Shown piece after piece: positions 1 to 64,000 of a stretch of DNA of 64,000 nucleotides (the first letter of the stretch is position 1; each line of letters begins with the position of its first letter). Origin of the DNA: Felis catus (Eukaryota); assembly GCF_018350175.1 (NCBI RefSeq), contig NC_058369.1, positions 134,168,001 to 134,232,000 of the forward strand, given 5' to 3'. The notes beneath the pieces are model-generated. The model did not search any database and was not told the DNA's origin. It saw only the letters and a program-made list of their open reading frames with translations. Both the position numbers and the translations under genes were made by a program.

Positions 1-127
1 AAAGGAGCACATGCACCTCCATGTTTACAGCACCACTATTGACAGTGGCCAAAGTATGGAAAGAGTCCAAATATCCTCTGACTGATGAATGGATAAAGAA
101 GAAATAGCACGCACGTGCACACATACG

Positions 128-174
<47 letters not shown>

Positions 175-625
175 GAATATTACTAGGTCATCAAAAATAA
201 TGATATCTTGCCATTTGCAACAACATGAATGGAACTAGAGTGTATTATGCTAAGCAAAATAAGTCAATCAGAGAAAGACAAATATCATATGGTTTCACCC
301 ATATGTGGAATGTAAGACAAACAGATGAACATAAGGGAAGGCAAGCAAAAAGAATATAAAAACAGAGAGGGAGACAAACCATAAGAGATTCTTAAATATA
401 AAGAACAAACTCAGGGTTGCTGGTGGGGTGTTGGGTGGGAGGAAGGGCTAAGACGGTGAGCGGCATTAAGGAGGGCACTTGTTGGGATGAGCACTGGGTG
501 TTATATGTAAGTGATGAATCACTAAATCCTATTCCTGAAATTATTATTACACTATATGTTAACTAACTTGGATTTAAATTTAAAAAATAAAAAATAAATA
601 AAAAGAATGCTCAGTGAAAAAAAAA
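1..625 (+). mobile_element. LINE-1 3' end (ORF2 C-terminus, 3'UTR, A-rich tail), carnivore type
   Basis: Typical L1 3' sequence (gatgaatggataaagaag, ccatttgcaacaacatgaatggaactagagtgtattatgctaag, agagaaagacaaatatcatatg) ending in an A-rich tail at about 582-625. Confidence 0.9.
115..172. repeat. (CG)n(CA)n microsatellite inside the L1 3' end
   Basis: cgcgcgcgcg followed by about 18 CA units. Confidence 0.95.
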
Positions 626-739
626 GTAATTGTAAGAAGGGTCATTTCCACTTCTATGCCTTAACTCTCAGACCCATACATTCCACCTACTGGGCCTAAA
701 CTAGCATTGGCTTCTGGTTTAAGGCATACATCTCATCCT

Positions 740-2295
740 GTAAGAATATTCACCCTCCTCTCACAAGGTGTTTTCTCATTGTTTGCACTATAACTGAGGT
801 TTTAGCAGGTCATTTAACTGGTCAAGAAAGCTGCTTCTAGATAAGACATGTGGTAAACACTGGTGAATTCTGGAATTGTGGGACCACTGTCAGGAAATGT
901 GGCCCTAGTCAGACAAAACATGTGGAAGAAAATTACAGTTGATAGGTCATTCTACAAATCCATCAATGGGGCTACTAGTGGAAGCATTGCACGCACTGAA
1001 AGCAAGTTGCTATCCAGAATAAGTTGGACACTCAGCAGTAGCAAGACCCAAATCAGCCTTAGCAGAAAACCCATGCAGAGCCCCTATCCCTGATGATATA
1101 GTCATTTTAGTCATTTTATACATGATACACTGAGCAAGCACGGAGTGTCCGAAGTAAGATAAATATTATCTATGGGGTAGGTTGTGATGAAGTTTTGGAG
1201 TGATGGTAGGGTGGTCCAGAGCCAACAACCAAGAAAGAATTCTTGAAGACGTCTCTGGTGCAAAAAGGTGGTTTTATTACAGCATGGAAACGGGACCTGT
1301 GGGCAGAAAGAACTGCACTGGGGTAGTGATGGGTAACTCATTATATACCCTCAGGTTGGGAGGGGGTCAGGGATAGAGTAAGTCGCTAAGGAGTATTGGA
1401 AGCAAGGTTTCCAGGACTTTGCGGGGTTAGCTGTTGCTAGGGAAATGGCACTTATTACCATTTAATAAAACCTCAGTCATGATACCCTTCAGATGTATAT
1501 GGGGGGCCATAAGGGTGGAGTATGATTCCCAGCATATACCTTGGGGCAGTTGAGATAAAGGAAGTAGACTTACAGGATCCTCGAGTTTGGGATAATGTTA
1601 AGCTAAGATTCTCTTTTGCCCCTAGCGAAGTGTCATCATCTAAGCAGCTGAGCTCTTAAAGGCAGGTCACTCTGCAGGTTTCAAAGACTTGTCAATGGGC
1701 TATAGGCAGTAAGGGAATTTAATTATTCATTTGCCTTAGTTTCCCACATTCCATGGCAATCACTTAAACCCCTTTCCTTCATTCTTGGGTAACCAGGAAT
1801 GTCTGAGCAATATCACACATAGTTCCATGTGGGGGTGAAGAGGGGGCAGTGCCAGCCTGTATTTTGCCCTCAGCTTGCCCTACACTCCCTCATCAGGTCA
1901 CCTTTCCTAACAAATTACTGACAGCCTGTTCTGCAACACCGAGCATTACACAAAATATTGTCCTACTCCCTACCTTTCAGAATTGTCATCCCACATACCT
2001 GTCCCTCATTTGCTTTTTTTTAATTGTTCAGTATTTCATTGAAAAATTTTCCAGTCCCTGATAAGCCAAGTAAGTTGTTAGGCACTACCAACACTATCAG
2101 TGTAGATCTGCTTCTCAAGTCATCTCTTTTCACACATACAGTGGACAACGAGATGGATATACTAGCATGTTTTCTTTTCACTTTGAATAGGACTACAATA
2201 CAATATCCACCCATTTCCTTCCATTTTTCTTGCTCTGGAAAATGGTGTCCCTGTGCATCAAAACAAGAGAGGCCATCCAATACCGGTCACCAGTG
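740..2295 (-). mobile_element. ERVL-type internal remnant (RNase H-integrase), interrupted by a solo LTR at 1185-1895
   Basis: Minus-strand translation gives TYSG*QLAFSACNASTSSPIDGFVE (about 945-1025), matching recalled ERVL integrase TYSGYGFAFPA.NAS..TI.GL.E. It also gives HLVVHCMCEKR..QIYTDS (about 2095-2160), matching ERVL RNase H VHLVVHFAWKEK..IYTDS. Many stops and frameshifts. Confidence 0.75.
1185..1895 (-). mobile_element. Solo LTR (carnivore ERV LTR), 711 bp
   Basis: Inverted termini TGATGA...TCATCA. Flanks ggttg (1180-1184) and ggtca (1896-1900) form a decayed TSD. Minus-strand TATA-like (about 1341-1348) and AATAAA (about 1273-1278) are in LTR order. Confidence 0.85.
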
Positions 2296-2384
2296 ATTAA
2301 TATAACAAATAAAGTGTTAAAACTAGAATATTCTAAGCCTGTCATGGAATTTTGTTTTCCTTGCCGGAGTAAGTAATGAAATTT

Positions 2385-2690
2385 TAATTAATGAGACTGA
2401 AGAGAATTATGTTTAGGGACTGCTGGATATGAGCCCTTCTCCTAAAAAGTTATGTGTAAAAAGAACAGGCCTATTTTGCCCAAATATTGTTGTGTACATG
2501 TGACATGTGAATCTAAAGCAAATATCTCAGGAAAATGAAGGACAGTAGCTTAAGAACAGAAGCTAACAAACTGATGGTGGCACGAAGGAAAGATAGAAAG
2601 AATGTGGTTTCTAGATTATATTGTTGAGCCACTAAGTTAACCATCCTTGGAACTGCTCTGCCGGTGGGCTTCTTGTTTGCAAGATAATGG
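2385..2690 (+). mobile_element. Old MaLR MLT1 (J/K-like) LTR fragment
   Basis: Motifs such as gaaagatagaaagaatgtggtttctagattatattgttgagccact and ccttggaactgctctgcc resemble old MLT1 LTRs. Confidence 0.55.
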
Positions 2691-3024
2691 ATTCAAAAAT
2701 ACGCAAGTGACTAAATGAAAGAGGTAGGGCAAAGGCACCTTTCTAATCTAGAAGTGTGAGAACCTTGAAGAGGCAGGGAAAGGGAAGATAATTAGAACAT
2801 ATAATTAATAAAATTGGAGCCTATTATTGAGTTGTTTTCTAAAAGATAAGAGAGTGAATGAAGCTGGGATAAATGTAGGATTACAGGTGGTTCTTTCCAC
2901 CCAAGTATATTTTTTAAGCTCTCATGTAAAGGCCATCAGTCCTGAGAATCATGAGGTTGAGCAAAACACCAAATCTAAACAACAATATTGTCTAAAGAGT
3001 GACTTTATAGCCCCTTTGCTATCA

Positions 3025-3148
3025 CCGCAACGTTGGCATCATCCGAGTTTACTAGAATTACAGAATCTCATGTTCCACCTAGTTCAACTTAATCAGAATC
3101 TTGCATTTTAATAAGTGATTCATAAGCACATTAAATTCTGAGAAACAT
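3025..3148. mobile_element. MER5-type hAT/Charlie MITE fragment
   Basis: aatcagaatcttgcattttaataagtgattcataagcacattaaattctgagaaaca resembles the MER5A/B end. Confidence 0.6.
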
Positions 3149-4194
3149 TTTTTAAGACAAAATTTTGGATGCAGTTATTAGCACATGGAATTGACAAGAA
3201 AAAATGGACTGAAAGCTTATTAAGTTCTTAAGGAAAATGTATTTCCATTGGGTTTTCTATTACTTGCTGCTAAATGTAAATTCATTGATACAGAAGGGAT
3301 AGATTTTGAATGGAAGATCTTAAACTTATTTATAACCTCTTTTCTGTTAGTATAGTAAATATATTTGGATTATAAAGCATGAAAACTAAGGAGCATTAGC
3401 ATTTAAATTCTGAGCATCTTAATTCTGTAAGATGAGGAAACAAATGTAGAGGCTTCAGAACGTACAATGTTTAAATAACTGCTTAAGAAGACAATAAAGT
3501 AAATATCACATGAAAGAGGACATGATTAACAAATGAAAGCAAATCAGTATCATAGCCAGGCACTATCCATGTACGGGGAATAAAAATATGAATGGCTTAA
3601 TCCCTGCCTGAAGAAAACAGAGTCTAAATCAACTGTAAGCCAGGTGTCAGATCTAAATGAGTAGGACCAAACAAAGAATATACTTTTGACAGCCTGTGGC
3701 ATGCATCTCACCAAACCATAAGTAGAAGCCTCATAGTGGGCTTTTTTTTTTTTTTTAACTTTTTTGGTATACATTCCCCTTCTGCTGACAGCACAACAAA
3801 TTTCCTTTGAGGTTCCAGCTCTCTCCCATTCTCCATGGACATAGTTCAAGTTAAGCTATACCATCATTCCAGGGTAAGTATGAGATACAGACCCGGGCAA
3901 ACAGAGCATTTTAATAGACTATACTACTGTTTGGAGCCATCATCTTAACCCTAGTCCCAACTCTAGCATGAAGAGTACATATGCCTTTTGTTATAGTACT
4001 TGAAGTGTTGCCCTGGAGGTCAAATATACTGGAGGAGAAGAAAACACTATCTAGAGTTTAAGTCTGGGAAACCAGAAAAAAATGATTCCATTTGTAGTGA
4101 TAGAAATGTCAGTGAGTGAAGAGCATTTGGGAAGGAAGATGAAGAATTCAATTTTAGATAATGAGATTTAATTTAAAATAATACTTATTATTTC

Positions 4195-4740
4195 TTTTTT
4201 ATTATAAAAGTAATGCCTGGCTTTGTAGATAATTTTGAATACAGGGAAAAACGGAAGGAAGACATTTAAAATAACCCTGTTAACATTCTGATATATTTCC
4301 TTCCAAGTTTTCCTCCCCCCCCCACACACGTAAGTATATAAAACCAAAGTGGGATTATAATTTATACATATTCTTACGTCCTACTATTTTCATTTAACAT
4401 ACACGTGAGTATTCCAATGTTAAAAAAAAAACTTGAATATAGGATTTATGATGTCAACATACACATACATGTATTTTAAAATTAATTTAACTCTTCACTT
4501 ATTGACAGATTTCTTACTACTTTTACAATTACAAATGTAACTACAATAAGAACATTTATATTGAAATCTGGATATGCCTCTAATATTTCTTAGGAGAAAA
4601 GTCTAGAAATGGAATTATCAAGCCACATAATATGAAGTACTCTAAGGCAATGTAGAGATACACAGTGATTTCTCAAGAAAGTCTTTCAGATAAAATGTCA
4701 GGAAGAATATAGATATGTAACTCTTCACCCTCACGCCAAA
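4195..4740 (-). mobile_element. Ancient L1ME-like 3' fragment
   Basis: Antisense L1ME 3' motifs (ttaacattctgatatatttccttcca, ctagaaatggaattatcaagccacata). Confidence 0.55.
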
Positions 4741-5359
4741 TATTTCACAAAAATGACATATTATACACAGACCTACATGTGTGTATGTATCAAATTATTA
4801 AGGAAAACTGTGCGACACCATCCTGTAGTCTCTGCATACTGTATAAGGGTAAGCTCAGCCTAATTAGTTTTCTTCCTACGTGGTCCTTGTAAGCAAAAGG
4901 CCGGCACAGAGGAGTTTTGTATTGCACCAAGTGACAAAACAGAAATAGTGCTCAATATATGTAGAGGAAATGCAGGCAGAAAGGGGAGCACGGCTTTGAA
5001 GACGCAAAGTAATTTTTCTCTGCGGGGGGGGGGGGGGGGAGGAGGAACAAAAGATATATATATCTATTCTTAAAAACTAGAAGATTAGTATTCTTAATGC
5101 TCAACAGGGTATTGCATCTATAAAACTATAGCACTTATTACAAAAAAGAAAGAACCCAAGTTTTGTGAAGACAAAATAGAGATTTTAAAACACAAGACCA
5201 CAATCTGTTCAGTTAAAAAGTACAATGGACGGATTAAGCCTCATTTTAGATACAGGAGAAAATCAAATTAACGCAATAAAAAAACAACAAAAACAACAAA
5301 CCCAAGACAGCAATTCAGACGGGTAAAGATGTAAACACGAAGACAGTAAGTATCAGGAG

Positions 5360-5715
5360 GGCCTCACCAAGCGCTTCGCGTGCAGCCACTACTGGGATTC
5401 TTCAGCTGCTGCGGAACCTGTGCCCAAAGCATGCTGGGATGGTGGAGGGCGGGGCCTGGCTCCACCCGGGCCTCGCTCCACCCGGGCTTCGCTCACGGCC
5501 TGCGGCTTGAGGCAAGGAGCTCCGCTGCTTGTCCGTGTGGCTGCCGTCTGCTGGGACCAGGTGGGAAAGCTTGGAGGCAGCAGTGTGTTGTGAAGCTCAA
5601 GTTACCTGGAAACAAGAAGTTGATCGTGGCCACGTAAAAGAATGACATTGTACAATTAAGTTCTCGGACTGGGGAGATTTTGTGGCCTGACGTTGACACG
5701 TCGACGAGAGCGCAG
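5360..5715. promoter_or_regulatory. Small CpG island / promoter-like segment with a GC box (5447-5456) and a ZNF143-like motif (5429-5447)
   Basis: About 22 CpGs counted by eye in about 345 bp, in a CpG-depleted window. Contains gggcggggcc (Sp1) and gcatgctgggatggtggag, which resembles the ZNF143/SBS motif GCATGCTGGGA...GTAGT. Confidence 0.6.
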
Positions 5716-5955
5716 CAAAAAAGGCTGGGGATGCCATGCTCCTCCACAGACAGGATGCAATCACTGTGTCCATGGAGGCTGAATCATGCATTCCTGGAAG
5801 ACTAGTATCCGGGACCTGAACCGAGAAATCACTTGGAAAAGTGGCAGTTACCAGGCACTTAGGCTTGTAGGCCTGCAGGAGCCCATGAAGTACTTTGTCT
5901 TTTCTGAAGAAAACCACTCCCACCCTCCACTTTGTCTCCAGGGGGCACCTAAAGT
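5495..5955 (+). pseudogene. EMC1: Processed pseudogene of the 5' part of EMC1 (ER membrane protein complex subunit 1, about aa 1-162)
   Basis: Piecewise translation PLLVRVAAVCWDQVGK / WRQQCVVKLK / [26 protein letters not shown] / HVDESAAK / DAMLLHRQDAITVS / [39 protein letters not shown] / LKKTTPTLH / SRGHLK is colinear with recalled human EMC1 [142 protein letters not shown]. No introns. The start codon appears as ACG (5495), with stops at 5635 and 5780 and several frameshifts. Confidence 0.93.
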
Positions 5956-6090
5956 AAAAAATAGAAAAGGAAGGAAGAGAAAAAAAGATGGAAAGAAAGA
6001 TTGAAAGAGATAGAAAGAAAGAAAAGAGAAGGAAAGAAAGAGAAAGAAACAGAAAAGGAAAGGAAAGAATGGGTGAAGGGAGGGAGATGG
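5956..6090 (+). repeat. A/GA-rich low-complexity tract, probably the decayed poly(A) tail of the retrocopy
   Basis: aaaaaatagaaaaggaagg...(gaaa)n starts immediately after the last EMC1-like codon. Confidence 0.75.
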
Positions 6091-6204
6091 CTAATAAAAA
6101 TACTAGAGTCACAGAAAACAGATCTAGATGATTCAATATTTATATAATAGGAATCTTAGATACAAACAAACCAACAGACTCTGGGAACCAGGGAAACATT
6201 TATC

Positions 6205-6590
6205 AAACATGGCAGTTAAATGCATGGCTGGATTGGATATTGGATTAGGAAAAAAGTTACAAAGGACATTTTTGTAAAATCACCATTTGAACTAAATACT
6301 GGATAATAATGTATCAATGTTAAATTTTATTTGATAATTGTGTTTTGGGGATGTAAGAATTCCTTATTCTTAGAGACACATATAGACATATTTGGGAGTG
6401 AAAAGTCATGATGTCTGTAACTTTCAAATGGTTAGGCAAAAAATAAACAATAGAGAGAGAATGTGCCCACACATGTGCCAATATGTCAATTGATTAACTT
6501 AGATGAAAGATATAAGGTTGTTTATTGTAATACTCTTGCAACTTTTCTGTACGTTAAAAATTTTTTAAAAACATGAAAAAATTTCAAAGA
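6205..6590 (+). mobile_element. L1MC-like 3'UTR fragment
   Basis: tgtatcaatgttaaattt, catgatgtctgtaactttcaaatggtt and actcttgcaacttttctgta are L1MC4/5-type 3' motifs. Confidence 0.7.
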
Positions 6591-7234
6591 TAATACTGGG
6601 ATGCTAAGGAAAAGTGTAACCCTAAAAGATATGGAAAAAAATTCTGTAGACTTTTAGGAAGAAAACAAAAGCAATTCATAGAGATCAGCATCTACACTAC
6701 ATAAGCAGAAAAAAAAAATGGAGCAAGTTCTAAAAATGCCAAAAACATAGAAACTAAGAATATATAATTCTTCCTCAGATGGAATTGGAAGTCTGTTTCC
6801 AGCCAACTGAAAAATAATACAAAACCAAGTTTGAGAGAATCAACATATAGGGGAAAATAATTTTAAAAGAAATCATTATATAAAATATTGTCTAAAAACC
6901 TATTGGTCAGGTCTGACTTTCTAATTGAGCTTAGTTTACTATAATTAATATTTCCTAAAAACTACCTCTCCTTCCTTTTTTTTTTTTCCACTTAGAATCC
7001 ACATCTGGTGTTATATCCCTCAAAACATTCTCATTTTTTGTATTTGGGTTTTACCTCTTTATTAGATTTGTGAAAGACTGCTTAATTCTTGGCTTTCTCA
7101 AATATTCCTATCTGTAGTATTTGTTGAATAAATGGGGATCATGGACACCATTATCTTTTTCTGAACATCAAACATAATTTTGCAACATTGGAACATTGAG
7201 TACAGTGTTATATAAAGTTTTCACTAAGAGCTTT

Positions 7235-9470
7235 TGCTTATTTAGTTATTGGGGCTCTTTCTCTGTGAAATGAATGTTCAAGTCTACTGCTCCCTTTTCT
7301 ATTGAACTGTTTATTTTATTCATATTAATTTATAAGAATTTTATGAATATTCTGGATACTAATCATTTCTCAGTCATATAGATTGGAAATATATTCTCCT
7401 TGTTTGTAGCTTATCTTTTTACTCTCTTCATTGTATAGTCTGATGAAAATAACTAGAATTTTAATGTAGTTCGATATCATTTTTTCTTTCATGGTTCATG
7501 CTTTTTACATCTTGCTTCCATATCCCAAGATCATCAGTTATTTTGCCCTATTGCCATAATTTTTATAGATTTGTCACCTATACTTTATTATTTAATTTGC
7601 TTGAAATTTATTTGCATATATCAGTGAGGTAATGGTCAAATTTTATTCTTTCCAAGTGAATAAACCAATTGTCACAGAATCATTTTTGAAAACTCCTCCT
7701 TTTGCCATTGATCTGAAAGGTCATTCTGGAATATTGGAACATTAGAATATAGTGTTTAACATTAAGTGTGATGTTTGCTGTAGGTAATCTACCAGGAATT
7801 CTTTATCAGGGCAAGGAAATTCCCTTTTATGTCCAGGTTGCAACAGATTTCTCTTGTGAAAGTATTTATCAAATACTTATTTCATATGGCTTGAGGTTAA
7901 CATATGGCTTCCTTCTTTTTAACTTTTAATGTGATATATTACAAAAATTAATTTTTTTAAATATTAAAGCAACCATCCGTTGCTTGGACAAACTCAACTT
8001 TGTCTTTCCCCATCTCTGTCTCTTTTTTTTTCTCTCTGTCTCTTTCTACCCTTCTTCCCTTCCTCCCCTCCTCCCTTCCTCCTGCTGTTTGGTTACACTT
8101 GAGTTCAATGCCTAATATTTTCTTTAGGAGTTTTGCATATATGTTTATGTGAAACTCAGCTTATAATTTTCTTTCTCATCTTTATTGAGCTTTGCTATAA
8201 AGATTAAGTCAGTCTTTTAAAATGAATTAGGAAATAAACTATTTTTGTAATACTCTTGGAAAAGGTATAAACTTACTAAATCAATTCATTGTATATTTTG
8301 GAAGAGCTTATTAGTAAAATCGTCTAGGCTAAAGTTTTGTTTGCGGAACGATTTTAAACTACAGGTTTAATCCTGATAAAGGCTATATAAAACTTTTCAC
8401 ATATCCATTTGTATCTGTTCTCATATACACTTTCACCATTTACTTTGGTGAGTTATATTCGTATAGAAATTTGTCCTTTACGTTTTCAAGTTTTCTTATC
8501 ATGAAGATGTTTTTACTATTTTATCATTTTATCACCCTATATTTTGTAAGTATGTCCCTTTTTACATTTTTTAAATTACTAAAGTTGTTTTTGCTTTTTT
8601 TATCTAGAGATTTTCCTGGGGTTTGTGAATTTTATCAGGTTTTTTGTTTGTTCGTTTTGGAGGGGTTTGGGGAGGCAATAAAGGCTTGGTTGATCCTTTC
8701 TCTTTTTTTAGTGTTTATTATGTATTTTTGAGAGAGAGAGAGGCAGAGTGTGAGCTGGGAGGGGCAGAGAGAGACAGAGACACCGAATCTGAAGCAGGCT
8801 ACAGGCTCTGAACTATTAGCACAGAGCCCAAAGTGGGGCTCAAGCTCAGGAACCTAACTGTGAGATCATGACCAGAGCTGAAGTCAGATGCTTAACCTAC
8901 TGAGCCACCCAGGCACCCTTGGTTGATCCTTTCTATGTTTGTTTGGTTTTATTAATTTTTCTCCTATCTTTATTTTTTCCTTCTTAAGGTTTTTCTTCAT
9001 TTAGGTTTATTTTGCTTTTCCTTCTATAACTTAAGTAGATAATTTGCTCATTAATTTTCAGCCCTTCTTTTTTTTCTAATTTAAGCATTTGAAAGCTATG
9101 AATGTCCCTATAAATACTGCTTATTTGCATTCTATAAGCTTTGATGAGAGGTATTTTCTAAATATTTTCTAAGTTCCAGTATGATATTACCTTTGACCTA
9201 TGATTTATTTAGCTATGCAATTTTTAATTTCATAATATAATAATTTTTAATTTTATAACATAACAAATTGGAGCCATTAAGTTATCTTTTTCAGCACACA
9301 CAAAGCCAGTTTCCATGCTGTGCTTAACTTTCTAGTTTTCTAACTTCCCTCAGTTTTTGACCTGATATTTCTTTTCTTCATTGCCAGCTCACTAAAACAC
9401 CCAAGATCATTCTTCCAAATATTTTTTATCCAGTATTTTAGGTTGTTTTCAGAGAGATAGCCAATCAGAT
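7235..9470 (-). mobile_element. Ancient L1M ORF2 fragments (antisense) with a SINE inserted
   Basis: Antisense L1 ORF2 motifs (tattctggatactaatc, ttaagtgtgatgtttgctgtagg, aaggaaattccctt, taaaatgaattaggaa). Confidence 0.7.
8702..8918 (-). mobile_element. Can-SINE (SINEC_Fc-like)
   Basis: tRNA-derived head, CT tract and A tail. TSD ttggttgatcctttct at 8686-8701 and 8919-8934. Confidence 0.95.
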
Positions 9471-9786
9471 TATACATTTCTTATTTTGTGGTTGTAGATA
9501 CTTTAAAATTTTTAAATTATTTTTTGTGTAAGATGTGTGTTTTGTCATAAGGTATTGGCATAATTTGCTTAGTGCTATTGCTTATTGTAAGCTTATTGCT
9601 TATTGCTTATTGTATAACTTTTCCATGAAAGTAAGATATTTTAGTTTGAAGAAAATAAGAATTTTGTTTAAAATTCTCATTCTCTAGTTAATGATAGACA
9701 TTTTAGGATCAGTGTGTTTGATTGGTTATTCCAGTGACTTGTTAGCTTTAAACAAAAGGTCATCCATCGTAATAGAAAAATAAATG

Positions 9787-9950
9787 GGGGCACCTGGGTG
9801 GCTCAGTTGGTTCAGTGTCTGACTTCTGATTTTGGCTAAGGTCATAATCTCAGGGTTTGTGGGATTGAGCCCATGTCAGGCTCTGTACTGTGTTCTCTCT
9901 GCCTCTCTCTCAAAAAATAAATTAAAAAAAATTTTTAATTAAAAAAAAGA
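9787..9950 (+). mobile_element. Can-SINE, internally deleted, older type
   Basis: ggggcacctgggtggctcag head with a short body and A tail. Confidence 0.9.
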
Positions 9951-10185
9951 GGGGCGCCTGGGCGGCTTAGTTAGTTGAGTGTCAGACTTCGCTCAGGTCA
10001 TGATCTTGAGGTTTGTGGGTATGAGCCCTGTATTGGACCCTATGCTGACAGCTCAGAGCCTGGAGCCTGCTTTGGATTCTGTGTCTCCCTCTCTCTCTGT
10101 CCCTCCCCCACTCTCGATCTGTCAATCTCTCTTAAAAATAAAAATTAAATAAATAAATAAGTAAATAAAAATTTTAAAAAAGAAA
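9951..10185 (+). mobile_element. Can-SINE (SINEC_Fc-like) inserted in the tail of the preceding SINE
   Basis: ggggcgcctgggcggcttag head, gctcagagcctggagcctgc body, (taaa)n tail. Confidence 0.95.
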
Positions 10186-10738
10186 AATATCTACAAAAAA
10201 AATCAATTTAAATATAAAATCTGTATAAAGGAATATGTCTTAAAACTTCAGAAAATGGATTTTTAAAACTAGTCGGAATCATTTTAAGATCAATGGTATG
10301 CTTAATATTAAACAAGTCTCTTAAATATTCAAAAAATATGCAGAGAGCAAAATAGAAAATAATGAAATATTAATTTTTATTTCATTTAAAATTAGCATTC
10401 AGAAAAGTGACAAAATATTCATATTAATTACACTGATGTATGAGAGGAAATATTTTGAAAAGTTGATATTTTGATATTATGTAAGTCTATTTTATGATGT
10501 AATAAATTCCAACCTTACCAAATGGAAAATACAAAGTGAAACTGAATTGAATAGAGTGTCTAACCCACAAATGTAATGAGTAATACCTTATATTTCCAAA
10601 TTATAAGGATCAGGATCTTTAGGGTCAGAAGCACTTTTTATGACATAAAATATTCAAATAAGATTTAAAAAGATAGATAAAATAAGATTTAAAAAATCTT
10701 ACAGAGTTAACTGTAGAACTTTTACTGCAATAGGGTTT

Positions 10739-11222
10739 TGCAGCAGAATAATTGTGCCCCAAAGATACCTACATCCTAATATATGGAACCTATAACTATG
10801 TTAGGTTACATGACAAGGTGAATTGAGATTACAAATGGTATTAAGGCTGTTAATCAACTGACCTTTAATAAGAGAGATCTTCCTGGATGATCTGCGTGAA
10901 GCTATTATAATAACTGAAGTCTTAAAAACACAGAAGACAAAAATCTGAAAAGGGGCCAGAATGAGGGGAAGACCTGAAGATGTTAGGCTGCTGACTTTGA
11001 TGATGGAGAAAGGGGCCAGGAGGCAAGGAATGCTGGTAGCCTCTGGAATCTGGAAAGTGAAGAAAATGGATCTCTTCTATAGCCTCCAGCTGATATCTTC
11101 ATTTTAGCCCATTGGTAAACATTTCAGACTTCTGACCTTTGTAACTACATAACAATGAATTTTTATTTTTTAAACCACCAAATTATGATCAATTATTAAT
11201 GCAGCCATAGGAAACTGATATA
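10739..11222 (+). mobile_element. MaLR LTR (MLT1D-like)
   Basis: Starts tgcagcagaataattgtgccccaaagat, contains ttaatcaactgaccttt, ends gcagccataggaaactgatata. Confidence 0.8.
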
Positions 11223-12284
11223 ATTCAACTTCTCCAAATGCATTAAAATATCTTGCAAGACCAGCTGATATATTTTATATTTAAAGGCTATAATTAAAGA
11301 CACTTAAAATTGATAAATTTATATATAATGGGGGCATCAACTTTCTACATTCCTATCAAATTTATTTGATGTTAGATATTATTTTTATGTTTGATCCATA
11401 AATTACTACCCATATTCTCTTTCTGCCCAGGAAAATATAATTTTTCAAGCTTATTCTCATGGGAACATTTTGAATGGGTTGCTGCTACTTAAAGTGGACA
11501 TAAGCCTTTTAAAACAAGGTAAGAATAGTTCATCTAAAGAGCTATAATCTTGAGATTTCACTATGGAAACTTGTTGTCACCAAGGATTCAAATAACACTT
11601 CTTTAATAATTAAAAAAAAAAAAAACCAAAACTCCTTTAATTTTAAATTTCTAAACCAGAGACTTTACTATCCTACTAGGTTAATACTTTCAGAGGTCAA
11701 TAAACTTTCTTGGAAAAGAGTAAATGGTCAAATTTGTGTCTTAGAAAATTAAGAAAAATATAGGAAGCAGTTTGGACTTCAACCAAGATAACTCTGTAAG
11801 TCCATGCTTTGGTATAACCCCATGGTTCCAACTACATACTGATGACATACAAAGTTAAAAAAAAAAGTATAAAGATGAAAACTGACACACAAATAAGAAA
11901 CAAGATAATCTTCACCATAGACTACACAAACAAAGTAAAGTGTAGGCAGAAACAATTAGCCTGCTAAAGGCAAGGTACGGAAAAAGCAGACGTAGCTGGG
12001 ATTCAGCTCATGTAGAGACATGACATTAAACTGCTTCATGTTTGGTAGGAGGATTCCTTGAATTCAGAGGATCTTTTATATATTCCAAGATGCTGACGAT
12101 ACAGGGAATGCTTCAAGCCTAGAGAACCAGGTAAAATTACAAACAGCATCAGAGGAAACAGGAAAAAATTTGTTTGGGAATTGGTATCCAAAAGCTCCAA
12201 CAGTGCCTTGATGCAGAAGATGTTTCAGGATTTGGTTATAGATTTTAACTACAGTAAATGAAAAAACATTAGACAGGGATAACT

Positions 12285-12440
12285 AGAAGAGAAAGAGTGA
12301 AAGTGAAAGCAAGGATGGGATGGGGGGCATAAAGAAGAAGAGGGAGGAGGGGGGACAGGAGGAAGAGGGAGGGGAAGAAGGAGAGAAGTAGTATAAGAGG
12401 AAGACAAGAAAGGACAAAGAGAGAAAGGGAGAGATATGGT
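12285..12440. repeat. GA-rich low-complexity tract
   Basis: Purine-rich run agggaggagggggacaggaggaagagg... Confidence 0.7.
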
Positions 12441-12533
12441 AGAAAATCATTAAAAAAATTGTCTAAAATATACAACCAGAAGTCAATCTCAAATGAGATT
12501 AAAGTAGTAGAAGAGTAGGAAAAGCATGTTTAA

Positions 12534-12750
12534 TTTTTTTAAATGTTTATTTATTTTTGTGAGAGAGATAGAGAGACAGAGTGCGAGCAGGGGAGGGGCA
12601 GAGAGAGGGAGGGAGGCACAGAATCTGAAGCAAGTTCCAGACTCTGAGCTGTCAGCACAGAGCCTGACACGGGGTTTGAACTTGTGAACCATGAAAGCAT
12701 GACCTGAGCCGATGTTGGACACTTAACCAACTGAGCCACCCAGGCACCCC
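12534..12750 (-). mobile_element. Can-SINE (SINEC_Fc-like)
   Basis: TSD a(g/a)gaaaagcatgtttaa at 12517-12533 and 12751-12767. Confidence 0.95.
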
Positions 12751-12769
12751 AAGAAAAGCATGTTTAAAA

Positions 12770-14045
12770 AAATAAGCTTAGGATGCTAAAAATCCTCATT
12801 AGCATCAATACAAAAATAATTAGCATGAGGATACGAAAAGGACAAATTCTAAATTCTAGATGAAAAATAGCTATTAAAAAGCAAAGGTCTATACCTAGAA
12901 TAAACTCCAGATTGAACAAAGAGAAATAAAGAGGTGAAACAAAAGATTTCTGAGAGATTAACTCAGAATATATAGCATCTAGAGAAAAAGAGGAAAAGGT
13001 AATTTTTTTAGAAAAAGGAGAATAAAGAAGGATAGATAGATCCAGAGCCTCCAATAAACAACTAATACAGATTCCAGACTTATAAAGCGGGGCTGGATTG
13101 ATGGCATCCCCAGAGGGTCCACAAAAGCAAGTTCCCCCGTTTGTGGACAAACCCATCTCAATCTCCATTCTCACGGAGCTACCACAGATAAAGTCAAGAA
13201 AAATAAGGTCACAGTCAAAATCTACAAAACAAACAAGGAAATAAGATACCATGAGCATGAGATAGCAGAAACAGAAGAAAATAAATAAAATTCTAATTCT
13301 TCAGCTGTAGGAGTGACTGGGAAACAGAGTACAAGCATGTGTAATATGCTTAAATATATAAAAGGCATTAGAAATACGAACAAAGCTCAAGGACAAGAAA
13401 ATTATCTGACAGAAAAACAAACAGAACTTCTAAAGAGGAAAAATATAATTATTTAAACGAAAAAAATAATGGGCATGACTAACAGCAATTTAGGCCTAGA
13501 TAGATAAAAAGAAAATTAGTGAATTGAAGATACAGATGAAGAAATTGCCCAGAATATGGCACAGATAGACAGATGAAAAAAATGTTAAGGAATGGTAAAG
13601 AGACACAAAGGATGAAGTGAGAAATAGGTATGTATTTATTTACACACATATACACATACACCATATGTATATGTATACATATATACCATATGTAGGTACC
13701 AATTTAGAAATGCAGATAGCCCAACAAATTCCAAGGAGAGTAAATTGGAAAAAAAATACAAATTATAATTCATAATAGTGAAATGGCAGAAACTAATGAC
13801 ATAAAGAAAATCACCTAGGGAGAAAAGACAGATTACTTCCAAAGGAATGACAAACAAAACCATAGAGAACAGTTTATATTAAAGTCTTGGGAAAACATAT
13901 GCCAGACAAACACTAACCAAACAAATTGTTTGAATAATTTTAATATCAGACAAAACAATTTAAGGAAAAAGATGATATACAATGTCAACACATAATAATA
14001 GTTTTTAAAAATTCACCAGGAAGTTATAAAAATCTCAAAACTATA
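12770..14045 (+). mobile_element. Ancient L1M ORF1 fragments and start of ORF2
   Basis: ORF1-like aaattagtgaattgaagatacagatgaagaaattgcccagaat. EN-like acaaacactaaccaa...ttttaatatcagacaaaac (ANTNQ...ILISDK). Confidence 0.65.
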
Positions 14046-14701
14046 GAACACACAAAGGGGATTTGAGAATGGACTGGGAGAGGAAAATATTGCAGTGTGA
14101 AGTTTGGTGAGGAAGATAAGGAAAGATTGTCAGGTAGATGTGGTATTAGGGAATTCAGTAGAGAGTAACTAGGTATTAGGGTCTTCAAGAGAGTAATATT
14201 TGCAAGCTGATTGAAGAGTGAACCAAACTGCTGTACAAGGTAAAATGGTGAGGTAAGAAAATGGAAACTTTAGAACTGTGTCTAGGACATGAAATGGAGA
14301 GCTATTACAGAAGCTGGAAGGATACATGAGGCCAAGAAATTTATTATTATTATTTTTTAACTTGGACATATTTTGGACAAAAGCTTAGATTTTGTGATTT
14401 TTGTTTGGCAATATGTAACATTAAAATGATACTTTTCTTCCTTTTTCCTTCTCTACACAAATGAAGGAATCAGAAAAAAGAAACTCTTTAGGGTCAGGCC
14501 TTGGGTCATGTGCTGTTTTGTTAGTGTGGATGCAAGGAAAAATGTCAACAAGATGTTGGAGAACCACACCCACATGCATGACCTCTTACTGTCCTGTGAT
14601 GCTACCTGGCAAAATCGCTCCATCAGTATCCTAGATACTGAGCAACCAGACAAGCAACTTCTCTTTCAAGGGAACAGATGGCAAAGAAGTAAGCAAGAGG
14701 T

Positions 14702-15079
14702 TGTTATGGGCTAATTGTGTACTTTTAAAATTCATACGTTGAACTCCTAAACCCCAGTATCTCAGAATGTGACTGTATTTAGAGAGAGAGTCTTCAAAGA
14801 GGTGAGTTAAAATGAGATCATCAGTATGGGACCAAATCCAATATGGCTGGTGTTTTTATAAGAAGAGTTTAGGAGAACACCCTACACAAAGGGAAGACCA
14901 TGTTGAGGACACAGGGTGATGTTAATCTGTAAGGCAGGGACAGAAGCCGCAGAAGAAACCAATTCTGATGACAACTTACCTCAGATTTCTAACCTCTAGA
15001 ACTGTGAGAAAAAGATTTCTGTTGTCTAAGCTACCCAAGCTATGGTATTTTGTTTTGACAGCTCTAGCAAACTAATACA
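14702..15079 (+). mobile_element. MaLR solo LTR (MLT1A/B-like)
   Basis: tgttatgggct...aaactaataca termini. 5-bp TSD gaggt (14697-14701) / gaagt (15080-15084). Confidence 0.9.
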
Positions 15080-15945
15080 GAAGTATACGATGAAAGCATG
15101 GAATCCTGAACTCCTGCCCTCCTTGAATTCCCAAACCTTTTTATTTTTATTTTTAAAATTTAAGATGTGATAGGACAGTAAAGCCAAGCCCATGGTCAGG
15201 CCAGATATCAGAATCAGAAATTTAGATCATTAGATCAGAGAGATTGATCTTGAGAGTCCTAGAAAGAAGTAAACGTAGAGTCACACCTTCTACATTACTG
15301 AAGGAGATTGTCCCTTGCTCTATTTCTTAGTCTTGAGTTGTATTCAGAAATGTGCACCCAGTGCATTAGGAATGGAGTTTGGTATGCCCAGGTCATAATG
15401 TTGCCCAAATAATAACACTAACCATTTTTAAATTCTCAGGTTGAATAATAACGTCCCTGTTCCATTTTTAAGAACTCATAGATAATAACTGAAGCTCTCA
15501 AAGAAATTTAAGTCCACACAGTATAAATCTTCCCTCCTAGTTGTCACAGAGAAGTATAAGATATTATATAAGTAAAAGCAATTAGAAAAGTAAAGTAAAA
15601 ATCTTAAAAGCTGTTTATTTGGTCAGAAACATTAAAGTCTAAAAATATAAATTTATCTTCTATACAAGCTTTGTGAGATTTCTACTAATTTCGGGTGTAC
15701 TTGAGGATAGCTTTCATAATTAAGATAAATGAAAATGGAGGTTTTTAGATGCTTACTAAACTGTCCTAGGCTTTGGAATTAATCCCAATATGTTTGAATC
15801 ATGAACATGTAAGTTATCAATAGTATAACATTTTGTGAAATACTTTACTTCTATGACTTCTAGTGTTCTCAATGTTAAGAATAATAATGCAAATCATATA
15901 AGATATTATAAAAATCAAATAAGATAGCTTATGAGAAACCATTTT

Positions 15946-16105
15946 TTGTAGAGAGAGAGAGAGAGAGAGAATGAGTAGGAGGGGCAGATAAGAATGGAGA
16001 CACAGAATCTGAAGCAGAGCCTGACGCAGAGCTCAACCTCATGAGCCAGGAGATCATGACCTGAGCCGAAGTTGGACTCAACCAACTGAGCCACCCAGAC
16101 ACCCC
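15946..16105 (-). mobile_element. Can-SINE with very short tail and internal deletion
   Basis: SINE head at 16105. TSD agaaaccatttt at 15934-15945 and 16107-16118. Confidence 0.9.
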
Positions 16106-17395
16106 AAGAAACCATTTTGTTAACCATAAGACATGCAATTAGGAATATTATCCTTGCTATTATTTTTTAATTTACTTTTGAGTAAGCAACAAAGTGGCCT
16201 TGAGGAATTTTCTCTCTGAAATTATTTGACAAAACATCTCTTTGCCATCGAGAATCTAGTTTCATCTAGAATCTTATAGGTTGGTCACTGTTACAACCTT
16301 GCCGTATTATGTTCTAAATACACTTTATACAAAAATATCATGAAACCTAATGTTCTTTATTTAAAACACCTCAGGCTGTCTGTGTTTTACTTCTCACTGT
16401 GCATTTTTTAAATAAGTAAATAGGAAGCAATGGGCATTTTTCACTTGCTGCCACAGGAATTGTACTGTAGGGGTAGATGCTTATCATACTCATGCCTGAC
16501 AGACCAATTCTAGGGAGCTCTGAAGATCCGCCTCCCTCTCAAGGTGTGTCTGATTAAACATCCCAATAGGTTAATAGAACACAAAATGTCCATTTTTAAA
16601 AAGAAAAAGAAAAAACTGTTCACCCAATTTATCTTTGAACACAAGAATAATAGTATATTATAAATTGTAATTAAAGTGGGGGATTTTAAAGTTGAAGCTC
16701 CAAGTATCCCCACCAAAATTCAAAGCCTCTTGCCATTTTGGTGTTAAGTAGGTATGATGTACTACTTCTCTGGAAATTAATGATCTAGATTTTCTACCCT
16801 TTAATATTTATGATGCTATATAAAGGCTGTATGTACTTGACATTTCCAGAGCCAATTTTTACAAATGGTCTTAACCTAGCCTCTAAATTTGCAAACACAA
16901 ATTATTTAGGCAAATATTTCTGGTAGTTAGATAAAAATGCAAATGTATATCATTTGATGCACGCAATTTTAGAGGAAATGCGGCAGGAAGGTGGAGTAGC
17001 CCCGCCCAAAAAAAATCCTTGAAAACTTGGATGTTTAGTCATATCCACAAACTTTTGATCTAAGAAGGGAAAAAGCAGGATAGAATTTAGAAATAGTTTA
17101 TAGTATACATCAGATGGCTTCAAATCTTCACTCAAGTCATTGTTATTTGCAATTTGTTTCACAAAAGAAGGAAGGTGTCATTTTCCATTTTATTCCTGTG
17201 GATTTGATTTTCTTATCTTCCACATAATAGATAATACAGTCAAATACCAAAACTAAAGAAGAGATTTACAGGGATCAGATAAGTAGAAGAGGATACTCTC
17301 TTCCTCTTAGATGCTCAAATGGAGAGCTCAGGGGAATACTTGCTCTATGACCACTGGTCACGGTTCTATTCATTTCTTTCAAAGCACCCATTTCA

Positions 17396-17607
17396 GGGCG
17401 CCTGGGTGGCTTAGTCAGCTGGGCATCTGACTTTGGCTCAGGTCATGATCTCACAGTTTGTGGGTTTGAGCCTCACATCGGGCTCTGTGCTGACAGCTCA
17501 GAGCCTGGAACCTGCTTCGGATTCTGTCTCCCTCTCCCTGCCCCTCCCTGGCTCGCACTCTTTCTCTCTCTCTCAAAAATTAATAAACGTTAAAAGAAAA
17601 AATTTAA
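17396..17607 (+). mobile_element. Can-SINE (SINEC_Fc-like)
   Basis: TSD ttcaa(a/t)gcacccatttca at 17378-17395 and 17608-17625. Confidence 0.95.
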
Positions 17608-18255
17608 TTCAATGCACCCATTTCAACATTGGCTTAATATAGTCGCCAGGCTTCTTTCCAAATTTTAGTAGTAAAATCAATATAAAGTGGAATTTTCCAA
17701 TCTGTTGCAATTTTCCTTTATTTGTGTTTTTAAAAAATCTTTTCTGAAGCTCCACAAGTGGCCTACCCAAAGTATAAGTGCCTGATTGATTGACAGATTA
17801 TTTTACAACTAGTACTTATTATTCCTTTTCATTAAGAGTGGAGTGGCTTTTAGAGTAAAAACAATAGGGTGAAGAAAAGGTCTTTGACTCACTTATATCA
17901 AACAGAAAATGGGAGATAAAAAAGTTAAAAAGTCAGTGATTTTGACAGTGTGTGCATTTCCTGCATCATATTAATTGGCAGTCATAAATTGTAACAAGTG
18001 GACATACAATGTAAAAGGGAAAGATGTATTGAGGGATTTTAAAGGTATTATGCAGTAGGTGATAATCTTTTCTTAGTTCTTATATAAGTGAGTTTTTAAA
18101 TAGAAAACTCAAATAAATAGTATGTGGGGATTGTGACTCCAGTGTATATTTTATGAGGCTGCGGGAATTAGTTCATATGTAAAGGACAGGTGTTACTTTC
18201 TGCTTCATGGTTTTTAATGTTTTTTAAATTTTTCCTTTAAGAATGGTTGGATATC

Positions 18256-18429
18256 AGGGCACCTGGGTGAATCAGTCAGTTAAGCATCTGACTCTTGATT
18301 TCACCTCAGGTCATGATCTCACAGTTCATGAGATCCAGCCCCACATCAGGCTCTGTGATGACAGTGTGGAGCCTGCTTGGGACTCTCTCTCTCTTCCTCT
18401 CTCTCTGCTCCTCCCCTCCTTGCATGTGT

Positions 18430-18467
<38 letters not shown>

Positions 18468-18503
18468 AATAAATGAATAAACTTTAAAATATAAATTTAA
18501 AAA
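18256..18503 (+). mobile_element. Can-SINE (Fc2-like, older) with (CT)n
   Basis: TSD aagaatggttggatat at 18239-18254 and 18504-18519. Confidence 0.95.
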
Positions 18504-20319
18504 AAGAATGGTTGGATATTTTTTAAAACTTGAGAAAAATTTGGGGGGCTGTATTCAAAAGTTTATTGATATCCTTTTTCATATAATTATAGTCTACATA
18601 TGGCTTTCCTAGATTACATTCTGTTTTATTTACTGTAATAGTAAATTCCTTATTTTAATCCCCATAGAGCATGTAAACCTATCAGAGGCATTGTGTTATT
18701 ATTGGGTTAACTTTAAACAATTACAGGGTTTCTAAGAAGACAGAAACTCTGTATAACCTTTAATGAAAATAAGACAAAAATTTAACAACTTTGAGCAAGA
18801 TAAGCTTCTTGGTTAAACATATTTTTCAAAAATCAATTCTTTGAGAAATTTTTGATTGCCTCATATGGATAGCCACCCAGAACTAAACAATCAGATATAA
18901 TCTGGGCCATTGATTTATAATGCTTCGTGTATTTAGGATACTAATCAGAAGTTTGCCAGTCAGCAATGTATGAAATGTTAAGAGAGATGAACAAATTAAA
19001 TAAATTACCCTATTTGCAGATCATATGTATTTCTTGGACATGCATCACCAAATGGTGACTACTCCAACAATGTTATTCAGGTGGGAAGGCCTATTTTCTT
19101 TCCATATACCTTTGCATGAACGATCACTTCTAATATGGTGATGGCTAGAGAAAAGTTTAACACCATTGCTTCCCAATACACTCTAGTCTTGTCAATGGCT
19201 TATGAGAAATTCCTTGGGCAAGTGGGATAGCTGATCATAACAAGTCGTGCCTAAATTCTGTATCACCACATATGGCAAGCTCTCCACAAGCATAAAATAA
19301 CATCCATGAGCAAATTAAGCCAATAGGTAAGAATAGCAAGTCAATAACTGCAGCTGAGTAGTATTTATTTTTTAGTTGTTCAAAGAGTCACTTTCAAGCT
19401 CATACTGTGAATGTCTTTAAAATGCTTGGGGGGGGGCGAGATTTGTGATTCATTTTAGCCTGGGGAGACTGATTTAGAGCTCCCGATTTAGGTGATACTG
19501 CTGAGCTCTTAAAATTGACTGAGAGAAGTTGAATATTTGGCCTAGAAACAGAAGCATGTTATATAAAGAAAGGCCATAGCACTGAGGTAGTGTTGCAGAG
19601 GGCAAACCAAAATGAGTCTGCATTTGAGGAATTCAGCACACTTGGGAGGAAAGAACCAAGTAAATTATGCTCTTGAACCAAACCCAAGTTGATGAATAGG
19701 AGTGGTTGATAAACAAAATTGGGGGCTAAAAATCATATTAGTCTATTAATAAGGGAGGGAGTAAATATGATTGGTCTTGGGATATAGTTGTGTAAAAGTA
19801 TGATTCTATGCTTGATTTATAAACAGAATCCATTCAGAGTAGGCAATTCCTGCCTGCTCCCTGGCTGCCACTCATCCTTTGCTCAGTGTCTGCCCTGCCA
19901 ACCAACGCTTTCTGGGCATTGACCTATCTTGGATCCCAGTCACCTTACAACATGCGTTCCTTGTTCTCTCCACGTTTGTATTTGTCTCTGATGCCTCCTA
20001 TTCTCCCATGCGTATCCCTCCTTTTCCTTCCAAGGCATCTTTTCTGTCCGTATTCCTTTTTATATTTTCCTTATCAACAGCTGCATTCAGCCCTTATTCT
20101 TCCTTTTCTGATGACCATTTCACTGAGTGTTTATTTCTTTGGTTTGACAAATCATTCTATTAAAATTGGGTAGGGTGGGCACACATCCAGTTTTCAGGGA
20201 AATTTTTTCCAATAATTTTGCACACTATTCCAAGATAGTCTCTTCCAAGGGTTACATTTCCCCTTTTCTTGATTTTGCATAACTAGGATGAAATGGATAA
20301 AAAGAAATAAAAGGAGGTT

Positions 20320-20518
20320 GGGGCACCTAGGTGGCTCAGTTGGTTGGGCATCTGACTTCAGCTCATGTCATGATCTCACAGCTCATGAGTTTGAGCCCCA
20401 CGTGGGGCTCTGCACTGACAGCCTGGAGCATGGAGCCTGCTTTGCATTCTGTGTCTACTTCTCTCTCTACAGCTCCCCACTCATGCTCTCTCTCTCCTTC
20501 AAAAATAAATAAACACTT

Positions 20519-20573
<55 letters not shown>

Positions 20574-20574
20574 G
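20320..20574 (+). mobile_element. Can-SINE with tail expanded into (GAAA)n
   Basis: TSD aaaaggaggt at 20309-20318 and 20575-20584. About 13 GAAA units at 20520-20572. Confidence 0.95.
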
Positions 20575-20586
20575 AAAAGGAGGTAA

Positions 20587-21096
20587 TGTGACAGGACAGA
20601 TGACCCATTCCAAACTCAGGTTTGGCTGCTCCCAATTTGAAAACCAACATGTGAGAGGTAAGTGTTGGTGGGAAAGGTGGTTGGGAGGAAAGACCAGGCA
20701 ACTTGGGAAGATGGCTGACTTAATGTCTCAAAGACCATCTCCACATCCAGGCAGAGTAGGAAGTTGTTAAAGGTGAAGGCGCAGGAAATGGTGAGGGGGC
20801 TAAGTCCAAAAGAATCTGGTGCTCAGCAATAATTTGTCCTTTCAAGGCTTCCACATTCCCCTGTTCTGCCAACAATCAAGGGTCTCTTAGTAAAGGATAC
20901 CATGGTCAATGACAGCTGTTACCAAGTGCGATCAGACCTTATGTTCCAGGAAAGTCTGGTTCTTTGTTCCTCAAGGCCAGTGTCCTGCAAAATCTTAAGG
21001 GGAATCCATAAACAACGAGGTTTGGGACAGAAAGCAAGGAGTGTATAAGCTAGAAGCAAGTTAGCCCTTAAAAGAGTGGGGTGGAATGCAGTTATA
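20587..21096 (-). mobile_element. Solo LTR (ERV1-like)
   Basis: tgtgac...gttata termini with exact 4-bp TSD gtaa (20583-20586 and 21097-21100). Internal ccaaactcaggtttggctgctc...aagtgttggtgggaaagg resembles laurasiatherian ERV1 LTRs. Confidence 0.7.
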
Positions 21097-21100
21097 GTAA

Positions 21101-21630
21101 AAAATAGAATAACTTGAGGTGCCATTCATTGCTGATGGTACACTTTGTGAAATGATACTACAGCTTTGGAAAACTGCTCAAGAGGTTTTAATAAAGTTCA
21201 ATTGGTGCCCACTCTATGACATAGCAATTCCATTGCTAGGTATTTTTACCAAAGGAATGAGTGTTTATGTCTCCAAAAGTGATTTGTATAATAATATTCA
21301 TAAATGCTCTATCCATCATAAACAAGAGACTGGCAACAATCTGAATGTCTACCAATAGGAGAATGAATAAACAAATCACAGATACACACAACAATATGGA
21401 TGGATCTCAAAATAATTGTGCTATATTAAGTGAAAGAAGCCAGACATGAATGAAGTATATTTTCATGAAGTGTACTTCATTTGTATGAAGTTCAGAAACA
21501 GACACAAAGTAATCAGTGGTGATAGAAATCAGGATAGAGAGTACTCTTGGATGTGGGTTATTATCTAGCAAGGAATATGAAGAAATTTTCTGGGCAATGA
21601 AAATATACTAGTTTGCTTTAAGTGATGGAT
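21101..21630 (+). mobile_element. Ancient L1M(B/E) ORF2 end and 3'UTR
   Basis: ctatgacatagcaattccattgctaggtattt, atatggatggatctcaaaat, aagtgaaagaagccagaca. Confidence 0.8.
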
Positions 21631-21632
21631 AA

Positions 21633-21750
21633 TTGAGCCATACATTGGGCTCTATGCTGACAGCACAGATTCTCTCTCTCTCTCTCTTTCTCTCTGCCCT
21701 TCCCCCTCTCAAAAATCAATAAATAAACTTTTAAACAATAAAAAGAAAAA
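21633..21750 (+). mobile_element. 5'-truncated Can-SINE
   Basis: ttgagccatacattgggctctatgctgacagc, (CT)n and A tail. Confidence 0.85.
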
Positions 21751-21769
21751 GGGAATGAGTAATAGAGAA

Positions 21770-21975
21770 GATATGGTGAAAAGAGCACAGGTTTGGAAAT
21801 AAAACTTCTAGATTCAGAATCTTAGATCTTGCTTAATAACTCCATAATTTTGAGCAATTTATTTAATCTCTTTCAGCCTCCATTTCCTAATCTGGAAACT
21901 AAGGAAATATCACCTACCTCATAGGTATATTATCCATATTAAATTATTTAATGGTAGCTAATCAATAAATATTAA
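21770..21975 (+). mobile_element. MIR SINE
   Basis: Core ttttgagcaatttatttaatctctttcagcctccatttcctaatctggaaa...cctacctcatagg. Confidence 0.75.
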
Positions 21976-22719
21976 TTCCTTTCATGTCCCCTTGTTCCCT
22001 GCTTTGACTAATTATTACCAGCATTATTCCTAGACAGTATTCTTTCTACTATGCTACCAAATAGATTTGTACGCTATTAAAGTTTGAGGAGCACTTTTCT
22101 AGAAGATTCTCAGTGTATATCAGCATATGCAAAGCTTGATAAATTATGCATTAAATACATCTATTTAGCACTGCTTGAAGCTACATCTTCCAATCTTATT
22201 AGATAAAAGAACTTCTCCCCAAAATGTGTGTTTTGGGGGAAGGCAAGACATAATTATTATGTTACTGCAAGCCTTTGTTTAAAGAAAACACCTTGAGAAA
22301 CATAACTAGCAAATCTCCCCATTTCTGAATAAAATTTTTGGGTATCCCCTGGCACATTCCAGAAATTTTAAGTTCAGGATAAGTCTTCAGGATATGACTA
22401 CAGCTCTTAAAACCAATTAATTTGATGGGTTGACCCAATTAATACATATGTGTTTGGACAAATAACCCAAATAACTAATTCTCAAATGTGAGTGAAGGGC
22501 GTATTAGAAGCACATGGTGAGTTTTATAAAAATACACATTGATTTGTCATTCATATTCTTTGGAGAAACAAGAATGGAAATACAAACTATAGGGACTTTC
22601 AGAAATACAGTCCCTGGCCCCCACTTCACATTCTGAAAGATATCTTCTGTGCATTCTGAAAAATATATTCTACTGATTACAATATCCACTCCCACCAAGG
22701 TGAAAACTCTTGGTTTAAG

Positions 22720-23103
22720 TATATGCTTCTCAGCTCAGATAGCGTGTTAGCATCATTCAGGCTTAAAACACCAATTTCCCGGCACGTGGGTGGCTCAGTC
22801 AGTTAAGGGTCTGACTCTTGATTTCAGCTCAGGTCATGATCTCATGGTTTATGAGATCAAGACCTGTGTTGGAGTCTGTGCTGACAGTGAGGAGCCTGCC
22901 TGGGATTCTCTCCCTCTCCCTCTCTCTCTACCCCTCTCCTGTTCATGCACTCTCTCTCAGAATAAATAAATAAACTTAAAAAAATTCCAAGGCCCGCCTC
23001 TGCAGGCTGATTTAATGGGCCTGGAGTTAGACTTCGGCATTGGCATGTTTTAAAGCTTCCCAGGTGATATTAATGTGCAGCATGAGTTGTGAACTACTGG
23101 TCT
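22720..23103. mobile_element. MER5A-like hAT MITE interrupted by a SINE
   Basis: 3' part tttaaagcttcccaggtgatattaatgtgcagcatgagttgtgaactactgg. Confidence 0.7.
22781..22983 (+). mobile_element. Can-SINE (Fc2-like)
   Basis: gactcttgatttcagctcagg diagnostic, CT tract, A tail. Confidence 0.95.
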
Positions 23104-23945
23104 AAGAGAAATAACGGTGTTCCCTTAACCCTGTTGCTAAAACTACCCATTTTTTGGAAGTACCCATCATTTTTTTCTGGAGTAAAAAATAAAGTCATTT
23201 CAGTGGTGGAGATTAGTCAAAAGAATGTCTCTGCTGAAATTTCTTGCTGAGGGCCTTTGTCTATGGAGTACCAGCGTACATCAAAGTGGTATTTCAGAAA
23301 GTAGAGGCCAGAGAGTTGCTTGAGAATTGCCGCTCTGAGTCATTAAGATAATATGAGGGTCTGGGCAGTTTGCACACTGCCTTCCATCCATATTCATTCA
23401 CAGCTCTAAAACTGGATATTACATACAAGCAATTTGTAGAAAAACCTCTAAAAGGTGTAGAAAAACCTCTAAAAGGTTTTTTTCATTGTCTTTAAAAATA
23501 ATCATTTTATAATTTAACTTCATTTGAACAATTTTTAAGTAAGTGCAGTTATCAGAGAACTAGTTTTTCCCAAGTCACCTAATTCGTACTCAGTAAAGGT
23601 CATAACAAGGCTTTTAAAAATAAGCATTATTCTTTTCTTTGAGAAAGATCCACCATTAACAAAGATGTTTTTAAAGCTTCTGTCATCGAACACCTTTAAG
23701 ACTTCATTTCAATATTTATTATAAATCAAAACTGTTTTTCAATTAAATGTGTAAGTAGTAAATGATAAAAAATTAGGAATGCCTTATCTAAATTATAGCT
23801 TTTTGAGGGCATATTTCTTATTTACTTGGCTGCTTTGTGCATAAATATCCCACTTTTTTTACCACTTGGAAATGAAGGACTATAGGTATAGGCAGAAGGT
23901 TTTTTGGGAAAAGAAATATCTATTTACTTAAAATGTACCAGTACT

Positions 23946-23987
23946 TAAAAAATAAAATAAAATAAAATAAAATAAAATAAAATAAAA
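23946..23987 (+). repeat. (AAAAT)n flanked by a 17-bp TSD
   Basis: taaaatgtaccag(t/g)act at 23929-23945 and 23988-24004. Confidence 0.9.
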
Positions 23988-24178
23988 TAAAATGTACCAG
24001 GACTACCTAATGGGGCAGGGGAAACTTGAATAAACCTCCTGGGAGATGGATTAATGTGATTTTTTTTAAAAACCAGTTTTCCAAACTGTGTGGGAATGAA
24101 CCTAATGGAAATCCGGGCGTTGGTATGATTTGCAAAGAAAAGGTATGTCTTCACCTGGCTCAACTGGATTGTTAAAAG

Positions 24179-24179
<1 letters not shown>

Positions 24180-24216
<37 letters not shown>
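24180..24216. repeat. (CA)18 microsatellite
   Basis: Seen directly in the sequence. Confidence 0.95.
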
Positions 24217-24219
<3 letters not shown>

Positions 24220-24434
24220 CCTCTACTTGTCAAATGATAGATAACAAATGTTTATTGAAATGTGTTAGACAATATTTTTTTAGCAATGGTAAATTTAAAT
24301 TGAGGCAGTCAGTTCTTTTATCAGTCGAAGGCATGATAGTATTGCTATTGATAGAATTTTTCTAGACCTCGCCTTATATAATTTAAAGAGTGCTGGTCAC
24401 CAAACCTTTGCAAGGTTTAATTGCTCTTTGGGGG

Positions 24435-24790
24435 AACAGTGAGGAGCAATTATTTGAATGATACCAGATCTCAACGATTAAGTGATGTGAAAAGATGGGG
24501 AAAGTTGAGCAAATTCTCAGTGGAAAAAAGACTTCATGTAAACCCAATTGAAGTTTTAAAAATTATAAGGTGGATTGATAAAATTGATCCAAGCAAAGTC
24601 TTTACGCTTCAAGACCAGAGAAGTGAGTAGATATGATCTGAAAATTAGAAAGTTGGGAAAAAGGCAAAAAGAAGTTAAAACTCTTTCGCACAAAGGATAA
24701 TAAGAATATGGAATAAATTACTATAAAGGGCCCCTGAAGCAAGGAGCATCATTGAATACAGGAGGGAATGAAATGAATTTCTAAATAAGA
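24435..24790 (+). mobile_element. Ancient CR1/L3 LINE, ORF2 C-terminal remnant
   Basis: Translates to MIPDLN / LSDVKRWGKLSKFSVEKRLHVNPIEVLKIIRWIDKIDPSKVFTL / RYDLKIRK / NSFAQRIIRIWNKL / EARSIIEYRRE*NEFL. This is colinear with the CR1 consensus motifs MIPGL.GLSYEERL..LGLFSLEKRRLRGDLIEV.KI..G.D.VD...LF.L...TRGH.LKL...FF.QRVV..WN.LP..VVEA.SI..FK..LD.FL. Confidence 0.75.
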
Positions 24791-27467
24791 AGGGAAGATA
24801 GAGAAGAACAGGAAGAAAATAGGCTAATGGAAATAAGGGAAACTTTAAAAAGCAGGTGTGCCAAACAGAGAAATCTTTCATTGTGGTCCCTTTACTTCTT
24901 TCTGATATGCTGTTAAATGGCTTTTGGCATAGCCTGTAATCTCTGAAATACTGTCATAGCTTGGTTCTCCATGCTGTCACATTTAACCAAATGCTACATG
25001 GCATTTAACATTCATCTATCTTCAGGGATGTCTAAATACAAATCTATGTAATGTAATTCTACTTTGCAAATAGGTAATTTGAGAACACTACCCACTTTTG
25101 TGGCCAATGAAGTCAACTATTCTACAGATGTTGCATATTCAAGGAATTTTTCCTTAGTGTGTTGCTTTAAAAAAATAAATTAAGTATTGCTCATAAGCAC
25201 CTATAATCTAGTGCATGCCTTAATAATAGATGAGATGATTTTCAATAGGACATGCAGAAAAAGTGAAGGCATATTAACCATTTGTAAACTATTCATAATG
25301 GAACTGAGTGTCTCTCCTTGAGCACACTGTCTTCTGTTATATCTGAAAAGAACCCCCTGCCTTCTTAGCTGGAAGCATGAATCTTTTTTTAGGAAAGGGA
25401 GCTGAGGCTGAATACAGGATTTCAAGTAATGAATGATTTGAAACATTAATATGTAAGGTATTGCTAGCTAATTATTCACCAGTTACTTCAGTGACTCAGA
25501 TGGGGAATAGGTTACCTTTGGGAGACAGGATTCAGCTTTCAAGTGGTGCTAAAGTATTATTACTAGAAGTTATATAGTACATGTTATTGCTAACTGTCTC
25601 CCAAAAGGTACAGATACATAGCTTTCTGGTCTGAAATATAAAGTGCTTAATATAGGCATAGTCATCAAGCGCTTAGAAAATATCTATTTGGTTAAAACAG
25701 ACAAGAAAAGAAAGGGGACTTTTCTTTACCTTAGGCTTAATTTTGAATTTTAAATATTGCTTTCTTTGGTTTAGTCTTTTCCAGACACTTGAACAGGACA
25801 CTCTTTTATCATTTTCTGAATACCAACACAGAACATGAGAGCACACAGAGCTGGAGAATAGTTTATTAATGACTAACCCAGAACTTTCTGAACTCTCAAT
25901 CATACGGAGACATTTCCATATGGGAAAGTTCATCAATAACACATCAAGACAATTATCAAAGTTTGTTGGCCTGGATATCCGACTTTGAGATTCAAGTCAG
26001 ATGTGGGACATGTTCGCTATTCTTAGGCAAGGTTAGTGTAAGGTAAATTAATAGCAGATCATAATCTGCCAAGATGCCCAAAGAAGATTACAGTTTTACA
26101 AAATAAAATCTAAAATGTCATACTGAGTTTACCCAGAGTAGTAGATAAGTAAACAGGTAGGACAGGCTCCACTAGATTCCCAGATTTGGGCATGGATTCT
26201 CTAAACTATAAAAGAGTAGCAGGTAACTGACACTGGGTAAATTCGGTCTAAACATCCAGTACTTCAGTCCATGGAAGAATTGACAAAATCATGTTGCTGA
26301 TTTCATCACTCCCAATGTTTTCTCTTGCCCCACCTCAAGCCAAACCAGTGAAAAGCATGGTGAAATAATCATGATGTTCTTTCCCACTGAATTAAAAATC
26401 TGTCTAAAACTGTCCTCCCAGGAGATCCGCACAATCTATTGGGTTTGGTACCAGAGATGAAACCTATTTAACAATCCTTGCACAGATCCTCACATAGATG
26501 TAAATGGGGCTGGAAAAAATAATGTCCATGGATGATATTAGGGAAACTGAGCAGCAGAACAAGCCACTTCCCTAGAAAACAGTGTCTTTCTCTTCTGACC
26601 TATTTCATAATGAAGAGCAATGTGTGTGGGAGGGAAGATTTTGAGTGTCTAAAGGCACAGAAAGTTAATCAAGACACATTTGTTTTGTGGAGATGTAATC
26701 TCAGAATGGAATTTTTTTAGTTGGGGCTTTTTGGTTTCATTTTCTCAAAAGTCAGCTATAGATTGGTGGGCAGATAAAGTAGCTGGGTTGACATACAGGT
26801 ACATAAGGAGGAAATAGCGCTAATTCATTTCGTTGACAATGCTTTGAGATATTTTATTTTGCAAGCTGATGTGTGTTGCAGATACATAGACAACAATACC
26901 ATAGAGAAATATTTTGTCCTGTGTTTAAATTTTAGGGGCAAGGATTTACCTTGTATAGTTAAAGCAACACATACTAGTATTTTGTGGATGCTGAGATTAA
27001 CTTTCAATATGCGCTCTCCCTTGGGATATTTATATTCTTCCAATCAGCATGGAACTGTCCATCAAAAATAACATTATAAATTTTTTTTAACTTGGCACTG
27101 CGAATGTTTCAGGGCTTTCTTTAAAGAGCTCTAGACAGATTAGCAATCTTCCTGTAAAAATGACCTCTGTCATTCTCCCTAGTGCTGGCTAGTTATTTCA
27201 GTGCAGTTGAATTCAGAGGAGGAGAGGGGTTTCCCCTCTTATTCTTCCTCCTGCTTTTGGATAATTTTAGAACCATTTATTTAAGGTATAGGACTTATGG
27301 CTATTTTAAGAAAGTACTATTATTTACTTTAGATTGCAATGTGCATTACAGTTTAAAGTTTCTTTCTAATTAGAGCACAGAAAAATAAATAGTTTCTAAG
27401 ACGGAAAATACATTTTCCCCCACAAATTGCTTCCATCATTTTTGAACCCTGCTAAGCATTTTTAATA

Positions 27468-28273
27468 NNNNNNNNNNNNNNNNNNNNNNNNNNNNNNNNN
27501 NNNNNNNNNNNNNNNNNNNNNNNNNNNNNNNNNNNNNNNNNNNNNNNNNNNNNNNNNNNNNNNNNNNNNNNNNNNNNNNNNNNNNNNNNNNNNNNNNNNN
27601 NNNNNNNNNNNNNNNNNNNNNNNNNNNNNNNNNNNNNNNNNNNNNNNNNNNNNNNNNNNNNNNNNNNNNNNNNNNNNNNNNNNNNNNNNNNNNNNNNNNN
27701 NNNNNNNNNNNNNNNNNNNNNNNNNNNNNNNNNNNNNNNNNNNNNNNNNNNNNNNNNNNNNNNNNNNNNNNNNNNNNNNNNNNNNNNNNNNNNNNNNNNN
27801 NNNNNNNNNNNNNNNNNNNNNNNNNNNNNNNNNNNNNNNNNNNNNNNNNNNNNNNNNNNNNNNNNNNNNNNNNNNNNNNNNNNNNNNNNNNNNNNNNNNN
27901 NNNNNNNNNNNNNNNNNNNNNNNNNNNNNNNNNNNNNNNNNNNNNNNNNNNNNNNNNNNNNNNNNNNNNNNNNNNNNNNNNNNNNNNNNNNNNNNNNNNN
28001 NNNNNNNNNNNNNNNNNNNNNNNNNNNNNNNNNNNNNNNNNNNNNNNNNNNNNNNNNNNNNNNNNNNNNNNNNNNNNNNNNNNNNNNNNNNNNNNNNNNN
28101 NNNNNNNNNNNNNNNNNNNNNNNNNNNNNNNNNNAAAGNNNNNNNNNNNNNNNNNNNNNNNNNNNNNNNNNNNNNNNNNNNNNNNNNNNNNNNNNNNNNN
28201 NNNNNNNNNNNNNNNNNNNNNNNNNNNNNNNNNNNNNNNNNNNNNNNNNNNNNNNNNNNNNNNNNNNNNNNNN
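27468..28273. other. N gap (with a 4-base island at 28135-28138). Further gaps at 29886-30026, 31492-31791, 39034-39368, 39693-39840 and 62688-62820
   Basis: Runs of n in the sequence. Confidence 0.99.
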
Positions 28274-28774
28274 TATGGTACCATTCATACTAGTGTAGAA
28301 AGAATTTAACCAAAGTTCTCCTGGTTTATATCAAAGCATTCCTGTCTTTAAACTTCAACATTTGGTGTCTTGTTTTCTTTTGATTTGATGAGCAATGCAA
28401 TTTTAAACATCATTTGAAAATTTTTCTCCTCATCCATGAAGGCTTTATGTGGGCAATCAACATCTTAAATTTATAACAAAGTATACATGAATGCATAAAC
28501 ATCATCGATAAAACTCAATTGATAAAACTGATGACAGGGGAGTGTTCACCAGAATCTGTCCACTATAGTAATAGCTAGATTGAATAAGGAGTAAATAGCC
28601 TCTTTTCCACAAAGTTTTATATCAAGTATTACTTGATTTAACACAAGTCTACTCTCTGTATGTTTGTTTAATCATAGGCTCCAATTGTGGATTATACATT
28701 TAGAAAAACGAAGACAGTTATTCTTGGACAGCACAATTTCAGTTTATCAATTAAAAGATTTAAAAGATTTATAA

Positions 28775-28993
28775 GGGCGCCTGGATGGCTCAGTGGGTTA
28801 TGCGTCCAACTCCCGCTGGGGTCATGATCTCACGGTTCCTGGGTTCGAGCCCCAGGTCTGGCTCTGTGCTGAGAGCTCTGAGCCTAGAGCCTGCTTTGGT
28901 TTCTGTGTCTCCCTTCCTTTCTGCCCCTGCCCTGCTCATGCTCTGTCTCTGTGTCTGTCTCTGTCTCTCTCAAAAATATATAAACATTTAAAA
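28775..28993 (+). mobile_element. Can-SINE (SINEC_Fc-like)
   Basis: gggcgcctggatggctcag head, body and tail. Degenerate TSD aagattta(t/a)aa. Confidence 0.95.
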
Positions 28994-29756
28994 AGTTTTG
29001 AAGATTTAAAATATTTTGTCACATCACTGGAATGAATGCACCATCAGGACTAGTCTGTGCCTAATTCCATCAGTGCCTAATTCCATCTCCCCCTTACTCT
29101 CTTCTCCTTTTTTTTTTTTGTTTCTTTCTCTGCCTATATTTCTACTTATTTATTTTCACTTTAAAAGCCTTTAGTTATTAAAGCACAATTTTCAAAATAT
29201 TAAACAGAATTCTTACCAATAAATAGCAAACACCTGTCAATGTTTTATTTAATCAGCGAGGGAATCAGCAGGATAGCAAAGCTAGTTCAGAAAAGATGAA
29301 AGGAACTGAACTTGTGGACTGTTATGGAAACAAGAACAGTGAAATAAGATTAGGAAATTACAAAATTAATTAATCCTATGGCTCAATGAATATATAACAT
29401 TTAGAGTTAAATTTTCCACTACACAGAAAAGAAAATGACCACACCTTAGTTCCCTAAAAGTTAGCTTCTCACTTTTCAGAGTTATAAAATGCCTGGCTCT
29501 AGTCAAGTGTGAATTCTAAATAAAACAAATTTACATTCCCAGAGAAAAATCGCATGATACTCACTCAGCCTCAGGCAATCTTGTTGGGTAATTCTCTAGC
29601 ATGACATTAAGGAAACACAATTATGTTTCTGTTTTATTTCCAAAGTTTTAGATAATTCTCTTTAACAAGGTGGGTACATGCACTCACCAGTTTGGCAAGC
29701 CAAAGTCAAAGCAGGAGGACATGATTCTGAATTTGATTCTAAAACAACAAAAAAAG

Positions 29757-29885
29757 GGGGAGTGCCTGGGTGGTTCAGTCGGTTAAGTGTCATACTCTTG
29801 ATCTCCGTTCAAATCATAATCTCACAGTTCCTGAGTTCAAGCACCACATTGGGCTCTGCACTGAGGGTGCAGAGCCTGATTGGGA
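29757..29885 (+). mobile_element. Can-SINE 5' part (3' part lies in an N gap)
   Basis: gtgcctgggtggttcagtcggttaag...gagcctgattggga followed by N. Confidence 0.9.
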
Positions 29886-32479
29886 NNNNNNNNNNNNNNN
29901 NNNNNNNNNNNNNNNNNNNNNNNNNNNNNNNNNNNNNNNNNNNNNNNNNNNNNNNNNNNNNNNNNNNNNNNNNNNNNNNNNNNNNNNNNNNNNNNNNNNN
30001 NNNNNNNNNNNNNNNNNNNNNNNNNNTAGAATTTCAAATTATTGTTGGGATTATTACCACATGATTGAATTTATTTTGTACCATTTCATGTTCTTATTAA
30101 CAGACATGGGAATCTGTGGAATTAATAGGGGAGTCTCAAGGAGTCTTTGAATTGCATTGTTGAACCATAATACCTTGCTATTTATGTATGCTGTATTTTG
30201 ATTGGCTGAAATTTTATTTCTAGCCTTCATAATTAGGAATACTTGTTTAAAAAAGTAGAATTTAATCTAATTAAAATCCCACATATTAAAGTAGGGAATT
30301 GATATATCGTGTAAGTTTTCACTTACATGTTAAAGTTAATATTCTGAGTTATCTGGCAAGAAATTAAAAATTACTTTTGCAAAAAGAAAGGTGTATTATC
30401 AACCTTAGTGTTTTTAATTCCATGCATTAATTGTATGTCCCTTAAGTCATAGCTGAATGCTAAATTAGATGTCAGAACTGACCGTTCTTATGTCTTTCCA
30501 TAAAAGATCATACCTACCAGAAGCTTGGAAATTCTTTAACAAGAAGAAACATTCTTTGCTATCATTTTCTTATACTTATGGTGTCTTTAGCATGTATAAC
30601 ATTAACAATGATTTCCAGAAATGACTTAAGATAAACTTTAATTTACTTCTTAAAAATTACTAGTCACTTTTTTGGGAAATATTATTTTATTCTAAAGAGA
30701 TAGAAACATTATTTCCAGCACATTTTTATTGTATGTAATTATAAATAGGATTTTTCCCTATGAAATAAACATTTTCTTATTATGATTGGTTTTAATAAAG
30801 TGGAAAGAACCAAGACTGAGAATAAACCAGAAGTATCATGCAGATTCACGAACACTATTAACTTGATTATGCAAAATCTGCCCATGGACACCCTTACATA
30901 GAAAGAGACAATGAAATAAAAGTGTTTGTATATGTATTATGATTAATACAAACTTTATCTGAGCAATTGTATTGTGAAAGTCTAAAGGTGATATTGAAAT
31001 TATCAAAGCATTATTCAAAATGTCAAGAGTGTGAGAACCAGAATTCACGATGAATGTCAAAAGACTGTTTACTCTGGGTGCTGTTTGGCCATGTGACATG
31101 GTGAGAAAACAAAAACAAAAACAAAAACCTTGCCTGTGAACAGGGTGATGCTTTAAAACATATCTTCACAAAGCTACTTCTTGTCATCTAGGGCCCATTA
31201 TTTTTAAGATAGATGTTTTGGGCTGCACTAATACTCCTGAAAAGGCAATTAAGAAGAGGATGTATATTTTTACCAAATATAATCAACCCACATTAACTCA
31301 ATTTTTGCACAACTGCATAAAAATCCTAGTGTCCCAGGTAGGGTTGTATTATTTTACCATATCTCCTGGTTAGTACTAAAAGGATCATTTCCAGATCCAG
31401 TGGGTTTCCCATTTTGCTAGAACTGGGCTACCTCCACATGGCATGATTAGCTCTCATCTTAGAAATTGTTTCACACATTTCAAGTTAAATANNNNNNNNN
31501 NNNNNNNNNNNNNNNNNNNNNNNNNNNNNNNNNNNNNNNNNNNNNNNNNNNNNNNNNNNNNNNNNNNNNNNNNNNNNNNNNNNNNNNNNNNNNNNNNNNN
31601 NNNNNNNNNNNNNNNNNNNNNNNNNNNNNNNNNNNNNNNNNNNNNNNNNNNNNNNNNNNNNNNNNNNNNNNNNNNNNNNNNNNNNNNNNNNNNNNNNNNN
31701 NNNNNNNNNNNNNNNNNNNNNNNNNNNNNNNNNNNNNNNNNNNNNNNNNNNNNNNNNNNNNNNNNNNNNNNNNNNNNNNNNNNNNNNNNNNTCCGGAGAT
31801 GAAGATGAGCTTAATTAGAATTATGGAAGGATTTAAAAGTCAGTTAAAAAAATAGAAAACTATTCAAACTGAATATTCAATTCGCAACAAAGTCGAAGAA
31901 AGCCTTAGCTCCCTATGTCCAAACATCTCAAACCTCAAAGGGTCATAGGACAGTCTTTAAGGGAAGGCTGTTCTTGGCATTCACTGCAGTCTTTACCCTG
32001 GAAGAAAAGTATTAAACAAGTTCCACACTATTGGCCACATGGCAGTCAGGGGAGCAAACAGGGAGCACTTTTCACCTCTGTTGCAGTCCCAGTTTTATTC
32101 CCGTCAGGCCCAACACAACCCAGGGTTGTGATACAAACACCACAGGTTCTAAAGGCCCAGGAGGCCCAGGAGATACAAGCGCGAGTGCAGCAGAGTCAAA
32201 AATCTTAAATCTAGCTAAAAGAAACAATTTCTAATCTGACTATTTTGAAATTCACTCATACCTAATACTCCTGAAAAATAGTAAAGGTTAGGAAACCCCC
32301 TCACTCTTATGTTCTGGAGACTTAGGTTCCACACTCCACTGCTACCCTTTGTTTACCTAGAACAGAGTCACACACAGCCCCTCCAAATTCCATTGTTTTT
32401 ACCCCATAAATGATTATCTGAGCTGCTTGTTGCCACAGAACAATCAGAAAAAAATGCTGGTTTAATCAACATTTGATTA

Positions 32480-32798
32480 AGCTCCTCGGGGCCCTGAAAT
32501 TTGGCCCACTTTCTTCCTGTGCCAGCACACAACTCCTCATAAGAACAGGCAGGCCTTGGGAAGACATTCTCTGACCTACTACTCTCAGACCATGCCCCTC
32601 TCTCATCCCACTTCCCCCTAGCCAGTTGTTTATCTCTTTCAATATAAAAGAAGACTTTTTGGCCAAATCCTTGAGGTGCATGTGGATCTCCTGGTGATAG
32701 TGTTCTCCCTGCTATAATAGCCCCTTTTCCCTCCTCTTGCCATAAGCATTTTGAATGCAGTCTTTCCTTAGTAAGTCTAGATTTGTTTTTTATTTAAC
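32480..32798 (+). mobile_element. Old LTR fragment (ERV1-like, 3' half)
   Basis: TATA-like tataaaag, decayed poly(A) signal tgaatgcagtctttcctta, and end gatttgttttttatttaaca. Confidence 0.5.
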
Positions 32799-33989
32799 AA
32801 ATCCTACCAATATTCAGGCACCTTGAAAATTTTAAGTGTGCTCCTCATTCAGGGACTGAATTTTCCTAGATTCCCAGATGTGAACTCCTACAAGATTCTC
32901 TAGATCTGTCTTTCCAAAACCTGCACACACATTTCTGCAAAGCAAGCTTTCTGTGGCCAACCATTCTAGAGAACAAATTTTATCAATGACTTGGCAGGGG
33001 GAATATTTTTGTATTTTTAACAGCTGTAATCACATTTTCACACAAGCAAGATCTACAGAATTCTAATCAGCAGGCCAGGCCATTCTGAAGAATTTTCATA
33101 AAATAATTAAAAAATTCTATAATAACCATATGAATGAAATGATCTATCATGGTGGAGACCAATAATAGAAGTATTGTAGCCATATCACAGTAAAAGGGAC
33201 ATCAAAATGGAAGTAAATTCTACCATGCTTATGTAAACTCCAGATCTTCCTCACCCCAGGAGCTGGAAGCTGGATCAGGCTGACAAGTTAGTTTTTGATA
33301 ACTGAGTTTATAATTTAATAAGCCAGTGGTCTCATTTGTTTTGTTTACACACATAAATGCATACACACACAACCATTGTCTCCCCTAAATTAGTTTAACT
33401 TTTGCCACAATTGTTCTGAACACATAGCAATAGAGTATCCAAGGCTCCATATAATTTTAATAGCACTAATAATTCTGTTTATATAAATGTACTTTTATCA
33501 GTCTTTACCTACCCTATAAAAGGTGTGATTATGTCTAAATTAAATTTCCAGCAGTGAACATATATGAGTTCATAAAAACAGAATATATGCTATGCCTAGT
33601 TTATTAATATATAAAACAAAAGAATAAGAGAAATTCAAAACAACTGAAAATCCAAGGTTATGTCAGATCAGATGCTCTCATCTAGGCTCCTAACAATGAG
33701 GGTGGCAATGAAGATGAGACTTAAATGGCCCCGATAATTATTAATTTATCAATGGCAAGGAGTTTGCTTTAATTTAAAAAGGTATAGAATATACTTAGAC
33801 ACCTACTTAAAATGTGCGTTGTATTATTCTGAGACTAAAGTTTTGAAAATTTGGTAATTTTCATATGAAATTATCCTGAACAGTAACTGCAGTGAAGCTT
33901 TCCTCTTTTAAAGGACTTTCAGGTTTGGAAGAAAAATCACCAGAATGTTTTATAACAACAAAGAGAGAGCTTGATGGGAACAATGACAC

Positions 33990-35235
33990 TACAGCACAAT
34001 CAAACATCCAGGTAAAGCCTGGCTTCCCTTGTAGGGAAAGTGGGGTTTTAAGGATATAGAGGGAGAAGACTGAAAGGTACCTGCTGGCCCTGAAGAAAGG
34101 GTAAGGGCAGGGGGTGGGGGTGGGGGGTAGCGAGGGAGACACACCCCTGAAACACAGACCCTTTGTGCAGCCCAAAGACTGAGACTTATGAGATTAGAAA
34201 ATGCCCCTTCTCCCCACATCCTACCACCAAGCTGATGACCTCAGTAACAGTGGAGTAGAGCTGGGAGAAAAGTGAGAGGCAGAGTTTTTCTGAGAATCAG
34301 CACAAAAGGAAGCACCAAAACTAATCAGGAAGACAAAAATAAGGTGACAAGGTGACGGAAAGAATTCGAAGCCTCTGATGCTCACGGCTACGATGAACAT
34401 ACAGCACAGACCAGCTATTGGCCAGATGAACATAAACCTTCACACTGAACACATATTTACTTCAGTTTCTACTGCCCCTAACAAGGCGCTTTGCTGTCAA
34501 CAATAAATTACAAGGTTATGCCAAAAGGCAAGAAAAACAAAGGCTGAAGAGACAAAGCAACCATCAGAACCATATGCAGATATGACAGAGATGTTAGAGT
34601 AATCAGAGATTTAAACATTATTATGAATAGTATGTCAAAGGCTCTAAAGGAATGTTAAAAATCAACTGAGGCGTGTTAAAAATATTAAGTGTTTATTTGA
34701 GCAATGATCAGTTCCTACCCGGCAGCGCCAAACCGGAAGTCGTAAGGAGTGCACCCCAGCCGGAAGATCAGGGAGAGATTTTTATAGAGAAAAGGCAGAA
34801 GCCAAGCACAGAGATTATTTGATTGGTTGTGTTTGCCTTATTTGGAGAAGCCCCCTTGTTTAACTAGTTTAACAGAAAATGTAGAGTACAAGCAAGACTA
34901 GTTGGGTAATATCAGTAAAGAGATGGCAGCCATAAGAAAGGGTCAAAAGTAAATGCCAGAAATGAAAAATACAGAAGCAAATGAAGAATGCCTGGGTACA
35001 CAGAAACTCAACACAGGTGAGGAAAGAATCAGTGAGCTTCAATTTCAATGGAAATTATCGAAGCAGAAACACAAAGAGAAAAACAATGAAAATAGAAACA
35101 AGAGAACATAGCTTCAAAAACTGTGGTATGATATCACATGGTATAACATCATTGTAGTTGTAATACTAGAAGGTGGAGACAGAGAGAACAAGGCAGAAGA
35201 AATATTTGAAGAAATATAGCCGAAGTTTTTCCATT
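33990..35235 (+). mobile_element. L1M 5'UTR-ORF1 fragment with an LTR inserted at 34653-34874
   Basis: ORF1 motifs (gccaaaaggcaagaaaaac, gaagagacaaagcaaccatcagaacca, gaggaaagaatcagtgagctt, gcagaagaaatatttgaagaaata). Confidence 0.8.
34653..34874 (-). mobile_element. Short, internally deleted solo LTR (ERV1-like)
   Basis: tgttaaa...tttaaca inverted termini and TSD ggaa/gaaa. On the minus strand: CCAAT, TATAAAA, two CTTCCGG, then AATAAA. Confidence 0.8.
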
Positions 35236-35520
35236 GCAAGGGGAGCTACTGCAATCTAATTTGAAGAGTTCATCATCTGGATTTTCAACAGAAAGGCAGA
35301 TGTCACACTGGATGGTGTGGAGGGGTGACTAGGCTTAGGCAAAGTGCTGATCAAGAGAAATAAAGACACAGTTAGGAACATCTGAGAAGATGCTCAAGGT
35401 GTTTATTTTCAGATACTTGTATAACAAATTTTTAAAAACACCATTGAACATACATCTATAAGATGTAAATTTTTAATAAGTATAGAATTGACTTTTAAAA
35501 ACCAAAGTACTATCAAGAAC

Positions 35521-36235
35521 TGTGAAGTTTCTGAGACTTTACTTTACTTGCAAGTTAATAAGTTAGCCTGCCACAGCTTTGTGGATGCTGGCAGGAGACA
35601 CAGGACCCCTGAATCACAGAAGAAAGGTGTTATTTACTGAAGGCACAGAAAGCAGCATGAGCATCACCATATATGTATCAGCTTCCTTTCCATCCAGAAT
35701 CTCACAGGGGTGAGTGGATGCATCCAAGTGGATGCTGCACATGCAGAGGGTTCGTGTTACAGCTGAGTTTAGGGGATTGCAACCTTTTATGACGGTTTGC
35801 AAGGAAACGTTACTGACCTTTTCCCAGGGGGCGGCATTGTCCTTACTATACTGGACAGTAAACAAATCTACCCATTTGCTCTGATAAACACTCCTATTCT
35901 TCCAAGGTTCTTGGATGTCTTCCAAACATCCTTGAAAAAGTATTTTTTTTTAATTTTTTTAATGTTTCTTTATCTTTGAGAGCTGGAGAACAAGAATGAT
36001 CAGGCAAGGGGCAGAAAGAGAAGGAGACAGAGGACCCAAAGCAGGCTCTGTGCTGGCAGCACAGAGCCGGTTGCAGGGCCCGAACCCATGAACTGTGAGA
36101 TCAATACCCGAGATGAAGTCAGACGTCTACCAACTGAGCCACCCAGGCGCCCTGAAGAAGTATTCTAGAACAAAGGCCATCAGTGGGTCTGCTCACAGGT
36201 CTTGCAGAAAGATCACCGGAGAACTCTCTCCTAAG
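35521..36235 (-). mobile_element. ERVL-class LTR (MER74/MER73-like), interrupted by a SINE
   Basis: tacttgcaagttaataagttagcctgccacagctttgtggatgctggcaggagacac is characteristic of this LTR group. Confidence 0.75.
35945..36152 (-). mobile_element. Can-SINE
   Basis: TSD tgaa(a/g)aagtatt at 35933-35944 and 36153-36164. Confidence 0.95.
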
Positions 36236-39200
36236 TAGGATCTACACATGAAAAATAGGTGATAGGTCATAATCTGAAAGATGGACGTGGGCTCCTCTAA
36301 GGGCGTCAGCACCTTGATTCAAAGCATTTTCACATTTGCTCTTAGTGTGTTTAATGGAAAAGAAGTGTCTGTAAAAAGACTTCTAAAAAAGTCATTCAAA
36401 TAATCATTATATTTATAGTTTTTATGAAATAAGAATGATTTTGAAAGATTGTTCTAGAGTTTTAGAAGTCAGTTTTTTCATGGGGGCAAAAAGAGGACAA
36501 TGTGAAAAAAAAGACCTTGATAAGGTGAACAAGTTTTTCTTTTCTCTAACCATAAAGACTGTCCTTCAAAGTTGCTTATTTCACAGTTTTTTAAAGGCTA
36601 CACATTTTGATGCATAGCTAAACAGGCAAAACTCTTGAGTTTTAGGTTCATAATTCTAATAAGAACACATGGTGAATTCAATGATAGAGTTTACTATGAG
36701 GATTGAGTCACTTAAAATCCTAGTTAATTTTTGTAGGATCAAAATTACAATATTTATAACAACAATGAATTAGCAGTCATGATTCTTCACGGAAGATGTC
36801 CTTTGGTCAAAGGATTGCAGAAATCGCTTTCTTTCTACTGCCTCATATGAACAACTTAATCCAGCAATAAAAACACACATTTCAAAGTGTCCACCAATAG
36901 TAACTTGAAATAATTCCAAGTCCCTTTTCGGAGGATCTTCTCTCAGTGATGCCAGTTATCATGCTGGATATTCACATACTGATGTGAATTCATGTTCCCC
37001 ACATGTTTGATACCAACACAGAGAAAAGAAATAGCCTGGATTCTATATCTGATATATAGTGTTAGTTATCTATCTAGTTTCCAAAATAAGAGCTTCCACT
37101 CTTCAAATCTGTTGAAATCTGAAATATTTTAACACGGTATAAATGATTTTAAGTTATATTCAGGCATACTACTTATCAAAGAAGGACTCTGTAAAAATGA
37201 AAACACTGATAACAACTCATTCAAGTAAAAATATAAATGACCAACAGCTGAACAATCAGTCAATATATATTTAGCAAGAACTAGTAGGTTGCGTGTATGA
37301 TGCAAGGAGATGGACAAAAAGTACTTACCACGTCTGAAAGATATTACCTCGTGCTTCACTTAATATCACTGAGACTCAGATTTCCTTGTCTGTAGAGTTC
37401 AAATTAGAAAAAGAATGCTCTGCTTCTTCCAAGTCTCAGGTTCTTTTCCTCAGGTACTTACCTGGCCTGAGCTTAGATGCCATATTAGTTTGTCCAAATT
37501 ATATGAAGTCATTAGTGTTTTTATTTAGGACCCTTCTACCTATCCATTCTTCTCCTATATATTTGGTATACCAAGCCACTTTCTCTTGCAGATGAGCCAA
37601 GGGCTAACATGCTGTCTAGGATTCTCTGTATTTCCCTAGTCCTACGCAGGTAGAGTCCTGGGACCCTTCCAGATTCTGTACCTTTCTCATACACACTTGG
37701 TTATTAAAATTTGAAAGTTCAAGTTTTCTTTACATTGACTGCTTTGCCTTCTATTTGCCAAAGTGATGAAAGATTACCAGGGAAATTAGTCAGCTATAAG
37801 TTTTAATACCTAATATAGAATTTATATATTATATTTCCCAGGGAGTTTTTAAGAGTGGATTCTTGGGAATGCATTTTCTAAATTCAAAGAAATATGAGTC
37901 ATTTTATCCATTATTACCAACTATCTGAATGTAGGAAAAATTTTATAAAATTCCCAATATAACAAAGGTAAAGAAAAGATACATTTAGCCTTAAAAATGT
38001 AAAAGTAGTTGTCTATGCCCAAGATTGAGCCATCCTGAGATGATGATACCCTCCACTAAGTAGACTTTGCTGGGAGCTGGCATGGAATGAATCCTATTTA
38101 ATTATAGGCAACAATAAATCCAGACAATGTACTATAGTAGAAGTAGCATGGAATTTGGAAAATTACAACATCAACAAACACCATTTGCTATAAATATGCC
38201 TTAAATCTTATTTGTTTTTACCCTTCTGTCTCCCAGTTCTCTCATCAGTAAAATTTAGAAAGGAAAGTGGATATTACTAAAAGGAAGAAATTTGGAGGAC
38301 AAAAACATAGAGTATGGGGGGGGGGCAGGAAAAAATAAGACAATGCTATAAGGAAGTGGAAAAAAAAGTTTCCCAAATTTATTTTCCCTAAAATAAAAGA
38401 ACATAGAAGCACCCATTTTCTCTTCTAACTTCTCATTATGGTGTTTCTTAACCAAGGGTGCCTCTCAGCATCACTCGGGAGTTTTTCCAAAATGTGCACC
38501 CTGGTGAGGAACAGCCATGGGGCACATCGTGAATATTAACTCAAGAGTTGCTATAATATATTTATCTTCCATTGTAACAGTTTCATGCTGTATTCATATG
38601 TCATGAAGCTACACAAGGATTAGTAGCAAAGCTTGACAATTTCTTAGCAAACTTTGAATCTGCTTCCCATGGATTAAATATGGTTCAAGTCACAATATAT
38701 AAGTCAGAGACCTGGATGACTAATGAGCAATGAGTTATACGTAAGGATTGGTACTTCATTAATAAAGTATCATACATTTAAAATATATATATTTGAAATC
38801 TGATTCTACTCCCTTGTCCAAACTAAATCTTTCACTGAACTATTGTTCCCACTATGAACAACTTTGCTCTCCAGAATCATAGCAGGTAGGATATTAACTT
38901 CTTGCGGGTACCATTTACTAAACCACTCAATTGCAGAAACTGTCACTTCACCGTCCAATAATTACGGCTTTTCCTATTCAGCATATAGTTGATAGTTTAC
39001 TTCCAGAATGTGAATTTTTCACCTTTTGTCTCTNNNNNNNNNNNNNNNNNNNNNNNNNNNNNNNNNNNNNNNNNNNNNNNNNNNNNNNNNNNNNNNNNNN
39101 NNNNNNNNNNNNNNNNNNNNNNNNNNNNNNNNNNNNNNNNNNNNNNNNNNNNNNNNNNNNNNNNNNNNNNNNNNNNNNNNNNNNNNNNNNNNNNNNNNNN

Positions 39201-40413
39201 NNNNNNNNNNNNNNNNNNNNNNNNNNNNNNNNNNNNNNNNNNNNNNNNNNNNNNNNNNNNNNNNNNNNNNNNNNNNNNNNNNNNNNNNNNNNNNNNNNNN
39301 NNNNNNNNNNNNNNNNNNNNNNNNNNNNNNNNNNNNNNNNNNNNNNNNNNNNNNNNNNNNNNNNNNNNAGGAAAAAGCAGCTGGACGTGGTGGAAGGAAG
39401 AGGAGACAGAGGAGGAGGGTTCTGGATGATCCCACTCTCTTTACATTACACTTTGCCCAGACAGCAACTGACTAGTTACTTCCTCTGAGAAAGTCTTTCT
39501 CTTTTTCCAGATTGACACCATTAGAGGAAGCTATTCTTAACCCCCGGATCAAGTAAGCTGGCTAAAAATGAAAGTGAAATCTTTTAAGTTAGAAAATTTT
39601 ATATCATTGTCAGTTTGGTAAGAAGAAAGATGGAAAAAAACACTCTCCATCTAGCAGGGAGAAAAAAACTCTTTTCTTTTCAAACTCTTATGNNNNNNNN
39701 NNNNNNNNNNNNNNNNNNNNNNNNNNNNNNNNNNNNNNNNNNNNNNNNNNNNNNNNNNNNNNNNNNNNNNNNNNNNNNNNNNNNNNNNNNNNNNNNNNNN
39801 NNNNNNNNNNNNNNNNNNNNNNNNNNNNNNNNNNNNNNNNCTATAAAACTGAGTGATTTTAGATCCATCAGAGGGCTAATTAGAAAGTCTTTTACTCCTC
39901 TGCCCAGCCAGCTACTCTTGGATTTAGTTACTTTCTTTGGGGCCTGTCTTTCCTTTTGTTTTATACCTTGATATATTTTATAAAATGTTGGAAATTTTTA
40001 AAAACATTTTCTCTCAAAATTAAAATAATGTAATGGCACACTTCTATTTCTATCAGGCCATGCCAATTAGGATGATTGTACTGTATTTCCAAACTTTCAG
40101 TAATATTGTTTTATAGTTAAAACTTTTTTTCCTTTGGTTAAAATATTGGAATTTATGACTTTTGAATTTCCTGAAGCTCTATATGCTCTGATTTTGCTTG
40201 TTGTAGAGTAGGTTATTTCCAAGGAGACTTTAAATATTGTTTGACACCTAAATGTTTATACTCACTGCAGATGTTATGGGCTTTTGTCACACCCTACTCA
40301 AGCACGCATTGATCTTCAAAATCCATGTAGTTCCAAGAAACTACAATAATAAGTATGTGAGTCAATTATGGATTCCACTGCCAAAGAATCAAGCCAAGCT
40401 ACACTATAATTAA

Positions 40414-40628
40414 AAAAAATTTTTTCCATTTTTATTCATTTTTGAGAGACACAGACAGAGTATGAGCGGGGAGGGACAGAGAGTGAGACGGAGACACAGA
40501 ATCTGAAGCAGGCTCCAGGTTCTGAGCTGTCAGCACAGAGCCCATCGCAGGGCCCTAACCCATGAACCATGAGATCATGACCTGAGCCGAAGTCAGACAC
40601 TTAACCGACTGAACTACCCAGGTGCCCC
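40414..40628 (-). mobile_element. Can-SINE (SINEC_Fc-like)
   Basis: Full body. Degenerate TSD aagctacactataatt / aaactacactgcaatt. Confidence 0.95.
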
Positions 40629-42218
40629 AAAACTACACTGCAATTTAATTGAATGTATTATGATAGCTAAGTTATGGTCATCATGTAACATAAAATTATT
40701 GATTAAAATACAATCACAAGGATTGTGAAACTGCTTTCTTCCTTTTGGAAATAGTAACTTTTACTGAAACTAATGTATTTAACTACTGGTATTGAAAGAT
40801 ATCAGCTATTCTGGGAATATATCTACATTAACCTATTTTTTCTGTTATACATGAATCCCAGCTGCCTTCAAAAGTTCTCTCTCTTTAGGATTTGGAAGCA
40901 TTTAAGATACTAATAACGATGTGACTGTTTCACTTTTGTGAAAGGAATATTCAGAAACAATATCAAGTTGAAAAGGAAAGCAGTTGGTTTGTACAATATC
41001 GAGAAGTTCCAATTTGCCAAATAAAAAACACAAGAGGCATTTAAAAGAAATAAAAAACCAAGGTTAGCAAGTTTACATTAATTCATGGTGCAAAAAAAGC
41101 CATATTTTCTTCTCATTATCACTCGTACAAAAATAACGATGTATCCTCTAACAACCGCGCTGTAAAATCAGTGGTAATACTTTCATTGTGGTAGCAGTAA
41201 CGTGAAGGAAACGCTCAAGGTTTATTTACTTTGGGTACTAGAATGAAACAGGGAAATCCTTTTACTACTATATTATTATTTTGTTATCTAGAGGTGCAAA
41301 GTGTGTATTTATTTCTGACTCTGGGACCGTGGGACATACTGTGCATGTTTTTGGCACACTGAAATGGGACCAAGGGTCAGCTTTTCTTCTGAGGTCTCTC
41401 ATCATGGGCAGGTCTTTGTCCCTATGGCATGGATTTGACCATATGCATTTAAAAAACTTAATATCATTAATTTCACATTTTATTTGATCAGTTTTATTTA
41501 TAGGAGCTAGAAGAGGTATTAATTAATACGTATAAACCTCTGTAATAATGTGGCTTTAAAAAGGGAATCACAGGATAGTCTGAGTTAATATCTGTGTGGA
41601 GGATTTGTAAAACCTCACAGACTGTAATTTATTGTTATGGATCAGAAACATTTTTCTGTCTTTATAAGCTTATCTACTGAGATCAGGAACCAAGAATCCT
41701 CAAAATTACACTGACTACATTTTGTCTAGGTATAATAGGAAATCTATTATTACCTATAAAACATGTGACCAGTGCTTTCTTAGAGATTCCCTTGTTTGCC
41801 AGTATTCCTGACCTATCTATCTGAAAGTAACATTCTTGACTATTTGTGGATATGGGATCATATGTGTCACAGAACAAAACTAGGCCATTTTCCTGGGAGA
41901 ATATTAAAAGCATAATTGTAACACATGAAGCATAACTCTCATTTCTTATAAAGACTGTCATACCTAATTAAACAAGATCTTTGTCATGGTAGGGTTGTAA
42001 ATTTTTTTTAACTTTTTTTTTTCCTTTGGAAAGAAGAATAGAGTCTCGCTGAACCTATATAAATAAGTTCATAGTCAGGAAGCATAGAAACTCAGTAAAG
42101 ACACTTGCTGTAAGATTTAACTACAATTTTATGCAGTCCTGTAGACAGGACCCATAAGTATATGTCATTTGTCTTTGAGGTAATACACGCAACACACATA
42201 CACAATGAAGTATTTAAA

Positions 42219-42428
42219 GGGGGAGCCTGGGTGGCTCAGTCGGTTAAGCCTCTGACTTTGGCTCAGGTCATGATCTCACAGTTCCTGGGCTCAAGCCCCA
42301 CATTGGGCTGGAGAGCTCAGAGCCTGGAGCCTGCTTCGGATTCTGTGCCTCCCTCTCTCTCTGCCCCTCCCCCACTCGCGCTCTCTCTTTCCTCTCTCTC
42401 TCAAAAAGAAACATGAAAAAAAAATTAA
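42219..42428 (+). mobile_element. Can-SINE (SINEC_Fc-like, small internal deletion)
   Basis: ggggagcctgggtggctcagtcggttaag head and A tail. Confidence 0.95.
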
Positions 42429-42731
42429 AGGAACCTAATATTGTATGTAGTTAATATGAATTTCTATTTAAGAATACTATGCAACCACCACTCAAATCAA
42501 GATGCGGACTCTTTCTAGCACCTTCAAAATTTCTCTCATGTTTTTTAGTTAACTCTCCCACCCAAAGGCAATGACTATCCTGACTTACATTACCATGGGC
42601 TAGTTTTGCATGTTCTGGAACTTCATCTGAATGGACACATGGCTTATTGGCATAAAGTTGTTCATAATTCTCTTTATTATGATTTTATTATCTCTGGACT
42701 CTTCAATGTTCCCCTTTTTACAATTTTATCA

Positions 42732-42917
42732 TTTTTATTTATTAATTTTTTTTACTTGAGAAAGAGAAAGCACATGAGTGGGAGAAAGGGGCAGAAGGAG
42801 AGACAGACTCTTAAGCAGGGTCCACATTGAGTGTGGCTCAATTTCATGACCATGATATCATGACGTAAGCCAAAATCAAGAGTTGGACGTTTAACTTACT
42901 AAATCACCCAGGTGTCC
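42732..42917 (-). mobile_element. Can-SINE, older and deleted
   Basis: aaaatcaagagttggacgtttaac...cacccaggtgtcc. Confidence 0.85.
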
Positions 42918-42927
42918 TTTACTAATC

Positions 42928-43176
42928 ATTATTTTTTAAATTTATTTTAATTTTTATTTCTTTTTGAGAAAGTGAGAGAGAGAGAGAGAGACAGAGAGAG
43001 AGAGAGAGACAGAGTATGAGCAGACAAAGGGCAGAGAAAGAGGGAGACACAGGATCCGAAGCAGGCTCTAGGCTCTGAGCTGTTAGCACAGAGCCTGACA
43101 TAGGCTTTCAGGAACGATGAGATCATGACCTGAGCTGAAGTCAGACTCTTAACTGACTGAGTCACCCAGGCGCCCC
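42928..43176 (-). mobile_element. Can-SINE (SINEC_Fc-like)
   Basis: (GA)n tract and body, with head ending cccaggcgcccc. Confidence 0.95.
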
Positions 43177-43226
43177 ACCAATTATTTAAAAAAAATTTTT
43201 TTAATGAACTTTCAGTTATATCAAGT

Positions 43227-43448
43227 TTATTTATTTTTTAAAAAATTTTAATGTTTATATATTTTGAGAGAGAGAAAGTGTGAGAGCAGGGGAGGGGCAG
43301 AGAGAGAGAGGGAGAGGGAGAATCCCAAGCAGGCTCCGCACTGTCAGTGCAGACCATGGAGTGGTGCTCGAACCCACGAACTGTGAGATCATGATCTGAG
43401 CTGAAATCAAGAGTCAGACACTTAACCAGCTGAGCCATCCAAGTGCCC
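43227..43448 (-). mobile_element. Can-SINE (Fc2-like)
   Basis: gaatcccaagcaggctccgcactgtcag...gaaatcaagagtcagac. Confidence 0.95.
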
Positions 43449-44729
43449 TTCCTTATTGTTTTCCTGTTTTCTGTTTCATTGCTTCTTTTTCTCTTATTAT
43501 TTTCTTCCTTCCACTTTTTTTGTTTGTTTGTTTAATTTATTCTCCATTTCTAAGCTTTTTGAGTTAGGGTATTAGAGAATTGATTTTAAACCTTTATTCT
43601 GCCCAATCCATGTACTTGGTGTTATAGCATTCCCACTTAGCACTGCTCTAACTACATACCACAAATTTTAATATGTTGTGTTCTTTATTTTCACCTGTAT
43701 CAAATTATATTCTGTTTTCCTAAGTGAATTTTAAAATCAGTTCAATATTTAGATGTGTGCAACTTAGTTTCCAAATATTCAGGGATTTGCAGATATGTAA
43801 TTGTTACTGATTTCCAACTTAATTCCACTGTGGTCAGAGAACATGTATCTGAGAAATACATAGGTGATTGTTTTCTATAGGTGAGAGATATTGGTGAGAA
43901 AAGGATTATTTGAAAGGAACCCAGTGATTTCAACAGGGTGAGAAGAGTGACATAGTCTAAATAATGGTACATGTTTTCTGCCTTCTATTGTTTCTGATTT
44001 AGTTCTTTGAAATTTATTGAGACTTGTTTCATGATCAGCACATGGTATATCTTGGTGATTAATCTGCATACGCTTGAAAAAATGTTTATTCTGAAGTTGT
44101 GTATAGTGTTCTCTCAATGTCATTTTGTCAAATTTGTTAATATATTTGTGCAAATCTGCTATACTCTTAATGACATTTTTTTTCCTGCGTGTCATCTAAA
44201 TGACTGAGAACGTAGTGTTAAGTTCTCCAACTATGATTTTGGGTTATTTATTTTTCCTTTCATATCTGACAATTATTGTTTTCATCTTACTCTTTGTTAT
44301 TTTCCCCATCTTTTTTTGCTTCTCTTTTCCTAGTTCCTTTTATGTTAATTGAGTATGTTTTAGTATTCCATTTATCTCCTATTTTGGATTTTTAGCAGTG
44401 TATCTTTGTTTTACTGCTTTTAAATTCTAGGAATAATAACAGACAGACTTATGTATTGCAGTCTAACTTGAATTACATTTATATTAATTCACATATAATG
44501 TAAGAAGCTTACAAGAGCTCCTGTCATTTTTGCTACTATTATCATGTATTTACTTCTGCACATATTATAAACCACACCATACACTGCTAATATTTTAAAG
44601 AGCCAATATTCTATTTAAAAATTAAGAAAAAAATCTTTTATACAGAGTCACGCATTTCTGGTACTCTTGTTCTTTCTTATAGATCAAGGTTTCTGCCTGG
44701 TGGTATTTCCTTTGAAACTGTGGAGCTTC

Positions 44730-47280
44730 CATGGTGTGATAAAGGTAACACAGCAACACAATGCCTTGTGGTAAGGTAACAAGGTTATGGTGCCTGTGTG
44801 CTAACTTATGTAGGAAAACCGAAGAGCTAGCATAAGCCTACAGTAAGACAGGGAAGACGTGCTTCGATCCCGGTCAGGTAATTCCAACTACTTCTGATGT
44901 TCTTTGCTCACTGATAGAAAGAAAAATGTATTATCTGTCAAAATTACTAGATGTATACCAGTGGCAAGGGCAATATTGATTTTCTCCACTAAAGAACCCA
45001 CATCTGAAACAACAGCTACATTTGGCATTACCATCTGATGAAGCTTCCAATAATCCCCGATCATTTTCTATGATTCATCCAGATCAATTAAATAAGGTAA
45101 TGGGAATGACCACCCCTATATTTTTCAAGTCTTTGAAGATGGTACTAACATCTTTGATTTATCCAAGAATGTTATTGTTTTTGTTTTACTATTTCAGCTT
45201 GAATAAGAAGCTCCAGGGCCACCTGGGTGGCTCAGTGGGTTAAGCGTCAGACTTTGGCTCAGGTCATGATCTCACAGTTTGTGAGTTCGAGCCCCATGTC
45301 GAGCCCTGTGCTGACAGCTTGGAGCCTGGAGCCTGCTTTGGATTCTGTGTCTCCTTCTCTCTCTGCCCCTCCCCCACTTGTGCTCTGTCTGTCTCTTGTC
45401 TCCCAAAAATAAATAAGTGCAAAAAAATTAAAAAACAAAAGGGAACTCCAGTAGCTTCTACTCTCTCTGATGATGGTTCTGACTCCTTGGGTCAAGGAAT
45501 CAGAGTGGGGCCTCTGCCAGTTTCTAATTGCTCCTATTTAAGTGTTATACTTGGGTACAAAATAACCACAGGATGGTATTACAGACCCACTGAGGCAATT
45601 GCAAGGTAAACGCAGAAAAAAGTCCATTTGCATCTGACCAGTGATGTTCTTTGTCTCCAAGGATTTGTGCTCATTCAGAGCCAAAGTCTCATAATCTTGA
45701 ATGTACTGGGTATTTCCCTTTTCCCAGTGCTTAGTCACTCTAATAAATAGCTACAAGTGGAGGAATATTTATAGTACTACAATGTAGAAGATTTATAGTA
45801 AAGATATATTATATACATCATGAAGGCATCTTCTCCCATCTATATCCACTTTCCCAGTAATTTAATTCTGATAATTGCATGGCAAGTAACTCTCTTTCAT
45901 GGAACTTAGGTCAAGGTGTTTTTCACCAAACCTAAAGTTATATTTGCTAAAAGACCAAGTAGTGCTTTAGTGCACTTTTCATTTATTTCATTCTTAGAGA
46001 CATGATCCATTAGCCACTGGCAAAGATACCCAGGGATGAAACAATGCTCACTCTTGTTCCCACATTGTGTCTGTCACAGTAACTCTGCTTTCATTTTCTC
46101 TGGCGGTAAAACACTACCATAAGGATTTCGTAAGTCCCATTGAAAACTGGGGGGAGACCATAGTTAAAGGGGGAGTCGATTGCACTGGATATATTTATTC
46201 CAACACTGCTATCTCCCTGTATATTGGTGTCCTTCTTGTACATATCACAGAATTTTTACTTCATTCAGTGTAGACTACAGATGAGTTCTACTTTTAGTTA
46301 ACCAACTAAGGAAACACTCATAACTGCTCAAGGTAGAACACTGAATCCATAAACTTTGATAAAAGCCCTCTATTGATAATTTTTGCCTTATCTAAAAATT
46401 TGTTATTTTCTCTGTGGTATATATAAATCACTGAAGAATCCATAAACATATTCCCCGGGTTTTTGCCGACACAAATTAGCTCAGATATGAATTCTTTTGA
46501 CATGTAATTTTTTTTCTTGGTTTTACTTGGCAATTGGCCCCATTGGCATGTTGAGATCTGATTCTAGCTAACAGATTGGAGATAGTGGAGACATAATAGT
46601 GGTAGCATTACGCTGCCCATAACTAGCAATAACCGTTGGTGAAGTTATACGACCTCCAAACTAGGTAAACCAGCCTGTTCAGATTGGAAAGTGGGAGTGC
46701 TTCTGCTAAGTGCTCTTTGGGGTTGGGATACTCACCCACCTGAATCCTCCCAAATGTCATTATTCCATTTCCCAAGGCCTTAATTTTTTTCTGCAAATTT
46801 AAGCCCTTATCTTCACATTAAAAATGTAGCTATAATTCAATCTATACTTTAGATTCTCCAGTTTGTAGAAGATTCTATGTGTAAATCTGAGATACAAGAG
46901 ATGAAATGTTTCTTTTTTCTCTGACACTGCCTTGAGCTGAGAATATAGAGCCTTGAGTTCGTCATATTCTTCCTTTAGTGCTCAAGTACAGTTAAACACA
47001 GCCAAGCTATCCAAAATTTTGTATTCTTCATATGCGTCATCCTATGATCTCATAGTTGCCTCATGTTCTGCCCAAGCCATGCTTTTAACAGGCACTTTAT
47101 TCCAGCCAGACATTTCTTCTTAAGAAGCTGTTTTGCCACTGGTTGGCAAAGACTACTGGTATTCTGTATTCTACTCTAACCAGGTCCATACCTTTAAATC
47201 CAATAAGGTCACATGACCATTCCAGATTCTACTGATTCTCTGTTTAAAAGTCTCTTGTCTCTAACAGGCTAAATATGACA
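44730..47280 (-). mobile_element. ERVL internal remnant (leader-gag-protease-RT start), with a SINE inserted
   Basis: Minus strand: YLCQWLMDHVSKNEINEKCTKALLGL (gag C-term, about 45950-46030); RVTKHWEKGNTQ (protease, cf. RVTVHWGKGNTQTF, about 45705-45741); STIFKDLKNIGVVIPIT and VSDVGSLVEKINI (RT start, cf. SATIKDLKDAGVVIPTT and VPDVVSLLEQINT). Confidence 0.8.
45216..45438 (+). mobile_element. Can-SINE (SINEC_Fc-like)
   Basis: Full body. Degenerate TSD ending (a/g)ctcca. Confidence 0.95.
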
Positions 47281-47943
47281 TCAGTCTGAGCTCACTTGCA
47301 AAAATGGAAAACAACTTACCATTTTTTAAAACTTATAAATGGTTTGTGAGAAATTAGCACTTTATAAAATAGATGAGTGTTGAAGAGAATGCTTTGGGCT
47401 GGATCTCTAGGAATTATTACTTTAAAAACACCACAGAATGGATGAAATGAAGAAACATTTACTTGTGACATAATCTGGAAGTTGAGGTATCTCAACTCTA
47501 TCAGTTATTAGCTTGGAGATGCCACTGAATTAATTGTAATCCATGGAACAGAAAGCTGCCCCTAGTCTTTTTTTATGGAGGGAAAATACTTTGGATGTGA
47601 TAATGAATTGATTAAGAAGTTGCTGCCAGAATTTTAGCTTCTAGAATGATACTGCATTTGCTGCATTTGTAAGAGAAAAAAATATTTCTGCCTTGCTGCT
47701 GCCTCTCTCCACTTATCTCAGTTTAAAACCCACCCCAGCATGATAGAGCATAATTCATAAAATCTAAATAACATCCAGAAACCAATCTGCATGGAATTCT
47801 GGGAGACAAAACATTCATCATTACATTTTTTTATTGAGCAGAAGGATACACTAGATGCTGAGCCAAGGCAGTCTAGAATATTTGCCACAAGTACCTTTCT
47901 GTCTTTCTCAGTATTTGAATTGAGGATAATATCCTTCTTTTTG

Positions 47944-48179
47944 TTTTTTGTTTTTTTTAATTTTTTTTTAATTTTTAACGTTTCTTTATTTTTGAGACAG
48001 AGAGAGACACAGCATGAACGGGGGAGGGTCAGAGAGAGAGGGAGACACAAAATCTGAAACAGGCTCTGGGCTCTGAACTGTCAGCACAGAGCCCGACGCG
48101 GGGCTCGAACTCACGGACTGCGAGATCATGACCTGAGCCGAAGTTGGACGCTTAACCAACTGAGCCACCCAGGCGCCCC
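47944..48179 (-). mobile_element. Young felid Can-SINE
   Basis: Perfect 16-bp TSD aatatccttctttttg (47928-47943 and 48180-48195). Most CpGs are intact. Confidence 0.97.
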
Positions 48180-48195
48180 AATATCCTTCTTTTTG

Positions 48196-48930
48196 AAACA
48201 TCATCCTTTCCTGAGTTTTCCATCACCTCCAAAACACATTGTTTCATTCCCCATTGCTGTCTTATTTTCCTCTATTTACCAGTAAATAATGGAAGTTTCA
48301 TAGGGCTCCATCTCAGGTAATCATTTCTTCTCTTCCTCCAGATAATCTCATCCATTTTTCTAAATTCCATATTTCCAGCTCAATATGCTATTACAGCTAC
48401 CGTTTAGTATATCTAATTGTCTACCAGATATCTCCAATTGCATGTCTCTTCAAGATCCTTCATTTAATGGAAGGAAAGTGAACTTTTACATGGTCCCCTA
48501 TCACTCCATTCTGTTTAAAAGTACTCAATTTCTTGGTTATTACTTTACAACAGCTAGCCCCTACTTTCAATTTGAAACCAGATCATGCTCTTTCACATCT
48601 CAGGGTCTTTTTACATGCCCTTCTGGATTTCTGCATGACTGGTTCGTTTATATCCTTTTAGTTTCATCTAAAATTTCATTTTCTCTGTGAGGTCAAGGAA
48701 TATTTGGGCCACTTTAAATGAGTAACTCCATTATTCTCTACCTCAGAAATTTTTACCTGCATCCATTTCCCTTACTTTGAATTTTTTACTTGCTGCGTGT
48801 GTTAGGTGTCTCCCCCATCCTACTGTAAGGTGTGGTAACAAATTGATCCATCGTGTTCAACACTATAACCCTGGTACCAAGAACAGTACATGGAACACAG
48901 TTAATTTTTAATATTTGTTTGATAAATGAA
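48196..48930 (+). mobile_element. L2 LINE 3' fragments
   Basis: atctaattgtctaccagatatctcca, cacatctcagggtctttttacatgc, and L2 tail aatatttgtttgataaatgaa. Confidence 0.65.
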
Positions 48931-49060
48931 AAACAATAAAAGTAGAAAAAGTAAAGATTTCTCCAGATACTAACTATATGAGACAGGAGAATTGTGAAAC
49001 ATTTAGTAATTAAGTAATTACTGCAAACAACTCTCTCATAAAAGTTTAAAGTATAAACCA

Positions 49061-49200
49061 TTCATTTATCTACTCATTCATCAATAAATACTTATCGAGC
49101 ATTTATTATATTCCAGACATGTAAGCCTTAAAAAAAGGGATGGGAAGATATAACCTCTGGCTTCATAGAACTTACAATCTTCTATGGGATACAGATAAGA
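49061..49200 (-). mobile_element. L2 3' end
   Basis: ttcatttatctactcattcatcaataaatacttatcgagcatttattat. Confidence 0.65.
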
Positions 49201-50434
49201 AAAAATCAAATATATATGATAAGATATATGGCATGATGTGACATAATGTGACATATGAAAACATAGTATCATGTGGTATGATAATTAAAGGGGTCCCTAC
49301 ATTCATTTTACTCCTAAGAATGTCAGGGATACTATTTTTTAAATAGAAAAGATTCTTTCCAAGGCAAAGAAAATTCTGAAAGTATATTCCTGTTGCTGAT
49401 TCTATATGATTTACGTCCTTTAAAAAATTAACATTTATAAATATTATTTCATATTTCATTAAACTATTTCATAAACTTTAAGTAGGTTGTGTGTTGTAAA
49501 GTTAAAGGATTAAGTGGAAAATGAATGAAAATGTTAAAACAAATGAATAATTTACTTGCATTCTCTGTGAACTTTAAATAGTTAATCATTCCTCGACTGT
49601 GCCTCATTTCAGTGAGTGCACCCTCCTTCTGGAGGTTGGGCTGGTCATACCACCCACACGCTTTGATCATTACCTAGATATGCAGTGGTCATGTCAGTAG
49701 CTAATTGCCCACGTTACCTTCTTCATTTTTCTTGTTAAAGAGAGATTTTTTAAATGAGCTCAATATATCTGCCTTTTTAACGGAATTATTAATAATACGT
49801 ACACCCTCATTTATTATTTGGTCTTTTTTTCCTGAGCTCTTCTTTCTTTGATAAATCTGTAGAGTCCCTGGAAGACTGTTAGAAATCATTTTGCTCTGAC
49901 TCTACCTTGCTAACCCCTTTTACTTAGAACTACAACAAATACATAGCTTATAGTTTATTCTTTCTTAGTTATTTTGGCCTGGAGTTGACCTAATTTTCCA
50001 CATTTATTTAGTTCAGTTTTAAAACTTAAAGTAAAGCACACTTGACCATAAGCAGAATAAGACTGTTAATGGGTAAAGCATGAAAAATGTGAAACAAAAT
50101 AAGCAAAGCATTAGGATCAACAACAACAAAATACAGTGATTCATATGAAAATTTGGCTATAAGTTCCCAGAAGCAACCTTTAAGAAGAAAACATGAACTT
50201 AAAAAAAATCTCTTTTCATTGTATTCCCCAAACAGACATTTTCCTCCTGGTGGTAAAGTCTAAAAGAAATTGCCCCACCAAGCTATGATATAGGAACTTT
50301 GAATAATCTAAGTATGTGATTTTCACCAAGCTACTTAACTTTTCTGCCTCATGTTCCTCATCTGTGAAATGGCTTAAATATTGTACATTTTATAATCTCC
50401 AAAGGTTGGTGAAACAATAGATTACAAAATTGAT

Positions 50435-51810
50435 TTTTCATTCAGCAAATGTTTACTAAGTCCCTTAGTATTTAGGGACCCAGGTCTAGGTACTAAAGAT
50501 AAGCAGTAAATCAATAAGTGTCTACTCTCATGAGTTCGTGTTCTACAGAAAAAGGGAGAAAATAGACAGATGAAGAGATTATAGCATGCCAGGTAATGGT
50601 AAGTGCTTTGAAGAAAAATAGCAGGGTATAAGGGGAAGATGGGAAGGTGTATATGTTTTGAATAAGGTGCTCAGGCAAAAAGTCTTTAGGAAGGTGGCAT
50701 TTGACTAGAGACCCGAATGAAGTAGGGGAGAGAAACACATAAAGATCTAGGGAAGGATTTCTGCAAGAAGGAATGGCAAGAACAATGTCCTTGAAGTAAA
50801 AATAAAAATAATAGATTTGGGTAGAGGTTAGAGTGCTAGTTGGCCAAAAAAGAATAAATGAAGAGAAGCATGGACTAAGTGAAGGAGTTGGAGACATAGG
50901 CTGGGGCTAAATGAAGTAGACCCTTTTTGTCTATAAGGCTTTATTCTGAATGGAATGGAAACCATTTATGGACTTTGAAGTGTGCCATGATTTTATTTCC
51001 ATTTTTAAAAAAGATCACTAGGATGGTTCTGTTGAGAACTGGCTATAATAGAACAAGAATAGACCTGTAGGATATTGACAAGTTGGATTTTAGAGGAGTT
51101 TAAGGGCCTTAGCCCAGGAAGGTTTCTCAAAGTTGTGGGAAAGGGTTGAGTTTATGCTGTTATTTTGAATGTAACTGTGAAATCTAATGCTGATGTGATA
51201 TGCATTGGAGAGGATTCAAGTATGATACCATGGAGACGCAGGTTTCCAGAGGAAAATCCACAGTTTGGGTTTAGCCATTTTAAGTGAGGCATGCTCATTA
51301 TTCATTCAAATGGAGAAAGCATGAAGGCAGTTGAGTATATCAACTGGACCTCAGGGAAGAGTCAGGACTACAGGTGGCATCTAAAGCTGTAAGATTATGT
51401 AACATCAGAGTAAACACACATAGATAAAAGAAGGTGAAAGACTTTGCAGCAAGGCACTCCAAAATTTAGCCCTGGGGCCAAAGGACAGAAAGAAGATGAG
51501 AATCCTGAAGAAGTGACTGAAAACTAGTATTCAGTGTATAAAAGGAAAACCAAGGGAGTTAGATACCTGAGAACATGTGTGAAAAAAACATTTCAAGAAC
51601 AAGAAGTGAAAATTAATGAATATCAAATGCTGTTGAGATCAAGTAAATAAAGCTAAGAATAGACCTTGGATTTGGCAACACAGGAACCACTAGTCATCTT
51701 AAGAGTGAAATGGTGAGATTGAAAGCCTATAGGAAGTATAGGAGAACGTAGGAGGTGAGGAAATGGAAACACAATGTATACACAACTCTGATGAGTTTTG
51801 CGGGAAAGGT
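50435..51810 (-). mobile_element. L2a-like LINE, about 1.4 kb
   Basis: Starts ttcattcagcaaatgtttactaag. Contains gaaggtggcatttgactagagacc, tcaaatgctgttgagatcaagtaaat, ttggatttggcaac. Confidence 0.85.
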
Positions 51811-51814
51811 CTTT

Positions 51815-52600
51815 ACACTTCATTTACAGTCTTTTAGGTTTGTCTACATGCCTTGTCCCAGACCCTCCTGTTCTTAATCTTCTTTCTCCTTACAGATCCT
51901 TCTAGGTCCTAAACAACCACAGCCTATGAGTCTGTATATTCTTATCTAGATCACTCCATTTTTCATACAAAGTGACTGACCAGGTGCATCATCCCCTGAG
52001 CTTTGTCATTGGGAGGAGTTCCCCTCACTGCTATCTTTCAAGGTCACCCCTGAGTTGAGAAGCAGTCCACTCATAAATTAAGCGTGAACTTTTTCCTTCT
52101 CTATTAGCTTGTCATATGGGATCCTTTGACGCCATAGGTATGAGGAGTAAATATGAACAAGAGGCAAATACACCACTTTGGTGGATGACATGACAGTGTG
52201 CTCTTTGACCCTGCTTTTGCTTGATCCCAGATGTGCCACTTCCACCTTACAATAATTGCTGGGCCCACTGAAACTTATGCTTCAGGAAGCCTAACAGAGC
52301 CGAGTTTATGATGGTCAGCTCTGCTGCATGGTCAGTTCATGTGCCATGATCAGATGCTCATTCTCTACTAAACCCCCAGGAACACACCAGCTGAGATTTT
52401 TTTTGAGTAGTGTACAATTTTCTGCTAAAGATGAAATCAAGTGGTCTATATTATGATTATCCTTGTAGGGCTTGCTATAAATTCCACCTTGCTTCTTTTT
52501 CAGTCACAGATATATATATCTACAACCAACGTCTGTAACCTCCATCTCAAAGGCTGTTTCCTGAGGAGCCCAAATGCAACAGATCTGTAATGTCTTCCAT
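51815..52600 (-). mobile_element. ERVL pol remnant (tether-RNase H)
   Basis: Minus strand: SGVTLKDSSEGNSSQ*, MHLVSHFV, IYTDS*AV and ELTIINS..KHK.QWAQQ match ERVL SGVALKDSGEGKSSQWAE..VHLVVHF..IYTDSWAV and ELPIMNW..SHKVGHAQQ. Confidence 0.75.
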
Positions 52601-53916
52601 CTTTAAACAAGTTTTGATATAATAGATATGCAACAACAAAAACATTATTTCTAAGACAAGAAGTTAAGAAAACTTATTAAACCAAATATAAAATTGATAT
52701 AATGTACCTAGTAAAATAATATTACCCTATTATTCTTTATCAGAAAGATTCCACTACTGAGCCTTCATCAATTCTTAGTATTTTAGGGGTAGGAATACAT
52801 AGACTATTGTGACAAATGCCAATGGTTTAACAATAATAATAGTATGTATTCAGGTTAGAACCATAATAGTTTTCAGAAATTTACACATTAATTGCTGAGA
52901 AATTGTCTGAAATGCCAACATGTAAATTTTGAATTGAATCAACCTTTCCATTTTTAAATCATATAATCTTAAATCTAGAATCTATCTGTCTTGCCAATGT
53001 AGAAAGAGAATTCTAGAAGTTGAACCCTCAGTCTTGACATGTTTCATATCTTTTCTGGATGGAAAACTACCAATCTTTAATTACATCTCTAATCAATTTA
53101 TTTAATATAATACTATTTTGCTAAAAAATTCATGTGACACAAAAGAAATATTTATGGAATAAAAGACTGTAATTGAATGCTTAATTATGTTATCTCTAGA
53201 AAATATCATAACTCCAAGATGTAATTTTAAAGTCAAAAATTTCCAAAATAAAGAATGTTGCATAAGTTTTAACCTACAGAGCTGACCCTATGAAGGCTCT
53301 CAGTTCAAGAAAAAGCAAACATTTCACTTCTAGTTAATCAGTAGATCACTGATAGTAAAATTACTAATAATATCTTGAGCTCTAAAAACTTGGATTTCTT
53401 TTCTGCTAGACCAACCAATGGTTTTCAAAATATGTGGTAAGAGAAGGTAAAAATACATTGGTCATGGCCAAATTCAATCCAGTATCTATAAACAAAACAA
53501 CACTGTTTCGTCTGTTGTACATTGTAGGCTCTTGAAAAGGTATAGCTCTTAAACATGATCTTGGAAAGCAAAGAAGTAGTTGATGTACCATTGTCCTAAG
53601 TCTATTGCATTGTATGCAGCATATAGTTGAGTTGATCTGTGCTGATATTGTAAATTTCTATAAACCTATTATCCTAGGTCAAAAATCTGTATTAGATATT
53701 TGAGAGTTACAATCAATATGTCTATAATAGTTGACCCTCTTGATTACATTCATCAGAGGTTTAGGTGGAAAGAAAGAAGGGACATCCTGAAGATGGGTTC
53801 TGTATACAGAAGACTATTCCAAATTTTATTTGGAGAACTAAGAGCTGTTATTAAATTTAGTAAGCATATTTCAAACTCCAATTCTCCCCTTTTAGTTCAA
53901 TTTTTAGTTCAACTTT

Positions 53917-54116
53917 CTTTTTTAGTGTATTTATTTATTTTGAGATAGAAAGCCCAAGTCAGGGAGGGGCAGAGGGAGAGGGAGAGAGAATCCTAAGCAG
54001 ACTCCATGCTTTCAGCACAAAGCCTGACACAGGGCTCAATCTCACAACTGTGAGATCATGACCTGAGCTGAAATCAAGAGCCATTTGCTTAACTGACTGA
54101 GCCACCCAGGTGCCCC
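53917..54116 (-). mobile_element. Can-SINE (Fc2-like)
   Basis: TSD ttttagttcaacttt at 53902-53916 and 54119-54133. Confidence 0.95.
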
Positions 54117-54675
54117 TCTTTTAGTTCAACTTTTAAAACTTCAGAAAAATTTTAATTTCAGCAAATTTTAATAGTATTTGTTATTGTTCAGACTGTAATG
54201 AACATTTTGAGAGGGTTTTGGATAATGTTTGGTTTCACTTATGCCTATATATACACACATATATGTGTACATATATGTGTGTATATGTACCCTCTGACAT
54301 ATTTTAAATAGCATTCAAATTTAGATCTTCTTTTTTATTTTAAAATACTTTAGTAACTCAATAAACCAGATCTTCCCAAATACTAAAATTATTTCATTAA
54401 TATAAAAATTAAACATAAAAACGTAGTGAGGTTTACATTTTCTTGAAAGATCTAGTTCTGTAAAGAAACCAGTAAGATTTCAACTAAAATCATTTCTAAA
54501 CAAACTACTCAATTATACATTTTAAATTGAAGTTATAAGGCTTTACTTTAAACGCCAAGATTCTCCTAAGTATCAGAGTAAACAAGATGTCAGTCATACC
54601 CAACTTCTTTCCTAACAAAATATTTATACTATGATTTACATTTCTTTTTTGTAAGTAGATTTTATGATATGCTGT

Positions 54676-55107
54676 TGTGGCAGATTATATTCTTCAAAAA
54701 TAGTGATGGCAATATTCCTGGTCATACCATCAAGTGGCAGAGTCTATTTCCCTACTTCCCAAACTTAGGCAAGGTTTTGCCATTGCCTCTAGAACTAGAA
54801 TGCAGAGGATGTGTTACTGCCACCATGTTGTAAGGATCCCCAGGCCACATAGAGAGGCTGACAGCCCAAGTTCAGGTCCCAACCAAAAGCCAGCATCAAC
54901 CACCATCCATGTGAATGAGCAAGTCTTCAGATAACTTCAGCCTCCCAGCCTTTAAATTATTGCAGCTGATGTTGAGTGATGCAGAAAAGGGTTATCTCCA
55001 TTGAATCCTGCCCAAATTGCCAATCTATGAGCAGAATGCAAGTTGTCATTATGTTAAGCCACTAAATTTTGGGTAGGTTTGTTAAGCAGCAGTAGATAAC
55101 TAACACA
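54676..55107 (+). mobile_element. MaLR LTR (MLT1H/G-like)
   Basis: tgtggcagattatattcttcaaaaat start, ccatgtgaatgagcaagtcttcaga, and gcagcagtagataactaaca end. Confidence 0.8.
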
Positions 55108-55132
55108 TCTACTCAGAAACCTCCTTTGGTAC

Positions 55133-55530
55133 TGTGGCACCCATTTTCCCCGTTTGTGGGAGTGTGGGCAGTTGATGGATAGGTTGTCAGCAGAGTCACT
55201 CTCTGGAAATTTCCTTTACCTAGAGAGATTTGCTACACAATACCTTAGGTGACTTGCCCTCCTGGAGTCAGCTCACATCAAATGATTAACTAACATGACT
55301 TTGTCCTAAACATCATCAAGGTGGACGAGTTTGAATTGCTATCCCAGTTCCTGAGATCTCCGTCAGGTCCTATAAGACCTTCTCTGGGGGCATCATAAAT
55401 TGACTCCTTTCTTTCCTCAGTGATGCTTTCTTCACTCCCCATGAATGTTGATTATGAGAGCACTCCCTAAGAGAATCCTTGTACACAAATCTCTATCTCA
55501 TCTGTTTCCCTGGATTCCAACCTCAGATGC
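55133..55530 (+). mobile_element. ERVL LTR (LTR16-like)
   Basis: gagcactccctaagagaatccttgtacacaaatctctatctca..tctgtttccctgga 3' end. Confidence 0.65.
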
Positions 55531-55764
55531 TTCTACATATTTATTTAAAATCTTCCCAGAGTTAAAGATGCATTCTCACTAGTGAAAACAACTGTCTAAG
55601 CTTTTGAATGAGAGGCTGACTGGATTCCTGTTGGCCATCTTGATGTAACTAAACCCTATTTATTTTTATTGTGTCAATACTTATATTACTCAATAGAGAT
55701 GATCATGCGGTTCAAATCTTTTGATTCAGTATTCATAGCAGTCTGCAAAACCTATTCAGGTACA

Positions 55765-56432
55765 GCTTTCAAGGTCCAGTCAGGAGACAGTAAACCATAG
55801 TGGTTATTTGAATTTAATAAAAAGAATTTTTAACTAGTAGAAGGTAGATAAAGGGGGTAACAGACAATTAAGAAGTAACAGGTACAAGAAAGAAACTACT
55901 ACCTCTAAGCTGAGGGAATGTGGACAAGAAAAAGAAAACAAAAACAAATCAAAAACCAACAAACAAACAAACAAAAGAAGTATTAGAAAATCACCACGCC
56001 CAAGGTTGAGATTCAGATCCCTGCCAAAAGGGGGAACAAGGAAACTACTGGTGGCAAAGAAACTTCCCAGGGGCTGTAAGTTGGGAGCTAGTCTGTAGAA
56101 GTGGTCTGCGTTGCTGGAGGGTGTGGGCAGGAAAAAAGCTGGTCAGAAGTGACCCCTAGGAGGGAGATCCTAAACAATGGATGCAGCTGGATTGCTTCCA
56201 GAGGAGGCTCCTGGGTTCTTGAATTAAATAATAATGGAAGACCAGAACCGCCATGGGAGGGATCTCCCTTTGTTACAGCCTTGTAGCACTGGAGAGTGTC
56301 CTCTACTGATAATGCCTAGCATTTTTGCCAATTGGCAAAGTAAATATGTTAACAGGGTCCAGTTTCATTATCATAAAGCCTGGGAAAGAGAGATTTGGAG
56401 CCAAAAGGAAATAATTGATTAGTGACATACCA
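55765..56432 (-). mobile_element. Old LTR (LTR78-like)
   Basis: ggtccagtcaggagacag at one end. cctctactgataatgcctagcat...aacagggtccagtttcattatca...atttggagcc at the other. Confidence 0.6.
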
Positions 56433-57989
56433 GGTGTATCATTTGATTGGATTTTCTATTTCTTTTGCTCTTTATATTTACCTAACTAAAAGCTTAAAGA
56501 CCTTTGAAATTGAGAGAATTCTGCATAATTTTAAATTCTAGCATTATATAATGTCAAACGCATTTAAAATGCTATCTGATTGAATTTTGGTTAATTCACA
56601 TGGCTTTTTATAACTGACTTTTTGCACCTTCTGAGACCAGTTTACAGTCATGCTGCATAGTACAGTTTTTGTTACCTCAGTTAACAGCTAATTTATTTTA
56701 AGGACGTACATGAGAATCAGTAATACAGGAATAGGAATCTTAGCCATGTAATGAGTCTTCATAAATATGTAGGAAAAAGAGTCATGCAGTTAGTTGCTCT
56801 GAAATAAGAACACAACATCAGGTAATAGAAGAAGCCAATGTTGAACCAGGGGCTGTATTATCTAATTGTCCCCTCAAGAGTGGTAATTGATGATTCTTCC
56901 ACAATGCAGTCTCTCATCTGATCTCTATCTTTTCTTCTGCACCTACAAGTATACTATTTTTTACTTTTTGTAATGATTTTTCCAACTTCACAGTATATTC
57001 AAATTTAGAATTTAACCTTTATTATGGCTTCTTGTGCCTTCTAGCATCTGCATGTTGCCTTTTCTTTCCAGGTCCTTTAGCTTCTGTTTCTGTTACTAAC
57101 ATATTAACGTTTCCCCCATATCACTAGTTCAAATTACAAAGAAATAGACTTCAATTGGCTGGGTCAATTAATAACATTTCTTCTTTAAAGTGACTAAATT
57201 CCAAGTCACCCACCTCATAAGCCCCTGGTCATCTTATAGATTGGTTGTCATTGAGTTAATGGTCAAACCCTGAAATAATCAGCTATAATCAGTGGTGTGA
57301 GAATGGTAGAGAATATGGTCACCAGCTCTATGTTAGAAATCGAATTGAGTTGCTTTTCTCGGCAAAGTACTGTCTACATTAAAGGGATATTTGAATGGTG
57401 GAGCTCACCAGAGACTTTGAAAGGCCCTCACTGGTACAACACTCAACCTAAAAATTCTGATTAAGGGGAGTTCCACAAAGAAGTTCTAGTCAATGGTTCC
57501 CGACAGTAGTGTTTATTACTTTCCGTCAGCACATCATTTGCTTCTGTTGACTGTGTTGACCAACAATGACAGGGTCTCCCATGATTTTCTCTTTTTGACA
57601 GCACCCTGTGTGCCTTGCCAATAGCTTGCAAGCTCCTTGGAGTATGAAGAGTTCATAATTGCTCTCTCAGAATAACTCACAACTGAGGCACTGCTGAGGC
57701 ACAGCTTTTTCAAGGTTATTTTTTTATAGCCATCTAATATTGCAATTGGACATGAGCCATTTCTCAGAATCCTCCTCGGTTCATAGTCAGCTTACTGTCA
57801 CAAAGTACAATATGCTCTTTTAGTGTGAGGATTTCATGGTATGGATCTCCCTCAACACAAATTATAAAGAATGAAAACTGCAGTGATGGAAGGAACATAT
57901 TGGTTTAATGTAAATCCTACTAATGTGAATTTGGATTTGGCTTAAATTTTTACCTTTTCACAAACTATTTATAAAAAGAGGTGAATTAC

Positions 57990-58185
57990 ACAGAGGCTTG
58001 GAGTTTGAAGGGCCCCATTGGATTGCACGGTCAATACCCTTCATTTTGTAGACGAATTTTAAAAAGCCAAAAAAAAAAAAAAATAGTTTAGAGGATTACT
58101 CTCTTTGTCAATAAATAAATCAAGATTAGAACCCAGGCTCCTTGAAGCTAAACCTAGTCCTCTTTCTAGTTACCATACTGCCCCC
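57990..58185 (-). mobile_element. MIR (MIR3/MIRc-like)
   Basis: cccttcattttgtagacga...attagaacccaggctccttga...ctagtcctctttctagttaccatactgcc. Confidence 0.6.
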
Positions 58186-59823
58186 TAGTGTCATCCACAT
58201 TCATAAGGTCTAGTGATTTTATTCATAAGAGCAAATTTCAATTAAAGACCTATTTGCAAACCAAAAATGCATGAGCTAATTTAAAATAATCAAAAGGAAA
58301 TCTTATGTAAAACTCAATTCTCAGTATTTTATCATTTATTAGTATTACTGTGCATACTTGAAAAAAATGTTTGCCTTATCTTCTAAAATAATCTTTCTAA
58401 GATTAAATTAAGGGCCTAACAAGTAAAGAACAAAGTTGTGTATTGAGGTGGAGGTAAAGACGAAGACTCACTTAAGAAAATAACAACACTGCAATTAATA
58501 TTCAATTTTTCTTAATATATCAATATGTCCCTTTTCTGAAGTTATAGATAGGGTTAATTGGTGTCCTGAGGAATTTTGAGGCTCTATGAGAAAAATCACA
58601 AAATAAGAGGAATTGAGGAATAACTTTTATAATAGAAGGAATTGAACAATGTGAAAAATAAGAGAAAATATCACATTAAAGTATCATAGTCAGCTTTACC
58701 TTATATTTCCATTTGCCCCCCTTCCAAAAAAAATAGATATTTATTAAAAGAACAAAACAAAGCAATTAGAAATAAATAAAATAATAAATCAATTAGAAAT
58801 AAGCAAATAAAAAATACTGACATACATTTTAAGAAGAAAATGAGTTAAAAAGTGTGTAACAGATATATCAGGGGGAAGACAGAAACAAGAGAAAATAGGG
58901 CAACTAATAAATGAGAGGAAGCAAAGAATTAATTATTATGCTAAGAAGGCTGATATATTGAGCTCATTTAAAAATTGTCTTTAAAAAAGAATGAAGAAGG
59001 AAAATTTAAATAAGGGGAAAGTAATGAAGACAATGAAAAGTGCTAATAAAGTGTTGAGAAAGAAAATGTGGAATACATTGTAAAGTAGAGAATAGTGATT
59101 CAGAGGATCTCAAGTAGGTTATGGGATCCCTACAAAGAAAACATTGTGACCAAACACAGGCAAACATGTGAACACTGTATTGGATGAACTTAATTGAATT
59201 AACTGAAATTCTAAAAACATGTAAATCATACTTTAAAATATACATTATGCAAGAAGGATTTCACAGAAGATACAGAATCAGTAAACAGATCTCTGTTGTC
59301 CTTTTCCTCTTAGCTCTGGGATTCTTTCTGATCATCTTTCAAGAGATTTCTGGCATAAAATGGCATTTGACCAGTACTCTCCAATACAACCCACTTTAGC
59401 CCAATACCTAAATACCAGAAAGACCATAAAACAATAAACAATCACAACATTGAAAACTAAGACTGATTATCACCCTACTGCCAAAAATGTTGAGAAATAC
59501 CTGTTTAGGTATTTTGTGGCATAGCCACTTTTTTAAATGCAACCCACATTTTTAAATAGTAGGAATTGTCTAATTTTTGAATCATGGACTGTAGCAATTC
59601 AAAAGCTTCCCACACACTTTTAATTCTTTGTAAGTGAGAATGGTAACATCAGCATTATATGTCTCCATCCCCATTCCTACTTTTACCCTTACTCAGAAAA
59701 GACAAGTCTTGGGAAACCACAGAGCAAGAATGGAAGGGGAGAAAACAGTAGAATTAGAGTTAGGGAACATCTAGTTCCCTAGAAGCAAAGTTTTCTTGGT
59801 AAAATCAGAAACAAAAAAAATCT

Positions 59824-60041
59824 AGGATCCTAGGTGGCTCAGTTGGGTAAGAATCTGACTCTTGATATTGGCTCAGGTTGTGATCTCACAGTCATGAGAT
59901 GAGGCCTTGTGTTGGGCTTAGTGTGGAGCCTGCTTGGGATCCTTTCTCGCCCTCATTGTCTGCCCCTCCCCTGCTCGTGTTCACTGTCTCTCTCTTACTA
60001 TCTCAATATCTCTCAAAATAAATGAATAAACATTAAAAAGA
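59824..60041 (+). mobile_element. Can-SINE (Fc2-like)
   Basis: TSD agaaac(a/t)aaaaaaatct at 59807-59823 and 60042-60058. Confidence 0.95.
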
Positions 60042-61298
60042 AGAAACTAAAAAAATCTTGGTATACTACATCCTGGGAGATGTATCTATTCACTTAAACC
60101 ATTGCTTTCAATTGCCAGAGGACCAAAAAATGAAGTAGAAGATTGCACTTCAGTATTGTGCAAGATGTCAGTGCTGTGCAAGATGAGTACCTTCAAATAC
60201 TAAAGAATTTGGCTGAGAGCTATGAAAATGAGTCTTTATTAATGAAAAAAAAACGACCATTCTTCAAGAAAACAATAATTAGAACTAAGACATCGATAGG
60301 AAAATAAGAGTGCATAAGCAGAATTAAAATGCATATTAATGCAGCAAAATTTTAAGTTAGTTGATGAGAAGTACAACCTTGAAGAACTTTACTAAAATGC
60401 AGAAAACATGTACAGGGCTGGAAAAGATACTAGAAAAGATGACTGATATGGAGAACAGACTCAGTATCATTTCTAGGAATAATATATGCCCCCCAAAAGA
60501 AAACAGAACAATTGGAATATTACCAAACTAGAGAACCCATGTTTGCAGGTTGAAAATCTCTCCTCTAGGGAAACTCCATGCAGTGGATACTGTGGGGAGG
60601 CTCACTAAATATCCACTTCGGCTCCCTTCTTTCTGCCTTTCTTTAATTTGGTACTATAAAGAAAAGTTTGGATCTCTATCTCCTCTTGAATCTGTATACA
60701 GCCACAAGACTTAGTTTTAGCTACAAGGTACAAACAGAAGCCTGGGTGAGGGCTTACCCTACTGAATACAAAAGTAAAGGCAATATCTTAATTATTTTTA
60801 TATTCCTAGTACCAGCAGAGAGTCTGGTTTATTAATTCAAATATACCACTCTGTGTGGTTATTTTTAATTTGTTGATTCTCTAGGAAATTCTTTAGTTTA
60901 TAGTTCTAAATTATGATTACTTTTGTTTTGTTTTGTTTTGTTTTTTTTTGACAAGTTTCCAAGGCAATTCATTGGGGAAAGAACTGTCTCTTTTTTTAAC
61001 CCTAAATTATTTTATAAGTAGTTTTAAAATTTGAATTTGGCAAATAAATTTAGCAAGTGAATTAGCTCAAACCTGGATCTTTCAAGGCTAGGAAAGTAAG
61101 TTAAAGTGTTTTAATAGAATAAAAATTGCTAATATTGAACTGACAAATTGGATCTCTGGGTTTAAGGAATTTTCACAGAACTGATTACAACATAAGCAAG
61201 CAAGAATTACAAACTCCCCGGAACACTGGCAGTAAATACTTTTTTTCTTTGTTATTTCTATGAAGAAAAGGCTATGCTATCAAAAACTACCACTCTCA

Positions 61299-63627
61299 GG
61301 AGTGAGGTCATCAAGATGGTGACCAAGATGGCTCTTGACATTAGTCCCCCTCACAGGAAAACCAGCTAGAAACTATTCATAGACAAGAAAACACTGTGAA
61401 AATCCCAGAACCCAGGGGTGAGACTGAAGTACTCCACTGAATAACAGAGACAAAGAAGAACCATATTAGAAAGGTAAGAGAAGTGGTTTTACTTTGACCT
61501 CATTGTCCCTTCCCTAGGCCAGCAATGCCCAACCAAGAAGGCCCCTGGAACCTACAGTATCTCCTGTGGTAAAAACAGGACCAAGGTGGACGTTCTTCTT
61601 CCCTAGGGTTGTGGGATGCTTCTGGGAAGCTCATTCAAATCTTACCTCATGGGGATCACTGGGGAAACTGAGGAGCTCAACAATTAGGGATCAGATTGAA
61701 ATGGAGAAGGGGGATGGGCTTACAGCAATCAGCTCTAAGATCTTGGCAGACGACACACCTGAGTGGAGATCCAAGCCACAGCTCTGCTCATTGGCAGAGC
61801 TCATTCAGTAATCCTGACTGCCAGAGAGTTCCATTAGTTATTATGACTGATTTGGATGCCCAGCTAACAGGGCTATGTCAACCATGGAGCACATCCTTTG
61901 GTTTGTTCAGTGAAGGGGACCAAATTTGTTCCTCCACCCAACTGCTGAGCATAGCCTCCAAACCCACCCCTCCATGAAGCATGGCCACAGATGCCTGGCA
62001 ACTATGGAACACATCCTATAGCCTGCCTAGGCAGGGAACAAAGCCAGCCAGCCCTACCCAACTACTGAGCAACCTCTGGCCCCACTTAACTAGGGTGCCT
62101 GAACAGTGCCGCTGAGCAACCCTAGAGGCCAGCCTACAATCCCACCAGCAGTTCAGCCCTATCTGATTGCTGAACACAGCCAGGAACCTCACCTAGGCAG
62201 GGACCTTAGACAGTGACTACACCCAATTACAAAGTATAGCCTGAATAACCATGGATCAAAAAAAATAAAATAAAAATGGAAATAAAATATCATGAGAAAA
62301 AGGGAAGCAGAACATGCCAAACTTTGTGATGCAGATCTAAGAGGGAAGTTTATAATATAAATACTTGCATCAAGAAAAAAAGATCTCAAATAAACAACCT
62401 AATTTTACACTTCAAAGAATTAAAAACAGCAAAACAAACTAAGCCTGAAGTTAGTGGAAAGAAAGAAATAATAAAGATTAGAGCAGAAAAAAATGAAATA
62501 GAGAATAGGAAAATGATAGAAAAGATTCCAAAACTAAGAGTTGATTACTTGACAACATAAATAAAACTGACAAACTTTCAGCTAGACTAGTCAAGAAACA
62601 AGAGAGAAGACCCAAATAAATAAAATAATAAATGAAAAAGGAGACATTAAATGGATACCACAGAAATAAAGAGGACTATGAGAGACTNNNNNNNNNNNNN
62701 NNNNNNNNNNNNNNNNNNNNNNNNNNNNNNNNNNNNNNNNNNNNNNNNNNNNNNNNNNNNNNNNNNNNNNNNNNNNNNNNNNNNNNNNNNNNNNNNNNNN
62801 NNNNNNNNNNNNNNNNNNNNATTGAATCAGTAATCAAACCCCCCCAAAAGAAAAGCTCAGGACTAGATGGCTTTACTGGCGAATTCTACCAAACACTTAA
62901 AGAAGAATTAATGCCAGTCCTGTCAAACTCTTCCAAAAAATTGAAGATGAAGGAATACTCCCAAACTCATTTACAAGGTCAGCATTGTCCTGGTTCCAAA
63001 GACAGATAAGAACACTACAAGAAGAGAAAACTATAGGACAATGTTCCTGATGAATATAAACACAAAAAATCTCAACTAAACACTAACAAACCAAATGCAG
63101 CAGCACATTAGAAATATATTATATGATGATCAAGTAGGATAGAGAAATATAAATACTACAGGATGTTCCATATATGTGGAATCTTAAGAAAACAACAACC
63201 CTGAATTCAAAGAAACAGAGTATATTGGTGCTTATCAGGAGAAGGGGGTTTAATAGGAGAAAATGGCAGATGTGGTCAAAGGGTGCAAACTCCCAGTTAT
63301 AAGATGAATAAGTTCTGGGGGATGTAATATACACCATGATCACTATAGTTAACAATACTCTGCTGTGTACTTTAAAGTTTCCATGAGAGTGGATTTTAAA
63401 AGTTCTCACCACACATGCAAAAAAAATGATAACCATATGAGGTGATGGATATGGATATCATATGGATATGGATAACCATATGAGGTGGTGTTAACTAACC
63501 TTATTGTGGTAATAATTTTTTAATATTTATGTATGATATGTGAAATCATTGTATACATTAATCTTACACCATGTTATATGTCAATTATATGTCAATGAAG
63601 CTGGAAAATAAAAATATGGAAGCTTAT
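61299..63627 (+). mobile_element. L1 (L1MA-like) with both ends and a TSD but two large internal deletions
   Basis: 5'UTR from 61299 to about 62240 (tcaagatgg near the start, degenerate repeats of about 119 bp). ORF2 piece about 62241-63138 ([56 protein letters not shown]). L1MA-type 3'UTR from about 63140 to 63615. TSD aaaaa(c/t)ta(cc/tt)actctca at 61282-61298 and 63628-63644. Confidence 0.85.
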
Positions 63628-64000
63628 AAAAATTATTACTCTCAAGATATTTTTGAAATAGAAAATCAGAAGCATTTTTAATAAAAATTTATTATTAGAT
63701 TCCTAATTGAGTTAATCAATACCTGTAATGAAAATGTAAGTGAAATATGGTAGATAAAAAAAGAGTTAAGGAGTTAGAGTGTTGACAGTTTTGGAGTTCA
63801 TCGTTGTATTTATTTGTGTGTGAGGGTGTGTATTTGCGAATGAATTAGGAGTGGAGAATGGAAAAGAGAAGTTTGAAGTAGAAAAATATGGAAAATGGTG
63901 TCTCTGTATTTACTGAGTCAGAGGGTTTTTCTCTGCTTTTTCTCTAGATATTAGTCCTCATTCAAGTAATTAACGTTGAGGAAAATCAGATAATGAATCT

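What the first reader, a model, noticed from the sequence alone, without database searches (positions are those of the whole stretch)
5360..5500. Possible transplant of the EMC1/MRTO4 bidirectional promoter, with a minus-strand splice donor
Seen: about 130 bp of GC-rich sequence precedes the EMC1 start-codon equivalent (ACG, 5495). It carries a GC box, a ZNF143-like motif (gcatgctgggatggtggag) and a 16-bp tandem duplication (5459-5490). At its left edge the minus strand reads TTG|GTGAGG, a donor with the intron starting at 5367. Established: human EMC1 is head-to-head with MRTO4, and ZNF143 sites are typical of bidirectional promoters. Inference: an upstream-initiated EMC1 mRNA carried the shared promoter here. 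Its MRTO4-facing side could now provide exon 1 of a new lineage-specific transcript or an alternative TSS for a gene to the left of the window.
Basis: partly seen in the sequence, partly recalled or inferred. Interest (0 to 1): 0.72.

Follow-up and report, generated by a model that had tools for sequence, protein, structure and literature searches.

The report
Old EMC1 retrocopy carrying parental promoter
This is an old, broken, intron-less copy of the start of the EMC1 gene that also carries a worn copy of the two-way promoter EMC1 shares with MRTO4; it lies far from any coding gene and is likely a mostly silent relic of a known kind rather than the first exon of a new gene.

Summary
Window 5352-5955 is a processed pseudogene of EMC1 (exons 1-5 joined, A-rich tail) that begins 110 nt upstream of the parental ATG (0 of 1000 shuffles score as high). 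That stretch holds the counterpart of a ZNF143 site inside a ChIP peak in human and mouse, and spans both annotated human start sites. Corrections: the dead start codon is CGG 5483 (duplicated at 5467), not ACG 5495; the duplication straddles it; the GC box is absent from the parent. The functional claim is unsupported. The copy is old (19% divergence at non-degenerate sites), so probably not lineage-specific. Only 3 of 14 upstream CpGs survive. The donor is chance-level (12% of shuffles). The nearest coding gene found on the left is 736 kb away on the other strand. No junction appeared in 4 laid runs (a weak test), and the RNA-run hits track genomic background. For residual activity: this is the most CpG-rich 400 bp of 524 kb and the ZNF143 core survives. 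Inherited promoters are a published class, and the scan noted a like case (HADHB) on other DNA. Interest is low to moderate.

The parts
5352..5466 (+). Parent-derived upstream DNA: the EMC1-proximal 110 nt of the 291 nt between the EMC1 and MRTO4 start codons
   Evidence: Aligns to G000:C17:13974744-13974635 (minus) at 68.5% over 108 columns; score 73.5 against shuffled mean 33, 0 of 1000; the flank left of 5351 does not align
5362..5370 (-). Splice-donor-like TTG|GTGAGG, intron would start at 5367; use not shown
   Evidence: In the sequence; 12% of shuffles hold such a site; no GT at this place in this genome's parent; an X5 contig crosses it unspliced
5376..5385 (+). Decayed counterpart of the parental GCGCGTGCGC element (NRF1-like; motif name recalled)
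   Evidence: Alignment; parental motif found
5423..5440 (-). ZNF143 (SBS1-type) site ATCCCAGCATGCTTTGGG; core CCCR and C12 kept, 3' arm changed, no ACTACA extension
   Evidence: Counterpart of parental GGCCCGGCATGCACCGGG; the human and mouse counterparts are listed under ZNF143 ChIP peaks in PMC3627581 Tables S4 and S5; SBS definition from PMC3082894 passages
5447..5455 (+). GC box GGGCGGGGC, not present in this genome's parental promoter
   Evidence: no GGGCGG or CCGCCC between the two parental ATGs
5452..5494 (+). 16-bp tandem duplication across the dead start codon (CGG at 5467-5469 and 5483-5485)
   Evidence: TRF; alignment; codon count against human EMC1
5467..5955 (+). EMC1 processed pseudogene, coding exons 1-5 joined without introns, with a 4-nt and an 18-nt deletion, further indels and stops; ends about 20 nt before the end of exon 5
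   Evidence: Exon identities 62, 83, 74, 81, 77%; parent named by match to PDB EMC1; no later EMC1 exon found in the 524 kb around
5951..6069 (+). A-rich simple repeat, likely a decayed poly(A) tail
   Evidence: TRF; no convincing target-site duplication found

Best explanation
This is the 5' end of an old EMC1 processed pseudogene that includes 110 nt of the parental EMC1/MRTO4 two-way promoter, likely copied by LINE-1 from a spliced RNA that began upstream of the usual start, and it is now probably a decaying, silent or weakly active relic. Shown: homology and its sharp left edge, loss of introns 1-4, the counterpart of the ZNF143 site, a broken reading frame, partial CpG decay and no coding gene found nearby. 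Inferred: scattered initiation in the CpG-island promoter gave the long 5' end; LINE-1 did the copying; the RNA was cleaved or primed early in exon 5 (or the 3' part was lost later); the insertion is roughly as old as the main placental radiation; the minus-strand donor is incidental.
For: Upstream homology 0 of 1000 shuffles, ending at 5352. Four exon junctions without introns. The human parent is a ZNF143 peak in 4 cell lines, labelled bidirectional, with annotated starts 99 nt and 71 nt from the summit; counted by eye on that row, about 44 and 72 nt upstream of the EMC1 ATG, while the copy's edge maps about 120 nt upstream. Divergence 44 of 230 non-degenerate sites in exons 2-5, A/T-ward 24 to 11. 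Parental CpGs: 5 of 31 kept, 13 read TG or CA, 13 other; deamination-type changes 13 of 53 at CpG against 28 of 250 at other C/G, p = 0.013. Donor at chance level. No Pfam hit in 272 of the 400 listed ORFs of 60 aa or more. Share held by the 14 RNA or RNA-guess runs follows their contig size, Spearman 0.83; mean share 0.43 against 0.38 expected from contig letters over genome size.
Against: 5320-5720 is the most CpG-rich 400 bp in 524 kb (24 CpG; the next, with 19, are young SINEs). CpG observed/expected is 0.7 in exons 1-3 and in the 200 nt left of the insertion against 0.18 background. CpG decay is only about 2.2 times the background transition rate, less than the roughly tenfold recalled for fully methylated DNA. 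The ZNF143 core survives, and one SBS sufficed for two-way transcription in reporters (PMC3082894, passage). The expression test was weak: one raw run, 2% read, tissue unknown, with no proof of coverage.
Confidence: 0.68

Rival explanations
1. The inherited segment still works as an orphan promoter or enhancer, bound by ZNF143 and under-methylated in the germ line, making unspliced or unstable RNA in one or both directions.
For: Highest CpG count in 524 kb despite age; 8 CpG in exons 2-3 against 1.9 expected, and 4 against 1.0 in the left flank (post hoc); 3 of 11 A/T-to-G/C changes at non-degenerate sites make a CpG; SBS core kept, and TCCCAGnATGC occurs once in 524 kb; the 5 laid contigs all fall left of 5745.
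Against: Two local duplications inflate the CpG count; the three CpGs in and beside the SBS all read TG, so the better-looking TCCCA is likely a deamination product; the SBS 3' arm and the NRF1-like element are damaged; the parental CCAAT box lies outside the copied part; run shares match genomic background.
Confidence: 0.2
2. One reading: the MRTO4-facing side starts a minus-strand RNA whose exon 1 ends at the 5368/5367 donor, giving a spliced non-coding gene (or an alternative start for a gene on the left).
For: The copy spans the counterpart of the annotated human MRTO4 start (by eye), which would leave a short exon before the donor; the donor matches G|GTRAG.
Against: No joint or loose end at 5367 in 4 of 4 laid runs, and an X5 contig crosses the site unspliced; donor at chance level; no coding gene on the minus strand found within 260 kb left, nearest found is on the plus strand 736 kb away; the MiT/TFE gene on the right ends 140 kb before this site.
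Confidence: 0.07
3. The extra 110 nt was simply the normal 5' UTR of EMC1 in the ancestor, so no unusual upstream start is needed and nothing promoter-like was captured beyond a UTR.
For: CpG-island promoters have scattered starts (PMC2386082, abstract and passages); no start-site data for this genome's parent were available.
Against: In the human table row the annotated EMC1 start is about 44 nt from the ATG and the MRTO4 start lies inside the copied stretch; the segment holds the bound ZNF143 site.
Confidence: 0.05

Closest known systems
Retrocopies that inherited the parental core promoter through an upstream start site (Okamura and Nakai 2008, PMC2386082: abstract and passages; Carelli et al. 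2016, PMC4772013: passages)
   Same: Intron-less copy whose upstream DNA aligns to the parent's CpG-island promoter; Carelli found this in 6 of 230 human and 7 of 243 mouse expressed retrocopies (about 3%).
   Different: Those cases were chosen as transcribed, with mapped start sites; here transcription is not shown and the reading frame is dead. The parent is a head-to-head pair (the word 'bidirectional' does not occur in the main text of PMC2386082), and the copy is cut short at its 3' end.
Retrocopy-born alternative promoters of unrelated genes (RPL36A copy in NLRP2, PMC2386082 passage; retro_hsap_4001 in CSMD3, PMC7290577 passage)
   Different: Those inserted into a host gene; no host or downstream coding gene was found here.
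ZNF143/SBS bidirectional promoters (PMC3082894 passages; PMC3627581 passages and Tables S4, S5)
   Same: The parent is one of them in human and mouse; the copy keeps CCCR and C12 of the site.
   Different: The copy's site has a changed 3' arm and lost CpGs; binding untested.

Membership tests
Processed pseudogene | Parental introns absent | tested here: met
   Exons 1-5 contiguous across four junctions
Processed pseudogene | Different locus from an intact multi-exon parent | tested here: met
   Copy on G000:C2, parent on G000:C17 with open exons 1-5
Processed pseudogene | 3' poly(A) remnant | tested here: inconclusive
   A-rich repeat 5951-6069 follows directly, but inside exon 5 rather than after the 3' UTR
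Processed pseudogene | Target-site duplication | tested here: inconclusive
   No convincing repeat between the flanks; decay is expected at this age
Processed pseudogene | Disabled reading frame | tested here: met
   ATG lost, frameshifting indels and stops
Retrocopy with inherited parental promoter | Upstream DNA alignable to the parental locus beyond the main start site | tested here: met
   110 nt, 0 of 1000 shuffles; extends past both annotated human starts (counted by eye); the start sites of this genome's parent are unknown
Retrocopy with inherited parental promoter | Mapped start site and transcription from the inherited segment | tested here: inconclusive
   0 of 12.9 million raw reads in one run; 5 low-depth unspliced contigs in 3 runs that fit genomic background
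ZNF143 bidirectional promoter | SBS core (CCCR at 3-6, C at 12) | tested here: met
   5423-5440 minus strand
ZNF143 bidirectional promoter | ZNF143 binding and divergent transcription | not testable with these tools
   Needs ChIP, CAGE or a dual reporter
CpG island | At least 200 bp, GC above 50%, observed/expected above 0.6 (thresholds recalled) | tested here: met
   5352-5751: GC 0.59, o/e 0.63; only just, and short of the stricter 500-bp rule (recalled); the upstream part alone is 0.42

The most novel reading that the evidence does not exclude
A dead retrocopy transplanted a ZNF143-driven two-way promoter into the MDFIC-TFEC gene desert early in placental evolution, and its MRTO4-facing arm has since served as the start of a spliced non-coding gene or as a long-range element, so that only the promoter and not the gene was kept.
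Probability: 0.1. Interest if true: 0.55.

Novelty: new member of a known kind. Interest (0 to 1): 0.25.

Why it matters
As a relic it is a tidy record that EMC1 RNAs starting beyond the MRTO4 start site existed in an early mammal's germ line, and that a whole short two-way promoter core can travel by retroposition. If it proved active it would be a natural experiment on whether one ZNF143 site keeps two-way initiation after a move, and a case of gene birth from the opposite arm of a captured promoter. Nothing found here shows that activity. Searches found no paper on this copy, and search 44 none on the opposite-arm case; the library omits most subscription journals.

Tried and rejected
Alternative start for a coding gene on the left: no Pfam hit in 272 of 400 listed ORFs (the ORFs of L011-L013 and those overlapping SINEs were not sent), no CpG island and no long ORF other than L1, simple-repeat, unassigned or MiT/TFE ones, judged by eye, in 260 kb. 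Small exons could be missed. A TFEC upstream promoter, my own first idea: rejected, because the gene lies to the right and ends 140 kb before the site. GC-biased gene conversion as the cause of the CpGs: rejected, changes run A/T-ward 24 to 11 (the first attempt had wrong exon phases and was discarded). A first lay over a wider stretch gave no result, so possible second exons left of 5305 were not examined. Orthologues in other mammals: two metagenome scans found 0; no other mammal genome is held. Flanks as old LINE-1 ORF1 (recalled resemblance): not confirmed. Target-site duplication: none found. PF11968 search found nothing and its control did not ring. The supplements of PMC4772013 could not be read; they might list a human or mouse orthologue of this copy. 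PMC3082894 supplements (10 files searched, 2 not) do not name the pair. Look-ups by place and by sequence in earlier findings returned nothing.

Full report
Where it is. The window is G000:C2:134168001-134232000. The genome looks like that of a cat-family carnivore (recalled from its SINEs; no call names it). A search with window 5340-5960 found only the window itself and two exons of a gene on contig C17. That gene is EMC1: its exon 1 and exon 2 peptides match human EMC1 in the PDB (E 4e-5 and 3e-19). An exon reading MPKSKRDKK followed by GT faces the other way, 291 nt from the EMC1 ATG; I name it MRTO4 from recall and from the same arrangement in the human and mouse rows.

The observation. 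All motifs are in the sequence. The start-codon assignment is wrong. The parental ATC-ATG-GCG aligns to ACC-CGG-GCC at 5464-5472, and counting back from V22 of human EMC1 in the frame printed puts M1 at CGG 5483-5485, in the second copy of the 16-bp duplication. ACG 5495 is codon 5. The duplication therefore covers the dead start codon.

What it is. Window 5352-5955 aligns to 110 nt of parental upstream DNA followed by exons 1-5 without introns (identities 68.5, 62, 83, 74, 81, 77%). The upstream part alone scores 73.5 against a shuffled mean of 33 (0 of 1000), and the flank left of 5351 does not align. The copy stops about 20 nt before the end of exon 5 and runs into an A-rich repeat; no later EMC1 exon lies in the surrounding 524 kb and no target-site duplication was found. 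The frame is broken by loss of the ATG, indels and stops.

The promoter part is real promoter DNA. In PMC3627581 (passages, and rows of Tables S4 and S5) the human KIAA0090/MRTO4 interval is a ZNF143 peak in 4 cell lines, labelled bidirectional, and the mouse interval a peak in 3 cell types; the listed site is GTCCCGGCATGCACCGCG in human. This genome's parent has GGCCCGGCATGCACCGGG and the copy ATCCCAGCATGCTTTGGG at the aligned place. Counting by eye on the human row, the annotated EMC1 and MRTO4 starts lie about 44 and 72 nt upstream of the EMC1 ATG and the copy's left edge about 120 nt upstream, so the copy spans both. The copy holds 110 of the 291 nt between the ATGs; a CCAAT box and a second GCGCGTGC lie outside it, and the GC box has no match in the parent. 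An RNA that began upstream of the usual start is the simplest source (inferred).

Age. Non-degenerate sites differ at 44 of 230 in exons 2-5 (Kimura distance 0.22 with part of exon 1 included). With recalled mammalian neutral rates this points to about the time of the main placental radiation, so a felid-specific origin is unlikely; no other mammal genome was available and two metagenome scans found nothing. The signal-peptide spacing matches human rather than this genome's parent, which is two codons longer.

Is it active? For: 5320-5720 has 24 CpG, the highest 400-bp count in 524 kb, above young SINEs at 19; observed/expected is about 0.7 in exons 1-3 and in the 200 nt left of the insertion, against 0.18 overall; the SBS core survives, and a single SBS drove both directions in reporters (PMC3082894, passage). 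Against: of 31 aligned parental CpGs 5 are kept and 13 read TG or CA (upstream 3 and 6 of 14); deamination-type changes are 13 of 53 at CpG against 28 of 250 elsewhere (p = 0.013 overall, p = 0.09 for the upstream part alone); the three CpGs in and beside the SBS read TG, so its TCCCA look is likely a by-product of decay; two small duplications add CpGs. The decay is intermediate, about 2.2 times background, so partial protection is not excluded. GC-biased conversion does not explain the CpGs: changes run A/T-ward 24 to 11.

RNA evidence. Twenty runs hold part of 5050-5960, 14 of them RNA or guessed RNA. Their share follows the size of each run's contig set (Spearman 0.83, p = 0.0002; mean 0.43 against 0.38 expected from genome coverage), as genomic background would. 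Four runs were laid on 5305-5950: one raw oligo-dT run gave 0 of 12.9 million reads (2% of the run, coverage unproven), and three contig runs gave 5 pieces at depth 3-9 with no joint; one piece crosses 5367 unspliced and the only loose ends look like sequencing adapters (recalled).

The donor and the neighbourhood. A minus-strand GGTRAG appears in 12% of shuffles and at 0.67 per kb over both strands of the region. This genome's parent lacks the GT there; by eye the mouse row shares CACCAAG with the copy, so the site may be partly ancestral rather than newly selected. The nearest coding genes found are an MDFI-family gene ending 736 kb to the left on the plus strand and a MiT/TFE gene, TFEC by recalled synteny, whose last exon lies 140 kb to the right on the minus strand. 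Neither can use a leftward start here. No Pfam family matched 272 of 400 listed ORFs.

Comparison. Inherited promoters are a described class: more than half of 29 human pairs in PMC2386082 (abstract, passages) and about 3% of expressed retrocopies in PMC4772013 (passages; supplements unreadable). Retrocopies giving first exons or opposite-strand lncRNA sequence are also common (PMC7290577, passages). Searches found no paper on an EMC1 retrocopy. The scan earlier noted a HADHB retrocopy with the HADHA/HADHB promoter on other DNA (unchecked).

Verdict. The capture of the promoter is shown; present function is not. Relic 0.68, orphan promoter or enhancer 0.20, spliced minus-strand exon 0.07, plain long UTR 0.05. 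New member of a known kind; interest 0.25.

Noticed in passing
window 5951-6069: The copy is complete at the 5' end but stops inside exon 5 and runs into an A-rich repeat, the reverse of the usual 5' truncation; early polyadenylation, internal priming or later loss are all open.
   Followed up: partly
window 5690-5712: An 8-nt local duplication in the exon 3 remnant with 5 CpGs in about 22 nt, none present in the parent.
   Followed up: partly
window 5080-5351 and 6075-6200: Both flanks resemble an old LINE-1 ORF1 region (recalled), suggesting insertion into an older L1; not confirmed.
   Followed up: partly
window 5343-5351: A plus-strand donor-like ACA|GTAAGT at 5346, closer to consensus than the reported one, sits just left of the insertion; it shows how common such sites are.
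   Followed up: no
L005:4560-4634 (G000:C17 parent exon 1): This genome's EMC1 signal peptide is two codons longer than the human one, and the copy has the human spacing.
   Followed up: partly
window 1150-1850: An LTR-like stretch (recalled resemblance) lies 3.5 kb left of the element; observed only.
   Followed up: no
G000:C2:131833894-131834055: A DUF4730 (SMIM30-type) small protein gene, used only to place the window.
   Followed up: no
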